From positions 97,059-161,058 of the forward strand of contig JBGAHR010000002.1 of assembly GCA_044226045.1 (NCBI GenBank): a DNA stretch of 64,000 nt. The letters run 5' to 3'. The notes under the pieces are model-generated. The model was given only the letters and a program-made list of their open reading frames with translations. It was not told where the DNA came from and made no database searches. Made by a program: the position numbers and the translations under genes. Source of the DNA: Chitinophagaceae bacterium (GTDB lineage Bacteria; Bacteroidota; Bacteroidia; Chitinophagales; Chitinophagaceae). Positions 1 through 64,000 of the stretch are shown here, in pieces. Every line of letters begins with the position of its first letter. The stretch's first letter is position 1.

Positions 1-2634
1 GTGCAGGTAATCGTACCGGATGTCTCCGGCACTGTTGCGGGGAGATACCGTAGCGATCTTTTTAAAATCCGTTCCATTGGAACTGTATTCAACCTCAAAA
101 TGATCAACATTGATTTGTGCAGACACGACCCAGCTCAACTGGTTTCCTGTTTCCACTCCCCATCCCCTGAATTCTTTCATCACCACGGGTAATGTCATAG
201 GAGCGAGATCCACTTCCCACAGTCCACGACCATAGGTACCCAGCCGGAGCTTTCCGTTGGGAGCTATTTGAAGGTCATTTGCCATAATAGCATCACCGAG
301 TCCTGTACTATAACTGACCCAGTTAACCGAAGTGGTGGCACTCAGCGTACCAGTGGTGGGTACCCAGTTGGCCACATACACGCCAAGGTCGTTTCCAACA
401 TATACCTGGCGGGGATTGGTCGGGTTGATATAAATGGTATTATGGGGTACATCGGGCAGGTTGCCACCGATATCGCTCCAGCTTGTACCTCCATTTAAGC
501 TCAGGTACACATGCGAGGTGCCGAAACCGGAAAGCGTAACAATAACCCGATTGGGATCATTGGGATCTGTTTCGATGTCTGAATAATACCTGTCAGGTAA
601 TGTACCGGTGATTTCTGTAAAGGTGGGAGAAGCCACGGTTGCGTTGGCGGTCTTCCAAAGCTTGCTTCTCACGCCATTGGCCGGTGCGGTAGAAAAATAA
701 ACAAGGTTATCGTTTGGTGCTACCATTGATATAGCAGGGTTTTGAGACCCGGCAATCGGCGCACCTCCATTGAGATCGGTGAAACTGTTTCCGCTGTTGG
801 TTGACCTTTTGAATACGTTGGTGCCGGCGAACATATAGGCGGAGCCGCTGGTCTTGCTGAAGACCATCGGCACATTAAAGCAGGCATATTCAGAAGCACC
901 CACAGCGCCTGTTCCTGCTCCGAATGAAGTTCCGGAATTGGTTGATCTCCTTCTGTTGAAATAATAAGACTCAACCAGCTGAATGGTACCGTTAGAGTTC
1001 ATCGCGGCATGAAAACCGTCTCCGAGGTTACCGATCCGGCGACAGCCCTGGTTTCCTTCATATACCATCGCTTCATTGTCCTGCAGGCCCAGTAACATAT
1101 AATTGGCATTGGTGGGGTGCTGGGCCATGTTGGCATATATCTGCGCTGTATTCAATCCACCATTCAGTGTATTGAAAGCCGTTCCTCCGTTGGTGGTTCG
1201 GAACAAACCGCCATCTGTACATAAGTAAAAAGTATTGCCCGTTGCATCGTTGGGTGAATTCACAATCCGGTGAACATCGGCATGAACATAGCCGGTAGTA
1301 TTGGAAGCCCCTTCTGTCAGGTCTCCCACGGTTGTATTGTTGATATCCCAGGAACTCCAGTTACCGGTTTTGGTAAAGCTGGATCCTCCGTTAGTGGACG
1401 TATAAGTATCCAGTTCTCCCCAGATAATCCGGTTGGCATCGGCTGAACTTACGGCCACGTCATGTGCGTACCAGCCCTGGTTACCGAGGATGGTAGTTAC
1501 ACCCGATGCGGCAGCTGCAGCCCAGGTAGCACCCTGGTCGGTGGAGATATAAAGCCCCTGCACATCACTGGTGTTGGGGTCTCTTCCAATACTGGCATAT
1601 ATCCGGTTGGGATTATTGGCACTGATCGCCAACTGAATCTTTCCGCTGATCGGGTTGGGTAAATTGGGAGAAGAAAGCTTGTTGAATGTCGGCGTGGCAG
1701 CGTTGGCATTTGTACTTTTATAAATACCCGTGCCGGTGCTGGCAAAGTTACCACAGCCAACATATAATGTATTCGGATCGCCCGGCTTGAACACCATATC
1801 CATGGCGTATGGAATATTGAGCACTAACGTCCAGGTAGAACCGCTGTTGGTTGTTCTGTATACTCCATCAGTGGTTGCCGCAAAAACAGTAGAAGGTGTG
1901 GTGGGGTTGATCACCATATCCATTACTCCTTTCAGACTTGACTGTGAAAAATCGAGCGATTTGGTCCAGGTGGTGCCTCCGTCGGTGCTTTTTAAAATGC
2001 CGATTCCATAAGTTCCGCGGAATACGCGGATATGTCCGGCTCCGGTGGAACCACCGGGGTTGGTACTATATACTTCACCGGTACCGATATACAACTCGTT
2101 TCCGTTGGAAGGGTTAACTGCAATGGAACCCACGCCCAATACCGGGAAACCGGTGGGGACATACTGCCAGTTGATCCCGTTGGCCGCACCGGTACCTCCA
2201 TTGGTGGTCTTCCACAAACCACCGCTGGCCGACCCTACCCACATAATGTTGGCATTGGTCGGATGAAATCCGATGCTTAAAATTCTTCCGGAAAAATTCA
2301 TGGGAGCCAGCACACTCCAGTTGCTGGCGGTGACGCCGGTTTTGGCGATATTGTCTTTGGCAGTGACCGCCATGGCCTGAGCCATTTTATAGGCGCTGTT
2401 GAACTCAGTGGCGTCGAGTTCGTTGTTGGGATAGGCCCTCATCTCGGTCCACAACTCCATTTGCTTCAACACTTCAGGAACACCTTCGTGTTCTTCCGCC
2501 TCTCTTTCCTCCTCCTCTCTCCATTCATTATAATAGTGAAAACCCACAGAACTGAGGGTAATTAATAAGGTAAGACTAAGTAGAATCTTAAAGAGCCTAA
2601 AACGGGTGGATTTTTTCCCTTCTAGTTTTTTCAT
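1..2634 (-). CDS. Secreted BNR/Asp-box beta-propeller (VPS10/glycosyl-hydrolase-like) protein, probable T9SS cargo; runs off the left edge and is absent from the ORF track
   Basis: Hand translation from ATG 2634: MKKLEGKKSTRFRLFKILLSLTLLITLSSVGFHYYNEW...GRILSIGFHPTNANIMWVGSASGGLWKTTNGG (BNR repeat). The same frame at the window edge reads ...TLPVVMKEFRGWGVETGNQLSWVVSAQINVDHFEVEYSSNGTDF, the LPV Ig-like module that precedes T9SS CTDs in this genome. The interior was only spot-checked for stops. Confidence 0.85.
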   Translation of the reverse strand, partial: MKKLEGKKSTRFRLFKILLSLTLLITLSSVGFHYYNEWREEEEREAEEHEGVPEVLKQMELWTEMRAYPNNELDATEFNSAYKMAQAMAVTAKDNIAKTGVTASNWSVLAPMNFSGRILSIGFHPTNANIMWVGSASGGLWKTTNGGTGAANGINWQYVPTGFPVLGVGSIAVNPSNGNELYIGTGEVYSTNPGGSTGAGHIRVFRGTYGIGILKSTDGGTTWTKSLDFSQSSLKGVMDMVINPTTPSTVFAATTDGVYRTTNSGSTWTLVLNIPYAMDMVFKPGDPNTLYVGCGNFASTGTGIYKSTNANAATPTFNKLSSPNLPNPISGKIQLAISANNPNRIYASIGRDPNTSDVQGLYISTDQGATWAAAAASGVTTILGNQGWYAHDVAVSSADANRIIWGELDTYTSTNGGSSFTKTGNWSSWDINNTTVGDLTEGASNTTGYVHADVHRIVNSPNDATGNTFYLCTDGGLFRTTNGGTAFNTLNGGLNTAQIYANMAQHPTNANYMLLGLQDNEAMVYEGNQGCRRIGNLGDGFHAAMNSNGTIQLVESYYFNRRRSTNSGTSFGAGTGAVGASEYACFNVPMVFSKTSGSAYMFAGTNVFKRSTNSGNSFTDLNGGAPIAGSQNPAISMVAPNDNLVYFSTAPANGVRSKLWKTANATVASPTFTEITGTLPDRYYSDIETDPNDPNRVIVTLSGFGTSHVYLSLNGGTSWSDIGGNLPDVPHNTIYINPTNPRQVYVGNDLGVYVANWVPTTGTLSATTSVNWVSYSTGLGDAIMANDLQIAPNGKLRLGTYGRGLWEVDLAPMTLPVVMKEFRGWGVETGNQLSWVVSAQINVDHFEVEYSSNGTDFKKIATVSPRNSAGDIRYDYLH

Positions 2635-2844
2635 AAATCGGATTTTCGCTAATAGTATCTATTTACAAATATATAGGTAAACGTTTAGGATAGATAAATA
2701 TTTTACCCCAAAACACATAGATACAAGCGTTTATTCGACAGATTGACGAATATCATCGATTAAAATCCTGTTAGGGAAACAATACAGGCAGAAAGCTCGT
2801 AAAAATACCAGGGGCTTCTACGAAGATTACAAGATGGAAGTAGC

Positions 2845-3540
2845 TTACTGAAACATCGAATCGGGAATTCCTTTGTTGATCACATAGTCGGAATAGGAGA
2901 TCTCTACCTTCCCTTTCTGATTTTTGGCAGCGTTTTTATCAGTGGCGGGAGAACTGGTTTCGTAGTCTAAAGCCAGCCCTTTAGGGAGCTTGTAGTCTTT
3001 GGTATTGAATATAAATACAATCTTGTCTGGCAAACCCCATTTGGCAAAGCGGCCATAACTCATTTCCATTTCGTAGGTGCCATTGTCTTTGGTAGTTGAA
3101 GTGGCTTTGTAAATCAAAAGATCTTTCTCGTTCACATACAGTGTGGAAACGACCACTTCACTGGATTCATCCAGGGGCAATAGCTTTATAATGGTAATCG
3201 GAAGGCCGTTCAGTGTGGTGGTACCGGCCTGGATGGCTGTATAATTATCGCCGGCAATCATGGAATTTAAACTGATACTGACACCGCCTTTGGGCGTTAC
3301 AGTAAGACCATCCTGTTTCTTTATCCTGAATTTATTAGGCTTTTTAAAGTAAATGGCTACATCGGAGTCCGGAACCTTCATGAACGACACATCGATCTTC
3401 ATCTTTCCCTTTGCCTGGTAGTCATTCACCGTAGCCAGTTTGGCTTTCACTTTGGCAGCCAGGGCAGCCGCATCCTGCGAACGGCCCTGCATAACAATCG
3501 CCATCAGCGCACAACAGACCAAGAAAACTCGTTTCGTCAT
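2845..3540 (-). CDS. LolA-like outer-membrane lipoprotein carrier/sorting protein
   Basis: 231 aa with signal peptide; beta-rich pattern AIYFKKPNKFRIK and TLYVNEKDLLIYK typical of the LolA fold. Confidence 0.65.
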   Translation of the reverse strand: MTKRVFLVCCALMAIVMQGRSQDAAALAAKVKAKLATVNDYQAKGKMKIDVSFMKVPDSDVAIYFKKPNKFRIKKQDGLTVTPKGGVSISLNSMIAGDNYTAIQAGTTTLNGLPITIIKLLPLDESSEVVVSTLYVNEKDLLIYKATSTTKDNGTYEMEMSYGRFAKWGLPDKIVFIFNTKDYKLPKGLALDYETSSPATDKNAAKNQKGKVEISYSDYVINKGIPDSMFQ

Positions 3541-3714
3541 AGAAGTACGAAGTTAGGGCAAAATGGGAGTTGGAGTTAATGGCATATGGTTAAATCCATT
3601 TAAGAATTCATTGGTAATGCAAAATGGAGCCCCTTGTTTAATGAGTGGGTGAATGCAGGAGAAAAGATAAAACGCCAACCAATGTGAAACGATATGCCTG
3701 AAACGCTAAACTAT

Positions 3715-4638
3715 TTACAAAAACGAATCACTATCCCTGTAAGCCTTTATCAGCGCCATCTCTCCTTCTTTACCAGGTTGGGCGTTTCCGTGTTCCATTC
3801 CCAATATTCCACGGTAGCCTTTGGCGTGAATGTGCTTGAAAATATTTTTATAGTTCATTTCGCCGGTAGTGGGTTCGTTGCGGCCCGGGTTATCGCCGAT
3901 CTGGAAATAACCGATCTCGTCCCAGCATTTGTTGATGTTGGCAATGATATTTCCTTCATTGCGTTGCATATGATACATATCAAACAATATCTTGCAGGAA
4001 GGGCTTCCCACAGCTTTACATATCATATAGGTTTGATCGGAGTGTCGCAGGAAGAGGTCGGGGTTGTCGCTGAGCGGTTCCAGCACCATCACCAGTTTAC
4101 CCGGCTCCAGTATGCGGGATGCCTTTTTGAGTGCGGTAATGACATTCGCGAGTTGCATGTCGTAGCTCAGGCTGCGTTCATAATTTCCAGGCACCACGGT
4201 GGCATGGGTGGCGTTGCAACGTTTGGCCACCTCCAAGGCTTCGCGGCAATCCTTTTCCATCCTGTCGATAAACTCCTGTTTACCGGTGGTTAAAGACGTT
4301 TTCCAGTGCCAGCTGTCGGATGTGATCACAAACACGCCCATGGTCATACCCAGTTTGGCCAGCGTATCGCCAATCTTTTTCTGCTGTTCAACCGGGCGGG
4401 ACATCATTCCATTGTCTTCAATACCCCGGAAGCCCATATCATAGGCCCATTTGATCTGGTCTATGAAATCACTTCCCCCATTGTTTCTGAACATGCCATC
4501 ATGAATGGCATAATTAAGATTGAAGGGCTTATCCGATACAGGGTTCTCATTGGTATCAGCGGCCCTGGCAATGGCGGAACCGGCCAGCAGTGAACCGCCG
4601 GCCAGCAGAGACTTTTGCATGAAATGACGTCGTTGCAT
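3715..4638 (-). CDS. Tat-exported hydroxypyruvate isomerase/xylose-isomerase-like TIM barrel protein
   Basis: MQRRHFMQKS twin-arginine signal; LVMVLEPL, ILFDMYHMQ, YFQIGDNPGRNEPTTGE and GMEH motifs of the Hyi/AP-endonuclease-2 family. Confidence 0.85.
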   Translation of the reverse strand: MQRRHFMQKSLLAGGSLLAGSAIARAADTNENPVSDKPFNLNYAIHDGMFRNNGGSDFIDQIKWAYDMGFRGIEDNGMMSRPVEQQKKIGDTLAKLGMTMGVFVITSDSWHWKTSLTTGKQEFIDRMEKDCREALEVAKRCNATHATVVPGNYERSLSYDMQLANVITALKKASRILEPGKLVMVLEPLSDNPDLFLRHSDQTYMICKAVGSPSCKILFDMYHMQRNEGNIIANINKCWDEIGYFQIGDNPGRNEPTTGEMNYKNIFKHIHAKGYRGILGMEHGNAQPGKEGEMALIKAYRDSDSFL

Positions 4639-4781
4639 GTTAGTACGTTTGAGGAACCTAAGTTATGCGTTCTGCTTCGATTCGATGATACAATTTACGC
4701 AATCGTTTTACCTATTTTCACCTGTGTGGACTATTGGCCGTATTCATGTTTTATTATTGTGTAATTTACCCGATCAAACTA

Positions 4782-5741
4782 ATGGATGTGAAAAGAACAG
4801 GATTGATTGCGCTCATCACTTCAATGGCATTTACAGGATTTACGCAAACTGGTAATTTCAACTCCTACGATCAGACGATTCCGGGATCGACGGTTTCTTT
4901 TAAAATGATTCCGATTCCGGCCGGTCGTTTTCAAATGGGCAGCCCTGAAAATGAAAAAGGTCGCCGATCCGATGAAGGTCCTGTTCATGGCGTGGATATA
5001 GCCGCCTTCTGGATGGGTGAGCATGAGGTGACCTACGATGAGTTCCTGCTTTTTTTTAATGACGAAGAAACCAGTCGCAACTCGGATGTGGATGCAGTTA
5101 CGAGGCCCACACCACAATATATTGATCTCAGCTGGGGAATGGGCAAGCAGGGTGGATTCCCCGTCAACTCCATGAGTCAGCATACAGCGCTGATGTATTG
5201 CCGTTGGCTTTATAAAAAGACTGGTATATTTTATCGGTTACCCACCGAAGCGGAATGGGAATACGCCTGCCGGGCCGGCAGCAATACGGCATTTTACTTC
5301 GGTGAGGATGAAAAGCAATTGAAAGAATATGCCTGGTATGCCGACAACAGCAAAAATAAATACCAGAAAGTAAAGCAAAGGAAACCCAATGCCTGGGGAT
5401 TGTATGATATGATTGGAAATGTAGCCGAATGGACGCTGGATCAATACGACGAATCTTTTTACAGCAAGCCGGATGCAACGGTGGCCAATCCGCTGAACCC
5501 TGTTACTAGCCGGTACCCGCGGACGGTAAGAGGCGGAGGGTACCTCGACAAGGCCGATGGTTTGCGCTCTGCAGCAAGAGCTCATTCCGAAGCATCCTGG
5601 AATAAAAGAGATCCGCAAATCCCGAAAAGCAAATGGTGGCTTACAGATGGCATGTCCGTTGGCTTCCGTCTTGTTCGACCACTGCAACAACCCTCGGAAG
5701 CCGATATCAGGGCTTTCTTTGAAAAATACCTTTCACCCTGA
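4782..5741 (+). CDS. Formylglycine-generating enzyme (SUMF1/FGE-sulfatase) domain protein
   Basis: RLPTEAEWEYACRAG and PNAWGLYDMIGNVAEW signatures; start moved to ATG 4782, which gives a signal peptide. Confidence 0.85.
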   Translation: MDVKRTGLIALITSMAFTGFTQTGNFNSYDQTIPGSTVSFKMIPIPAGRFQMGSPENEKGRRSDEGPVHGVDIAAFWMGEHEVTYDEFLLFFNDEETSRNSDVDAVTRPTPQYIDLSWGMGKQGGFPVNSMSQHTALMYCRWLYKKTGIFYRLPTEAEWEYACRAGSNTAFYFGEDEKQLKEYAWYADNSKNKYQKVKQRKPNAWGLYDMIGNVAEWTLDQYDESFYSKPDATVANPLNPVTSRYPRTVRGGGYLDKADGLRSAARAHSEASWNKRDPQIPKSKWWLTDGMSVGFRLVRPLQQPSEADIRAFFEKYLSP

Positions 5742-5792
5742 TTATTGCTTTTATTAAAAAACTGAATTCATCAACATAACCAGCATTGACAT

Positions 5793-7136
5793 ATGGAAAA
5801 GAACCAACAACCTTCCCGTCGTGATTTTGTAAAACAAAGCTCCATCCTTGCAGGCGGATTGATCGCCGCGCCATTGATGAGCCAGGCCGCGAATTATTTT
5901 TCCGGCTCCGACTCTGTCATCAAAGTAGCCCTGATCGGATGCGGTGGCCGTGGCACCGGCGCCGCCATGCAGGCCATGCTCAGCAAACAAAATGTAAAGC
6001 TGGTGGCTATGGCCGATGCATTCCGCGATCGGCTGGATAGTTGCTATAAAACGCTCACGGCAGAGGATATCTCCGACTGGAGTGGCGTAAAAGGGAACAT
6101 CAAAGACAAGATCGACGTTCCGGAAGAAAGGAAGTTTGTAGGATTCGATGCCTACACAAAGGCTATTCCGCTGGCCGATGTAGTTATTCTCACTACCCCT
6201 CCGGGCTTCCGTCCGATCCATTTTGAAGAAGCCGTTCGCCAGGGCAAACACATCTTCATGGAAAAACCGGTAGCTACCGACCCCGCCGGTATTCAGCGAG
6301 TACTGGCGGCCGCCGAAATCGCCAAACAGAAAAAACTGAATGTGGTGGTTGGACTGCAACGCCATTATCAAAACAGCTACCGCGAATTATTCAAACGCAA
6401 AGACCTCATCGGCGATATCACTTCCGCACAGGCCTGGTGGAACAATGACGGCGTTTGGGTAAACAAACGCAAATACAATCAAACAGAAATGGAATACCAG
6501 ATGCGTAACTGGTATTATTTCGTATGGCTTTGCGGCGACCACATCACTGAACAACATATCCATAATATAGATGTGATCAATTGGTTCAAGGGCGGTTACC
6601 CGGTAAAAGCCCAGGGAATGGGAGGCAGACAGGTACGAAAAGGGAAAGAATATGGTGAAATCTTTGATCACCATTATGTAGAATTCCAGTATGCAGATGG
6701 TTCTATCCTGAACAGCCAGTGCCGGCATATTCCAGGCACCATGAGCAAGGTTGATGAGTTACTGGTGGGCACCAAGGGAAAAATATTCGCCGGAGCAGCC
6801 AATATCGTTGACCACAAAGGAAAAGTACTGTACCAGTTCGATACAAAAACAGAAAACAATCCCTATCAAACCGAACACGACGAATTATTCGCTGCCATTG
6901 CCAAAGGAGAGTATAAATTCTCCGATGCCGAAAACGGCGCTAAGAGTACCATGACTTCCATCCTGGGAAGAATGGCCACCTACAGCGGGCAGGTAATTGA
7001 ATGGGACAAAGCCATTAACAGCGGCATTGATCTTCATCCGAAAGTATATGACTGGAACGCAGCACCACCTGTTCTGCCTAATGAAGATGGCTTCTATCCC
7101 GTAGCCACTCCGGGAGTGACGAAGTATGGGGTGTGA
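5793..7136 (+). CDS. Tat-exported Gfo/Idh/MocA family oxidoreductase
   Basis: SRRDFVKQS Tat signal; VALIGCGGRGTG Rossmann motif; HIFMEKP motif. Confidence 0.9.
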   Translation: MEKNQQPSRRDFVKQSSILAGGLIAAPLMSQAANYFSGSDSVIKVALIGCGGRGTGAAMQAMLSKQNVKLVAMADAFRDRLDSCYKTLTAEDISDWSGVKGNIKDKIDVPEERKFVGFDAYTKAIPLADVVILTTPPGFRPIHFEEAVRQGKHIFMEKPVATDPAGIQRVLAAAEIAKQKKLNVVVGLQRHYQNSYRELFKRKDLIGDITSAQAWWNNDGVWVNKRKYNQTEMEYQMRNWYYFVWLCGDHITEQHIHNIDVINWFKGGYPVKAQGMGGRQVRKGKEYGEIFDHHYVEFQYADGSILNSQCRHIPGTMSKVDELLVGTKGKIFAGAANIVDHKGKVLYQFDTKTENNPYQTEHDELFAAIAKGEYKFSDAENGAKSTMTSILGRMATYSGQVIEWDKAINSGIDLHPKVYDWNAAPPVLPNEDGFYPVATPGVTKYGV

Positions 7137-7270
7137 GTTTATTGGTTTATCGTTTATCGTTTCAGGTTTCACGTTGTATCCATGCCTAAAAAACGTTTAC
7201 CGGTTTTCAGACTGAAACAATAAGCGTGAAACGATAAACCTGAAACGATAAACGATAAACTATAAACCAA
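7137..7270. repeat. Inverted-repeat element built from TTTATCG/TTTCAGG heptamers between convergent genes
   Basis: Left arm gtttatcgtttatcgtttcaggtttcacg; right arm cgtgaaacgataaacctgaaacgataaacgataaac is its near reverse complement. Confidence 0.85.
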
Positions 7271-7277
7271 GAAACTT

Positions 7278-8117
7278 CTAACTCAAAATATCTTTCCTCT
7301 TAAACACCACCAAGGCGGTGGTAACGAAGATAAAAATGTGCAATAAGAGCACACCTGCCGATTTGAATACGCCGGAATAGATCACTTTTTCGTCGAAGAA
7401 ACGTTTCCATCCCAGCATATGGGAGGTGAAGAGGTAGGGCTTTAAGGCATTGAACAGCGGCAGGTCCATGGTGGTCAGGATGGTAAACACTATCACAATG
7501 CTCATGGTAGCCACGATGGGGCCGATGGAGTTCTCGGCAAAGATGGACAGCAGGAATGACAGCGCCGCAACGGTAGTCATAGCTATGGCAGCGAACCCGA
7601 ATGCACCGAAGTATCGCCACATCAGGTCACCCGACTGCAGAAATACTACCACATCTGTTTTCTGATTGATCATGTCTCCGGGTCCGAAAACCAGGTAAGA
7701 AACGCCCAGTGCCAATATTGCCATCCAGATCAGCAATAATAAAGTATATACTACTGAAGCCGCAAACTTGCTGAGCAACAGAGACGACCTGCTTACCGGT
7801 TTGGCCATGATCAGCCGGAGGGTTCCCATATTTGCTTCTCCCGCAACCATGTCTCCCCCCACCAGGGCTACCAGCAAAGGCACATGTAATAGCAGTGTTT
7901 GCAATACGATAAAACAGACCATATAAGCCGTCACCTTTTTTCCGTCGATAGAGAAGGTCTGTGTAAGTGATTGCAGCATGAAGTTGATATACGATTCGCC
8001 ATCCAGGTAAAAGGCCAGCTGAATGAGTGTAACGATCACCCCGATCGCTATAAAGGCAATATAGGTTCTTGGCCTCTTGAATATTTTAAACAGCTCAATT
8101 TTTAAAATCGTCCACAT
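7278..8117 (-). CDS. ABC transporter permease (ABC-2 type membrane protein)
   Basis: About 6 TM segments; VAGEANMGTLRLIMAKPVSRSSLLLSKF motif; overlaps the ATPase gene end. Confidence 0.85.
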   Translation of the reverse strand: MWTILKIELFKIFKRPRTYIAFIAIGVIVTLIQLAFYLDGESYINFMLQSLTQTFSIDGKKVTAYMVCFIVLQTLLLHVPLLVALVGGDMVAGEANMGTLRLIMAKPVSRSSLLLSKFAASVVYTLLLLIWMAILALGVSYLVFGPGDMINQKTDVVVFLQSGDLMWRYFGAFGFAAIAMTTVAALSFLLSIFAENSIGPIVATMSIVIVFTILTTMDLPLFNALKPYLFTSHMLGWKRFFDEKVIYSGVFKSAGVLLLHIFIFVTTALVVFKRKDILS

Positions 8118-9030
8118 GCTGGTTTGCTGTTGTTAATGAAAGAAAATATTCCTCGAGAGAATGACGGGGTTGCAAACCGAGAATCTCTACCTCGCGGCGG
8201 CTCATGTCGGCTGCCAGCTGAGGAACCCTGGTTTTGTCCATCTCGAAAATGAATTCATTCCGGTTATGCTTCTTTAGATATTGTTTCCATTCAGATTGTT
8301 CAATCGCGGTGGCTGCCTTTTCGGGATTGCCGGTTTCGAGGATGACCAACATCCTGGCGGGATCAAAGAGATCCTTTACAGATCCTTCTACGATTTTTTT
8401 ACCCTTGTCAATGATCAGCATGCGGTCGGCGATCAGTTCAATTTCGCTGAGCAGGTGTGAAGACACCAGCACTGTTTTACCCAGGTGCCGGCTCAAATGG
8501 AGTATCAGGTTCCGGACGTCTGCGATACCTTGCGGATCGAGGCCGTTGGTCGGTTCATCGAGAATGATCAGTTGCGGGTCATGCACCAATGCAACTGCCA
8601 GGCCTAACCGCTGTTTCATACCCTGGGAGAATGTTTTCACCTTGCTGTCTTTCCGGGCATCCAGTCCTACCTGTGCCAGTTGCTGCATCAGCCGCTGATG
8701 GCTGCTGTCGGCGCCACTCATACGGGCAAAGAGACGGAGATTCTCATATGCCGTGAGGTATTTATACAGATCCGGTCTTTCTATGACTGCGCCAATTCTG
8801 GAAAGGATTTCATGACGGTGCGTTCGGAGATTCATCCCAAACATTTCAATTTCCCCCGCCGTCGGCTCCACCAGGGTGAGTAACATCCGGATGGTGGTGG
8901 ATTTACCCGCTCCATTCTGTCCGAGGAAACCATACACCTCCCCTGCCTGCACAGAAAACGACAGGTCTTTTACCGCCTCGAGATCCCGGTAGGCTTTACT
9001 AAGATTTTTTACATTGATGATTGCAGACAT
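8095..9030 (-). CDS. ABC transporter ATP-binding protein
   Basis: Walker A GQNGAGKS, signature FSQGM, Walker B IILDE, H-loop SSH; likely start MSAIINVK at 9030. Confidence 0.92.
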   Translation of the reverse strand: MSAIINVKNLSKAYRDLEAVKDLSFSVQAGEVYGFLGQNGAGKSTTIRMLLTLVEPTAGEIEMFGMNLRTHRHEILSRIGAVIERPDLYKYLTAYENLRLFARMSGADSSHQRLMQQLAQVGLDARKDSKVKTFSQGMKQRLGLAVALVHDPQLIILDEPTNGLDPQGIADVRNLILHLSRHLGKTVLVSSHLLSEIELIADRMLIIDKGKKIVEGSVKDLFDPARMLVILETGNPEKAATAIEQSEWKQYLKKHNRNEFIFEMDKTRVPQLAADMSRREVEILGLQPRHSLEEYFLSLTTANQHVDDFKN

Positions 9031-9141
9031 AAGCACAAAAGACATTACAAAATACAACCTAAATGGTTCTATTTCATTAAAAAATTGTTTTTTAAGGATT
9101 TACAGATGTGATTTCACGTCAAAAAAATAGGCTTCCGTGAC

Positions 9142-9172
9142 TTGCATTTTCTGATTCCAACTATTACTTTTG
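9142..9172 (+). promoter_or_regulatory. Bacteroidota sigma70 promoter (-33 TTG, -7 TACTTTTG)
   Basis: TTG at 9142, 20-nt spacer, TACTTTTG at 9165-9172, about 200 nt upstream of the 9374 start. Confidence 0.65.
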
Positions 9173-9373
9173 TTCATATTCGTTCCATCCTCTGATAATC
9201 CACCCAATCTCCCAACCATTTTTACTGTTCACTTTTCCGATAGCAGATTCCAATGGCTATGAATCATTGACAAACCGTTTCGTACACCCTTTATAAGCGA
9301 ATTTTCCCTCCTCTGAAATGCCTGGTGGCTTTATGCACCTATCGCTTATTTCATTACTCTGAAACTTACAACA

Positions 9374-10807
9374 ATGAAACGGAATGTTTTACTCGCATCC
9401 GCATGGATGATTGCTTCACTTACGGCATTTTCACAAACAACAGAAGATTTCAATTCCCGTCCGGGCACTTCCGTAGATGAAGTGAAGGGATTTTTGCAGG
9501 ATCATTGCTGGATGTTCTCCAATATGGAAACAAGCAGCAATGGATGGCAGCCGGGTATTGAAGGAGATGGAACCATCGTATCCACATCAGGCAATTTTCC
9601 AGGCCAGGTCTCTAAAATATATACTCCCTTACTGGAGATTCCCGGATCTATTACTGTTTCCTTCAAATATAAATTCAACAGCCAGGTAAACGGCGCACTG
9701 AAACGTTGGTTTAAACTGTACCTGGTGAATGCTGAGAATGAAATTCAAAGCCAGCTGGATGTATTTGAAATTACCGGCGCCAGCAACCAGGAAGTATACA
9801 CCTATTCAAAAAGCTTCGGTGCCGGTTCGGGCCTGTACAAACTGCTGATCACCTACGAAGGAAACCAGGGCTCTACCCGTGTGGGAATCGATGAACTGGA
9901 AATTTCTGCCTCACAACATTACTCACTGGGTTGCAACAGCGCGCCGGTAGCGATGGACGATCATATCACCGGGCTGGCAAACCGTACGGCACATGGAAAT
10001 ATCTGCAGCAACGACTACGATACGGACAATGATCCTTTCAATTGTTACGTAGTCACCAATTCACCCAACGGAACAGTTACCATCAACCCCGATCGCAGCT
10101 TCAGCTTTGTTCCCAATCCCGGCTTCACCGGAAACAGCACCAGCTTTACCTACCAGATTTGTGAAACCGGCCTGGCGCCTCTTTGTTCCAATACGGCTAC
10201 GGTTACCATCAATTTCCCCACCGGTGGATTCCTGCCGGTAAGCATGATCGATTTCCATGGCTTGTATAAAAACGATGGCAATGTTGAAATCAGCTGGACT
10301 ACCACATTCGAACAAAACAGTGACAGATTCATTATCGAAAGAAGCCTGACTGGTAACAACTGGGAAGAAGCAGGAAGTGTAGCCGGAAAGGGTATCTCAA
10401 CAGTAAAAACAACTTACAGCTTTATCGATAAAGTGGGCCGTAATACCGCCATCAAAAAAGATCTCTATTATCGTTTGAAGATGGTCGACAAAGACGGCAA
10501 GGTAAGCGTAAGTCGTATCCTCGTAGTAAGAGTGTACAACACTTCCAACACAAAAATGATCAGCGTATCGCCGAACCCGGCGAAGAACGATATCGCCGCC
10601 ACCGTTCAACTGAATCAATCGTCAGTAGTGGTGTTCCGGGTATTGACCGGAGCAGGCACTGAAGTGATGCGCAAATCATACAAACTTGGTGAAGGCTCTA
10701 ATAATATTCTCCTCGACGGTACCGCCCGATTAACGCCAGGTATGTATATCCTGGAAGTTGTGGTGAACAACCACGAAAGAATGCTGGTAAAACTGATCAA
10801 GGAATAA
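9374..10807 (+). CDS. T9SS type A sorting domain protein with Ig-like (cadherin-like/Big_9) domain
   Basis: Signal peptide; APVAMDD...NDYDTD...NGTVTINPDRSFSFVPNPGFTG Ig repeat; FLPVSMIDF module; C-terminal VSPNPA...LTPGMYILEV...KLIKE CTD. Confidence 0.85.
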   Translation: MKRNVLLASAWMIASLTAFSQTTEDFNSRPGTSVDEVKGFLQDHCWMFSNMETSSNGWQPGIEGDGTIVSTSGNFPGQVSKIYTPLLEIPGSITVSFKYKFNSQVNGALKRWFKLYLVNAENEIQSQLDVFEITGASNQEVYTYSKSFGAGSGLYKLLITYEGNQGSTRVGIDELEISASQHYSLGCNSAPVAMDDHITGLANRTAHGNICSNDYDTDNDPFNCYVVTNSPNGTVTINPDRSFSFVPNPGFTGNSTSFTYQICETGLAPLCSNTATVTINFPTGGFLPVSMIDFHGLYKNDGNVEISWTTTFEQNSDRFIIERSLTGNNWEEAGSVAGKGISTVKTTYSFIDKVGRNTAIKKDLYYRLKMVDKDGKVSVSRILVVRVYNTSNTKMISVSPNPAKNDIAATVQLNQSSVVVFRVLTGAGTEVMRKSYKLGEGSNNILLDGTARLTPGMYILEVVVNNHERMLVKLIKE

Positions 10808-10831
10808 GAATTTGTAAGGTTTAACAGAGGT

Positions 10832-10874
10832 AAAAAAAGTCCCCCGTTCTGCACTGGCAGCGGGGGTTCTTTTT
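10832..10874. terminator. Bidirectional intrinsic terminator
   Basis: A7, CCCCCG..CTGC ACTG GCAG CGGGGG stem, TTCTTTTT; follows the stop at 10807. Confidence 0.8.
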
Positions 10875-11146
10875 GGGAGCGAAAGCGGGAGCGAGAGCGG
10901 GAGCGAGAGCGGGAGCGAGAGCGGGGAAACGGAAAGGGAAACAGAAACGGGAATGGAGCGAGCGATGGCGAAAGCGAGAGCGTGAGCGAGAGCGGGGAAA
11001 CAGAAACAGGAATGGAGCGAGCGATGGCGGTAGCGAAAGCGGGAGCGAGAGCGAAAGCGGGAGTTCATTCTGCGTGTTCAGCACCTTCAGCCATTCGCAT
11101 AATTCGTATAATTCGCGTAATTCGCATAATTCGCATAATTCGCATT
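10875..11146. repeat. Composite repeat cassette: GCGAGA/GCGGGA/GGAAAC hexamers, GCTGAA-type spacer, AATTCGCAT nonamers
   Basis: Directly visible tandem units filling the gap between convergent genes. Confidence 0.9.
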
Positions 11147-11149
11147 CAC

Positions 11150-11440
11150 TCACTTACCTGCCGTCAAATACGTCTGCAGATTCTTCACATACTCTTCGAA
11201 GGCGGTGATACCAAGCGGAGTTATTTTGCAGATAGTTTGGGGGTAATTGTCTTTGAATTGTTTGATAACATCTATATACCCTGCTTCTTTCAACTTATTG
11301 ATCTGAACACTGAGGTTGCCGGCGGTGGAATTGGTTTTTTCGCGAATAAAGGTAAACTCCGCCTCTTTCACTCCAATAAGAAGCGAAACAACAGCCAGCC
11401 TTAACTGCGAGTGTAATATGGGATCTAAGTCTTTAAACAT
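11150..11440 (-). CDS. Winged helix-turn-helix transcriptional regulator (MarR/ArsR-like)
   Basis: LDPILHSQLRLAVVSLL...TAGNLSVQINKLKEAGYI...ITPLGITAFEEY. Confidence 0.85.
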   Translation of the reverse strand: MFKDLDPILHSQLRLAVVSLLIGVKEAEFTFIREKTNSTAGNLSVQINKLKEAGYIDVIKQFKDNYPQTICKITPLGITAFEEYVKNLQTYLTAGK

Positions 11441-12050
11441 TTACCGCCTTCCTGTTTGTTTTCCTGAACTCTATCATAGCAAGATGACCCGGAATAATAT
11501 ATCCGGCCATTACACCGGCAGCATGAATCAACATGACGTACTGGTAATCTTGAACAAACAGTCCGCCCAATCCGCATGCCGATGTAATATAGGACCCGAT
11601 AATGGAAGGTTTGAAACTAAATATCGTACCATAGATTAAAATCCAGAATCCATACAGGCCCAGTAAAAGACAAAAACCGGTAGTAGGCATGACCACTCTC
11701 AGATTCATGGCCACAATGATGATCATAATGGAAATGAAAAAACCGATGTTGAGGCGGTTAAACAAATCGGAAGTATATGTCTTCACTTTGGGCTGCCGGC
11801 GAATGAATAAAAACCGAACTATTTCCACCACCAGCATCAAAAGAGTGATCATCCCGAAAATATTCCAAAAGAAATACTGGCTAAACCAAGTCGTTTTTGT
11901 ATTGACAAATGAAAGGACAGAAGCCATAAACAGCATCCATCCCCAGATGATCCAGCCGATACCATTGTCTTTCTGCTCCCGCTTGGCTTCCCCGATCATT
12001 TGCTGGATGATACGCAGACTTTCTTCCCTGGATAGTTGATGCTCTTCCAT
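11433..12050 (-). CDS. Hypothetical integral membrane protein (about 6 TM), paralog of the upstream gene
   Basis: Hydrophobic segments; N-terminus LSREESLRIIQQMI resembles LSGAESMQIIQNMI of the neighbour. Confidence 0.75.
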   Translation of the reverse strand: MEEHQLSREESLRIIQQMIGEAKREQKDNGIGWIIWGWMLFMASVLSFVNTKTTWFSQYFFWNIFGMITLLMLVVEIVRFLFIRRQPKVKTYTSDLFNRLNIGFFISIMIIIVAMNLRVVMPTTGFCLLLGLYGFWILIYGTIFSFKPSIIGSYITSACGLGGLFVQDYQYVMLIHAAGVMAGYIIPGHLAMIEFRKTNRKAVNV

Positions 12051-12052
12051 AA

Positions 12053-12649
12053 TTAACTGTTTACTTTTTTATGTTTCGCTCTTAACTGGTAACCTGGAAT
12101 AATCCAGGCCACAGCCACCGCCGCAACCAGTTCCAGGCTTTGAAATATGTATGGTGTAAGGCTGGCCACGATCGCCAGTATCCAGCAAAAGATCCCCCCT
12201 ATCACCAGGGAACGAAGCCGAAGGATGATGCCCGAAAGAAAGGTCGGGATTCCGTATGAAATCAGTAAAACCGGATTAAAAAACTTATAATACCCGGGGC
12301 CTAACAGTACACCCAGAATAAAGGAGTTCAGGAATATGACTATGACAAAACAGATCCAGACATATTTCAGTATCTCACCGGTATAAGTTTCAACTCTCTT
12401 TTGCTTCTTTTGCTTGCGTACATATAAAAACTGAATAACCAGCACTGCCCAGGTAAGGAACCAAACCACGTAATGCCAGCTGACTTCAAAGAAATACAAT
12501 AATACAAACTGACTGAGGCCGCAGATAACTACCGCCCATCCCCATAATAAATAACTAAACCCGTTCTCGCTGAACTGGTTTTTGGCTTTGTTGATCATGT
12601 TCTGGATGATCTGCATACTTTCTGCTCCGGAGAGCGGCTCATCCTGCAT
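12053..12649 (-). CDS. Hypothetical integral membrane protein (about 6 TM)
   Basis: Hydrophobic segments; shares LSxxES.., W.WG and .V.TYT..L motifs with 11433-12050. Confidence 0.75.
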   Translation of the reverse strand: MQDEPLSGAESMQIIQNMINKAKNQFSENGFSYLLWGWAVVICGLSQFVLLYFFEVSWHYVVWFLTWAVLVIQFLYVRKQKKQKRVETYTGEILKYVWICFVIVIFLNSFILGVLLGPGYYKFFNPVLLISYGIPTFLSGIILRLRSLVIGGIFCWILAIVASLTPYIFQSLELVAAVAVAWIIPGYQLRAKHKKVNS

Positions 12650-12668
12650 AGTGTTCGATTTAATCGTT

Positions 12669-12676
12669 CAAATATA
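12669..12676 (-). promoter_or_regulatory. Internal -7 promoter box TATATTTG for the membrane-protein/wHTH genes
   Basis: Plus-strand CAAATATA, 20 nt upstream of the 12649 start. Confidence 0.55.
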
Positions 12677-12680
12677 AATT

Positions 12681-12704
12681 AGTCCCGGCCGGATGGCCGG
12701 GACT
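12681..12704. other. Perfect GC-rich hairpin without a U-tract (mRNA stability/processing or weak terminator)
   Basis: AGTCCCGGCC GGAT GGCCGGGACT, a 10-bp perfect stem. Confidence 0.7.
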
Positions 12705-12713
12705 TAATCCACA

Positions 12714-13370
12714 TTATTTCAACTGCGATAGCAACATCTGCACCTGGCCCTTGCCCCATTGCGGATGTATGTTGCTTTCCGGCTTAAAAGTTTCGTACTT
12801 CTTGAGAGACTGCTCGAACAATGCTTTTGCTTCTGTTTTACTTCCGCCAAACTGTTCCGGCGTATAAAACTTGTCCTGGCCTTCGAGGAGGTATACTCTC
12901 GGATTATCAGGATTGATCGCTTTGGCCTTTTCGAGTGCCTGTGCTGCCTTCGGACCTTCTGTCTGGTACCTGTTCATCGGATCGGCCATCAGGCGAAGAG
13001 AAGACACCATTTTACGTACGCAAAGGATTTCGGAATTGTCTTTGCTGATCGCTTCAGCCTTGTCTAAAAGCTGATCGGCCTGATCTGCCTCGGGGTCTGT
13101 CTTATCCGCAAAACCACCCATGCTTCCGCCACTCAGTGTATACCCGGTCATTACATGACAAAGCGCTGCATAATAATAAGGCAGCCATTGTGTTTTTTCG
13201 GCGTCGCCAATCCGCTGAAAGGCATTGGCCAGATCTTTAAAACCATCAATATTCCTGGTTGTATCGAATATGGCCAGATTTTGTTCCATGGCTTTTGTGT
13301 AACGTTCACTTTGAGCGAAGGTGGTTACAGACAAGGCAACCAGTAACAGGGAGAAAAGCAGCTTTTTCAT
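12714..13370 (-). CDS. Secreted alpha-helical TPR-like hypothetical protein
   Basis: Start MKKLLFSLLL at 13370 (signal peptide); QWLPYYYAAL, AINPDNPRVYLLEG and HPQWG motifs. Confidence 0.75.
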   Translation of the reverse strand: MKKLLFSLLLVALSVTTFAQSERYTKAMEQNLAIFDTTRNIDGFKDLANAFQRIGDAEKTQWLPYYYAALCHVMTGYTLSGGSMGGFADKTDPEADQADQLLDKAEAISKDNSEILCVRKMVSSLRLMADPMNRYQTEGPKAAQALEKAKAINPDNPRVYLLEGQDKFYTPEQFGGSKTEAKALFEQSLKKYETFKPESNIHPQWGKGQVQMLLSQLK

Positions 13371-13420
13371 ATTGTTGTTTTTATTTTTCAGATTAAGTGA
13401 ATGATGATTAAGTGACATTA

Positions 13421-13720
13421 TTAGTCCCGCTGGTTTCTTTTCAATTTCTCATACTCTTCTTCCACACTATTTGCGCGGGGCGCTACATAGGCGCCTACAA
13501 AGTGAAATACCAATCCGATTCCCCACCCTATGGTAGGCCAGATGGCCCAGGGTAATCCCCGATTGGTATAGTGCCTTCCCGAGAAGTACCAGATAGCCCA
13601 GAAGAATCCGTTCATTACCAGGTATACCAGGAGGTGTGTTCTGAAACTGACCCTTTTTTGCGCGATCTCCCAAAGAACGGGGTCTTTTCCGGGCGGCGGG
13701 GGTGTGGGCTGATGTGACAT
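13421..13720 (-). CDS. 2TM domain-containing protein
   Basis: AQKRVSFRTHLLVYLVMN...WAIWPTIGWGIGLVFH, two TM helices. Confidence 0.8.
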   Translation of the reverse strand: MSHQPTPPPPGKDPVLWEIAQKRVSFRTHLLVYLVMNGFFWAIWYFSGRHYTNRGLPWAIWPTIGWGIGLVFHFVGAYVAPRANSVEEEYEKLKRNQRD

Positions 13721-13747
13721 ACAGAATCAATTTTTATTTATACTTTA

Positions 13748-15994
13748 TTAAAGGGCGCTGTTCATCACTTCGTCGGAACGATCTACTCCGAAACTCAGGA
13801 AGGCGCCAATGAAAACAAACATCCGGGAAGGCGGAACAATAGCCTGCTTGCGGAGACCATTGTACGAATACTGGTATCCATACACCTGGCGGATATTGAA
13901 GATATTGCTCACCTGCAGCACATACACATCATACACTTTCGGTTTCTTCTTTCCAATGAACGGAAGGTAATTGATCGAGAAACTCACGTTGTGATATTCC
14001 GGTGTGCGGCCCATATCATTGAACTTATAATTGGCTCCGTCAAATCCGATGTTGTAATAAGGGCGACCGCTGGCAAAGTTGTAAGCCGCATTGAGGTTCA
14101 TCTTCCAGGGCGAAACGAATTTCTTTACGATAAGTGAAGCCGTGTGTTTGGCTGCGAAGTTGGGTGTGATGGCTGATGGAAAATTCAGGAAATCACGTTT
14201 GGTATCGAGATAGGAATACGAAATCCAGTAGTCGAGATTTTTGATGTTCTTCTTGTCTCTCCAGAAAAATTCAATCCCTTTGGCATCTCCATACCCATTA
14301 TTATTCAAAGCCACTTCCCTGCCTGCAGAAAAATCTGTCTTCACCAGGTCTTCATATTTTTTATAGAATACTTCCACACGGAAAGTGGTTCTGTTCTGCA
14401 CTTTCAGGTATTGTGCGATATAGTGCGTTGCCTTAGCGAAAGTGAGCGCACTGCTGGTTGGCAGGTATTTTCTCTCCGGCGTTTGATAAAAGATTCCATA
14501 GGCCAGGGAAGCCTGGTTTTCTTTATCAAACTTGTACGCAACCGACGCTCTCGGTGCAAAATTGGTTTTATCCAGGATGGCGGAATGCTCCAGGCGACCT
14601 CCTATTTTAGCAGCGATGTTGTTGGTGATGTAGATATCTGCTTCCCCGAACGCCGCTTTGAGGTTTTCATTCACCACCAGCGGATAGGTATTATTGTTAT
14701 AATCGGTGAAAAGACTTTTTTCATGGCTATAATTATATTCTCCACCGAAACGAATGCCAGACAACCCTCTTAAGCGACGTTCAAGTACTATCCGCGCGTT
14801 GAGGAACTGACCCCGATTGTCTACCCTGAATTGTTTGAACTCCAGGCCGGAAACCAGGTCATCCTCTTTGTCGGCATTTTTCATTCCGCTGTTGATCTTG
14901 TCCCTGTTGAAAGAAAAAGAAAGGCCGGTATAGATTTTCCATTTCCTGCTAAGACTTTCTTTCCAGGAAAAATTATGATAGGTATTCGAGTTGCTCAGAC
15001 CGAATTTGTCGAATAAACCCAGTGAATCAAGACTGTTGGTTGTAAATGCCATCCGGTTCGAATTGAAGTAACCATAATACTTCAACATCCCCGTTTTGGA
15101 GGTTTTGATGCGAAAGTTCGCATCTGCCCCATGTATTTCAGGTGATTTGGAATAGTCCTGTTGTTGTTTGAATACTGCAAATGCAGGAGCCAGGTTGGTG
15201 TAATTATAACTGCCACCCCAGGAGTATCTCTTTTTGGGATCGAGGTATTGGTAACCGCCACTGGCTCCTAGTACGGATATACCCAGGTTGGCAGTTGTTC
15301 TTTCGGGCAAATCAATAGATTCAAGGATGAGTGCTGAAGAAAGTGCTTGTCCGTATAATGCCGAATAACCTCCGGTGCTGAAAACGGTTCCTTTAAATAT
15401 GAAAGGCGAAAAGCGGCTGAAGGCTGCGATATTGGGTGCGCCGGTAAAGAAGAAATTATTAACCAGGGTTCCATCGATAAAGGTTTTTGTTTCCGCAGCG
15501 GTTCCTCCTCTTACAAATAATCCTTCGCTTTCCCCTACTGTCTGAGCGCCTGGAAGTGTTTTCAGGGCTCCTGTGATATCACCATTAGCGCTGGCCGTTG
15601 TAACAATGTCGATGGGATCGAGAATAGCAGCCGCGCGTTTGCGGTCGCTTGCCTCAAAACTGCCCGCTGAAATCACTACCGCCGTCAGTTCGTTGGGCTC
15701 TTCTTTCATTACTATATTAATGGTGATGGTTCCTCCGGCGAGGTTTACTTTCTGTTCCTGCAGTTTATACCCGATGGAAGTGTACAATAATATATGATCT
15801 CCTTTTTCCGTGGTTCGGAAACGATAATTACCGGTAGAGTCTGATGTACCTCCATCATAACTGTCTTTTACAGCGATACTGGCGCCTGAGAGAGGCTTTC
15901 CTTTTTGATCCCTGATCTTTCCCGTAACGACCGTTTGAGCGGAACCCATCAGAAAGGAAAGCAGCAGCAGCAGAATCGGTATAACCTTGAACAT
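13748..15994 (-). CDS. TonB-dependent receptor with N-terminal carboxypeptidase-regulatory-like domain
   Basis: VTGKIRDQKGKPLSGASI N-domain; plug GDITGALKTLPG...LFVRGG; beta-barrel-like C-terminal part. Confidence 0.88.
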   Translation of the reverse strand: MFKVIPILLLLLSFLMGSAQTVVTGKIRDQKGKPLSGASIAVKDSYDGGTSDSTGNYRFRTTEKGDHILLYTSIGYKLQEQKVNLAGGTITINIVMKEEPNELTAVVISAGSFEASDRKRAAAILDPIDIVTTASANGDITGALKTLPGAQTVGESEGLFVRGGTAAETKTFIDGTLVNNFFFTGAPNIAAFSRFSPFIFKGTVFSTGGYSALYGQALSSALILESIDLPERTTANLGISVLGASGGYQYLDPKKRYSWGGSYNYTNLAPAFAVFKQQQDYSKSPEIHGADANFRIKTSKTGMLKYYGYFNSNRMAFTTNSLDSLGLFDKFGLSNSNTYHNFSWKESLSRKWKIYTGLSFSFNRDKINSGMKNADKEDDLVSGLEFKQFRVDNRGQFLNARIVLERRLRGLSGIRFGGEYNYSHEKSLFTDYNNNTYPLVVNENLKAAFGEADIYITNNIAAKIGGRLEHSAILDKTNFAPRASVAYKFDKENQASLAYGIFYQTPERKYLPTSSALTFAKATHYIAQYLKVQNRTTFRVEVFYKKYEDLVKTDFSAGREVALNNNGYGDAKGIEFFWRDKKNIKNLDYWISYSYLDTKRDFLNFPSAITPNFAAKHTASLIVKKFVSPWKMNLNAAYNFASGRPYYNIGFDGANYKFNDMGRTPEYHNVSFSINYLPFIGKKKPKVYDVYVLQVSNIFNIRQVYGYQYSYNGLRKQAIVPPSRMFVFIGAFLSFGVDRSDEVMNSAL

Positions 15995-16010
15995 CTTTGT
16001 AAATTTATCT

Positions 16011-16038
16011 CAAAAATAAAGTAGTTTACAATATAAAC
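16011..16038 (-). promoter_or_regulatory. -7 box TATTTTTG with adjacent palindrome GTTTA-N5-TAAAC (candidate operator)
   Basis: CAAAAATA at 16011-16018; GTTTACAATATAAAC at 16024-16038. Confidence 0.5.
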
Positions 16039-16100
16039 CAAATAAAGTTTAGTGTTTTCGTAGAGAAGATAACTAATTGATTGTGTGTACTCGGTAAGAG

Positions 16101-16177
16101 GTTTGCGGTTGGCGGTTGGCGGTTGGCAGTTTGCGGATGTTGGATTGGTAATTCGTATGATTCGAGTAATTCGCGTT
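16101..16177. repeat. TTGGCGG heptamers followed by AATTCG nonamers
   Basis: ggttggcggttggcggttggcag, then aattcgtat gattcgagt aattcgcgt. Confidence 0.75.
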
Positions 16178-16179
16178 AT

Positions 16180-16243
16180 AAAAAAAGAGCCCCCCTGTGG
16201 AAACAGGAGGGCGTTTGTTGATCGTACCCTTTAAAAAAATATT
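16180..16243 (-). terminator. Intrinsic terminator preceded by a conserved 26-nt motif (copy 1 of 3)
   Basis: Minus strand: ..TTTTTTAAAGGGTACGATCAACAAAC GCCCTCCTGT TTCC ACAGGGGGGC TCTTTTTTT; the stem mismatch is a G-U pair only on the minus strand. Confidence 0.8.
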
Positions 16244-16474
16244 AATGCGAATTATGCGAATTATGCGAATTAGGCGAATTATGCGAATTAGGCGAATTAG
16301 GCGAATTAGGCGAATTAGGCGAAACGCTGAGGGCGCAGAAGACGCCGAATAAACTGTCGGGCTAACGCATTGCTTTCTCTTTCCGTTTCTGTTTCTCTTT
16401 CTGTTTCTGTCTCCCTTTCCGTTTCACTTTCTTTTTCTCTTTCTCAACCTCTTTCTGTTTCTCTTTCTGTTTCT
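16244..16474. repeat. Composite cassette: CGAATTA(T/G)G nonamers, ACGCTGAGG-type units, TTTCTC/TTTCTG hexamers
   Basis: Directly visible; the hexamer end abuts the stop codon at 16475. Confidence 0.9.
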
Positions 16475-17806
16475 CTACTTCGATTTTACAAATTGCTGGG
16501 TAATCGTTTCACCTTCTGCGCTGGCTCTTACAATATAGGTGCCAGACAGCAGGGAGCTGATATCCATTACTTCGGTCTGACTGGCATTGGTTCTGGCTAC
16601 TCTTTTTACGGTTTGTCCGCTTACGTTGAAAATATCGTATTGAACCTTTTTGTCTTGCCAGGAGGATGGTATGGTCACCCGCACTTCATTAACCGCCGGG
16701 TTGGGATAAACCTGTATACTAAGTGACTTTGCTCCTTCTGTGAATTTCACCAGCCTGGTCTCTGAATAACGATACTTCTGATCCATGTCGATCATACGCA
16801 GGCGGTAGTACAGTATTCCTTTGGCAGCAGGCAGTGCATTATCCTGGTAAGAATATCTGCTTTCCAGCTCGGTGGTACCGTTGGCAAACACCATTGCGAT
16901 ATCCTTGTATTCGCTGCCATCGGTGCTTCTTTCGATAACATAGGCGCTCAGGTTTTCTTCCCTGGACGAAACCCAGCTAAGCATTGGCTTCTTATTATCC
17001 AGTTTAACGGAGAACGACTTCAGTGTTACCGGAAGGCCAAGTTCTACAGGCTTCTGGTAGGTAAATGCTTTAAACCAGAAAGAATACATCCGGTCGGCAG
17101 CGCCGCTGGATCCTGTACTGTGTCCGCCGGTGCGGATACGCAAGGTATTGACTGTTTGATATGTTGTTGTAGCCATTACGCGGGTGGCCGAGGTGTCGAT
17201 ATTTGTATAGTTGGCAATCGGACCGTTAAACCGGGTTCCCACAACAGTGTTGACGCTGTTGATCATTTCCCAGATGCTGGCATACTGAAGCTGGGTATTG
17301 TTTTCGAGTGTGTAGGATTTCTGTCCATAGAAGCTTACCCACTCATTGATCTTGTCGGCATTGCCATCGATGTCGAGCGCGGTGATATTGAAAGCGCTTA
17401 CATTGGCCGGTGAATTATTGCTGTTTACAAAACTGATAGTAAACTCCATCCACCAGTCGCTGGTACCCGATGGGGTGGTACCATTATTATAGGTAACCTG
17501 TGGCTGAAATGCTTTGTCGAATCCGGTTGTTGCCAGGTCGATGTCTACCAACTTCACCAATGCGTTTGACCGGCCGGTTATCTTAACCAATGCATTCACT
17601 CCAGCTGTCACATTCGTGAATTGGTAGATTGCATTGTCTTGTCCGGCTTGTCCGGACTGTAAGGAGGGATTCTTAAATATGAGTTCCTGCTGAGCTTTGG
17701 CCTTTGGCAAGAGAGCTCCTAAAAAAACAAGGGTCACCAGACAGGCTTTACGAAGTGTTGCAAAGCCATTCTTTCTGTTGATACCAGGGTAAAATTGCTG
17801 TTTCAT
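16475..17806 (-). CDS. T9SS type A sorting domain protein with uncharacterised N-terminal beta domain
   Basis: Likely start MKQQFYPG at 17806; LGLPVTLKSF module; CTD IQVYPNPAV...LLSGTYIVRA...QFVKSK. Confidence 0.85.
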   Translation of the reverse strand: MKQQFYPGINRKNGFATLRKACLVTLVFLGALLPKAKAQQELIFKNPSLQSGQAGQDNAIYQFTNVTAGVNALVKITGRSNALVKLVDIDLATTGFDKAFQPQVTYNNGTTPSGTSDWWMEFTISFVNSNNSPANVSAFNITALDIDGNADKINEWVSFYGQKSYTLENNTQLQYASIWEMINSVNTVVGTRFNGPIANYTNIDTSATRVMATTTYQTVNTLRIRTGGHSTGSSGAADRMYSFWFKAFTYQKPVELGLPVTLKSFSVKLDNKKPMLSWVSSREENLSAYVIERSTDGSEYKDIAMVFANGTTELESRYSYQDNALPAAKGILYYRLRMIDMDQKYRYSETRLVKFTEGAKSLSIQVYPNPAVNEVRVTIPSSWQDKKVQYDIFNVSGQTVKRVARTNASQTEVMDISSLLSGTYIVRASAEGETITQQFVKSK

Positions 17807-17896
17807 GATTAGTACGTTTAACTTTTTCAATTGGTACAATAGATGAAAGTTTACCGCAGGTAATTGGAGGCAATAACAAGAGGAATGGATTTATTT

Positions 17897-18190
17897 ATAC
17901 GCGAATTATACGAATACACGAATTACTCGAATTAGGCGAATCGCTGAGGGCGCTGAAACACTGAATCACCGCTTACGCTGTCGCTACCGCTCTTTCACTT
18001 TCTCTTTCTGTTTCTTTTTTCGTTTCCCTTTCTGTTTCTCTTTCTGTTTCTCTTTCCCTTCTGTTTCTCTTTCCGCTCTCGCTCCCACTCACGCTCCGTT
18101 TAACGCTCCCGCTCCCACTCCCGCTCCGTTTAACGCTCTCGCTCTCACTCCCGCTCCGTTTTCCGCTCCCGCTCTCGCTCCGTTCAACCC
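17897..18190. repeat. Composite cassette (nonamers, GCTGA units, TTTCTC/CGCTCC hexamers)
   Basis: Same module order as 16244-16474. Confidence 0.88.
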
Positions 18191-18203
18191 TCCCAGGGTT
18201 TTC

Positions 18204-18265
18204 AAAAATGGCCATCCCGTAGAAACGGGACGGCGTTTGTTGATCGTACCCTTTAAAAAATATTT
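18204..18265 (-). terminator. Intrinsic terminator plus conserved 26-nt motif (copy 2)
   Basis: Stem GCCATCCCGT AGAA ACGGGACGGC at 18211-18234, then GTTTGTTGATCGTACCCTTTAAAAAA. Confidence 0.78.
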
Positions 18266-18400
18266 ACACGAATTATACGAATTATACGAATTAGGCGAAT
18301 CGCTGAAAACGCTGAGGACGCTGAAAACACTGAATGAATCACCGCTCTCGCTGTCGCTTACGCTCAGTCTACCGCATCCGCTTCTTCTGTTTCTGCGCTT
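18266..18400. repeat. Short composite cassette
   Basis: cgaattata nonamers, aacgctgaggacgctgaaaacactgaa, then CGCTCT/CGCTGT hexamers. Confidence 0.8.
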
Positions 18401-18606
18401 GTTTTGCGGCGAACAGTCGTTCGACTATAGACTTAAGCCCATAAATAAAAAACTAAGATTGTTACCTTTCATGAGGAAGAAATGGACAGGTGGTATTTGT
18501 GAGGATTGGAAGGAAGGAATACCATCAGGTTCAATTATGAATAGCCTGCAATTTCATAAGGCATTTTCAATATGGCAGCTTGTTCACGCTGCCTGACCAA
18601 ACCTGT

Positions 18607-18668
18607 AAAAAGAGTCATCCCGTAGAAACGGGACGACGTTTGTTGATCGTACCCTTTAAAAAATATTT
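18607..18668 (-). terminator. Intrinsic terminator plus conserved 26-nt motif (copy 3)
   Basis: Stem GTCATCCCGT AGAA ACGGGACGAC at 18614-18637, with a compensatory change relative to copy 2. Confidence 0.8.
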
Positions 18669-18885
18669 ATGCGAATTAGGCGAATTATACGAATTGGGCG
18701 AAACGCTGAGGACGCTGAATACCCAGAGGACGCCGAATGAATCACCACTCCCGCTCCGTTTAACGCTCCCGCTCCGTTTGCCGCTCCCGCTCACGCTCTC
18801 GCTTCCACTCTCTCTTTCCCTTTCTCTTTCTGTTTCTCTTTCTCTTTCTCTTTCCCTTTCTGTTTCCCTTTCCGTTTCTCTTCGA
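18669..18885. repeat. Composite cassette abutting the stop of 18886-20244
   Basis: Nonamers, ACGCTGAGG units, CGCTCC/TTTCTC hexamers. Confidence 0.88.
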
Positions 18886-20244
18886 TTATTTCTTCACGAT
18901 CCTTTGTGTTGCAGATTCGGTTCCGTTCGACACTTTCACTACATACATACCAGCTACCAGGCCATTCACATTGAGGGTTTCTGTTTGACCAGATCTGTTC
19001 ACCGCTGCATGCTTAACCAATTGACCGTTGATATTGAAAAGATCGATTGATACGTTCTGATTCTGCCAGGTTGCAGGTACTGTTACCCTAACTTCATTCA
19101 CTACCGGATTGGGATACACTGATACTTTTACCTCTTCCTGCTTGTCGCCGATGCGAACCAGTCTGACTTCAGAGTATTGGAATTTTCCATCTAAATCTAC
19201 CATTTTCAGTCTGTAGTAGAGTACCCCTTTTGTATCTGTATTCAGCGCGTCGGAGTAACCATAATTTTGTTTTACGTCAGAGTTGCCGTTTGCAAATACC
19301 ATTGCTACATCCTGGTAGCTTACACCGTTGCTGCTGCGTTCGATTACAAAGTGGCTCAGTTGCTTCTCTTTTCCGGTTACCCAGTTTACAGACACTTTCT
19401 TGTTGTTAACAGTTGTATTGAAATCGAGCAGCACCAGGGGCAAGGTAAAATTGGCCGGTGTCTGATAAGTAAAGTTCTTAAAGTAGAAAGAATACATGCG
19501 GTCGGAAGCGCCATTGGCAGCTGATGCCACTCCACCTGTGCGAACACGGAAGCTGTTACGGTTCTGAAAAGTAGCAGTAGTCATTACCTTGGTTCCGCCG
19601 GTGTCGATGTTTGCGTAGTTGTCAACAGGACCATCGAAGCGTTTGCCGTCGAGAGTCAGCAATCCCGACAATGTTTCGAAAAGGTTGGAAACAGTCAGCA
19701 ATGAGTTAAGTTCGAGTGTATAAGACTTCAACTCGTACAGGGAAACGAACTCATGCAGTTTATCGCCATTTCCGTCGATATCGATGGCTGAAAGTACAAA
19801 CTGGTTTACAGTAGTGGCATTGGTCGTATTACGGTTAACGAAGCTGACCTCGAATTCCATCCACCACTCGGCAGCGCCGCCTGTATTTCCATTATTGTAA
19901 GAAACCTGTGGCTGCCAGGCTTTGTCCCATCCGGTATTCGTCAGATCGATACTCACCAGGCTAACGAGGCTGCTTGAACGCTGTTTGATCGTTACCAGTG
20001 CATCCACATCATTCGATACCTGCGCAAAACGATATACGGCGCCGTCCTGACCAGCTACACCGGATACCAGGGTTGCATTTTTCCAAACCAGTTCAGGAAT
20101 GTTGTTGTTATTATTGGTAGCAGACGCTGTGTAGAAGGCAAAAAGTGATACCAGCAAGGTGATCAGAATCCTGCGAAGAAGAGCAGGCTGGTATACGGGT
20201 ATAGCAATAGCTTGAGGGCACAGGTACGTTTTCATTTCTTTCAT
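18886..20244 (-). CDS. T9SS type A sorting domain protein, tandem paralog of 16475-17806
   Basis: ELVWKNATLVSGVAGQDGAVYRF vs ELIFKNPSLQSGQAGQDNAIYQF; shared WWMEF, DIDGN and DRMYSF motifs; CTD VYPNPVVN...LVAGMYVVKV...RIVKK. Confidence 0.87.
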   Translation of the reverse strand: MKEMKTYLCPQAIAIPVYQPALLRRILITLLVSLFAFYTASATNNNNNIPELVWKNATLVSGVAGQDGAVYRFAQVSNDVDALVTIKQRSSSLVSLVSIDLTNTGWDKAWQPQVSYNNGNTGGAAEWWMEFEVSFVNRNTTNATTVNQFVLSAIDIDGNGDKLHEFVSLYELKSYTLELNSLLTVSNLFETLSGLLTLDGKRFDGPVDNYANIDTGGTKVMTTATFQNRNSFRVRTGGVASAANGASDRMYSFYFKNFTYQTPANFTLPLVLLDFNTTVNNKKVSVNWVTGKEKQLSHFVIERSSNGVSYQDVAMVFANGNSDVKQNYGYSDALNTDTKGVLYYRLKMVDLDGKFQYSEVRLVRIGDKQEEVKVSVYPNPVVNEVRVTVPATWQNQNVSIDLFNINGQLVKHAAVNRSGQTETLNVNGLVAGMYVVKVSNGTESATQRIVKK

Positions 20245-20521
20245 TTTTAAGGGACAGATGCTGTACGTTGCGGCCCATAGGAAGCTGGAAGAGAACCAAG
20301 AATTTCTAAAGGAAGTTGGAGAAGTATCGGGAATTAATTGAACTCACTTATTGGAGCTCTTCAGAGGAGATTCGGATCATTTTCGGTCAGTCGACCTGTT
20401 TTTTCGATCAATGTGTTGTTTTCATCGATCAACAGTACAAAGATTGCTTCTGAATTCCGTAGATGCAATAGTAATTCTACGATTTTTGATTTTTTTTTGA
20501 AAATTTCTGTGAGACAGGCAC

Positions 20522-20558
20522 AAAAAAAGAAAGGAGACCTCTTGCGAGATCTCCTTTC
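20522..20558 (-). terminator. Intrinsic terminator directly after atpA
   Basis: GAAAGGAGACCTC TTGC GAGATCTCCTTTC stem; A7 on the plus strand gives U7 on the minus strand; mismatch is G-U on minus. Confidence 0.8.
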
Positions 20559-20582
20559 CGTTCATTTATAAGCTGTTACTTA

Positions 20583-22160
20583 TTATTTATACTGGGGGAT
20601 GATGGTATTGGCCAGTTCCACCATTTTCTTCAGACCGTCTTCGGGCAGGTTACCCTTCTTGAATTCAGCCATTACATCCGGAAGTTTGTTTTCCATTTCC
20701 ATGAGGAAGTGTTCTTCAAACTCTTTCACCTTTTTCACAGCCACATTTTTCAACAGACCCTGCGTACCGAGGTAGATGATAGCTACCTGCTTTTCTACCG
20801 TAAACGGAGTGTACTGAGGTTGTTTCAGGATTTCCACGTTTCTGGCTCCTTTATCGATTACGTTCTTGGTAGCTGCGTCGAGGTCACCGCCGAATTTAGA
20901 GAAGGCTTCCAGCTCACGATAAAGAGCCTGGTCGAGTTTCAGTGTACCCGCCACCTTTTTCATCGACTTGATCTGCGCGTTACCACCCACACGGCTAACC
21001 GAGATACCCACGTTGATCGCCGGGCGGATACCTGAGTTAAACAGGTTACTTTCCAGGAAGATCTGACCATCGGTAATCGAGATCACGTTGGTGGGGATAT
21101 AGGCAGATACGTCACCGGCCTGTGTTTCGATAATAGGGAGGGCTGTCAAAGAACCGCCACCCTTTACTTTACTTTTCAAAGATTCAGGGAGGTCGTTCAT
21201 GTTCTTGGCAACGTTATCATCGCTGATTACTTTGGCAGCGCGTTCGAGCAAACGACTGTGCAGGTAGAATACGTCACCAGGATAGGCTTCACGACCGGGT
21301 GGGCGACGAAGCAGGAGAGACACCTCACGATAGGCAACAGCCTGTTTGGAAAGGTCATCATAGATGATCAAAGCAGGACGTCCGGTATCGCGGAAATATT
21401 CACCGATCGCCGCGCCGGAGAACGGAGCATAGAACTGAAGCGGAGCAGGATCAGAGGCAGATGCAGCTACAATGGTAGTATAGGGCATCGCGCCGTTATC
21501 CTCGAGGGTCTTCATAACTCCCGCGATAGTGGAAGCTTTCTGACCGATCGCTACATATATACAATATACCGGTTTACCGGCCTGGTAAAATTCTTTCTGG
21601 TTGATGATCGTGTCGATCGCGATGGCTGTTTTACCAGTCTGGCGGTCGCCGATGATCAATTCACGCTGACCACGGCCAACGGGGATCATCGCGTCGATCG
21701 CTTTGATACCTGTTTGCAGGGGTTCTTTAACCGGCTCACGGAAGATTACACCGGGAGCTTTACGTTCCAGGGGCATTTCATACTTTTCGCCGGCGAGCGG
21801 TCCTTTACCATCGATGGGTTCACCCAGCGCGTTTACTACGCGGCCGAGCATTCCTTCGCCTACATTGATAGAGGCGATCTTACCCGTACGACGAACTTTT
21901 GATCCTTCTTTGATATCGGTGCTTTCACCCATCAATACCACACCCACGTTGTCTTCTTCCAGGTTGAGGGCGATTGCACGAACACCATTCTCGAATTCAA
22001 CGAGCTCACCACTGCTCACGTTGTTCAGTCCGTACACGCGGGCAATACCATCACCCACCTGCAATACGGTACCTACTTCTTCGAGATCGGCACCCGCATT
22101 AAAGTTGCTGAGCTGCTGGCGCAATATCGCCGATATCTCATCTGGTTTAATTTCTACCAT
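20583..22160 (-). CDS. atpA: F0F1 ATP synthase subunit alpha
   Basis: GDRQTGKT Walker [41 protein letters not shown]. Confidence 0.98.
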
Positions 22161-22182
22161 TGTTTATCTGTTTAAGTCGTTA

Positions 22183-22746
22183 TTATCTGATCTTGTAAAT
22201 AAAGTCGTTGTTCAGGAACTGGCTTCTGACTTTGTTAAGGTCGTAAGCAATGCTGGCGTCTACCAGCTGGTCGCCAATTTGTAAAACAAATCCGCCGATG
22301 ATATCCTGATCCACCTCTGTTTTCAGTTCAATATTCTTCATCTGAGTCTGGCTCTTCACCTTTTCGATGATGGCCTGCCTGAGTTCTTCACTCGCCGGTG
22401 CAGCGGTGGTCAGCTTTACAGTATAAATCCCTTTTTGGGTTTTATACTGTTCGATGAAGGCCGTGCTGATTTCGGGGAGGTTTTCTTCCCTGCCTTTGTT
22501 CACCAGCAGACGGATGAACGCGTTCGTCATTTCACCAGTTCTATCGCCGGTAACGGCCTTGATGATTGCCAGCTTTTTGTCGGCATGGATCACCGGGCTT
22601 TTCAGCAGGTTGGTAAAGTCCCGGCTGCTCTTGCAAAGTTCCTGCAGGTAAAGCATATCGCTATACACCTGTTCGAGCTGGTTCTTCTCGTTGGCTAAAC
22701 CGATCAGGCTCTTGGCATATCTTCCGGCTAAACGGGGATTCGGCAT
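22183..22746 (-). CDS. atpH: ATP synthase F1 subunit delta
   Basis: RLAGRYAKSL; IIGGFVLQIGDQLVDASI; operon position. Confidence 0.95.
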   Translation of the reverse strand: MPNPRLAGRYAKSLIGLANEKNQLEQVYSDMLYLQELCKSSRDFTNLLKSPVIHADKKLAIIKAVTGDRTGEMTNAFIRLLVNKGREENLPEISTAFIEQYKTQKGIYTVKLTTAAPASEELRQAIIEKVKSQTQMKNIELKTEVDQDIIGGFVLQIGDQLVDASIAYDLNKVRSQFLNNDFIYKIR

Positions 22747-22800
22747 GTTGTGTAAACTAATTTTTTATGATGGAAAGGATGATTGCTCACCCTTCTTCTC

Positions 22801-23313
22801 TTAATTCAGTTTGATTTCGTTTGAAAGCTGCTTGATATAGTTCTCCTGTTCAGCCTTGCCCGACAGTTCGCGACGGAGCACCTTCTCGGAAACTTCAATA
22901 ACAAGGTTCCCAACCTGGTTTTTCACATCGGTCAGTGCAGCCATTTTCTGAGCCTGGATAGCAGCCTGTGCATCCGCCACAATTTTGTTGGCTTCAATTT
23001 TAGCCTGTTCTTTGGCTTCATTGATGATGCGGTCTTTTGTTTCGCGGGCTTCTTTCAGCATCAGCGCTCTTTCTTCACGGGCTTTGGCCAGCAATGCTTC
23101 GTTCTCACTCTGCAACTGGGCCATCTCCGCTTTTACGCGCTCGGCAGTTGCCAGCGAATCATTAATGGTTTGCTCCCTTTTCTTAACAGCGCCCAGAATC
23201 GGTTTCCAGGCATAACGTGCCAGCACAAACAGCAACAACAGGAAAGAAAGGGTTGTCCAGACAATCAATCCAATGTCTGGTTTAATCAGCGGATTTATTT
23301 CGGCAAAAAACAT
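22801..23313 (-). CDS. atpF: ATP synthase F0 subunit b
   Basis: N-terminal TM, AWKPILGAVKKRE, long coiled coil. Confidence 0.95.
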   Translation of the reverse strand: MFFAEINPLIKPDIGLIVWTTLSFLLLLFVLARYAWKPILGAVKKREQTINDSLATAERVKAEMAQLQSENEALLAKAREERALMLKEARETKDRIINEAKEQAKIEANKIVADAQAAIQAQKMAALTDVKNQVGNLVIEVSEKVLRRELSGKAEQENYIKQLSNEIKLN

Positions 23314-23340
23314 ATAAGTAATGTGTTTTAAATCTTTTTG

Positions 23341-23376
23341 AAAAAGCCCCTTTCGCCCTGTGCTGGGGGGCTTTTT
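23341..23376. other. Hairpin between atpE and atpF
   Basis: AAAAAGCCCC...GGGGCTTTTT. Confidence 0.65.
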
Positions 23377-23382
23377 GGTAAA

Positions 23383-23604
<222 letters not shown>

Positions 23605-23627
23605 TTATAAAGAAAAAAAGATGATTA

Positions 23628-24692
23628 TTAATGATGATGATCTCCATGATGTTCCGGTGTTGCCAGGCTGATATACACAGCAGACAACAACGTGAAGATG
23701 AAGGCCTGGATAAACGCTACCAGCAATTCAATCATACTCAGCGCCAGCGTAAATGGTACCACTACTGCGGAAACATACACGGACTTCAACACGAAAATCA
23801 GGCAAACGATACCAAGGATCAACACGTGACCGGCGGTCATGTTGGCAAACAGTCGCACCATCAGTGAAATCGGCTTGGTAAACACCCCGATAAACTCGAT
23901 CGGAGCCAGGAATATTTTCATAGGAACAGGAACACCCGGCATCCAGAAGATATGCTTCCAGTAAGCCCCGTTTCCGTTCACATTTACTATGATAAAAGTG
24001 AAAATAGCCAGTGTGAAAGTAAAGGCGATATTACCGCTGAGGTTGGCACCACCCGGGAAGAAGGGTACCAGACCGAGCAGGTTGTTAATCAGGATGAAGA
24101 AAAACACGGTGAGCAGGAAGCCCATATACTTTTCGTATTTCACCCCGAGGATCGGCTTGGCCACATCATCTCTGAGCAGCATGATTACCGGCTCAATAAA
24201 GCCTGCAAGACCTTTAGGAGCCTGCACGCCACGCTTTTTGTACGACCTTGCTACGCTGAGGAAGATAACCAGGAGCAGGAATACAGACAGCAACAGAGAA
24301 GCAACGTTCTTGGTAATAGAGAAATCCCATACTTTATGGGAAGCTTCTTCGTCTACTTTGCCATCAGCGCCAAATACTTTGATCTTGCCTTCTTCAATAC
24401 CATACAGATAGTTACCCTGGTATTTTTCCTGTCCATGATGGAAATGACCGGATGAAAACACCTCAAGACCTTTGTCGGTGTAGAGGATGACGGGAAGGGG
24501 AACCGAAGTATGACCGGCAATATGCCACTCATGGGCATCCTTGATGTGCTCGAAAATTACCTCCTGCGGATTGAATTTTTCGTCCTTAGCCTCCTCATGA
24601 TGCTCTCCCTGACCAATGGCTACATTAGAAAAAAACATCATACCTATCGTGAAAACCGCTACCCATAAGGATTGTAGACGTCGAACCAGCAT
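23628..24692 (-). CDS. atpB: ATP synthase F0 subunit a
   Basis: FFFILINNLLGLVP; KPISLMVRLFANMTAGH with the conserved Arg; ELLVAFIQAFIF. Confidence 0.97.
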   Translation of the reverse strand: MLVRRLQSLWVAVFTIGMMFFSNVAIGQGEHHEEAKDEKFNPQEVIFEHIKDAHEWHIAGHTSVPLPVILYTDKGLEVFSSGHFHHGQEKYQGNYLYGIEEGKIKVFGADGKVDEEASHKVWDFSITKNVASLLLSVFLLLVIFLSVARSYKKRGVQAPKGLAGFIEPVIMLLRDDVAKPILGVKYEKYMGFLLTVFFFILINNLLGLVPFFPGGANLSGNIAFTFTLAIFTFIIVNVNGNGAYWKHIFWMPGVPVPMKIFLAPIEFIGVFTKPISLMVRLFANMTAGHVLILGIVCLIFVLKSVYVSAVVVPFTLALSMIELLVAFIQAFIFTLLSAVYISLATPEHHGDHHH

Positions 24693-24712
24693 ACCTGTTT
24701 AAAAATTTGGCG

Positions 24713-24720
24713 CAAAGATA
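24713..24720 (-). promoter_or_regulatory. -7 box TATCTTTG of the atp operon
   Basis: Plus-strand CAAAGATA, 20 nt upstream of atpB. Confidence 0.6.
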
Positions 24721-24884
24721 AGGGTTGGTCTGCCGAAAAATTGAAAAAAATGAAAATGATTAGCGGGTTTTTTCACAAGGAATTACCCACATTCTATTCC
24801 CGCCAAAAATACCTCAGAAAAGGGGTGCAAAACCGGCTGGGGAAAGGCTGATTCTCGGGGTGTTTTCCCGACCGTGGAATATTG

Positions 24885-26675
24885 TCAGGCGGGCTGGGTT
24901 TGCTTTTCGAACTGCATTTTGTGCAGGTTGGCATAAAACCCTCCCTTCTGCATCAGCTGATCGTGGGTACCCATTTCCCGGATTACGCCTTTGTCCATCA
25001 CGATGATGTTATTGGCCTTCCGGATAGTCGACAGCCGGTGGGCAATGACAATGGAAGTGCGGCCGGCAATAAGTTTGTCGATCGCATGCTGGATCAGTAT
25101 TTCGCTTTGGGTATCAACGGATGAGGTGGCTTCGTCGAGGATCAGGATTGATGGGTTGTAGAGCAGTGCCCGGATAAAGGATATGAGCTGTCGTTGACCG
25201 AGGGAGAGGGTATTTCCCCGTTCCATCACATTATAATTATATCCGCCGGGCAATTGCATGATGAAATCATGCATATCGATCATTTTCGCCGCTGCAATGA
25301 CCTGCTCGGTGCTGATATCGGGGTTTCGCAGGGTGATATTATCCATGATGGATCCTGAAAACAGGAATACATCCTGCAAAACAACTCCAATATTCTTTCG
25401 GAGGGAATCCAGCTTGTAATGGTCGATGGGAACATCATCAATCCGGATCTGGCCTTTCTGAATATGGTAAAGGCGATTCAGCAGGCTGATGATGGAAGTC
25501 TTGCCGCTGCCGGTATGGCCAACCAGCGCAATGGTTTCTCCCGGGCGGGCCATGAAACTGATATCTGACAGGACATATTTGTCGCCGGTATACGAAAAGC
25601 TGACTTTATCGAACTCTATTTTTCCTTTTACTTCTTTCGGGTCATAGGTTTCGAGTGGAGAGGGATGAATATAGTCTTCATTGTCCAGCACTTTGAACAC
25701 GCGTTCGCTGGCAATCATTCCCATCTGCAGTACGTTGAACTTATCGGCAATTACCCGAAGCGGGCGGAACAGCAGGTTCAGGAAGAGCATGAAGGAAATG
25801 ATTTTTCCGGCCATTTCACCGGCTTCAATACTTGTCATTCCCATCGACCGGGTGGCAGCCCACCATACGAGTAATCCGGTGGAAACGGCGAGTATGATCT
25901 CTACCAGTGGAAAGAAGACTGAATAAGCGAAAATGGCATTGATATTTGCATTTCTGTGTTCGCGGTTGATTTTACGAAACTTGTCGAACTCTTTGTCTTC
26001 GGCTGCAAAAGACTGCACTACCTGCATGCCGGTTAAATGTTCCTGTACAAAAGCATTCAAAGCCGCCACGGCATTTCTAACCCGGATAAAAGATCTGTTT
26101 ACGCTTTCTTTAAAGAAATAAGTTGCTACGATCAGGAAAGGGAAAGGAGCCAGGCAGATCAGCGTGAGCTTCCAATCAATGAAAAACATCACCAGCAAAA
26201 TAGAAATGATAGACAAGAGATCGGCAATGATGGGGATAAGACCTTCCGCGAAAATATCATTGATCGATTCAATATCATTAATGGTTCGGGTGGTAAGTGT
26301 ACCTATCGGGGTTTTGTCGAATTGAGACAGGTTCAACCCCAACACCTTACCATATACCTTCTGCCGAAGATCGTTGACTACATTTTGTCCGAGCCAGGCG
26401 GTGATATAGGTAAAATAAAAGCGGAAGGCGGATTCAATCAGCAACAGGCCGATCTGAATCAGGGTGATCCAGATCACCCAGTTCAAACTTCCCTCCATCA
26501 CATATTTATTGATGGTATGCTGTATCATCCAGGGCCTTGCAGGTGCGAAAATAGCCAGCAAAAAAGCCAACACGATAGAAAGATAAAAGCGCCTCCGGTA
26601 AGGACGCGCATAATGGAACACACGCTTCAACAGGCTAAAATCAAAAATCTTCTTCTTTACGTTCTTATCTGGCAT
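24885..26675 (-). CDS. ABC transporter fused permease/ATP-binding protein (MdlB/MsbA-like)
   Basis: TMD plus NBD: GHTGSGKTS, LSLGQRQ, LILDEATS, IAHRLST. Confidence 0.92.
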   Translation of the reverse strand: MPDKNVKKKIFDFSLLKRVFHYARPYRRRFYLSIVLAFLLAIFAPARPWMIQHTINKYVMEGSLNWVIWITLIQIGLLLIESAFRFYFTYITAWLGQNVVNDLRQKVYGKVLGLNLSQFDKTPIGTLTTRTINDIESINDIFAEGLIPIIADLLSIISILLVMFFIDWKLTLICLAPFPFLIVATYFFKESVNRSFIRVRNAVAALNAFVQEHLTGMQVVQSFAAEDKEFDKFRKINREHRNANINAIFAYSVFFPLVEIILAVSTGLLVWWAATRSMGMTSIEAGEMAGKIISFMLFLNLLFRPLRVIADKFNVLQMGMIASERVFKVLDNEDYIHPSPLETYDPKEVKGKIEFDKVSFSYTGDKYVLSDISFMARPGETIALVGHTGSGKTSIISLLNRLYHIQKGQIRIDDVPIDHYKLDSLRKNIGVVLQDVFLFSGSIMDNITLRNPDISTEQVIAAAKMIDMHDFIMQLPGGYNYNVMERGNTLSLGQRQLISFIRALLYNPSILILDEATSSVDTQSEILIQHAIDKLIAGRTSIVIAHRLSTIRKANNIIVMDKGVIREMGTHDQLMQKGGFYANLHKMQFEKQTQPA

Positions 26676-26685
26676 GTTATTGAGT

Positions 26686-26753
26686 GAAAGTCAAAATTCA
26701 AAAGTCAAAATTCAAAAGTCAAAATTCAAAAGTCAAAAGTCAAAATTCAAAAT
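26686..26753. repeat. GTCAAAA/TTCAAAA heptamer array
   Basis: About 9 tandem units just upstream of the ABC gene start. Confidence 0.88.
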
Positions 26754-26796
26754 TGTGACAACCTTACTCTGAAACCATTGGGTTGAGTTAGCAGCT

Positions 26797-27063
26797 ACTG
26801 TTTCTGTTTCCGTTTCCGTTTCTCTTTCTCTTTCCGTTTCCCTTTCTCTTTCCGTTTCTCTTTCTCTTTCCGTTTCTCTTTCTCTTTCCGTTTCTCTTTC
26901 TCTTTCCGTTTCTCTTTCTCTTTCCGTTTCCCTTTCTCTTTCCGTTTCCCTTTCTCTTTCCCTTTCTGTTTCCCTTTCCGTTTCCCTTTCTCTTTCCCTT
27001 TCCGTTTCTCTTTCTCTTTCCGCTCTCGCTCCCACTCCCGCTCCCATTCCCGCTCCCGCTCCC
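26797..27063. repeat. Long hexamer array (TTTCTC/TTTCCG/TTTCCC grading into CTCCCG)
   Basis: About 44 units, purine-rich on the minus (mRNA) strand, starting at the stop codon of the upstream gene. Confidence 0.92.
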
Positions 27064-29264
27064 TACAGTTCTCCCATCGCTTTCCTGTATGCTTTTATAA
27101 ACAGGGCTCCGAGGTTTTTGTACGGCGGAATGTAATCATCGAATTTTTCCTTGGAGTCGGCATTGGTGAACCTGGAATCGAGGTCTTTCCACATGCTGAG
27201 CCATTCGATATTTCGTCCGGACAGCAGCGTGCTGTTAATAGCCTGCAAGATAGGCTCATTTACATGCATGGTGCCGGTTTGTTTGGAGGAAATGATATGG
27301 GCATCGTGACTAATCGACAATACTTCGTTGATATTATTGTATCCGCCGCAGGAACCGAGAATGACGATCCTGGCCGTAGGCATGATGCGTTTCATGGTGG
27401 ATTTTACATGGTAACTATGACCACGATGCACATAGATCGTGGGTTTGAGCTTTTTATCGTAGAGAAAATCGCTCAGTTTGTTGATGGCTTCTTCATCGAG
27501 GTCTTCGCCTTTTTCACTGAAAAGTGGCTTATTGGCGTAAATCTGGATCTTATGACCTTTCAGAGAAGTGATAGCCACCCATTTCGGATTATCCTGTATT
27601 TTCCAGTCGGCCTTATTTCTGAAATTTCCCAGGAAGCTGACATAGGAGTTCTGTCCGTCCTTGTCTTCGTCGCCATAGAAAAATACCTGCATAATGATGC
27701 GCCCGCTGTCATCTTTCAGCTTTGAATAGTCGATAGAATAAACGGGGGGAATTCCCAGTGAAGAAGACAAATCAACTTTCTGGGAGGTATCGGCCGACTT
27801 GAAAAGTATCTGTAGAATGTTATAAATGACCGATCCCTTTTTGTTGGTCAGGCGATTATTTTTTTCGTAGTTGGTTTGTGCTTCCTGGCGAATAAAAGCG
27901 GCCAGGTTAGGGTTTTTATCCACGATGCTGCTGTAAGAATCCGCCACATCCACCGCTTCTTCTGTTCCATCTGTTTTCTCCAGGCCGATGACAAAGGCTT
28001 TCATTAGAATATTTTCATTGCCTTTTTCCATTCTTGACAGAAAATCATTGAGAGTATTGTATCCTGCGCAGATCTTTATAAATTTTCTGAAAAAATCCGC
28101 ATTCACGCTCATCAGGAGGCTGTCGCTACGAGGATTTGTCATTCGTTGAAAGATGCGGGGATAAACTCCTTTTACAAAACTCGAGGTATAGATCTCATCT
28201 TCCCCTAGCACAGCCAGGTAATAGAGTTCCTGTGGAGTCAGGCCATCGAGTCTTTTGAATCGTATGGCTTCATTGTTCACAGAGTGCAGTGCATTGATCT
28301 CCCTGATAAAATACTCTTTGGCTTTGCGCGCCATCATGTCGACCAGCGACCGCATTTCCCTCGCCGTATCCCGATAGGGAGGTAGCAGTCGGCCGGCATA
28401 TTCGATGCGGGTCTGGACCATCAGGCGATAGTACGCCAGGTCGTTTTCTCTCACTTTGTCGATATCGGCCAGTGTTATTTTTCCGCGCAGTATATTTTCA
28501 AGGAAGGGGAAATACAGTCTGCCGCTTTTACTGTTTGCCATCTGGGCAACAGTGCGAATCAGCGTATCAGGATGTTGCCTGATCCGGTTGCCCAGGGAAT
28601 TATGAGCCTGTGCAACATCATATAGTTTCTGGATATCCAGGTGACCGGCAATTCTGATCAGACTGTCGGTAAAATAGTAACTGGTGTTATTTTTCAGAAC
28701 ATTGAAAATCTCTTCCGGGTGCAGACCGCAATATTTCCTGACCAGTTCGATTCGGGAAGCGGGCACCCCGGGATTCTCAGATGGATACAGAAAACACTCT
28801 ACCAGAATTTTTCCAACGGCATAACTGTTGCGGTCGATGACTGGTTTTATGCTTTCACCCCGGCTATCGAGTAACAGGCTTTCCTGGAAGGCATTGACCA
28901 GTGCAGAGGCTATTTCGGGAGAGAAATCGGGTTTATTCCAGTTCTCGTTGTATCCCCGTAGCATATATTCCACACTACGGAGGTATTTTTTCTTGGTATT
29001 GGTGGTTGTGCTGCTGTCCAGCTCAATTTTCTTCTGAATCTGATCAACTTCACGGATCAGGGCATTTTTCACCGCCAGGTTGATTGCAGGATCGGCCGTG
29101 ATTTTTACCTCACCCTGCTCATTCAGCAATCTTTTCTGTTGTTTGTCGATATTGTCGTGCCAGAGGAGGCGGTCCGTCGCTATTTTATAGGGCATATCCT
29201 GCGCCATCAGCCACTGACAACCCAACAAGGCCACTGAAAGAGAGGTAAGTAAAAATTTCTTCAT
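27063..29264 (-). CDS. Large secreted hypothetical protein; possible C-terminal caspase-fold (clan CD) cysteine peptidase domain
   Basis: Signal peptide MKKFLLTSLSVALLG; C-terminal TIYVHRGHS...RIVILGSCGG His/Cys pattern. Confidence 0.7.
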   Translation of the reverse strand: MKKFLLTSLSVALLGCQWLMAQDMPYKIATDRLLWHDNIDKQQKRLLNEQGEVKITADPAINLAVKNALIREVDQIQKKIELDSSTTTNTKKKYLRSVEYMLRGYNENWNKPDFSPEIASALVNAFQESLLLDSRGESIKPVIDRNSYAVGKILVECFLYPSENPGVPASRIELVRKYCGLHPEEIFNVLKNNTSYYFTDSLIRIAGHLDIQKLYDVAQAHNSLGNRIRQHPDTLIRTVAQMANSKSGRLYFPFLENILRGKITLADIDKVRENDLAYYRLMVQTRIEYAGRLLPPYRDTAREMRSLVDMMARKAKEYFIREINALHSVNNEAIRFKRLDGLTPQELYYLAVLGEDEIYTSSFVKGVYPRIFQRMTNPRSDSLLMSVNADFFRKFIKICAGYNTLNDFLSRMEKGNENILMKAFVIGLEKTDGTEEAVDVADSYSSIVDKNPNLAAFIRQEAQTNYEKNNRLTNKKGSVIYNILQILFKSADTSQKVDLSSSLGIPPVYSIDYSKLKDDSGRIIMQVFFYGDEDKDGQNSYVSFLGNFRNKADWKIQDNPKWVAITSLKGHKIQIYANKPLFSEKGEDLDEEAINKLSDFLYDKKLKPTIYVHRGHSYHVKSTMKRIMPTARIVILGSCGGYNNINEVLSISHDAHIISSKQTGTMHVNEPILQAINSTLLSGRNIEWLSMWKDLDSRFTNADSKEKFDDYIPPYKNLGALFIKAYRKAMGEL

Positions 29265-29512
29265 AAAGGATCCTTTCAACCAAACACAAAAATACTACCA
29301 AATCACTGTATACGAACGTCAGACAGGCCGAGGGAGTATAAAGCGGGTTAACAATTTACTAATACGGTAAACAGGCGGCAAAGTAGTGGTGAACCAGTCC
29401 AACAGAGGCTGTTCAAGGGGTTGCCAGGGTCAGATTAACAAATTGTAAACTCAATATGAAGATTTCATGCCCCTGTTTCATTTGTGTAGGTTTGCGTAAA
29501 TTTTACCATTTG

Positions 29513-30196
29513 ATGGAGTCTAAAGGCAAAAAAATCCTCATAGCAGACGATGAGCCGGACATTTTGGAGATCATCCAGTACAACCTGGTAAAAGAAGGGT
29601 ACGAAGTTATCACTGCGAAAGATGGCGATGAGGCCCTGGCCAAGGCCAAGATGCACAAGCCAGATCTGATTATACTGGATATCATGATGCCCAAAAAGAA
29701 CGGGGTCGAAGTTTGTGAGATTTTACGCCTCCAGCCCGCTTTTAAAGAAACACTCATTATCTTCCTTACGGCCCTGTCCGATGAAAGTTCGCATATCAGG
29801 GGGCTGGAAACCGGTGCGGATGACTATGTGAGCAAGCCCATTAGTCCCAAGGTGCTCATCAGCCGGGTAAATGCCCTTTTCCGCAGGGTTCATAAAGACC
29901 AACCTTCCGATACTGTCATCAAAATCGACAACCTGGAAATCGACCCTTCCAAGTTTGAAGTAAAAGTGGACGGTAAATCGATCATCCTCGCCAAAAAAGA
30001 ATTTGAACTTCTGCATCTGTTAGCCTCCCGTCCGGGCCGTGTATTTTTAAGAAATGAGATACTGAGCCAGATTTGGGGAAATGACGTGATCGTTGGCGAC
30101 AGAACCATAGATGTGCATATCCGTAAGGTCCGCCAGAAACTGGGTGTAGACTGCATCCGAACAGTGAAAGGCGTGGGTTACAAGTTTGATTTGTAG
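29513..30196 (+). CDS. OmpR/PhoB-family response regulator (PhoP/PhoB-like)
   Basis: ILIADDE, LIILDIMMP (phospho-Asp), IIFLTA, DDYVSKP; wHTH RTIDVHIRKVRQKLG...IRTVKGVGYKF; start MESK at 29513. Confidence 0.93.
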   Translation: MESKGKKILIADDEPDILEIIQYNLVKEGYEVITAKDGDEALAKAKMHKPDLIILDIMMPKKNGVEVCEILRLQPAFKETLIIFLTALSDESSHIRGLETGADDYVSKPISPKVLISRVNALFRRVHKDQPSDTVIKIDNLEIDPSKFEVKVDGKSIILAKKEFELLHLLASRPGRVFLRNEILSQIWGNDVIVGDRTIDVHIRKVRQKLGVDCIRTVKGVGYKFDL

Positions 30197-30206
30197 TTTT
30201 GTAAAG

Positions 30207-31259
30207 ATGTTCTCCACCAAAAACTTATCTCCAAGGGAACTGTCGGCTTTTACAGCCGCCCTCCTTTCTGTTCCAATTTCCCTTGGCATTTACTTTGTTA
30301 CCGGTAGCTGGAAAATTGGTGCGGGTTCATTGGTATTGATCTTCTTCGGCAGTTTCGGATTGATCCTTTTTACGCTTGAAAAATTCATTTACCGCAAGAT
30401 CAAACTGATCTATAAACTGATTCACCAGACCAAGGCCACCCGCCGGGAGGAAGTATATTTCAAATACATCCTGCCTCAAAAAAGTATCGATGAGGTCAGG
30501 GAAGATGTGGAAGCCTGGGGGGAGAGGCAAAAACAGGAAATCGAACTGCTCCAGCGAAACGAGAGCTACCGAAAGGAATTTCTGCAAAACCTCGCCCACG
30601 AATTCAAAACCCCCATCTTCGCAATCCAGGGTTATCTCGACACTCTGCTGAGCGGCGCGATGGAGGATGAGGCTGTGAGTAGAAAATTCCTCGAAAAAGC
30701 CTCCAAAAATACCAACCGGCTGGTAAACCTGGTAAATGACCTGGATGAAATATCCAAACTGGAATCAGGCGAACAACTGCTGTACAAGCAAAGCTTCATC
30801 ATCCAGGACCTCATACTCGAAGTCTTCGATGCCCTTTCGATAAAAACCCAGCAAAAAAACATCACCCCGGTCATTAAAAAAGGATGCGAAGCGCCGATCA
30901 CTGTTTTTGCGGATAAGGAAAAGATCAAGCAGGTATTGACCAACCTCATCGAAAATGCCAGCAAGTATGGCAAATTGAATGGCACCATTGTGGCCAGCGT
31001 CTATCGAACCGACGACTCCCATGTACTGGTAGAGATCAGCGACGATGGCATTGGTATCGAAGAAGAACATCTCCCCCGCATATTCGAAAGATTCTACCGG
31101 ACAGACGCCGCCAGGAGCCGCGATAAAGGAGGCACCGGCCTCGGATTAGCCATCTGCAAACACCTCATTGAAGCGCACGGCCAAACCATCCATGTCAGAA
31201 GTACTCCCGATGTGGGAACGACCATCGGGTTTACGCTGGGCACGAAGCGGGAAGCGTAA
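30207..31259 (+). CDS. Sensor histidine kinase (PhoR-like)
   Basis: Two N-terminal TMs; H-box LAHEFKTP, N-box NLIENASKY, G-boxes DDGIG, FERFYR, GTGLGL. Confidence 0.93.
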   Translation: MFSTKNLSPRELSAFTAALLSVPISLGIYFVTGSWKIGAGSLVLIFFGSFGLILFTLEKFIYRKIKLIYKLIHQTKATRREEVYFKYILPQKSIDEVREDVEAWGERQKQEIELLQRNESYRKEFLQNLAHEFKTPIFAIQGYLDTLLSGAMEDEAVSRKFLEKASKNTNRLVNLVNDLDEISKLESGEQLLYKQSFIIQDLILEVFDALSIKTQQKNITPVIKKGCEAPITVFADKEKIKQVLTNLIENASKYGKLNGTIVASVYRTDDSHVLVEISDDGIGIEEEHLPRIFERFYRTDAARSRDKGGTGLGLAICKHLIEAHGQTIHVRSTPDVGTTIGFTLGTKREA

Positions 31260-31266
31260 CGAATGG

Positions 31267-31385
31267 CGTTTATCGTTTATCGTTTTACGTTTCACGTTGA
31301 TCGTCCTGAAGAAACATGCCAATAATCATCAGGCAACAAATACAAGAAGCAACGATAAACCTGAAACAATAAACGCTAAACGCAA
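31267..31385. repeat. Heptamer inverted-repeat element (same family as 7137-7270)
   Basis: gcgtttatcgtttatcgttttacgtttcacgttg ... caacgataaacctgaaacaataaacgctaaacgc. Confidence 0.82.
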
Positions 31386-31494
31386 AACCCTGCCTCCGCC
31401 TCAGCATTTCCCATTATTTGCCGAATAAATCCTGGTTCGTGTATATGACAGGGGCTTTACGCGGTGTTATCAGGGTCGTAATCCCAATTATCCT

Positions 31495-32673
31495 ATGAAT
31501 CGGTCTGGCTCTGCCCTGTTGTTTTTACTGGTATTGTCGTCACTCGGCGGCGTTGTTCGGGCACAGACATGTGTAGATCCCCTCAAAACAATTCAATACG
31601 ACACAACTCTCCTGGGAACCGGAAACGGTTACTCCACGGTCAGTTTTCCCAAATTTGACGCCACACTGGGCACTTTGATGGAAATAAGGCTGCAGGCGGA
31701 AATAACACTCAAATACAGCTTCCAGTTAGAAAACAAAGAAAGCATTGCCATCAGTAACTACCGTGTGCGGGTGACCCGGGAGGACGAAATCAGCAGCCCG
31801 GCCCTGATTGACCCGATCTATAATTCGCAGATAAGAACCTATGGGAGCTATGCCCTGGGTGCCTGGGATGGTGTGGCCGGATCCGGTTCGGATTATACCA
31901 ATCGCGGGCCCCTGTTCGTCATGAACCACGCGATCGTTTCACAAACCGTCTACAACGCGGCCGACTACCTTGGAATGGGCACGGTTGATTTCGATTATAA
32001 CTCCATGACCTATTCTTCTGTATTGGGAAGCGTTAACTATACATTCAATGCCACAGCACAGGATACAATCATCTTTCGGCTGCAATATACCTACTGCCCA
32101 AGCTGGTTTTTGAAGGCAGATGTCACCAGTTTCTTTGCTACCAAAAACAGGTTCAATGGCGTGGATATTAGCTGGACAACCGAAAATGAAGAGAAAGACC
32201 GGGTATATGAAGTACAGAAAAGTTATGATGGCAGGAACTTTGAAACCGTTGCGGGCGTTAAAGCTACACCCCAGGCCAATCTCACAGGACACTATCAACA
32301 GGTATATCATTTCCGTCCGGAAGACAACCACCCCAAACTGATCTTCCGACTCAAACAAAAAGAGGCCAACGGCGATATCAAATATTCCATCCTGCGGGTT
32401 GTCGACATGAACCTTTCTACTAACCAGGGCATACGACTGTTCCCGAATCCGGCACGACAGTACACGCAAATTGTCTTCTCCAATCAACAAAGAGGAAACT
32501 GGAAGGTGGAGCTGCTAAATGCCAATGGAGCATTGGTAAAACAACAACAATTCAATAATGCCCTAACGGCGAAGCTGGATGGCTTGTCCTCATTACCCAA
32601 AGGAATCTACTTCATCCGCGCAACCGAACTGGGAACAGGATCGGTAAAGAAACAGGTGCTGATGGTGGAGTGA
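31495..32673 (+). CDS. T9SS type A sorting domain protein with choice-of-anchor-E-like N-terminal domain
   Basis: SFPKFDATLGTLMEI motif; CTD LFPNPARQ...LPKGIYFIRA...KQVLMVE. Confidence 0.8.
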   Translation: MNRSGSALLFLLVLSSLGGVVRAQTCVDPLKTIQYDTTLLGTGNGYSTVSFPKFDATLGTLMEIRLQAEITLKYSFQLENKESIAISNYRVRVTREDEISSPALIDPIYNSQIRTYGSYALGAWDGVAGSGSDYTNRGPLFVMNHAIVSQTVYNAADYLGMGTVDFDYNSMTYSSVLGSVNYTFNATAQDTIIFRLQYTYCPSWFLKADVTSFFATKNRFNGVDISWTTENEEKDRVYEVQKSYDGRNFETVAGVKATPQANLTGHYQQVYHFRPEDNHPKLIFRLKQKEANGDIKYSILRVVDMNLSTNQGIRLFPNPARQYTQIVFSNQQRGNWKVELLNANGALVKQQQFNNALTAKLDGLSSLPKGIYFIRATELGTGSVKKQVLMVE

Positions 32674-32675
32674 GG

Positions 32676-33108
32676 AAAGTGAAAATTGAAAAGTCAAAAG
32701 TCAAAAGTCAAAAGTCAAAAGTCAAAATTCAAAAGTGAACAGCTAACTAGTTCATGCAGTTCAGGAACGCAGAGGACGCCAAGTACCGCTAAGGGCGCAA
32801 AAAGAAATTCAAAAGCCAAAAATAAAACGTTGATCAATATGCGATTCCGTAAAAAAATAGAATTAAATTTTCAGGTTGCTTAGAAAATATTACTTTTTAC
32901 TTTTTACTTTTTACTTTTTACTTTTTACTTTTTACTTTTTACTTTTTACTTTTTACTTTTTACTTTTTACTTTTTACTTACTTTTTACTTTTTTTACTTT
33001 TTACTTTTACTTTACTTTTTACTTTTTACTTTTACTTTTTACTTTTTATTTTTACTTTTTTTTTTACTTTTTACTTTTTAATTTTGACTTTTGACTTTTG
33101 AATTTTCA
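32676..33108. repeat. MITE-like element with heptamer terminal inverted repeats and an internal TTTTTAC array
   Basis: Left gtgaaaattgaaaagtcaaaagtcaaaa; right ttttgacttttgacttttgaattttcac; internal (TTTTTAC)n at about 32890-33077. Confidence 0.88.
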
Positions 33109-33111
33109 CTC

Positions 33112-34233
33112 TCAAACCTTCTCCATCAACTTTTCCGCCAGGCCGAAGCTGAGGGTCATTCCCGCGCCGCCGAGTCCGTTAAATAGATACACACCCGGAT
33201 CCGGGTTTAGAAACAGGTATGGCTCACCGTTGGTAAGCTTGGCATAAATTCCATTCCAGGATTCCAGCAGATTCCATTGCGGGAATTGTGCAAATATCTT
33301 CAGGTAGTCCACGATCAGGTTGTTGATATCACTCCGATCGAACGGATCAAGCGTCAGCCCATATTCATGCGAATCCCCAATGGTCAGTTCACCCGCTTCA
33401 TTCTGAGAAACCATCACATGAATACCCCAATCGAGATATTCCTTCATTTCCTGCCGGAATCGTTGTTTCAATGCGACAAGAGACGGCGCGGCCTCGAAAC
33501 TTTTGTAATGCGCCAGCGACAATCCGCCACACAATGCCGGACCAATGCGCCAGGAGCCTGGAGCCTGAAGACGCATCATTTGCAGCTTGCACTTGGTAAT
33601 TGAAAGAGAAGAAAACAGCTCGGGATAAAGGGTTTCAAAATCTGCACCCGAACACAATACCACCAGGTCTGCCTTGAATGATTCATTCCCGCACCATACC
33701 GTGGTGCCGTCTATTCGGGACACCGCTTTGTTGAAAAGAAATCGGGTCTTATATTTTTCCTGCAGGTAAGCCGGTATGGCCGCGATGGCCTTTTTGGGAT
33801 TCACAATCACTTCATCGGCGCTGTATAATCCTCCCATTAATTGTTCTCCAACAACCGCGGGAGATTTTTGAAGTACTTCTTCCCTGCTCAGTAATTGTAC
33901 AGGGCGTTCTTTGTGATAGGTTTCAAATAGTTCCTGTAACACTTGCCATTCATCTGCCTGATAGGCCAGGTGAAGACTGCCGGCTTCTTCATGCCAGAAA
34001 GCGCCTGCACGACTGATTTCCTGCCAGGCGGCCCGGCTTCTCAAGGCACTTTCATACAGAAACCCTGATGGTTGCCCGATGGGCCAAACCATTCCGAAGT
34101 TACGGATGGAAGCCCCTACGGCCTGCCCGTTTCTTTCGATGATGGTAACTTCATAACCCTGCTGGGAAAGAGATCTGGCAGATGCCAATCCTACGATGCC
34201 GGCGCCGATAACGATGGCTGATTTTTTTGCCAT
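33112..34233 (-). CDS. FAD-dependent oxidoreductase, TIGR03364/HpnW-type (phosphonate catabolism-associated)
   Basis: IVIGAGIVG; GASIRNFGMVWPIGQ; CKLQMMRL; GLGGAGMTLSFG; gene context. Confidence 0.85.
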   Translation of the reverse strand: MAKKSAIVIGAGIVGLASARSLSQQGYEVTIIERNGQAVGASIRNFGMVWPIGQPSGFLYESALRSRAAWQEISRAGAFWHEEAGSLHLAYQADEWQVLQELFETYHKERPVQLLSREEVLQKSPAVVGEQLMGGLYSADEVIVNPKKAIAAIPAYLQEKYKTRFLFNKAVSRIDGTTVWCGNESFKADLVVLCSGADFETLYPELFSSLSITKCKLQMMRLQAPGSWRIGPALCGGLSLAHYKSFEAAPSLVALKQRFRQEMKEYLDWGIHVMVSQNEAGELTIGDSHEYGLTLDPFDRSDINNLIVDYLKIFAQFPQWNLLESWNGIYAKLTNGEPYLFLNPDPGVYLFNGLGGAGMTLSFGLAEKLMEKV

Positions 34234-35501
34234 GAGCCTTGACTGATTTTATACTTCCGGTTAAAATAGAAAAATGATAGTATCACACCCAACACACCAA
34301 TGACCGAAAATCCGATCACGGCATTGGAATAGAACGAAACCCAGTTCAACTGGAGTTTCAATATTTCCTTACTCAGCACGACAAACATGCTTCCGAAATA
34401 TCCCCAGGCATCTGCCATATAAATCAGAAATCCTACGTTTCCTGCAATTCGGAAGCAGGCAATCATTCGCTCGAAAAAAATACAGTTAAAGGGAATATAA
34501 CCCATATACAATCCAAGACCCGTCAATTGCATCCAGGTAGCGCCACTGATCTTTCCGTCGAGAAAAAGAACAGATGAAAGACCCGCGATCAGAAACCCTG
34601 CTGCAATAACGATATGGATCAGTTGAAAAGCCCTGAAATTATTCCGGATTATCACCAGCAGGCTCATCAGGGCCAGCACTATGATGGAAGTGATTGTTTC
34701 GGTTCGGGTAAAAACGGAGGGCTTGCTGCCATACCCCAGGTCATTCCACATATTGGCCATGAAGTTGTCGCGAATGTCGCGCATAACGGTCAGGAACAGG
34801 TAGGTGATCGTGATGATGACAAGCCCCCAGCTAAAATTCCTCAACAACTTTCTTCTGTCTTCCTTGTTCATGGGTAACCGTTGCGTTCGCTCCCGTATGT
34901 CCTGCTCGTCGGGAACGGGTATTTTTTCCAGCAGATAGATAAATAGTATCAGCGGAACAACAAACACCAGTCCGGTCATGAAGCCCAACCATTTTTCGGG
35001 AATCTCCAGGCTGTCTCTTAACCATACCGCTACAGATCGGGTAAACCCACCTGCAAAAATGAAACTAACGGCCATGGCACTTCCGATAAAATCGGTTGCT
35101 CTTCGTCCTTCTACATAGCTGAATACAATGCCCCACATAAATCCCAACATGAAACCATTCAACAATAAACAGATCATTCCAAAAGGCGGCGGCACCAGGG
35201 CAAACAGCAACAGGGCCAGCCAGGAAGTGCCTACCAGGATCGCACTGGTTTTCCATCTTCCCAGTCGTTTCAGTTCGGAAATAAACTTGATGCCGTAAAA
35301 TTTGCTTAACATATAACCGATACCCTGGCTGATGATCAGCAGGGTTTGGTAAGACACCCCCCAATAATTCAGTCCGGGGAAGGTGGCAACCGTAAATGGC
35401 TTTCTGTAGGCGTAGACCGACGCGTAAGTCAGGAACGCTACAACAGCAGCATACAAAGCAGTCAGTACCTGTTGCCGGGTAAATGTGGAGGAAGAGGGCA
35501 T
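34191..35501 (-). CDS. DUF5690 family MFS-like inner-membrane transporter
   Basis: About 12 TMs; YASVYAYRKPF, SYVEGRRATD, GNVGFLIYMADAWGY. Confidence 0.8.
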   Translation of the reverse strand: MPSSSTFTRQQVLTALYAAVVAFLTYASVYAYRKPFTVATFPGLNYWGVSYQTLLIISQGIGYMLSKFYGIKFISELKRLGRWKTSAILVGTSWLALLLFALVPPPFGMICLLLNGFMLGFMWGIVFSYVEGRRATDFIGSAMAVSFIFAGGFTRSVAVWLRDSLEIPEKWLGFMTGLVFVVPLILFIYLLEKIPVPDEQDIRERTQRLPMNKEDRRKLLRNFSWGLVIITITYLFLTVMRDIRDNFMANMWNDLGYGSKPSVFTRTETITSIIVLALMSLLVIIRNNFRAFQLIHIVIAAGFLIAGLSSVLFLDGKISGATWMQLTGLGLYMGYIPFNCIFFERMIACFRIAGNVGFLIYMADAWGYFGSMFVVLSKEILKLQLNWVSFYSNAVIGFSVIGVLGVILSFFYFNRKYKISQGSWQKNQPSLSAPAS

Positions 35502-36182
35502 TTATGAAATTAAGGAAGACAATTGAGAAAGGCTGTCAATGATATGATCGGGATGATAGGCTTCGAGCTGCTCACGGGTGTAGGCGCCAGTGGTAACGCT
35601 GATAACAAGCCCACAGCCTGCATTCCTGCCTTCCTGTACATCCACTTCGGTATCTCCCAGTTTTACAATAGAGGCAGGGTCGCTGATCGATAAGGCCTTC
35701 ATGATCGTCTTGATCATTGATGGAGAAGGACGTCCTTCGTCCACTTCATCGCTGGCAATTACATAATCTATTTGCCGGCCTGTTTGCCAGTTCAGTCGGG
35801 TAAGGATGGTATCGGTAATTGCCCGGGTAAAACCGGTATTCAATGCAACCTTGATTCCTTCCTGCCGGAGCTGGCCAAACAATTCCTCTGCAAAAGGAAG
35901 CGGTCTGATCTCTGTATCGTTTCTGTAAAACTCAATCATTTTGTGAATGAAAGCGTCATGTATCCGGTTGATGGTTTCGTCGTTGATCTCTGCCGGTTTG
36001 TACTTTTCCAACAGGATGCGAATGGCATCTTTCTTACGCCATCCCATCACTTTTTTCACTTCCGCTCTTTCCACTGCAATGCCTGCATCCGCAAACGCGG
36101 CAATGAAGGCATCGGCCACATTACCCCTGTCGTTTACCGTTGTACCGGCCATATCAAAAACCACCAGTTTATATTTGCTCAT
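35502..36182 (-). CDS. HAD-family phosphonatase-like hydrolase (PhnX-like)
   Basis: True start MSKYKLVVFDMAGT at 36182; MGWRKKD cap motif, LNTGF, GRPSP, KLGDTEVD. Confidence 0.85.
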   Translation of the reverse strand: MSKYKLVVFDMAGTTVNDRGNVADAFIAAFADAGIAVERAEVKKVMGWRKKDAIRILLEKYKPAEINDETINRIHDAFIHKMIEFYRNDTEIRPLPFAEELFGQLRQEGIKVALNTGFTRAITDTILTRLNWQTGRQIDYVIASDEVDEGRPSPSMIKTIMKALSISDPASIVKLGDTEVDVQEGRNAGCGLVISVTTGAYTREQLEAYHPDHIIDSLSQLSSLIS

Positions 36183-36210
36183 AATAAATATTGTGTTTCG
36201 CTTCTGAAAA

Positions 36211-36783
36211 TTATTGTTGTTCGAGATGCCTGATGATGCGCAATCTGTAAGGTTCGAGATCGCCCACCGGCTGGTTCTCGATCTTGGCTTCCTCATCCCA
36301 CAGGCGCATCTGTATGATTTGATCAAAAAGAGGATCTGATTCAAAAGCCTTCGCTTCTTCGGTTTCCATTCTTCCCCCCTGGAATTCCAGCGTTTTCCTA
36401 CTGGCTTCCGACAATTGTTCGTAGTAGTCGGGCTTCTTCCATGTAAGATAACGCTTGGCATCTACATGTGACTCCACGAGGCGGATTAACTTTTCCGAAA
36501 ATCCGTGATCACGCAGATAGGCTGCGCCCACTGCTTCGTGATCAATGGTTCCAAATCCGTCCATCTGCGCATGCGTGTCGGCACTTACGCAGATGTGACC
36601 GATATCATGCAAGAAAGCAGCGAGTATTACTTCATCATCGTACCCCTGTTTCAGCGCCAGTTCTCCCGCCTGGTACATGTGTTCCAGTTGTGTTACTTTT
36701 TCTCCGGCATATTCCTGACCGCCATAATCACTGAACATGGTTAGGATGCGATCGGCTATCTCGGCGGCTTGTAAATGATTCAT
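36211..36783 (-). CDS. phnZ: HD-domain phosphonate oxygenase, PhnZ-like
   Basis: YAGEKVTQLEH, LHDIGH, HEAVG, HVDAKRYL and RLWDEEAK match the PhnZ diiron ligand pattern. Confidence 0.8.
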   Translation of the reverse strand: MNHLQAAEIADRILTMFSDYGGQEYAGEKVTQLEHMYQAGELALKQGYDDEVILAAFLHDIGHICVSADTHAQMDGFGTIDHEAVGAAYLRDHGFSEKLIRLVESHVDAKRYLTWKKPDYYEQLSEASRKTLEFQGGRMETEEAKAFESDPLFDQIIQMRLWDEEAKIENQPVGDLEPYRLRIIRHLEQQ

Positions 36784-36787
36784 GAAA

Positions 36788-37858
36788 TTATTTTAAGGCG
36801 GATGGAATAGAATTAGCTACCGGATGATTGGCGGTAAACCGAAAACCAAGCAACTCGGCAATCGTAGCGGCGATTTGTTTTTGATACAGCTGCCCGTTGG
36901 TTTTCACTTCACCGAGTGGCGCGCTGTCGGGACCCATCACAGCCAGCCAGATCTCATGAGCGTCTTCAATTTTGGAACCGTGGTGTTTCCAGTTTGACTT
37001 CACGAGGTCGCCTCTGCCATGATCACAGGTAATCAGCAAAGTGGTCTTATCCTTATACACAGGATTCGATTGAATATAATTCCACAGATCGCCGATCATC
37101 GCATCCTCAGCCGCTGCCGCACCAATGTACTGATCATACAGGCCACCATGCGCGTAATCATCGGTTTCATCAAAGGCAATATACAACACCCTCGGCTGAT
37201 AGCTCTTCAGGTATTCACGGGCTGCCATATAAGTGATGATATCCGGTCTTACACCAATGGGTCTCGGCGTCAGGAACTGCATATCATTCAGCACTTGCAA
37301 GGTGGGATTGGGAAAATCGATTTTTTCTACGTCGGCATTCACATATACCCCACTCCGCGGTTCATTGAGTATATATGGAAAGGCATCCCAGGTAGTGAAA
37401 GCAGCCACTTTCCCCTGGAAACCTTTTTGCTTGTTGAGAAACTCCAGCACGTTTTCGTTCTTGTTCAGGATCTTGTCATTTGAATTGACAGCCGTATCAG
37501 GATAACCAGTGAAGATTTCGTTGTATCCGGGATAAGAGAACCAATAAGGATTGGCGTTGTCTACCTTGTTTCCATAACGGCGATTGCCATATAGCTGTCC
37601 CTTTTCTGCAACAGTCTTCCAAAGAAAAGGAAACAGCCTGGCGCGGCTTTCCTGTTCGGTAGCGGCGGCATATTTGCTTTTTAACCCGTCGCGGTCGCGG
37701 GTAAACGTGGAATCAGCAGACAGGACAGGATCCAGTCCTTTAAAAATCTCCTGCCAGCGCATACCGTCAAGCGTAACGATTATTATGTTTTCAGTCTTTC
37801 TCTGAGAAGAGGCTGAAAGGGAAATGAGAAGTAACGAGTATAAAAGGATTCTTTTCAT
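36788..37858 (-). CDS. Periplasmic alkaline-phosphatase-superfamily (AlkP/phosphoglyceromutase-like) hydrolase
   Basis: Signal peptide; IIIVTLDGMRW, FSYPGY nucleophile region, DETDDYAH, TCDHGRG. Confidence 0.82.
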   Translation of the reverse strand: MKRILLYSLLLISLSASSQRKTENIIIVTLDGMRWQEIFKGLDPVLSADSTFTRDRDGLKSKYAAATEQESRARLFPFLWKTVAEKGQLYGNRRYGNKVDNANPYWFSYPGYNEIFTGYPDTAVNSNDKILNKNENVLEFLNKQKGFQGKVAAFTTWDAFPYILNEPRSGVYVNADVEKIDFPNPTLQVLNDMQFLTPRPIGVRPDIITYMAAREYLKSYQPRVLYIAFDETDDYAHGGLYDQYIGAAAAEDAMIGDLWNYIQSNPVYKDKTTLLITCDHGRGDLVKSNWKHHGSKIEDAHEIWLAVMGPDSAPLGEVKTNGQLYQKQIAATIAELLGFRFTANHPVANSIPSALK

Positions 37859-37870
37859 AAAACAAATTTT

Positions 37871-37901
37871 AAAAAAGGGCGGAACCTGGACAAGTTCCGC
37901 C
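37871..37901 (-). terminator. Intrinsic terminator-like hairpin between susD and the AlkP gene
   Basis: Minus strand GGCGGAAC TTGTCCAG GTTCCGCC CTTTTTT. Confidence 0.72.
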
Positions 37902-37957
37902 GTTCGATTTAAACTGCTCGATTGCTATTGATTTGCCCGAGATCGTTGATGAATATT

Positions 37958-39535
37958 CTATTTAACTAACCAAAGTTGTCCGTTGATATCGTCCTGTCCC
38001 CCAAACTGGGCATCCAGAGCGGCTTTCAGGTTTTCGCCATTTCTGTTTGCTTCGTAAGAAGGATAGGTCCAGCGCGAAGGAATCTTTCCGTTGTTACCGA
38101 TGCCTATACCTACACTGAAGGCAGGTACGCCGGTACGACGGAAGTTGTAATAGGCTTCCCAGCCGGAGTTCTGGAAGAAAGCCAGGTATTTTTGTTTAAG
38201 AATCTTGGTAAGACCGGCATCACCTGTCTCATATTTCACTCCTGCCTGGTTGTAATAGGTGTTGAAGTCAAAATTGAAGCTGGCAGTTGTCCAGTCGCCC
38301 AGTGATTTACCAATGGCAAGGTAGTAAGCGGTATTGGCGCCATCGTGTATGCCATAAAAGGCCTGTGATGTCTGGATACCCTTTTTATACCAGCTTTCGG
38401 CATCGCCGGTGATCCATCCACGATTGATGGCTTCTGCCATATTGAAGCAAAGTTCAGTATAGCCAACAATAATAAAATCTTCAGCCGTGAAAGTTCTGTA
38501 ATAGCGATAACGATTGATATGAGATATGCTGTAGCTCAGTGCCTGGCTCTCCATGATGTCGAGAGATACCCCTGTACCGGGTGCTACAAAGGCCCTGAAA
38601 TCCGTGGGTGACCAGCTGTTGTCGTTCACCAGTTTCCAGGCGGGCTCGCAGGTAACGAGTACGCGGGGATCTTTAATATCTGTGCAGCCTTTTACATAGG
38701 TTTCTGCCATATTATACCGCAATGCATCGAAACCAAAACTTACCGGGTTGGTAGAATAGTTATTGATGTTAGCGATATACCGATAGGAGAAATCGTCATC
38801 TGCACTGTTGAATATCGGGTTGGCGCTGGCGTTGCCGATTACTTCAGCGAAACGTTGTTTGATTTTCAAATCAGCATCTGCTTCCTTTTTGCTGAGTGCA
38901 ATCAATACACGCAGTTTAAAGGTGTTCGCCAGTTTCCTCCATTTCATGAAATCGCCCTCGTAAAAGAAATCGCCTTTGAGCGTATTGTCGTTGGCAACCC
39001 GAAGGGCTTCAAAATCCGCGTTGGCTTCATCAAGCCATTGAATGATCTGCAGGAAAACCTGTTTCTGCGAATCGTACTTGGGTTGAAGAGATTCCAGTCC
39101 TTTGGCCGCTTCACTCATTGGCACATCGCCCATCAGGGAAGTGAGGTTATAGAAATAGAAAGCTTTCAGGAATTTACCAATTGCGTGATACGGAGTCTTG
39201 TCTGAGCCGGATGCCTTCGCAGCTTCTTTTTCCATCTGAACAATATTTTTCAGAATGGAGAGGTACACATCGAATGGTCCGCCGTTCCAGTTGTATTGAT
39301 TATCGCCATAGTATTGATAATTGCGGCAATAAAACTGGTTATAACGGGCTACTGCACCCCAGGGTTCCACTCCTCCCAACCCTCCTGACAGACTGTTGAG
39401 CAATCTGTTCAGGATCAGGTTTGGCGGAACGGTAGTGGATATGTTGGGGTTTTTCTGAAGGTCTTCATACTTTTTACTGCAGGCACCCAACAACAGCACG
39501 ACTGCCAGCAGGAATATGTTTGTGATCTTTTTCAT
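37958..39535 (-). CDS. SusD/RagB family outer-membrane lipoprotein
   Basis: Lipobox LLLGAC; LTSLMGDVPMSEA, PKYDSQKQV, EAYYNFRRTG; follows SusC. Confidence 0.92.
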   Translation of the reverse strand: MKKITNIFLLAVVLLLGACSKKYEDLQKNPNISTTVPPNLILNRLLNSLSGGLGGVEPWGAVARYNQFYCRNYQYYGDNQYNWNGGPFDVYLSILKNIVQMEKEAAKASGSDKTPYHAIGKFLKAFYFYNLTSLMGDVPMSEAAKGLESLQPKYDSQKQVFLQIIQWLDEANADFEALRVANDNTLKGDFFYEGDFMKWRKLANTFKLRVLIALSKKEADADLKIKQRFAEVIGNASANPIFNSADDDFSYRYIANINNYSTNPVSFGFDALRYNMAETYVKGCTDIKDPRVLVTCEPAWKLVNDNSWSPTDFRAFVAPGTGVSLDIMESQALSYSISHINRYRYYRTFTAEDFIIVGYTELCFNMAEAINRGWITGDAESWYKKGIQTSQAFYGIHDGANTAYYLAIGKSLGDWTTASFNFDFNTYYNQAGVKYETGDAGLTKILKQKYLAFFQNSGWEAYYNFRRTGVPAFSVGIGIGNNGKIPSRWTYPSYEANRNGENLKAALDAQFGGQDDINGQLWLVK

Positions 39536-39555
39536 TTTCTGATCGCTTGTTAAGT

Positions 39556-42500
39556 TTAGAAAGTGAGATTGATGTTCACACCGAATCGACGGGTGGTTGG
39601 TGTTTGCAAATCGGAGCCGGCAGCCTGTGTGAACTGATCAGGATCCACGTCTTTGTATTTCTTGGGGAAGAAAAGCAACAGGTTCCTTCCTACAAATGAT
39701 ACTTCTGCTTTGCGAATGAAAGATTTGCCGAGAACGGAAGCCGGTAATGAATAGGTCAATGTCACTTCACGCAGTTTGGCAAATGTTTTATTGATGATAT
39801 TCAATTCCTGGATGCCTGCATACCGGCTTGCATAGTTCTGAACGGAAGTAGACTTTGTATTGGGAGCTACAGTCAGATCTTTGTAGTTGGTGATCTCACC
39901 GGTAATAGGATCAAGGATGATGTTGCCTGTAAGGGTGATGCCTGGTTGAACCAATGAACCTGCACCTACGTCATCGGGTCTGTGTTCACCCCAGAGGCCG
40001 GTAGCTGTTTCCAGGTGTCTTCCGCCCTGCAGTGTTTTCTGGCGAACATAATCATGAAATACACCACCTACTACTCCGTCAAACTGGAAGCTCAGACGAA
40101 AATCTTTATAGCTGAAGCTGTTGGTAATACCCCATGACCAGTCCGGATCGGCTTCTCCAAAAATTCTTCTGGCGCTGCCCTGTCCGGCATCTCTGAAACG
40201 CATCAGCAATCCATCGGATCCATGAACGAGCTGGCCATCGGGTGTACGGATGAATCCTTCACCATAGATCAGATCAACCGGAGAACCGTCCTTGCTCCAT
40301 GCATCGGGGTTCGGATGTTTTACCCAGCGACGATCGAATGTAGACCAGTTAGCTCCTACATTCCAGGTAAAGTTCTTGGTGCTGATGGCAGTACCTGTTA
40401 AAGAGATTTCCCAACCGCGGTTACGATAGCTGCCATAGTTGGCAATGATGCTGCTGTATCCGGATGCGGGAGAAATGATGTCTGTACGATTGTACAGCAA
40501 TTCTGACTTGGAATTGAACCAGGTTACGTTCAGGCCCAGTCGATTCTTGAAGAAACGGAGGTCGGCGCCGAGCTCAATGGTCTTTTTGTTGTCGGCTTTC
40601 AGGGTTGAATCCAGCAGACCGTCGGCATAGCTCGCTCCGAGTTCGTTGTTGTAAGTACCGCTGTTGCTGATGTTATAACCGATAGAAGTCAGATCATAAA
40701 TACCCATATTGATCGGGGAATAGTAGTTCTGACCATAACCCTGACCGGTACCGAATCCGATATTGGGCTGCGCGATGTTTGCATAGATCTGTGCGCTTCT
40801 GCCCTGTGCATAAGAGCCTCTCAATTTCAGGAAAGTGAGCTGTGATGGCAGATTCAAATAATCCGACAAAACAGTAGAGGCGCCAAAAGAAGGATAGAAA
40901 TAAGTGTTATTGCCTTTGGGCAAACTGCTGGCTTTATCCAAACGACCGGTGGCATTCAGTGTCAGGTATTTTCCCAAACCAAAATCAAAGGAATAGTAAC
41001 CACTGATGAACAGGTTCTCCAAAGCAACGGAGGCGGCTTTACCCGGACGCAAGGTATTGGCAAGCGTGTACAGTCCTGGTACACTCAGGTAATCGGTTGA
41101 AGCGAAACTTCCGTTATAGCGCGCGTTACGCACGTTTCCTCCCACAAATCCATCCACCGTAAGAAAATTCTGGAAGAATTTGCTGGCGTATTTAACCTGC
41201 ACTTCGTTATTTGCTTCGAAGAAAGTGCGGCTGTCTTCGCGATAGTCTCCCAGTCTTTCGTCGCGACCATAGGCACCGGCCGATACCGGCATCTTCTCCT
41301 GGCGGAAAATGTTATAAGTAGAAATACCCGGACGGTACATGAACTCAAAGTCTTTCGCAAACTTCCAGTTCAGGGACACATAACCATATACGTCGTTTTT
41401 ATAGTGCGGACGCAACCATTCATACACCATGAACCAGGGATTGTTGTAACGCTGGTATTCTGCATAAATCTGCTGTGTTCCGATTTTGCCCGGCTGCCAA
41501 TAATTGCGCATATCATCCATGCTCCAGTCTGCACCAGCCCAGATCACCACGTTATAGATCATACTGTTCGGACCATAGTTTACGTCCGGGAAATTGGGAG
41601 AGTACTGACGGCTGTAATTGATATCAGCGGTAACTTTCAGTTTGCTGCTGAAAGTGTAGCCGGCGCTCAGGTTGAAGTTGGTTGTATTGAGGGCCATATT
41701 GGGAACGATGGCCTTCTGATAAGTATGTCCTACCCCGAAACGCAAATCATACTTTTCCCCACTCGCTGCAACAGCAATGTGGTTGGTGCTGAGGATACCG
41801 GTATTCAGGAATTTTTTGAGGTTGTCTTTTCCACGAGCGATCCAGGGCGTGGGAATGATATTACCGGTAAACTTGGAACCATCACCGAAGGTGGTTACGT
41901 AAGTGTTACCCGGATCCACTTTACCGTCATACTGAGGGATCAACTGTCCATCGAAGCGGGGACCCCATACATCATAGTCGTTGTCGTTCACACCGCCACC
42001 AACACCATCTTTAAAGGCATACTTGCCTCTTGAACCCGGGCCGTACTGATCCTGGTAGATCGGGAAAGCCAGGAAGCCTTTATCAAACATGGTGCTTGAG
42101 TTGAACTCGATGGAGAATCCGCGTTTGTCTTTGGTGCCTTTCTTTGTATTGATAACGATCGCTCCATTACGGGCAAGGCTGCCATACAGGGCGGAAGCTG
42201 TTTGTCCTTTCAGGAAGGTGTAACTCTCGATGTCATCGGGGCTGATATTCCAGGTATCTGTAGTAATAGGAACACCATCCACTACGAACAGCACATTTCC
42301 TTCTCCACGGAAATTGATGGAAGGCTGACGCAACAGTTCGTTGTTGATGTTCACTACCAGGCCTGCCACTTTACCTTTCAAACTGTTGATGGCATTGGGT
42401 TCACGTGCTTTCACCAGCTCCGCAGTCTTCACTTCCTGGATAGAATAGGTGAGTCTTTTGGATTCCTTTTTAATACCCAGCGCTGTTACCAGCACTTCAC

Positions 42501-42825
42501 TCATCGAACGGGGATCCTGTTCAAGAGAAATTACATAGGTATTGTCATCACCGATCGTGAGTTCGGTCTTCTTGATACCTACCCCACTAAACACCAGCAC
42601 ATCGCCGGATTTAGCATTAATAACAAATGTCCCTTCGGCTGAAGTAGACACACCGGACTTGCTGTCCTTAATCATTACGGAAACACCGGGAATACCGGTT
42701 TGATCTTTGGAAGAAATGGCCTTACCAGAAATCAGTCTTGTAGCCTGTGCTTGTACAAGAAAAGGAATGGCCATCAGAAAAAACAAAGCCACCCATCTTC
42801 CAGGGGCGTGTCGAAACGCTGGCAT
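39556..42825 (-). CDS. SusC/RagA family TonB-linked outer-membrane protein
   Basis: VTALGIKKE, LFVVDGVP, PDDIESYTFLKG..ASALYGS.A.NGAIVINTKKG SusC signature; C-terminal Phe. Confidence 0.95.
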   Translation of the reverse strand: MPAFRHAPGRWVALFFLMAIPFLVQAQATRLISGKAISSKDQTGIPGVSVMIKDSKSGVSTSAEGTFVINAKSGDVLVFSGVGIKKTELTIGDDNTYVISLEQDPRSMSEVLVTALGIKKESKRLTYSIQEVKTAELVKAREPNAINSLKGKVAGLVVNINNELLRQPSINFRGEGNVLFVVDGVPITTDTWNISPDDIESYTFLKGQTASALYGSLARNGAIVINTKKGTKDKRGFSIEFNSSTMFDKGFLAFPIYQDQYGPGSRGKYAFKDGVGGGVNDNDYDVWGPRFDGQLIPQYDGKVDPGNTYVTTFGDGSKFTGNIIPTPWIARGKDNLKKFLNTGILSTNHIAVAASGEKYDLRFGVGHTYQKAIVPNMALNTTNFNLSAGYTFSSKLKVTADINYSRQYSPNFPDVNYGPNSMIYNVVIWAGADWSMDDMRNYWQPGKIGTQQIYAEYQRYNNPWFMVYEWLRPHYKNDVYGYVSLNWKFAKDFEFMYRPGISTYNIFRQEKMPVSAGAYGRDERLGDYREDSRTFFEANNEVQVKYASKFFQNFLTVDGFVGGNVRNARYNGSFASTDYLSVPGLYTLANTLRPGKAASVALENLFISGYYSFDFGLGKYLTLNATGRLDKASSLPKGNNTYFYPSFGASTVLSDYLNLPSQLTFLKLRGSYAQGRSAQIYANIAQPNIGFGTGQGYGQNYYSPINMGIYDLTSIGYNISNSGTYNNELGASYADGLLDSTLKADNKKTIELGADLRFFKNRLGLNVTWFNSKSELLYNRTDIISPASGYSSIIANYGSYRNRGWEISLTGTAISTKNFTWNVGANWSTFDRRWVKHPNPDAWSKDGSPVDLIYGEGFIRTPDGQLVHGSDGLLMRFRDAGQGSARRIFGEADPDWSWGITNSFSYKDFRLSFQFDGVVGGVFHDYVRQKTLQGGRHLETATGLWGEHRPDDVGAGSLVQPGITLTGNIILDPITGEITNYKDLTVAPNTKSTSVQNYASRYAGIQELNIINKTFAKLREVTLTYSLPASVLGKSFIRKAEVSFVGRNLLLFFPKKYKDVDPDQFTQAAGSDLQTPTTRRFGVNINLTF

Positions 42826-42870
42826 AAACAGAAGTTTTGATTGTTTGTGAGAGAGAATTTGATTTCAGCG

Positions 42871-42937
42871 CGAAACTATCGAGTGCGTATTAAGCGAGGT
42901 TTATCGGAAAATGAATGAATACTTAACGAAATGTTAT
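42871..42937 (-). promoter_or_regulatory. susC promoter: -7 TAGTTTCG plus five 11-bp-periodic Pho-type hexamers
   Basis: Plus-strand hexamers at 42888 TATTAA, 42899 GTTTAT, 42910 AATGAA, 42921 ACTTAA, 42932 TGTTAT. Confidence 0.72.
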
Positions 42938-42969
42938 GTAAAAATATCCGCACACGTTTGCGTAGTGAT

Positions 42970-43025
42970 TTAAAACAACGGTAACCTGCTGTTCATATTC
43001 AGTACACAATTAATAAGCTACTTTG
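42970..43025 (+). promoter_or_regulatory. plcP-like gene promoter: four phased hexamers plus -7 CTACTTTG
   Basis: 42970 TTAAAA, 42981 GTAACC, 42992 TTCATA, 43003 TACACA; -7-like box at 43018-43025. Confidence 0.62.
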
Positions 43026-43041
43026 TAAAACCCAACTCCGC

Positions 43042-43875
43042 ATGGAAAGACGCGCTGTAGATGTAGTCGTTATTTCTGATGTACACCTTGGAACATTCGG
43101 CTGTCGTGCCAAGGAACTGGTGGCTTACCTTAAAAGCATCAATCCAAACATTCTTATTCTGAATGGGGATATCATTGATGGCTGGCAGTTCTCCCGAAGA
43201 TATTTCCCTGCCACTCATATGGCGGTCATCAAAGAAATACTGAACCTGATGATGAAAGGAACAAGAGTGTTCTACATCACCGGTAATCACGATGAGCTTC
43301 TCCGCCGATACACCGATTTCAACCTGAGCAATTTTACCCTGACCGATAAACTGGTGCTGGAGATCAACAACAAGATGACCTGGATCTTCCATGGCGATGT
43401 ATTCGACAACACCACCAAAGGAAGCGCCAAACTATTGGCCAAACTGGGAAGCAATGGATACGGAATGCTCATCCTTTTCAATCGCGCGATAAACTCTTTA
43501 TTGAAGCTCGTTGGCAAAGACCCTGTTTCTATTTCCAAAAGTATCATGGCCAGTGTAAACAAGGCTGTTACCAAGATCAACGATTTTGAACAGATTGCCG
43601 CCGAACTGGCCATCGAAAAAAAATTCGATTATGTGATCTGCGGACATATTCACCAGCCACAGCAAAGAGTAATAGAAACAGAACAGGGCAAGGTCACTTA
43701 TCTGAACAGCGGCGACTGGGTAGAACATTTAACAGCCCTCGAATATCATCACGATACCTGGAAAATCTTTACCTACAACGAAAAGGATTTCGAACATACC
43801 GCTATTCAGTTTGAGGCGAATCCGAACGTGATGACGGACGAAATCAGTTTCTATATCAATTCACTGGCTATTTAA
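43042..43875 (+). CDS. Metallophosphoesterase of the UDP-2,3-diacylglucosamine diphosphatase/YbbF group (PlcP-like)
   Basis: SDVHLG, LNGDIID, GNHD, FHGD, CGHIH, NSGDW. Confidence 0.85.
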   Translation: MERRAVDVVVISDVHLGTFGCRAKELVAYLKSINPNILILNGDIIDGWQFSRRYFPATHMAVIKEILNLMMKGTRVFYITGNHDELLRRYTDFNLSNFTLTDKLVLEINNKMTWIFHGDVFDNTTKGSAKLLAKLGSNGYGMLILFNRAINSLLKLVGKDPVSISKSIMASVNKAVTKINDFEQIAAELAIEKKFDYVICGHIHQPQQRVIETEQGKVTYLNSGDWVEHLTALEYHHDTWKIFTYNEKDFEHTAIQFEANPNVMTDEISFYINSLAI

Positions 43876-43885
43876 ACAATCAGGT

Positions 43886-44920
43886 ATGAAAATATTTTAT
43901 GCAGTGCAGGCTACCGGAAACGGACACATCAGCCGCGCAATGGAGCTGCTGCCTTATTTACAGCAATATGGAAAAGTAGATATCTTTCTCAGCGGTGCCA
44001 ATAGTACCCTTTCACTCGACGGGCCAGTAAAGTATCGGAGCAAAGGCTTAAGTCTTTTCTACACCTGCGATGGCGGCCTTGATTATTCAAAAATTGTCAG
44101 CAATATCGCACCTCTGCGCATCATGAAAGAGGTAAGGGACCTGCCGGTAGAAAAATATGACCTGGTGATCAATGATTTTGATTGTATCACTTCCCTGGCC
44201 TGTTCCAAAAAGAAGATTCCATCGGTAAACTTCGGTCACCAGGCAAGCTTTCTATCACCCAATACCCCACGCCCGGAAAAACCCAGCCGGATGGGAGAAT
44301 GGATCTTAAAAAACTATGCCCGGGCCACCCACCATATCGGCCTTCACTTTCAATCCTACGACGACTTTATTTATTCCCCGGTGGTTAAAGAAGAAATTCT
44401 GAAAGCAACTCCATCCGATAAAGGATATATTACGGTTTACCTGCCCTCCTATTGTGATCAGCAATTAAAGAATACTTTCAGCCGGTTCTCCCAACATCGT
44501 TTCGAAATCTTTTCTCATCAAAAAAAGGAAATTACGTTTGAAGGTAATATTCGCTGGCTTCCGGTAGACAGGCATCAATTCAACCGCAGCCTGATTAACT
44601 GTCATGGAATTATTACCTGCGGTGGGTTTGAAACGCCTGCGGAAGCCCTGTATCTTCAAAAGAAAATCATCTCCATTCCCATCCAGGGTCAGTACGAACA
44701 GCAATGCAATGGCGCGGCATTGGCCAGGCTGGGCGTTCCCGTTCTCTCCAAAATCACCGACGACTTCGATGATCATTTCAACGGATGGATAGAACAGAAA
44801 CAATCTCCCCGGGTTACTTACGCCCATACTACAGAAGATATCATCCAAAAACTAATGCTCCGTTGCAGCAACCTCCGCTTCGAACTAGACTTCACCTATC
44901 CTGACCTGATCTTTAACTGA
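43886..44920 (+). CDS. Glycosyltransferase family protein (GT-B, MJ1255-like)
   Basis: QATGNGHISRA, LVINDF, ITCGGFETPAEALYL, QYEQQCN. Confidence 0.85.
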   Translation: MKIFYAVQATGNGHISRAMELLPYLQQYGKVDIFLSGANSTLSLDGPVKYRSKGLSLFYTCDGGLDYSKIVSNIAPLRIMKEVRDLPVEKYDLVINDFDCITSLACSKKKIPSVNFGHQASFLSPNTPRPEKPSRMGEWILKNYARATHHIGLHFQSYDDFIYSPVVKEEILKATPSDKGYITVYLPSYCDQQLKNTFSRFSQHRFEIFSHQKKEITFEGNIRWLPVDRHQFNRSLINCHGIITCGGFETPAEALYLQKKIISIPIQGQYEQQCNGAALARLGVPVLSKITDDFDDHFNGWIEQKQSPRVTYAHTTEDIIQKLMLRCSNLRFELDFTYPDLIFN

Positions 44921-44925
44921 TACGT

Positions 44926-44964
44926 ATTATTCGTATAATTCGTGTAATTCGTGTAATTCGTGTA
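44926..44964. repeat. AATTCGTGT nonamer array
   Basis: attcgtat aattcgtgt aattcgtgt aattcgtgt. Confidence 0.8.
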
Positions 44965-44965
44965 C

Positions 44966-44998
44966 AAAAAAAAGGTCCCCTGGTAGAAACCAGGGGAC
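44966..44998 (-). terminator. Minus-strand intrinsic terminator with GT-TTCT-AC loop and no upstream CDS
   Basis: GTCCCCTGGT AGAA ACCAGGGGAC perfect stem with A8 on the plus side. Confidence 0.8.
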
Positions 44999-45065
44999 AC
45001 TGTCACATGAGAAAAATTCTGATTAGATAACCAAAACGTATCATTGAATAACCAAAAGAACTACG
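44966..45065 (-). ncRNA. Candidate small RNA (about 100 nt)
   Basis: Lies between two minus-strand terminators; internal TTTTGGTTAT x2; upstream Pho-type hexamers; no ORF of note. Confidence 0.35.
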
Positions 45066-45142
45066 GGCTGCAAGTTGCAGTTGGAATGTTACTTCAACGT
45101 GAAAGACTGTTATGCTACTATTAATAGTTTCGAAGGGTCCAT

Positions 45143-45172
45143 AAAAAAACCTCCCCCGTAAAACGGAGGAGG
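45143..45172 (-). terminator. Terminator of the TBDR-lipoprotein operon
   Basis: CCTCCCCCGT AAA ACGGAGGAGG with a G-U pair on minus; A7 on plus. Confidence 0.78.
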
Positions 45173-45204
45173 CTGTACATCGAAAAAGAGTATGTGCGTA
45201 GGGA

Positions 45205-46665
45205 TTACTTACCGTTGAAAGAAGTCCAACCTTTCCACCAGGTAGCATCTTCACCAGCCGGAGCGATTGCACCACGGAAGGTTACTACTTTAAAGAAAGG
45301 ATCAGCCACTTTTGGATCAGTGAAAGCTGCGCCATTCAGGATTTTCTGGTTACCGCTTGAACCGGCAAACGGAGTAGGATCCGGAGCAGCGTAGTTGAAC
45401 GGTTGAATCAATTTAGCATCCGCAGAGTTCGTCAGGATGTCGTTGTTGTAGAAGCTGCTGGTAAACCAGGTCAGCATGCTGGCATCTGATTCGCCGGTTG
45501 GAGCGCTTCCACTTACAGAATATTTAATATTGATGGTGTTACCTGCCAGTGTAGTATTGCGGATGCGGAGCGTGCTGTCTTTGATGTTCAGATCGGTTGG
45601 TGTACCGGTGCTGGCATCGATCAGAATACCCTGTGGCCAACCCATGATGATGGAGTTGTAAATAGACAGTGCCGAGTTCCTGCGGATCTGTGCACCTGCA
45701 CGGAACAGTGAGTTACCGGCATTATTTAATGTAGCGCGGGGACCGATAGCAGTGATGTTGGAGAAAACTGCGCTGGTTTTGGGAGTAGCTGTTGTACCAC
45801 TGGCGTTGTTATCGCTCTCGAAAGCTTCCGAGGTAGAAATGTCAGCGATCAGTGAATCACGAATCACGAGACCAAACTGAACTTTTCCGGAGAAACCGTT
45901 ATCGGTATCGAAATCGTCGTCCTGTGTTTTGTAGGCAATGAGGTATTTGCAATTAACGGTACCACCAAACCATTCGTAAGCATCATCCTTTGCATAGATC
46001 ACCTGAACGTGATCGATAGTAGTGCCACTACCAACGGCAGCCAATGTAAGGCTGTTGATCTCTTTATCAGGCTGGAAGGCATAGCCGGCATATTCAATTC
46101 TTACGTATTTCAGGGTGCCTGAGTTATCGTCGGAAACCGGCGTGGGGGCCACTGCGTCGCCAGAACCGGCAAGACCATCGCCGTTGGCATTGTCGATACC
46201 ACCTTCAACCTGGTACAGTCCGTTCACACCATTGAAGCTGGTGTTGATAGGCGCTTTACCGCAAAGAACGATTCCACCCCAGTCGCCTGAGCTTGGATTC
46301 GGAGCAGCCGAAGTGAAGATGATGGGTTCGGTAGCTGTACCCACCGCATTGATTTTAGAACCACGCGTAATGATCAGAGCAGCCACATCACTTCCACTGA
46401 AGGAACCTTTAATCACTGTACCCGCTTCGATATTCATGGTATGATTGCCTACCATGTATACCAGTCCTTTCAGAATATAAGTATTCTCTTTGCGAAGCGT
46501 AGTATCGGCATTGATCCTGCCAGACAAAGTGATCGTCTGACCGGTGCTTCCACCACCAGGGCCTGGAACGATGATGATTTCTTTTTCACCATCCATTTCA
46601 ATTTTACGGCAGGCGTTGAAAGCGAGTCCTGCGAAAGCGACTAAAAACAAAATACTCTTTTTCAT
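45205..46665 (-). CDS. Uncharacterised outer-membrane lipoprotein, probable right-handed beta-helix
   Basis: Lipobox LAFNAC; repeated beta-coil patterns (SGTLKYVRIEYAG, DDAYEWFGG, DDDFDTDNG, AFESDN). Confidence 0.8.
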   Translation of the reverse strand: MKKSILFLVAFAGLAFNACRKIEMDGEKEIIIVPGPGGGSTGQTITLSGRINADTTLRKENTYILKGLVYMVGNHTMNIEAGTVIKGSFSGSDVAALIITRGSKINAVGTATEPIIFTSAAPNPSSGDWGGIVLCGKAPINTSFNGVNGLYQVEGGIDNANGDGLAGSGDAVAPTPVSDDNSGTLKYVRIEYAGYAFQPDKEINSLTLAAVGSGTTIDHVQVIYAKDDAYEWFGGTVNCKYLIAYKTQDDDFDTDNGFSGKVQFGLVIRDSLIADISTSEAFESDNNASGTTATPKTSAVFSNITAIGPRATLNNAGNSLFRAGAQIRRNSALSIYNSIIMGWPQGILIDASTGTPTDLNIKDSTLRIRNTTLAGNTINIKYSVSGSAPTGESDASMLTWFTSSFYNNDILTNSADAKLIQPFNYAAPDPTPFAGSSGNQKILNGAAFTDPKVADPFFKVVTFRGAIAPAGEDATWWKGWTSFNGK

Positions 46666-46696
46666 CTGTGTTTTTATTTGTGTTTAGAGAGTTTAT

Positions 46697-49481
46697 TTAT
46701 AATGAATAACTGAACGTGATGCCGAAAGTGGTTCCAAACTTCCTGGTGAAACGATAAGCGTCTTTCCCTTTCTGGAAGGTTGTTTTGCTGTCGGCATTCT
46801 GGTAGAAATATTGTGTCTGGTTCAGGAGATCCTGTACATTCAGCCTGATCTCAGCTTTGTTCTTCAGGAATTTCTTGGATGCCTGGAAGTCGAGCAATCC
46901 GCGGGGTGCCTCGTAAATATCAGGAGAACCCGCACCGGATGTTAAATCACCCACCAGATAAATTCTTTCGCCGATCTGGTTGAAGAGAAGCGTAAAGTTC
47001 AAACCGGCTTTCTCTACATCATACAACAAGCCGAGGTTGATCAGGTAGGGAGACTGCCCTTGCAGAGGACGATCGACCTGGAAGCCTTTGTCTTTAATAC
47101 GGCTGTAGATATAAGCGGCATTGGCCTGGAAAGTGAAGTTGCCCAATCCCTTGATGAAGTCCAGTTTCTTGCGAAACTCCACCTCAGCGCCATACGAAGT
47201 TGCTTTCTCGGGATTCTGGAAACTGAAAGTGCTTGCACCACCGCTGCCTTCATTGAAGATCTGCTCGATGGGCTTATCGAAATGTTTGTAAAATACACCT
47301 GCTGTGAGCACTTCACCCGCACGTGGATACAACTCGTAACGCAAATCGAAATTGGTTACCTTGGTACGCTCCAGGTTCGGGTTACCCTGTACAGAGGCAT
47401 TCAATTCGAAATCATAAATATTCAGGAACGACAGCTCTCTCAGTTCTGGTCTGATCACCGTTTGTGATCCCGAGAGACGAATATTGGTCTTGGCGTTGAC
47501 TTTATAAGTAGCATTCAGACCGGGCAGGAAATCGGTTACCTGTGTATGTGTGTGTCTTGGGTCGTATTTCTTTACACTTCCTACCAGCTGATCGTAGTTT
47601 TCGATACGAAGTCCCCATACCACGCGAAGTGCGTCTGTAAGCTGGTTATCCAACTGAAGGAAGCCGCCATTCAGAATGGTATTAGCGAGGTAACGGAACG
47701 TGTTTCCTTTGATGGCATCAAATCCAAACTTGTTACCGGTGCCATCACCAAAATTGGCAGGATCAAAAACCACATCGGGTGCCAGTTGACGAAGGGCGTC
47801 ATTGTCTATTGGAAGGTAGTTGGCAAAAAGTTTCGCGTCATACAGGCGGTCTTTGATCTGCAACATATAACCGCCTTTCAGTGCCTGCCCTCTGCCACCA
47901 AACATTTTGAAATTGTAAGTAAGATCACCACCTGCCGTATAGATATAGTCGCTCAGGTTCTGGTAGATACGGCTACCGCTTTGTTGTGAAAGGGTGTTGG
48001 AGATCACCAGTCTGTAAGGGTCATTGGAGCCCTGCGACTTTGAATACAGGATTCTTCTCTGATCGGGAATATAACCATCGAGGATGTTGAAAGCTCCGTA
48101 CCATTTCAGCTTAAGCGGCTTTAATATAGTGTGGTCGCCGGATGCCTGTACAGTAAAGAAGGTATTTTGTTTGAAAGTCAACTCGGGTCCTGAGAGGTCA
48201 TCATCGCGGTTGTAATCGATACCGCTCCTGCGGGTAACGTAGTTGGGAGAGTTGACATTCACAATTGATTTGATAGATATCTTGTTGAAGTTGTTCAGCT
48301 GAATGCTCAGGCTTCCCAATGCACCTACCTGCACATCCTGGATATACCGATCATCGTTGAAATTGTAGTTGGTACTGAAAACTGTTCCAGACAATGAATT
48401 GGAGCGGTTCAACAAACGGAGGTAACGATTGGTCTTATTATAAGTAACACCCAGCGTACCACCAATAGTCTTCCCAAAAAGTTTTGTATTGAAGCCCCCA
48501 TTCAATTGGAAAGAAGTATTCAGGGGAGCTGACGTTTTCTCCGGAGTCCAGGCATTCCTTAATTGCTTTCCGATGGCAGTCTTCTGTGCAGGCGTCAATA
48601 CGTCGAAGTCTGATTTAGTGGTATAGGAAGAAGGCAGACCGCGGGTGCCATCATCGATGCCCAGCCAGTCTGTTCTGCCGCCTTTGTCTTTGTAAAAATC
48701 CTTTCCAATGGTTTGTGAGTTGAAACCGGTGCCCACCTGTACATTCAAAAATCCTTTAGAGGGAATGTCTTTTGTATTCACCTGGATCAATCCGCCCGCC
48801 CATTCACCAGGATACTCTGGCACGAATGCTTTATTGATAACGATATTATCAATCATGGCTGCAGGGATCAGATCAAAAGAGAATGTTTTACGATCGGGCT
48901 CCGTACTGGAGAAAGGATACCATTCAGCATCGCCTGGTTGTAGCGATCGGCCAACCCTCTTACAATAATGAATCGTCCTTCCTGGATACTGGCACCTGGC
49001 GTACGCTTCAGGACTTCACCCGTGTTTTTATCGGGAGAACGGCGAATGGTTTCAGCAGAAATAACAGAAGCCACCGTATTGGTGTTCTTCTGGAAGGATA
49101 TCATCGAAGCGGCTGTTTCGCGGCGGGCGTTTGTTCTGTTGGCCGTAACCGTAACAGCACCCAGGTTTTTACTCGATACAGACAGCACGATATTCAGTTC
49201 GGTTACCTTTCCTTCTGCCACTTCAATTTCGTCAACCGTCTTTTTTTCGTAGCCAACCGCAGAATTCGAGGGTATATTTTTTTCCAGCCGCGAGCGTAAG
49301 CAGGAAGTTACCTTCACCGGAACTGGTAACACCTCCCGGAGCGCGGAAATTTTAATAGATACGCCGGCAACCGGTTCATTCTTTTTCATTGAGAACCTTA
49401 CCGGATATCTTGCCTGTTTTGAGAGAACGCAGTAAACGAACAAATCAACAGGGCCAGGAGTAGGAGGTAATTTTTGCTCAC
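46697..49481 (-). CDS. TonB-dependent receptor; 5' part frameshifted in this copy
   Basis: Continuous ORF 46697-48856 ending in GITFSYSL; indels near 48912, 49260, 49340 and 49385 relative to the second copy. Joining 53916-53004 to 48570-46697 gives one 2787-nt frame (928 aa). Confidence 0.8.
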
Positions 49482-49588
49482 GAGTAACTGTTTATTTGCG
49501 GCAAAAGTATCCCCGCACTGTTACCGTCCTGTTACTCCAATGTAATGGAATTGTGACCTCAATGTTACCGGAATGTTACCTGCCTGGT

Positions 49589-50888
49589 TTAGAAGCGGTA
49601 TTGCATGCGGCAGGTGAAGATATTATCGGCCAGATCGGTGGTGTAGCCGGTCAGATTGGTCTTTTCATTGTTAACAAAATGATACCAGAGCAACAGCTTC
49701 ACGTTCTCATTGATATAATAATTATAGCCCACACCATAGTTGGTATATTTAATATTAGTGGCATTCACTTTGGTTCGCCTTTCCAATATCTTTTCCCACA
49801 CTTTCGTGTTAGATCGTACCAATCCAGTTTGAACGCAAGCTGGTGATAGGTGTTAACAATGTTCTGAAGAAAATAAATAAATGCGCCGTTGAATGGACGT
49901 ATATAATAACTGGTAGCGCCCAATAATACACCGGTGTTTCGCTGGTAGCAGCACTCGAAGTTGATGCCCACCAGTACTCCCCCTGATTTCCGTGAAGCCC
50001 CACTGGTGTTTCAGTTTACGCACCTGGGCATCGAACCCGTAATATTTCGGGGATTTTAGTGCCCACATTGAGAGGAGTGAATCCACTTCAAAGGTTTCGC
50101 CGGATATGCCCTTTCGCTACCTGGTATTCGTATTTCTTACTTTGCAGAATACCGCCATTCATGGTGAGAACCCCGCTGAAACAAAAAACGCTCTTATTAA
50201 TAGGTAAGGCTTCCAGCGATTCTTCCGATATAATCCTTGTATTGATCAAACTCTCCCGGTCCGTTCAAACCCTGACCATTGAACACACCCAGGTCAATCT
50301 TGAAAAATCTAAACCGGGAGGCAGGATTCAGCTTTCAGAAGCTGACCATCGCTCCACGAAGGTCTCTTTTTCGGTTTTTCATCAATGTCTGAGGCATGCG
50401 GCCACGCTCCGGCGATTCCCGATCCGTGAAGCAAGGTTAACTTCATATCCAAAAGGACGGGCAAACACCCCTGTGGTAAAGGCAAATTGTCTCCATTTAT
50501 TTTCAAACAAACGAATCCAGGCATCCCGCACATTTACGCCTCGTTCTGTTGCATCGATCTGAAAAACGAATTGCATAAGAGGGCTGCTGGTATTGATTGG
50601 ACCTTAGATAATCGAGTCGTATCCTGCTTCGGCGAAGCACGAACCGATCATTCGAATTCGTTGCAAATCACCCCCTTCAAAAGTGCGTGCACCCCTTTGA
50701 TTGTGAAACCGGAATTGAGGCTGAATAACCACTGAAACGCAACCGGTCATATCTGTATAAATATCAAGTATCCCTTTCGCCACAGACTTGCTCGTATCGA
50801 TCATATCCATGAGAAACTGGCTTTCAGCTACTTGAACAAGCAGTAAAAACGTAATAAAGAAGTTTCAGGAGTTAACAATTGCTTCGCT
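49589..50888 (-). pseudogene. Frameshifted copy of the phosphate-selective porin gene
   Basis: Fragments match 54024-55340; start codon lost. Confidence 0.85.
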
Positions 50889-51012
50889 GTTAAATTAACA
50901 TTTCGCGCAAAAGGTAAAAGGAGCCTCGGACGCCCCGTATTAAATTGTTACCAAATGTTTCCTCTTGCCGGGTTGGTCTATTTCGACTAATCTTTGCGCA
51001 AAACTTAGTTCC

Positions 51013-51644
51013 ATGGGATTGAATTCAATCATGAAGTGCTTTACGCCAAAAGACAGGCTTTATTCTTTTTGAAGAAGTGGCAGACAATCATTTCTGCGAT
51101 GGGCAAGACCCCTCAAAAGTGGTGACAGAACCCGATTTTTGATAAAGAGCCTCCATCATCTCCAAAGTAGAAGACCTGGAACACCAGAATGATGAAATGA
51201 CTCACCGCATTTTCACCGAACTGGGTCGCAATTTCATCACATCCTCGATCGCGAAGACATTCACTACTGGCTTCAGCTCCTGGATGATATCTGCGATTAT
51301 ACCGCCACAGCACAAAAGATCAACTTCTATAAAATAAACCTACAATGATGGTATCCAGAAAATGGCCAATCTGGATTCGAGCAGGGTTCGTGACCATATC
51401 CGTACCGCGGTTGCGAACTGCGTAACATGCGCAATATGCGCAGCATTACCGATGCGCTGGTAAAGTGAATAGTATTGAAAACCAGACGGACGATATTTTT
51501 GACTGTAGCATCGACCGTTTGTTCGAAACAGAACCCGACGCGAAAGAAGTGATCAAAGAAATCTACCAGGTGATGGAAGTGGTGATTGATAAATGCGAAG
51601 ATGCCGCCAATGTAATTGAGTCCATCATCATCAAATACGCATAA
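51013..51644 (+). pseudogene. Frameshifted copy of the DUF47 gene
   Basis: Matches 55465-56112 with deletions. Confidence 0.85.
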
Positions 51645-51691
51645 TTAAGGAACAGGAAATAGATTTTCCTTTACTTCCATTTGTATTTATT

Positions 51692-52716
51692 ATGACTTTT
51701 TTCTTGTTATCATCATTGTTCCTGGCGCTGGTTTTGATTACATCAATGGATTTCGCGACGCGCCAACAAATGCCACTATTGTATCTACCAAGGTGCTGGA
51801 CCTTTTCAGGCGATTGCTATGGGCTGAATCTTCAGCTTCGCGGCTTTTTTGTATCAAAATACATCGTTGGTGAATTCAAAATCGGTAATACCCATCGCCA
51901 AACCGGTGAATGAACACTTCATTACGCTTGAAGTAATCTTTGCCGGGTTGGTAGCCTCATCGCCTGGAACCTGCTGACCTGGTGGTTTGGTATCCTTCCA
52001 GTTCGAGCCACACCTTATTGGGTGGATTCGCTGCGGCGCAGCCCTTGCCAATGCTGGTCATCTTTCAAGATGGTATCGATGTAATTAATTACGCCTGGGT
52101 GATTCCTACTTTCCTGTTCATTTTTCATGCCACTCATCGGAATGATCATTGCCTTTATCATTACGCTGCTAATCATCAATCTCTTCCGAAAAGCCAATCC
52201 TTATCGGGCTGGAGAGCTGGTTCAGAAGATTGCAGCTGGTATCTTCCGCATTGTTCAGCCTCGGCCATGGTGGTAACGATGCCCAGAAAGTAATGGGGAT
52301 CATTGGAGCAGCTTATATTTTTTATGAAAACAAAGAGGCGTAGACCTGACCTTCCTTTCACCCAATTTGTAAATACCTATAGGTGCCCTCGCCAGCTTTA
52401 CCGCCATTGCCATTGGCACCATGAAAGCGGTGGGTGAAAGATTGTAAAACAATGGGAACCCGCATTACGAAAGAACACCGCTGGAAGGCGTGAGCGCTGA
52501 AACTGCCGGAGCCTCTACCCTATTCCTGACAGGAGAAGCTGGGTATCCCCGTGAGCACTACACATACCATCAATCGATCATTGGGGTGGGCGCCACCAAA
52601 CGACTTTCTGCTGTTAGATGGGGAGTTACCATTAACCCAATGGCTGGATCCTCACCATTCCCGTAAGCGCCCTGCTCGCGGCACTGGTGTTTTATATCAT
52701 GAAACCGTTCCTGTAA
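51692..52716 (+). pseudogene. Frameshifted copy of the PiT transporter gene
   Basis: Matches 56159-57196 with indels. Confidence 0.85.
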
Positions 52717-53002
52717 ACTACAGTTACGATTCCTTTAAATTACGGATTACGAATTACGGATTACGGATTACGAATTACGGATTACGAATTACATATGGAT
52801 TATTAATTACGAATTATTTGATGTAAAAACAACCTGTCGTCCGCATTTCGTCATCTGTAATTACACTTGCTCATTGACCAATTAACCAATTGGCGTATTG
52901 CCAAATTGCATTCCATCCGTAATTCGTCATCCGTCATTCGTAATCATCATTGGCTCATTGACCAATTGGCGTATTGGCTCATTGCCTACCCATCCGTGTA
53001 CC

Positions 53003-53916
53003 CCGATGGCAGTCTTCTGTGCAGGCGTCAATACGTCGAAGTCTGATTTAGTGGTATAGGAAGAAGGCAGACCGCGGGTGCCATCATCGATGCCCAGCCA
53101 GTCTGTTCTGCCGCCTTTGTCTTTGTAAAAATCCTTTCCAATGGTTTGTGAGTTGAAACCGGTGCCCACCTGTACATTCAAAAATCCTTTAGAGGGAATG
53201 TCTTTTGTATTCACCTGGATCAATCCGCCCGCCCATTCACCAGGATACTCTGGCACGAATGCTTTATTGATAACGATATTATCAATCATGGCTGCGGGGA
53301 TCAGATCAAAAGAGAATGTTTTACGATCGGGCTCCGTACTGGAGAGAAGGATACCATTCAGCATCGCCTGGTTGTAGCGATCGGCCAACCCTCTTACAAT
53401 AATGAATCGTCCTTCCTGGATACTGGCACCTGGCGTACGCTTCAGGACTTCACCCGTGTTTTTATCGGGAGAACGGCGAATGGTTTCAGCAGAAATAACA
53501 GAAGCCACCGTATTGGTGTTCTTCTGGAAGGATATCATCGAAGCGGCTGTTTCGCGGCGGGCGTTTGTTCTGTTGGCCGTAACCGTAACAGCACCCAGGT
53601 TTTTACTCGAAACAGACAGCACGATATTCAGTTCGGTTACCTTTCCTTCTGCCACTTCAATTTCGTCAACCGTCTTTTTTTCGTAGCCAACCGCAGAGAA
53701 TTCGAGGGTATATTTTTTTCCAGCCGCGAGCGTAAGCAGGAAGTTACCTTCACCGGAACTGGTAACACCTCCCGGAGCGCCGGAAATTTTAATAGATACG
53801 CCGGCAACCGGTTCATTCTTTTCATTGAGAACCTTACCGGATATCTTGCCTGTTTGAGAGAACGCAGTAAACGAACAAATCAGCAGGGCCAGGAGTAGGA
53901 GGTAATTTTTGCTCAC
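53003..53916 (-). pseudogene. Intact but truncated 5' third of the TonB-dependent receptor (second copy)
   Basis: ORF 52927-53916 follows the TBDR to AQKTAIG, then runs into repeat sequence at the junction. Confidence 0.85.
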
Positions 53917-53936
53917 GAGTAACTGTTTATTTGCGG

Positions 53937-54014
53937 CAAAAGTATCCCCGCACTGTTACCGTCCTGTTACTCCAATGTAATGGAATTGTGACCTCAATGT
54001 TACCGGAATGTTAC
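53937..54014 (-). promoter_or_regulatory. TBDR promoter: -7 TACTTTTG plus six 11-bp-periodic TGTTAC boxes
   Basis: 53954 TGTTAC, 53965 TGTTAC, 53976 TGTAAT, 53987 TGTGAC, 53998 TGTTAC, 54009 TGTTAC; duplicated at about 49502-49579. Confidence 0.82.
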
Positions 54015-54023
54015 CTGCCTGGT

Positions 54024-55340
54024 TTAGAAGCGGTATTGCATGCGGCAGGTGAAGATATTATCGGCCAGATCGGTGGTGTAGCCAGTCAGATTGGTCTTTT
54101 CATTGTTAACAAAATGATACCAGAGCAACAGCTTCACGTTCTCATTGATATAATAATTATAGCCCACGCCATAGTTGGTATATTTAATATTAGTGGCATT
54201 CACACTGGTTCCAGCCTTTCCAATATCTTTTCCCGACACTTTCGTGTTGGGATCGTACCAATCCAGTTTGAACGCAAGCTGGTGATGGGCGTTAACAATG
54301 TTCTGAAGAAAATATATAAATGCGCCGTTGAATGGACGTATATAGTAACCTTCGGTAGCGCCCAATAATACACCCGGTGTTTCGCTGGTAGCAGCACTCG
54401 AAGTTTGAGTACCCCACCAGTACTCCCCCCTGATTTCCGTGAAGCCCCACTGGTGTTTCAGTTTTACCTGGGCATCGAACCCGTAATATTTCCGGGGATT
54501 TTTAGTGCCCACATTGGAGAGGGAGGAATCCACTTCAAAGGTTTCGCCGGCGGTGCCTTTTGCTACCTGGTATCTGTATTTGTTACTTTGCAGAATACCG
54601 CCATTCAGATATGAGAACCCCGCTGAAACAAACACGCTCTTATTAATAGGGTAAGGCTTCAAGGCGATTCTTCCGATATAATCCTTGTATTGATCAAACT
54701 CTCCCGGTCCGTTCAAACCCTGACCATTGAACACACCCAGGTCAATCTTGAAAAATCTAAACCGGGAGGCAGGATTCCGGCTTTCGAAGCTGACCATCGC
54801 TCCGAGGTCTCTTTCGGTTTTCATCAATGTCTGAGACATGCGGCCACGCTCCGGCGATTCCCGATCAGAAGAAGCAAGGTTAACTTCATATCCAAAAGGA
54901 CGGGCAAACACCCCTGTGGTAAAGGCAAATTGTCTCCATTTATTTTCAAACAAACGAATCCAGGCATCCCGCACATTTACGCCTCGTTCTGTTGCATCGA
55001 TCTGAAAAACGAATTGCATAGAGGGCTGCTGGTATTGATTGGACCTTACATAATCGAGTCGTATCCTGCTTCGGCGAAGCATGAACCGATCATTCGAATT
55101 CGTTGCAAAATCACCCCCTTCAAAAGTGCGTGCACCCTTTGATTGTGAAACCTGGAATTGCGGCTGAATATAACCACTGAAACGCAACCGGTCATATCTG
55201 GTATAAATATCAAGTATCCCTTTCGCTACAGACTTGCTCGTATCGATCATATCCATGAGAAACTGGCTTTCAGCTACTTGAACAAGCAGTAAAAACGTAA
55301 TAACAAAAAGAAGTTTCAGGGGAGTTAACAATTGCTTCAT
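54024..55340 (-). CDS. Phosphate-selective porin O/P-like outer-membrane protein
   Basis: Signal peptide; RFSGYIQPQFQ, FMLRRSRIR, VRDAW, TGVFARPFG; C-terminal YRF; context. Confidence 0.8.
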   Translation of the reverse strand: MKQLLTPLKLLFVITFLLLVQVAESQFLMDMIDTSKSVAKGILDIYTRYDRLRFSGYIQPQFQVSQSKGARTFEGGDFATNSNDRFMLRRSRIRLDYVRSNQYQQPSMQFVFQIDATERGVNVRDAWIRLFENKWRQFAFTTGVFARPFGYEVNLASSDRESPERGRMSQTLMKTERDLGAMVSFESRNPASRFRFFKIDLGVFNGQGLNGPGEFDQYKDYIGRIALKPYPINKSVFVSAGFSYLNGGILQSNKYRYQVAKGTAGETFEVDSSLSNVGTKNPRKYYGFDAQVKLKHQWGFTEIRGEYWWGTQTSSAATSETPGVLLGATEGYYIRPFNGAFIYFLQNIVNAHHQLAFKLDWYDPNTKVSGKDIGKAGTSVNATNIKYTNYGVGYNYYINENVKLLLWYHFVNNEKTNLTGYTTDLADNIFTCRMQYRF

Positions 55341-55358
55341 GTTAAATTAACATTGGCG

Positions 55359-55448
55359 CAAAGGTAAAAGGAGCCCGGACGCCCCGTATTAAGAAATTGT
55401 TACCAAATGTTTCCTCTTGCCGGGTTGGTCTATTTCGACTAATCTTTG
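55359..55448. promoter_or_regulatory. Divergent porin / DUF47-pit promoters with phased hexamers
   Basis: Minus -7 TACCTTTG at 55359-55366; hexamers 55387 TATTAA, 55398 TGTTAC, 55409 GTTTCC; plus TTG at 55417 and AATCTTTG at 55441. Confidence 0.65.
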
Positions 55449-55464
55449 CGCAAAACTTAGTTCC

Positions 55465-56112
55465 ATGGGATTGAATTCAATCATGAAGCTTTTTACGCCA
55501 AAAGACAGGGTTTTTTATTCTCTTTTTGAAGAAGTGGCAGATAATGTTTCTGCGATGGGCAAGACCCTCAAAGAAGTGGTGACAGAACCCGATTTTGATA
55601 AAAGAGCCTCCATCATCTCCAAAGTAGAAGACCTGGAACACCAGAATGATGAAATGACTCACCGCATTTTCACCGAACTGGGTCGCAATTTCATCACTCC
55701 TTTTGATCGCGAAGACATTCACTACCTGGCTTCAGCCCTGGATGATATCTGCGATTATACTTTCGCCACAGCCAAAAAGATCAACTTCTATAAAATAAAC
55801 CCCAATGATCAGGGTATCCAGAAAATGGCCGACCTGATCGAGCAGGGTTGTGACCATATCCGTACCGCGGTTAAGGAACTGCGTAACATGCGCAATATGC
55901 GCAGCATTACCGATGCGCTGGTAAAAGTGAATAGTATTGAAAACCAGGCGGACGATATTTTTGACCTTAGCATCGACCGTTTGTTCGAAACAGAACCCGA
56001 CGCGAAAGAAGTGATCAAAAAAAGGGAAATCTACCAGGTGATGGAAGTGGTGACTGATAAATGCGAAGATGCCGCCAATGTAATTGAGTCCATCATCATC
56101 AAATACGCATAA
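55465..56112 (+). CDS. DUF47 family (PhoU-like) phosphate transport regulator
   Basis: FITPFDREDIHYLASALDDICD, IENQADDIF, TDKCEDAANVI; upstream of PiT. Confidence 0.92.
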   Translation: MGLNSIMKLFTPKDRVFYSLFEEVADNVSAMGKTLKEVVTEPDFDKRASIISKVEDLEHQNDEMTHRIFTELGRNFITPFDREDIHYLASALDDICDYTFATAKKINFYKINPNDQGIQKMADLIEQGCDHIRTAVKELRNMRNMRSITDALVKVNSIENQADDIFDLSIDRLFETEPDAKEVIKKREIYQVMEVVTDKCEDAANVIESIIIKYA

Positions 56113-56158
56113 TTAAGGAACAGGAAATAGATTTCTCTTACTTCCATTTGTATTTATT

Positions 56159-57196
56159 ATGACTTTTCTTGTTATCATCATTGTTCTGGCGCTGGTTTTT
56201 GATTACATCAATGGATTTCATGACGCGGCCAACTCAATCGCCACTATTGTATCTACCAAGGTGCTGACCCCTTTTCAGGCGGTGCTATGGGCTGCGATCT
56301 TCAACTTCGCGGCTTTTTTTGTATCAAAGTACATCGTTGGTGAATTCAAAATCGGTAATACCATCGCCAAATCGGTGAATGAACACTTCATTACGCTTGA
56401 AGTAATCTTTGCCGGGTTGGTAGCCGCCATCGCCTGGAACCTGCTGACCTGGTGGTTTGGTATCCCTTCCAGTTCGAGCCACACCTTATTGGGTGGATTC
56501 ATGGGCGCAGCCCTTGCCAATGCTGGTCATCTTTCAAAAGATGGTATCGATGTAATTAATTACGCCAAGGTGATTCCTACTTTCCTGTTCATTTTCCTGG
56601 CGCCACTCATCGGAATGATCATTGCCTTTATCATTACGCTGCTAATCATCAATCTCTTCCGAAAAGCCAATCCTTATCGGGCTGAGAGCTGGTTCAGAAG
56701 ATTGCAGCTGGTATCTTCCGCATTGTTCAGCCTCGGCCATGGTGGTAACGATGCCCAGAAAGTAATGGGGATCATTGGAGCGGCTTATATTTTTTATGAA
56801 AAACAAAGAGGAGTAGACCTGACCTTCTCACAATTTGTAAATACCCATATGTGGGTGCCCCTCGCCAGCTTTACCGCCATTGCCATCGGTACCATGAGCG
56901 GTGGGTGGAAGATTGTAAAAACAATGGGAACCCGCATTACGAAAGTGACACCGCTGGAAGGCGTGAGCGCTGAAACTGCCGGAGCCCTCACCTTATTCCT
57001 GACAGAGAAGCTGGGTATCCCCGTGAGCACTACACATACCATCACCGGATCGATCATTGGGGTGGGCGCCACCAAACGACTTTCTGCTGTTAGATGGGGA
57101 GTTACCATTAACCTGCTTTGGGCCTGGATCCTCACCATTCCCGTAAGCGCCCTGCTCGCGGCACTGGTGTTTTATATCATGAAACTGTTCCTGTAA
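56159..57196 (+). CDS. pit: Inorganic phosphate transporter, PiT family
   Basis: GFHDAANSIAT, GIPSSSSH, GHGGNDAQK, GIPVSTTH. Confidence 0.95.
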   Translation: MTFLVIIIVLALVFDYINGFHDAANSIATIVSTKVLTPFQAVLWAAIFNFAAFFVSKYIVGEFKIGNTIAKSVNEHFITLEVIFAGLVAAIAWNLLTWWFGIPSSSSHTLLGGFMGAALANAGHLSKDGIDVINYAKVIPTFLFIFLAPLIGMIIAFIITLLIINLFRKANPYRAESWFRRLQLVSSALFSLGHGGNDAQKVMGIIGAAYIFYEKQRGVDLTFSQFVNTHMWVPLASFTAIAIGTMSGGWKIVKTMGTRITKVTPLEGVSAETAGALTLFLTEKLGIPVSTTHTITGSIIGVGATKRLSAVRWGVTINLLWAWILTIPVSALLAALVFYIMKLFL

Positions 57197-57218
57197 ACTA
57201 CAGTTACGATTCCTTTAA

Positions 57219-57552
57219 ATTACGGATGACGGATTACGAATTACGGATTACGGATTACGAATTACGGATGACGGATTACGAATTACGGATGACGGATTAC
57301 GAATTACGGATGTAAAAACAACCTGTCGTCCGCAATTCGTCATCTGTAATTACACTTGCTCATTGACCAATTAACCAATTGGCGTATTGCCAAATTGCAT
57401 TCCATCCGTAATTCGTCATCCGTCATTCGTAATCATCATTGGCTCATTGACCAATTGGCGTATTGGCACATTGCCAACCCATCCGTCATCCGCAATCCGT
57501 AATCCGTAATTAAATTGGCTCATTGACCAATTGACCAATTGGCAAATTGCAT
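57219..57552. repeat. Two-tier heptamer repeat field (TTACGGA/TTACGAA array, then three composite units)
   Basis: About 13 TTACG(G/A)A/TGACGGA units, then three 75-80 nt units of reverse-complement CCGTAAT/CGTCATC heptamers plus CATTGAC/CAATTGG heptamers. Confidence 0.87.
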
Positions 57553-57641
57553 TCCCCCCTTTACTTCCTTTTTCAAGCCTTTCTGCTTACCTTGGCAATA
57601 ATTTTACCATTAATCGGTTGTAATACAAAAAACTAAAATCC

Positions 57642-58508
57642 GTGAAAGGAATCATTTTAGCAGGGGGTTCCGGTACCCGCCTGCACCCCATTACCTACGC
57701 CATCAGCAAGCAGATCATGCCCATTTATGATAAGCCGATGATTTATTATCCGCTTTCGACCCTGATGCTGGCAGGCATTCGTGAAATACTTATTATCTCT
57801 ACGCCATATGATCTTCCGCAGTTCGAGCGATTGCTGGGAACCGGAAAAAACCTGGGACTTTCCTTCTCCTATGCCGAACAGGCAGTGCCAAACGGACTCG
57901 CACAGGCTTTCGTAATCGGTGAACAATTCATCGGGAACGACAGCGTGGCGCTGGTACTGGGTGATAATATTTTTTACGGTGCCGGCCTCGGCGAACAACT
58001 GGCCAGGAACACCCAACCCGACGGTGGAATCGTTTACGCTTACCATGTGAGCGATCCCGAACGTTACGGCGTTGTGGAGTTCGATAAAAACAACCGGGTT
58101 ATTTCGATAGAAGAAAAGCCGCAGAAACCCAAAAGCAATTATGCGGTACCCGGATTATACTTTTATGATAACAATGTGGTGCAGATCGCAAAAGACCTGA
58201 AACCCAGCCCCCGGGGTGAATATGAAATTACCGATGTAAATAAAGAATATCTTCGCCGCAACAAGCTGCAGGTCTCCATTCTCGACAGGGGAACGGCCTG
58301 GCTGGATACCGGCACATTCGATTCACTGATGCAGGCTTCCCAGTTTGTACAGGTAATTGAACAGCGGCAGGGAATCAAAATCGCCTGTATCGAGGAAATC
58401 GCTTATCGCAAGAAATTCATCGATGCGGCGCAACTCGAAAAAATGGCACAACCCCTGCTGAAAAGCGGATATGGTCAGTACCTGATGAACATCCTGAAAG
58501 AAGATTAA
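57642..58508 (+). CDS. rfbA: Glucose-1-phosphate thymidylyltransferase
   Basis: [46 protein letters not shown]. Confidence 0.97.
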
Positions 58509-58529
58509 ACTCAAAAAGGATTAGATAAC

Positions 58530-59585
58530 ATGAGCAAGATTCTAGTTACCGGTGGTTGCGGATATATCGGATCTCATACCATTGTAGACCTCGTAGAGAA
58601 CGGTTATGACGTAATTTCCGTTGACAACAATTCCAGATCCTCCACACGTCTGCTGGAAGGCATTGAAAAAATCACCGGAAAGAAAATCAAGAACTATAAA
58701 GTCGATCTCTGCAATTTCGACGACACTTACGCGATCTTTACAGAGAACGACGATATTGAAGGAATCATTCACTTCGCGGCGTTCAAGGCGGTGGGAGAAT
58801 CCGTAGAACAGCCCCTCCTTTATTTTGAAAACAACCTCGTATCGCTGATCAACCTGCTCAAATGCGTGCAGGAGTTTCACATACCCAATTTTGTTTTTTC
58901 GTCTTCCTGTACCGTTTACGGCAATCCCGATAAAATTCCGGTCACAGAAAACACCCCTCCCAAGCCGGCTGAATCACCTTATGGTTATACGAAGCAAATG
59001 GGTGAACAGATCATTAATGAATTTGCGAAAGCCAACCTCACACAGGCCATCCTGCTTCGCTATTTCAACCCCGTAGGTGCACACCCGAGTATCCTGCTGG
59101 GCGAATTGCCATTGGGAAGACCCGCCAACCTGGTGCCGGCCATTACCCAGACAGCCATTGGCAAATTACCGCTCATGACCGTATATGGTAACGACTACGA
59201 TACCCGCGACGGATCCTGCCTGCGGGATTTTATCCATGTCAGTGATATCGCACATGCACATACGCTCGCTATACAATATCTACAGAATGCCAAAAATACC
59301 AAGCGTTGCGAGGTGTTCAACCTGGGTACCGGCAATGGCGTAACCGTGCTGGAAGCCATCCGTGCCTTTGAAAAAGTAAGTGGGCAAAAACTGAACTATG
59401 TAATAGGACCCCGTCGCCCGGGAGATGTGATTGCGATCTACGCCAATAACGACCATGCCCGGAAAACACTGGGCTGGAATCCCAAATTCGGCCTGGAAGA
59501 TATGATGAGTACGGCCTGGAGATGGGAACAGAAACTCAAGAACGACGAACTTTTTTATCAAAAGAATACTACCGGACTAAACTGA
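58530..59585 (+). CDS. galE: UDP-glucose 4-epimerase
   Basis: GGCGYIGSHT, FSSSCTVYG, YGYTK, LRYFNPVGAH, RRPGD. Confidence 0.96.
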   Translation: MSKILVTGGCGYIGSHTIVDLVENGYDVISVDNNSRSSTRLLEGIEKITGKKIKNYKVDLCNFDDTYAIFTENDDIEGIIHFAAFKAVGESVEQPLLYFENNLVSLINLLKCVQEFHIPNFVFSSSCTVYGNPDKIPVTENTPPKPAESPYGYTKQMGEQIINEFAKANLTQAILLRYFNPVGAHPSILLGELPLGRPANLVPAITQTAIGKLPLMTVYGNDYDTRDGSCLRDFIHVSDIAHAHTLAIQYLQNAKNTKRCEVFNLGTGNGVTVLEAIRAFEKVSGQKLNYVIGPRRPGDVIAIYANNDHARKTLGWNPKFGLEDMMSTAWRWEQKLKNDELFYQKNTTGLN

Positions 59586-59592
59586 TCGATCT

Positions 59593-60117
59593 ATGTGGCT
59601 CCAATCGGCCTTGTTTTTTGTACTCAGCTTCACTGCACGGAACTTCATCGACCTCGAGAAAAGAACAGTCCTCGACGGTAAGGTGGAAGTGTTGCTGCCA
59701 AAAGACTGGAAGCCGATGAAAGAGGAACTGATCAAAAAGAAATATCCCGGAGCACGACCACCCAAACTGGTGTACAGTGATATCAGCGGAGCCGTCAGCA
59801 TTGCCTTCAACCACACGGATAGCAAGGCAAATCCGGCCACGCTCGACAAATACAGGGAAGTGTTGAAAGAAGGATTAAAGAGCGCCTATCCCGATGCCAG
59901 CTGGGAGGACGAAGGTATCCGGGAACTCAATGGCAAAAAAGTAGGCTTTTTCAAAGTAACCACCGACACACCCGACGATCGCATATATAATTATATGCTG
60001 TTTACCGATCTCAACGGCACCCTGCTGATCTGCTCATTTAATTGCACACAGGGAAGATTGAAGACCTGGAAACCTGTTGCCGAACAAATCATGGGTTCGC
60101 TGACTTTCAAAGAATAA
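59593..60117 (+). CDS. Hypothetical exported protein, possibly PsbP/DcrB-like fold
   Basis: Signal-like N-terminus; VEVLLPKDW...ELNGKKVGFF...LLICSFNC...EQIMGSL pattern. Confidence 0.6.
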   Translation: MWLQSALFFVLSFTARNFIDLEKRTVLDGKVEVLLPKDWKPMKEELIKKKYPGARPPKLVYSDISGAVSIAFNHTDSKANPATLDKYREVLKEGLKSAYPDASWEDEGIRELNGKKVGFFKVTTDTPDDRIYNYMLFTDLNGTLLICSFNCTQGRLKTWKPVAEQIMGSLTFKE

Positions 60118-60240
60118 GAACGGAACATCCGCCTCGTCCATTTATTTTCCACCAGTTAATTTCCCGAGGGGAAAACGAAAGGCGAAAAACGATGATCGCA
60201 ACATAACTTTTCCTTTACTTTGCAGCACCAAATTTTAAGC

Positions 60241-61194
60241 ATGTTAAAGGATATACAGTCAACCGGACAAAAAGATACCCGCAGTGGTTTTGGAGATGGA
60301 ATAGTGGAAGCCGCTCGCAAAAATCCAAATGTAGTGGCCCTTACAGCCGACCTGGCCGGTTCACTGAAACTTAACCAGTTTATCAAAGAGTTTCCCGATC
60401 GTTTTATACAGTGCGGAATCGCCGAAGCCAATATGATTGGTATTGGCGCCGGATTGACCATCGGCGGGAAGATTCCATATACCACCACTTTCGCCAACTT
60501 TTCGACCGGACGTGTATACGACCAGATTCGTCAGTCGGTAGCCTATTCCGGTAAAAACGTAAAAATCTGCGCCTCCCACGCAGGTCTTACCCTTGGAGAA
60601 GACGGCGCCACGCACCAGATCCTCGAAGACATTGGTCTCATGAAGATGCTGCCCGGAATGACCGTGATTGTTCCCTGCGATTACGCTCAAACAAAGGAAG
60701 CTACGATGGCTGTCGCAGAATATGAGGGGCCGGTGTATCTCCGTTTTGGCAGACCCGTCTGGCCTATTTTTACAGCAGGAATGCCCTTCCAGATCGGTAA
60801 GGCTCAATTCTTCTCTGAAGGAACCGATGTTTCCATCTTCGCCTGCGGACATATGGTTTGGAAAGCCATCGAAGCCGGAAAGATGCTGGAAGAAAAAGGA
60901 ATCAGTGTGGAAGTAGTAAATATTCATACCATCAAACCGCTCGATACTGAAGCTGTTCTTCAATCCATCCGCAAAACACGTTGCGCGGTTACAGTGGAAG
61001 AACACAATATCATTGGCGGATTGGGTGATTCCATTGCCCAGGTTGCCAGCAGCCATTTCCCCGTTCCCATCGAATACATTGGTACCAAAGATACCTTTGG
61101 CGAAAGCGGAACGCCCACTCAACTGCTGGAAAAGTATGGCCTCGATACTCCCAATATCGTTGCTGCCGCTGAAAAGGTGATGAAGAGAAAATAA
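60241..61194 (+). CDS. Transketolase family C-terminal (pyrimidine-binding) subunit
   Basis: DTRSGFG, CGIAEANM, GEDGATHQILED, YLRFGR, TVEEHNIIGGLG. Confidence 0.92.
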   Translation: MLKDIQSTGQKDTRSGFGDGIVEAARKNPNVVALTADLAGSLKLNQFIKEFPDRFIQCGIAEANMIGIGAGLTIGGKIPYTTTFANFSTGRVYDQIRQSVAYSGKNVKICASHAGLTLGEDGATHQILEDIGLMKMLPGMTVIVPCDYAQTKEATMAVAEYEGPVYLRFGRPVWPIFTAGMPFQIGKAQFFSEGTDVSIFACGHMVWKAIEAGKMLEEKGISVEVVNIHTIKPLDTEAVLQSIRKTRCAVTVEEHNIIGGLGDSIAQVASSHFPVPIEYIGTKDTFGESGTPTQLLEKYGLDTPNIVAAAEKVMKRK

Positions 61195-61308
61195 ACAAAT
61201 CAGCCAGTCCATTTAGCGGGAATTCGTTGATTTCCCGCATAAAATATTTTCTTTCGCCGTTAAACCCGGGTAGCAAAATCTGTTCTAAACCAACTTAAAT
61301 GCTAACCT

Positions 61309-61860
61309 ATGGCGGTAACCACCCAAGATACCGAGTTACTGATGCAGTTCCGGGATCCGGCTACCAAGGAGAAAGCTTATACCTCTATCATCAGGAAATA
61401 CCAGGAACGTTTGTACTGGCATATCCGTCGAATGGTCGTTGATCACGACGATGCCAATGACGTATTACAAAACGTCTTCATCCGTGTATGGAATGGCCTG
61501 GAAAACTTCAGAGAAGATTCCCAACTTTATACCTGGCTTTACAGAATTGCCACCAATGAATGCCTGACCTTTATGGAACAGGCTAAAAAGCGTTCCGCCG
61601 TGTCGCTTTCCGATGTGGAAAGCGGGCTGGAAAACAAGGTAAAGGCCGATAAACACTTCGATGCCAACAAGTTAGAATGGAAGTTACAGTTGGCGATCCA
61701 ACAACTTCCTGAAAAGCAAAGAGTTGTATTTACCCTACGGTATTACGATGAAATGCCCTATGAAGAAATGAGCCGTGTGCTGGATACATCCGAAGGGGCT
61801 TTGAAAGCGAGCTATCATCATGCCGTAAAAAAAATCGAGGATTATATACTGAATCATTAA
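61309..61860 (+). CDS. ECF RNA polymerase sigma factor
   Basis: Region 2 DANDVLQNVFIRVW...TWLYRIATN; region 4 LPEKQRVVFTLRYYDEMPYEEMS. Confidence 0.93.
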   Translation: MAVTTQDTELLMQFRDPATKEKAYTSIIRKYQERLYWHIRRMVVDHDDANDVLQNVFIRVWNGLENFREDSQLYTWLYRIATNECLTFMEQAKKRSAVSLSDVESGLENKVKADKHFDANKLEWKLQLAIQQLPEKQRVVFTLRYYDEMPYEEMSRVLDTSEGALKASYHHAVKKIEDYILNH

Positions 61861-61892
61861 ACTTTGAGCCAATTTTTTGATCCCAATAAGGT

Positions 61893-62753
61893 ATGAACAA
61901 CAGGATAAACATAGAAAATGAGTGGAAGGCGCTGGTCCCGGGTTTAGAGCCGGTCAGCACTGTTGTACCATATGCGGTTCCCCAGGGATATTTTGAGTCA
62001 TTTCCGGAATCCATGCTGGTGCTGGTAAAAGCCGATCCGGCAGTTTCTTTTGAAAAGGCAGAACAGCCCAACCCATACCAGATTCCTGCAGGATACTTTG
62101 AGGATTTTGCCGGCAAAATGCTGGCGAAAGTCAAAGCTCTGGAGAATGGTTCTGTTGGTGAAGAAATGGAAGCATTGTCTCCTTTGCTGAGCGGCCTGGG
62201 AAAAAAGACACCTTATAGCGTACCCGATGGCTATTTTAATGAACTGCCCGCTAACCTGACTGATGGTGCCCGCGCCATTGAAATAGTGAATGAAGAACTG
62301 GAGAACCTGTCGCCAATGATGAATCATCTCCGGACAGTTCAACCTTATGAGGTGCCGACGGGATACTTTGAGGATTTCGATCAGCAGATGCTGAGGAAAG
62401 TAGCACAGCCTAAAGGAGGAAAGTTGATTTCCATGGGTGGTGCGAGAAAGTGGATTCGATATGCTGCCGCTGCAGCCGTGGCCGGTCTGGTGTTTATTGG
62501 AGCAATGAAAATATTCAATCAAGGTCCGGCCAACGTAACTGGCCCCGAACTGGCCAAAATATCCGATACTGAAATTATCCAATACCTCGATCAGCAGACC
62601 AGTGATCCGGTAGCAGTTACCAACGAGAGCACCGGTAACGAGGTTACCTTTACCTCTGCCGATATGAAAGACATGCTGGCTGATGTATCTGATGAAGAGT
62701 TGCAGAAGTATGTAGACCAGCAGGTAACCGGAGAGTCAACTATTACAAACTAA
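61893..62753 (+). CDS. Putative membrane anti-sigma factor with repeated VPxGYF motifs
   Basis: Four (V/I)PxGYF repeats, single TM AAAAVAGLVFIG, position after the ECF gene. Confidence 0.7.
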   Translation: MNNRINIENEWKALVPGLEPVSTVVPYAVPQGYFESFPESMLVLVKADPAVSFEKAEQPNPYQIPAGYFEDFAGKMLAKVKALENGSVGEEMEALSPLLSGLGKKTPYSVPDGYFNELPANLTDGARAIEIVNEELENLSPMMNHLRTVQPYEVPTGYFEDFDQQMLRKVAQPKGGKLISMGGARKWIRYAAAAAVAGLVFIGAMKIFNQGPANVTGPELAKISDTEIIQYLDQQTSDPVAVTNESTGNEVTFTSADMKDMLADVSDEELQKYVDQQVTGESTITN

Positions 62754-62768
62754 TCACCCGATAATGTC

Positions 62769-63173
62769 ATGAAAAAGTTTTTACTCATATTCTGTTTGTT
62801 CCTGGGAGTGGGAATGGTGAGTTATTCGCAGGATAATGATGGAGGCGGACGTATCCAGGCCTTGAAGATTGCTTTTCTTACCAAAAAGCTCAATTTAAGT
62901 CCGGAAGAAGCCCAAAGGTTCTGGCCTATCTACAACAAGTATGAAGACGAGATCCGCAAAGCCAAACTGGATAACAGAACAGACGAATTGAAAAGAGAAG
63001 AAAAGATCCTGGATGTCAGAAAGAAATTCAATGGTGAATTCCTGAAAGCATTGTCCAGTGAAAAAGTCAATTCTTTCTTTAAGATAGAAAAGGAGTTTAA
63101 TAATTACCTGCAGAAAGAGATCATGGAAAGAAGGCAGCAGCGAATTGAACGCAATCGTCTTCGTCAGCAATAA
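62769..63173 (+). CDS. Periplasmic helical protein (Spy/CpxP-like, ECF-associated)
   Basis: Signal peptide; KIAFLTKKLNLSPEEAQRFWPIYNKY motif. Confidence 0.72.
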   Translation: MKKFLLIFCLFLGVGMVSYSQDNDGGGRIQALKIAFLTKKLNLSPEEAQRFWPIYNKYEDEIRKAKLDNRTDELKREEKILDVRKKFNGEFLKALSSEKVNSFFKIEKEFNNYLQKEIMERRQQRIERNRLRQQ

Positions 63174-63255
63174 CCATCGCCCCGAGATGCGCTGCCAGTT
63201 CAGACAATTACTACCAACCTGATTTCAAAATAGGTGTTTTTCATAGGTTAGCAAC

Positions 63256-63286
63256 GGCCGGCTCTGTTAAGAGCGGGCCTTTTTTT
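63256..63286 (+). terminator. Intrinsic terminator of the ECF operon
   Basis: GGCCGGCTCT GTTA AGAGCGGGCC TTTTTTT. Confidence 0.8.
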
Positions 63287-63379
63287 AATCTCGAATTATG
63301 CGAATTAGGCGAATTGCGGTTGTCTGTTCCGATTAGGCTAAATTTGCAAATCGTTAAATCTGGCAAGAAATAAATTGGC

Positions 63380-64000
63380 ATGAAGATCATTCCACTCTCA
63401 GAAGGATCATTTACGATAGATAAGTCAAAACTTTTTGTACCATTTGATCTGGACAAAGATGATTTACAGAAAAGATCCAATGGTAGTCTCCTGGTTGAGG
63501 TGCAACCATTTGTCCTGATCACTTCTGAAGACATCATTTTAATCGATACTGGACTAGGATTTGAAAAAAATGGAACTATGCAAATTCATCAGAATCTGAT
63601 GGACAATGGCATAAATCCATCAGAAGTAACCAAAGTCCTCCTTTCTCATTTGCATAAAGATCATGCTGGCGGAATTGCAAAAGGACCGAATGGCGAAGAA
63701 CAGAAACTGGCATTTCCAACTGCAAAGTATTATGTTCAACGAAAAGAATTTGAGTTTGCTTTTCAAAAAGGCTTCCCCTCCTATATAACAGATGAACTGA
63801 CGATTTTGCAAAACAATCCACAGGTAGAATGGCTTGATGGTAATGGAGTCATAAATGGCTATATTAAGTATGAAATCACAGGCGCCCACAGCCCATTTCA
63901 CCAGGTATTCTGGGTGATAGATGGCGGAACCACGGCCTTTTTCGGAGGCGATGATGCACCTCAGCTACAACAAATGAAGAGTAAATTTATAGCCAAGTAC
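63380..64000 (+). CDS. MBL-fold metallo-hydrolase, truncated by the window edge and absent from the ORF track
   Basis: Hand translation MKIIPLSEGSFTID...ILIDTGLG...LSHLHKDHAGG (HxHxDH)...GAHSPFH. Confidence 0.88.
   Translation, partial: MKIIPLSEGSFTIDKSKLFVPFDLDKDDLQKRSNGSLLVEVQPFVLITSEDIILIDTGLGFEKNGTMQIHQNLMDNGINPSEVTKVLLSHLHKDHAGGIAKGPNGEEQKLAFPTAKYYVQRKEFEFAFQKGFPSYITDELTILQNNPQVEWLDGNGVINGYIKYEITGAHSPFHQVFWVIDGGTTAFFGGDDAPQLQQMKSKFIAKY

Follow-up and report, generated by a model that had tools for sequence, protein, structure and literature searches.

A predicted family of multi-copy small RNAs in Chitinophagaceae, with a seed complementary to a susC translation start

Introduction

What occupies the gap between two convergent genes in a phosphate-related neighbourhood of a Chitinophagaceae genome—spacer and spare terminators, or the gene for a small RNA (sRNA)? 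The question arises in a 64-kb stretch of DNA (the window; 64,000 nucleotides), in which an operon terminator on the minus strand is followed by another hairpin on the same strand. To our knowledge, experiments have demonstrated control of SusC-type transporters by sRNAs in gut Bacteroides alone, with FopS, GibS, and DonS; likewise as far as we know, Bacteroidota is a phylum without Hfq and ProQ. An initial annotation, made from the letters of the window, proposed a candidate phosphate-regulated sRNA of about 100 nt in the gap and drew attention to a duplicated U-rich motif.

Here we address the gene borders, conservation, predicted target, family distribution, and possible regulation of this element; the conservation, terminators, seed–target complementarity, and family distribution were established by computation. 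We consider it probable (at roughly 0.6) that the gap holds a gene of about 99 nt for a trans-acting sRNA, which would be a FopS-like repressor of SusC translation under the control of the regulator of the phosphate island. The element most likely belongs to a family of multi-copy sRNAs confined to Chitinophagaceae and undescribed so far.

The locus and its borders

The features of the gap are as follows, in the direction of the minus strand:

45141..45174, minus strand: terminator 1, of the TonB-receptor/lipoprotein operon (stem-loop 45174-45148, T-run to 45141)
45087..45124, minus strand: array of GTAACA-like hexamers, spaced 11/10/11 bp (TTAATA 45124-45119, ATAACA 45113-45108, TTCACG 45103-45098, GTAACA 45092-45087)
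45070..45077, minus strand: putative -7-like element CAACTTGC, 9 nt past the last hexamer
44966..45064, minus strand: predicted sRNA of about 99 nt (5' end placed near GUAGUUCUUUU, 3' end in the T8 run)
45048..45057, minus strand: first UUUUGGUUAU motif, with flank UUUUGGUUAUUCAAU; lineage-specific
45027..45036, minus strand: second UUUUGGUUAU motif, not conserved beyond G003
44999..45020, minus strand: seed AGAAUUUUUCUCAUGUGACAGU, whose core UUUUCUCAUGUGAC (45015-45002) is the family signature
44966..44998, minus strand: terminator 2, the intrinsic terminator of the predicted sRNA (stem 44998-44975, loop GGUUUCUACC, T8 44973-44966)

Upstream lies a 486-aa ORF on the minus strand (45205-46665) that has no Pfam match and is itself downstream of a TonB-dependent receptor gene; it is also called the lipoprotein gene of the TonB-receptor/lipoprotein operon. 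On the plus strand, a convergent glycosyltransferase gene ends at 44920. Two minus-strand terminators without a credible coding sequence between them are present, just as the initial annotation had described. Terminator 1 stands directly 3' of the 486-aa ORF with a stem of 12 bp (7 GC) and a T7 run, and forms the upstream border of the predicted sRNA gene; in the 11-locus alignment described below, every ortholog has its own terminator at this place, in differing sequence. Terminator 2 has a stem of 10 bp (7 GC), in which an alignment of relatives shows double changes at 7 of 8 pairs, and its loop sequence is kept across genera. Read on the plus strand, the hairpin at 44975-44998 is preceded by A8 and lacks a T-run after it; hence it terminates the minus strand only. 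This counts against the case, raised at the outset as a possible refutation, in which the hairpin serves as terminator of the glycosyltransferase gene.

The gap contains a single ORF (45003-45275, 90 aa, GTG start), which overlaps terminators 1 and 2 and gave no Pfam match, and short ORFs at the element are conserved on neither strand. Small proteins were rejected as candidates: on the plus strand, ORFs with an MRK start run for only 3-31 codons and are not conserved; on the minus strand, the 13-codon ORF MIRFGYLIRIFLM is frame-shifted in G003 (judged by eye). An AUG-UGA start-stop at the element is not general among the relatives. A search of Rfam 15 over 43500-46500 (E<=10) returned nothing significant; the matches to PyrR, mmgR, and Ref55 are chance hits on the terminators, all far under their own thresholds.

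The predicted transcript and its orthologs

Orthologous loci were collected by BLAST of the gap against relatives and by tblastn searches with the products of neighbouring genes. In ten species of the genus, which is known only from MAGs, the element sits in the corresponding position, flanked by the 3' ends of the lipoprotein and glycosyltransferase genes; G006 has the same block and seed in another context, without the lipoprotein gene. The alignment of 11 intergenic regions consists of two conserved blocks around a variable middle of 37-65 nt. Block 1 comes right after terminator 1 and reads, in all 11 orthologs, TTAAT, rTAAyA, TnAy, GTAAyr, then exactly 9 nt, then nAnnTTGC. Block 2 reads UUUUCUCAUG(U)(G/A)AC and is followed at once by the terminator. 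No common secondary structure was found 5' of the seed within the genus.

From the position of the promoter-like block, the transcript would start near 45064-45060, giving an RNA of about 99 nt with about 45 nt in front of the seed. The minus-strand sRNA of about 100 nt first suggested for this gap thus gains support by comparison—conserved promoter-like block, terminators, 11 loci—and remains, as a transcript, a predicted one.

The duplicated motif

The initial annotation had treated a duplicated motif as the defining functional part of the RNA. The duplication itself is there: TTTTGGTTAT occurs twice in the gap (45057-45048 and 45036-45027), and these are its only two copies in the 64-kb window, 21 nt apart, where 0.31 are expected; two copies were reached in 3 of 100 shuffles. 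Genome-wide, 16 copies were counted against about 9 expected. The comparison with orthologs does not single the motif out. UUUUGGUUAU is found twice in G000 and G003, once in G009, G012, G006, and G005, and in none of G002, G011, G004, G008, and G007 (5/11 orthologs), and it sits in the least conserved part of the predicted RNA. In the minimum free energy (MFE) fold the second copy is paired with AAUCAGAAU, just 5' of the seed, and the UUUUGGUU motifs base-pair with some of the extended seed.

The first motif with its flank is perfectly antisense over 15 nt to positions -24..-10 of a TonB-receptor-like gene (C30:54237; 907 aa); this match is at chance level (E=0.58). When the 5' half of the RNA was scanned by duplex energy, the top matches were implausible and rich in bulges and TonB receptors were not enriched; the result is not relied on here. 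The U-rich stretch under selection is instead UUUUCUCAUGUGAC, next to the terminator, which the initial annotation had left unmentioned.

A conserved seed antisense to a susC start

Directly before the hairpin, UUUCUCAUG is invariant in 11/11 orthologs while its flanks diverge; the full 14-nt core UUUUCUCAUGUGAC is kept in 7/11 orthologs, and in a first alignment of 13 the whole core was kept. In the focal genome the 14-mer core occurs one further time, on contig C43, antisense to the start of a 1030-aa SusC-like gene. Here the seed portion AGAAUUUUUCUCAUGUGAC forms a 19-nt perfect antisense match to -5 to +14 of the susC start (C43:27884-27902; E=0.002, blastn-short), and overall 21/22 nt match from -8 to +14, with one mismatch between the focal sRNA and its own target (GACAGU vs ACAGUC). 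The mRNA start reads ...AUUAACAGUCAC AUG AGA AAA AUU CUA..., with the protein start MRKILSLLAVLVLCSVFAFAQ, also given as MRKILSLLAVLVL..., and the operon comprises susC, susD, a BT_3987_N-like surface protein, a hypothetical protein, and a TlpA-like thioredoxin.

Duplex energy points to the same gene: at -29.3 kcal/mol the susC start ranks 3rd of 8372 start regions (mean -12.3, sd 3.3), and it is the sole continuous helix among the top three. The suggestion that U-rich seeds pair with A-rich translation starts holds in kind, given the complementarity to the susC start; the stretch that would do so is a different U-rich one from the one first named. Weaker seed matches of 13-15 nt were found at other genes with an MRKI start, including two more for proteins of TonB-receptor size.

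The complementarity recurs in relatives. Across 61 relatives GTCACATGAGAAAA was counted 26 times and its reversed control once, and the occurrences are confined to Chitinophagaceae. A typical genome has one at the start of a susC ortholog plus 1-4 sRNA-like loci with a hairpin and T-run. The matches are of two kinds: susC ortholog starts, where the leader is conserved; and loci with an A-run, the hairpin loop GTAGAAAC, the motif, and short non-conserved ORFs, which we read as predicted sRNA genes seen on the other strand. Outside the invariant core, both seed and target have changed in some lineages:

This genus: target ACAGUCAC, sRNA GUGACUGU
G178, G202, G017: target AUAGUCAC, sRNA GUGACUAU
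G124: target AUAUGCAC, sRNA GUGCAUAU (19 nt, G-U pairs counted)
G227: position kept via a G-U pair

In G004, G008, and G007, uncompensated changes in both seed and target leave 9-11 contiguous pairs. When matched and permuted pairings were compared in 28 genomes, each represented by one sRNA copy and one or two susC genes, the mean own pairing was 16.3 nt vs 14.9 nt for foreign pairings, a weak difference, and in about 10 of the 28 genomes the chosen susC was not the best partner. We regard the seed–target covariation as supportive of the pairing, not as rigorous proof of it.

A family confined to Chitinophagaceae

The distribution of the element was surveyed with R1, a covariance model of seed plus terminator. 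At E<=0.01, R1 matches 196/301 Chitinophagaceae genomes in 105/151 genera, with 1-8 copies each. At E<=0.001 it matches about 148 Chitinophagaceae genomes and 1 of about 292 Bacteroidia outside the family, so the model does not simply find terminators. The focal genome has 8 matches (E<=0.01, strict filters) or 12 (E<=0.1); these include looser paralogs on C29, C30, C18, C89, and C83, and one match falls on the C43 susC target itself, in antisense.

The exact seed-plus-loop pattern occurs at 69 loci in 185,579 species, where about 0.05 would be expected. These loci come from Puia, Niastella, Pseudoflavitalea, Paraflavitalea, Flavitalea, Longitalea, Foetidibacter, Danxiaibacter, unnamed Chitinophagaceae, and a few MAGs labelled only Bacteroidota, Bacteroidetes, Chitinophagales, or Sphingobacteriales; none of the 69 is named to a family other than Chitinophagaceae. 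Cultured carriers include Pseudoflavitalea rhizosphaerae KACC 18655, Puia dinghuensis CGMCC 1.15448, and Niastella caeni HX-16-21. Other family members lie at unlinked loci with different flanks. A copy is found close to the susC ortholog in G154 (300 nt, divergent) and G178 (270 nt upstream), and 13-20 kb from it in seven other genomes. In a large subfamily of these RNAs the 5' domain is structured and conserved. The genus also has a second sRNA-like family, which contains a related GUAGUUAGUUUUGGUUA stretch. The genome also encodes two RRM_1 RNA-binding proteins, as in Bacteroides.

The promoter-like block and the question of phosphate control

The Pho-type hexamers of the initial annotation, including the one spacing of 10 rather than 11, are in place, and we take the array to be putative binding sites of an OmpR/PhoB-type activator. 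Alone, it scores 18/24 against GTAACA; arrays at this level are no more frequent in the genome than in the reversed-sequence control, so the array is not significant by itself. What stands out is the phase: the hexamer register and the 9-nt distance to nAnnTTGC are kept in all 11 orthologous loci ([G/T]TAA[C/T][A/G]-9 nt-nAnnTTGC). The -7 box was rightly called poor, being a weak match to TAnnTTTG with A2, T5, and T6 retained, and no -33 element was found at the block.

The same register appears at the TonB-receptor promoters. In the window, six GTAACA-type hexamers at 11 bp are followed by 9 nt and then TACTTTTG, and the layout GTAACA-9 nt-TA(ct/gt)TTTG is kept in G007, G011, and G005; the 9-nt register is thus common to the sRNA block and the TonB-receptor promoters (four species), the sRNA having nAnnTTGC, not TAnnTTTG. 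A genome-wide scan found only three strong hexamer arrays, two of them in the window, inside a duplicated segment, and one before dnaB. With so few arrays, one of them before dnaB, the scan does not establish a Pho regulon; no PhoU domain was found in the genome. The neighbourhood contains a phosphate-selective porin, PhoU_div with a PHO4 transporter, and a PlcP-like phosphoesterase with a glycosyltransferase. Together, the promoter layout and these phosphate genes make co-regulation by one OmpR/PhoB-type regulator a reasonable inference; motif and neighbourhood suggest phosphate control of the sRNA, and this copy is probably controlled by the regulator of the phosphate-acquisition island in which it lies.

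Other readings of the block were set aside. A second TTTTGG as the -7 box, which would give a 58-nt RNA, was rejected because G002, G011, G004, and G008 lack it. Sigma-54 (-24/-12) and ECF-type (-35 GTAAC / -10 CGTx) readings have unsuitable spacings (by eye).

Comparison with known systems

In enterobacteria, OmrA and OmrB are paralogous sRNAs that are activated by an OmpR-family response regulator and pair at the translation start of mRNAs for TonB-dependent outer-membrane receptors, repressing them. They are the nearest analogue for a path from response regulator through sRNA to TonB receptors; they differ in belonging to another phylum, in being Hfq-dependent, in having a 5' seed, and in showing no sequence relation, and the response-regulator control proposed here is our inference.

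The closest precedent within Bacteroidota is FopS of Bacteroides thetaiotaomicron—14 paralogs of 65-70 nt, each with a 5' seed and a terminator (Ruttiger et al. 2025, PMC11697453). FopS represses susC translation and is countered by RbpB; its genes have canonical housekeeping promoters and are bile-responsive, and one member is 3'-UTR derived (PMC11697453). Like FopS and GibS, the RNAs described here are multi-copy in Bacteroidota and combine a single-stranded U-rich seed with a Rho-independent terminator, and the seed is antisense to the start-codon region of SusC-like transporter mRNAs, a likeness that here consists of complementarity. RRM-type RNA-binding protein genes in the genome are a further shared trait, and the seed consensus of FopS, GUGUUUUUCAUAGUAUUAGAUUUAAGGUUAACAAA, shares the 'UUUUUC..CAU' anti-start character. 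The predicted arrangement differs, in that the FopS seed is at the very 5' end whereas here the seed abuts the terminator behind what would be a variable 5' part of 40-65 nt, and this copy has a response-regulator-type hexamer array. Membership of FopS was rejected: RF04319 (BTncRNA_FopS) has no match at the locus (43500-46500, E<=10), and its best whole-genome scores of 27.7 bits (C108:81646) and 24.8 bits (window 63234-63289) compare with a threshold of 56 bits, the Bacteroides thetaiotaomicron control being positive. A comparison of the 35-nt FopS consensus with the genome was uninformative (29.7 vs 28.3 for the best shuffles). Conversely, R1 does not reach Bacteroidales.

Two other systems bear on mode of action. 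DonS and DonS-like cis-antisense RNAs of Bacteroides polysaccharide utilization loci (PULs), as summarized in PMC11697453 after Cao et al. 2016, repress susC-led operons; DonS is there described as encoded opposite its own PUL and acting in cis. The family members in G154 and G178 resemble DonS in that no more than 300 nt separates them from the target susC. For the focal RNA the target lies on another contig, and action would therefore be in trans through a short conserved seed, unlike DonS as summarized there. The guide RNAs of the dCas12f-sigmaE system, of 85-105 nt with a structured 5' scaffold, mostly target susCD operons (Hoffmann et al. 2026, PMC13472631), and are alike in being Bacteroidota RNAs of about 100 nt with a short matching stretch toward susCD loci.

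Alternative explanations

Convergent genes often share terminator regions, and the gap could on that ground hold no RNA gene, with the second hairpin a backup or convergent glycosyltransferase terminator and the rest spacer. We consider this very improbable: the hairpin lacks a plus-strand T-run, UUUCUCAUG is invariant in 11/11 orthologs and UUUUCUCAUGUGAC kept in 7/11 amid diverging flanks, the same module recurs at many unlinked loci in 105 genera, and the seed has a 19-nt antisense match to susC. A transcript of another origin, unlikely but better founded, would be a 3'-UTR-derived or read-through product of the TonB-receptor/lipoprotein operon, which passes terminator 1 and stops at terminator 2; its seed-bearing tail, perhaps processed, would then be the sRNA, and co-regulation with the operon would be automatic. 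The element is indeed on the same strand directly downstream of the operon in 10/11 species, its -7-like element is weak, and a FopS member of such origin is known (PMC11697453). Yet terminator 1 is strong (12 bp, T7) and present in every ortholog, a promoter-like block of conserved phase lies between the terminators, the lipoprotein gene is missing at the G006 locus, where block and seed are present, and elsewhere the family occurs at unlinked loci with other flanks.

The duplicated UUUUGGUUAU motifs could also be the active part, pairing with AACCAAAA-type leaders or titrating an RNA-binding protein, an option we likewise hold to be unlikely. In its favour are the closeness of the two copies against the number expected in the window; the complement AACCAAAAC, which occurs 81 times vs 36 expected, 17 of these within 45 nt upstream of an ORF start; the 15-nt match in the leader of a TonB-receptor-like gene; the related GUAGUUAGUUUUGGUUA of the second sRNA-like family; the GGUUAAC also contained in the FopS seed consensus; and the RRM proteins. 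Against these stand the absence of the motif from 5/11 orthologs, its place in the variable middle, and the chance level of the 15-nt match; at best, UUUUGGUUAU would have an added, lineage-specific function on top of the conserved seed. Least probable of all is a guide RNA of the dCas12f-sigmaE system, which the length of such guides, their structured 5' scaffold, and their susCD targets (PMC13472631), alongside the structured 5' domain of the large subfamily here, might bring to mind. In the genome, which is 99.99% complete, no Cas12f/TnpB domain exceeds its threshold (PF07282 reached a sub-threshold 18.5 bits at best, PF01385 had no match); a terminator hairpin and T-run follow the matching stretch, whereas a guide would form the 3'-terminal 14-16 nt; and the match falls on the start codon rather than on an upstream intergenic site. 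A conserved 'guide' with a variable 'scaffold' is moreover the reverse of a guide RNA. On the missing effector domain, the match on the start codon, and the following terminator, we exclude this candidate.

Proposed mechanism and implications

In the reading we prefer, that of a trans-acting sRNA gene, each family member would present a single-stranded seed, (A)GAAUUUUUCUCAUGUGAC, directly before an intrinsic terminator with the loop GGUUUCUACC. The seed would pair with -8 to +14 of the C43 susC-susD mRNA, covering the start codon and the A-rich initiation region; with these covered, 30S binding should be blocked and translation repressed, as proposed by analogy with FopS, which provides the precedent for the mechanism. 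Other mRNAs for outer-membrane or secreted proteins with an MRKI start may be weaker targets. This copy would have its own promoter—phased GTAACA-like hexamers, 9 nt, and a -7-like element—and with a layout as in the adjacent TonB-receptor operon the same OmpR/PhoB-type regulator probably activates the RNA, with phosphate limitation as a plausible condition. The result would be less synthesis of the housekeeping SusC while phosphate-scavenging receptors are made. More tentatively, and with less than even odds in our view, the family may form a post-transcriptional network across Chitinophagaceae, of 1-12 paralogous sRNAs that share one anti-susC seed and differ in their promoters, each relaying its own signal to the translation of one conserved SusCD importer, with this copy as the phosphate arm.

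The sharp seed and the single conserved predicted main target make the proposal unusually easy to test, and the covariance model is ready for annotating Chitinophagaceae genomes. Beyond the experimentally studied gut Bacteroides, the findings point to an unrelated sRNA family, just as widespread, in Chitinophagaceae of soil and freshwater, with about two thirds of the sampled genomes carrying it. If the proposal is true, a PhoB-type regulator would turn scavenging TonB receptors on and, via the sRNA, a housekeeping SusC off; this would be the first Pho–sRNA–outer-membrane-transporter circuit in Bacteroidota, arisen independently of FopS. The shared promoter layout suggests how nutrient stress could re-allocate the transport capacity of the outer membrane.

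Hexamer arrays and local repeats

Phased GTAACA-like hexamers at 11-bp spacing precede the TonB-receptor gene of the phosphate-acquisition island in the window; features of such arrays and of their surroundings are listed below (positions without a contig prefix are window coordinates; C numbers denote contigs of the source genome, G000).

C78:17182 (-), outside the window: top-scoring GTAACA array of the genome (22/24), with hexamers CTAACA, ATAACA, GTAACA and GTAACA at 11-bp spacing
48570-51048 and 53003-55500: two copies of a segment of ~2.5 kb
44926-44961 (-): four tandem 9-mers, in order ACGAATTAC, ACGAATTAC, ACGAATTAT, ACGAATAAT

The 'strongest array' was found twice because it sits inside the duplicated segment, which also carries the N-terminal part of the TonB receptor (CarboxypepD_reg plus Plug) and part of the porin gene. 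The copies are offset by 4.43-4.45 kb, with identities of 83-100% per block; the repeat reflects a segmental duplication in the recent past or else an artefact introduced by the assembly. The array on C78 lies ~165 nt upstream of dnaB, a location that does not fit a phosphate regulon. No PhoU domain (PF01895) was found in the whole source genome, which is 99.99% complete; in place of PhoU, the phosphate island encodes PhoU_div (DUF47) and a PHO4-type transporter. The tandem 9-mers adjoin the terminator of the focal RNA (the predicted ~99-nt minus-strand sRNA at 45064-44966) on its downstream side—this microsatellite has many matches at further loci in G000 and in three relatives (G003, G023, and G028).

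Other sRNA-like families and modules

Two further conserved elements ending in a terminator were found, the first of which represents another sRNA-like family in the genus (L numbers denote loci in relatives).

Second family, source genome: C83:71761-71831 (+), C17:70500-70570 (-), C35:21092-21163 (+)
Second family, relatives: L126, L127, L131, L138, L143, L144
Third module, source genome: C30:17382-17452 (-)
Third module, relatives: L128, L129, L133, L134, L135, L141, L124

Members of the second family read UUUUUCUCAU(A)AG(C/U)AGUUAGUUUUGGUUA(A/G) followed by a terminator, whose loop (GUUUCUAC) is the same as in the focal family. The focal RNA's GUUUUGGUUA motif recurs in their 30-nt stretch, which is similar to the seed consensus of FopS, the Bacteroides sRNA family; no perfect target of the second family was found in the source genome. 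The third module consists of UUUUUUUCAUAUGGCAAGCAAUCGUU(A/G)A... and a following terminator whose loop is GUUUC(U/C)AC; in C30b, G002c, G004c, and G008d, the module lies directly 3' of a conserved ORF end.

The largest subfamily of the focal sRNA family, found in other genera (L060, L061, L062, L064, L066, L068, L070, L071, L073, L074, L075, L076, L080, and L087), has a conserved 5' domain that is missing from the focal genus. Its arms occur in the order P1-5' (CCGGGGA), P2-5' (CGCAAC), P1-3' (UCCCUGG), and P2-3' (GUUGCG), a pseudoknot-like arrangement; on inspection by eye, each helix shows compensatory changes, such as CCGGAGA/UCUCCGG and CAGCAAUCU/AGAUUGCUG.

A paralog, a possible partner, and a FopS-like candidate

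Three further elements each carry a terminator.

C29:12028-12082 (-): sRNA paralog comprising a 5' hairpin (CAGUUUC..GAAACUG), GAAUUUUUCUCAUGUCC and a terminator
C60:5941-5990 (+): UUGAAUAACCAAAACCAACUGCCAAGG, then terminator hairpin and T-run
63234-63289 (+): GUUUUUCAUAGGUUAGCAAC, then strong terminator (GGCCGGCUCU..AGAGCGGGCC) and U-run

The C29 paralog and a gene of 982 aa (C29:12892 (+)) are divergently oriented, with the paralog ~800 nt upstream of that gene. The start of the gene (GACUG AUG AGA AAA AUU CUG) is complementary over 13-15 nt to both the paralog and the focal RNA. The C60 element has 14-nt complementarity to UUUUGGUUAUUCAA of the focal RNA (E about 2). This match could be due to chance, or the element could act as a partner or sponge of the focal RNA. 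Within the window, the element at 63234-63289 is the second-best match in the genome to the FopS model (RF04319), at 24.8 bits against a threshold of 56; it may be a further anti-start-codon sRNA, directed at AUGAAAAA starts.
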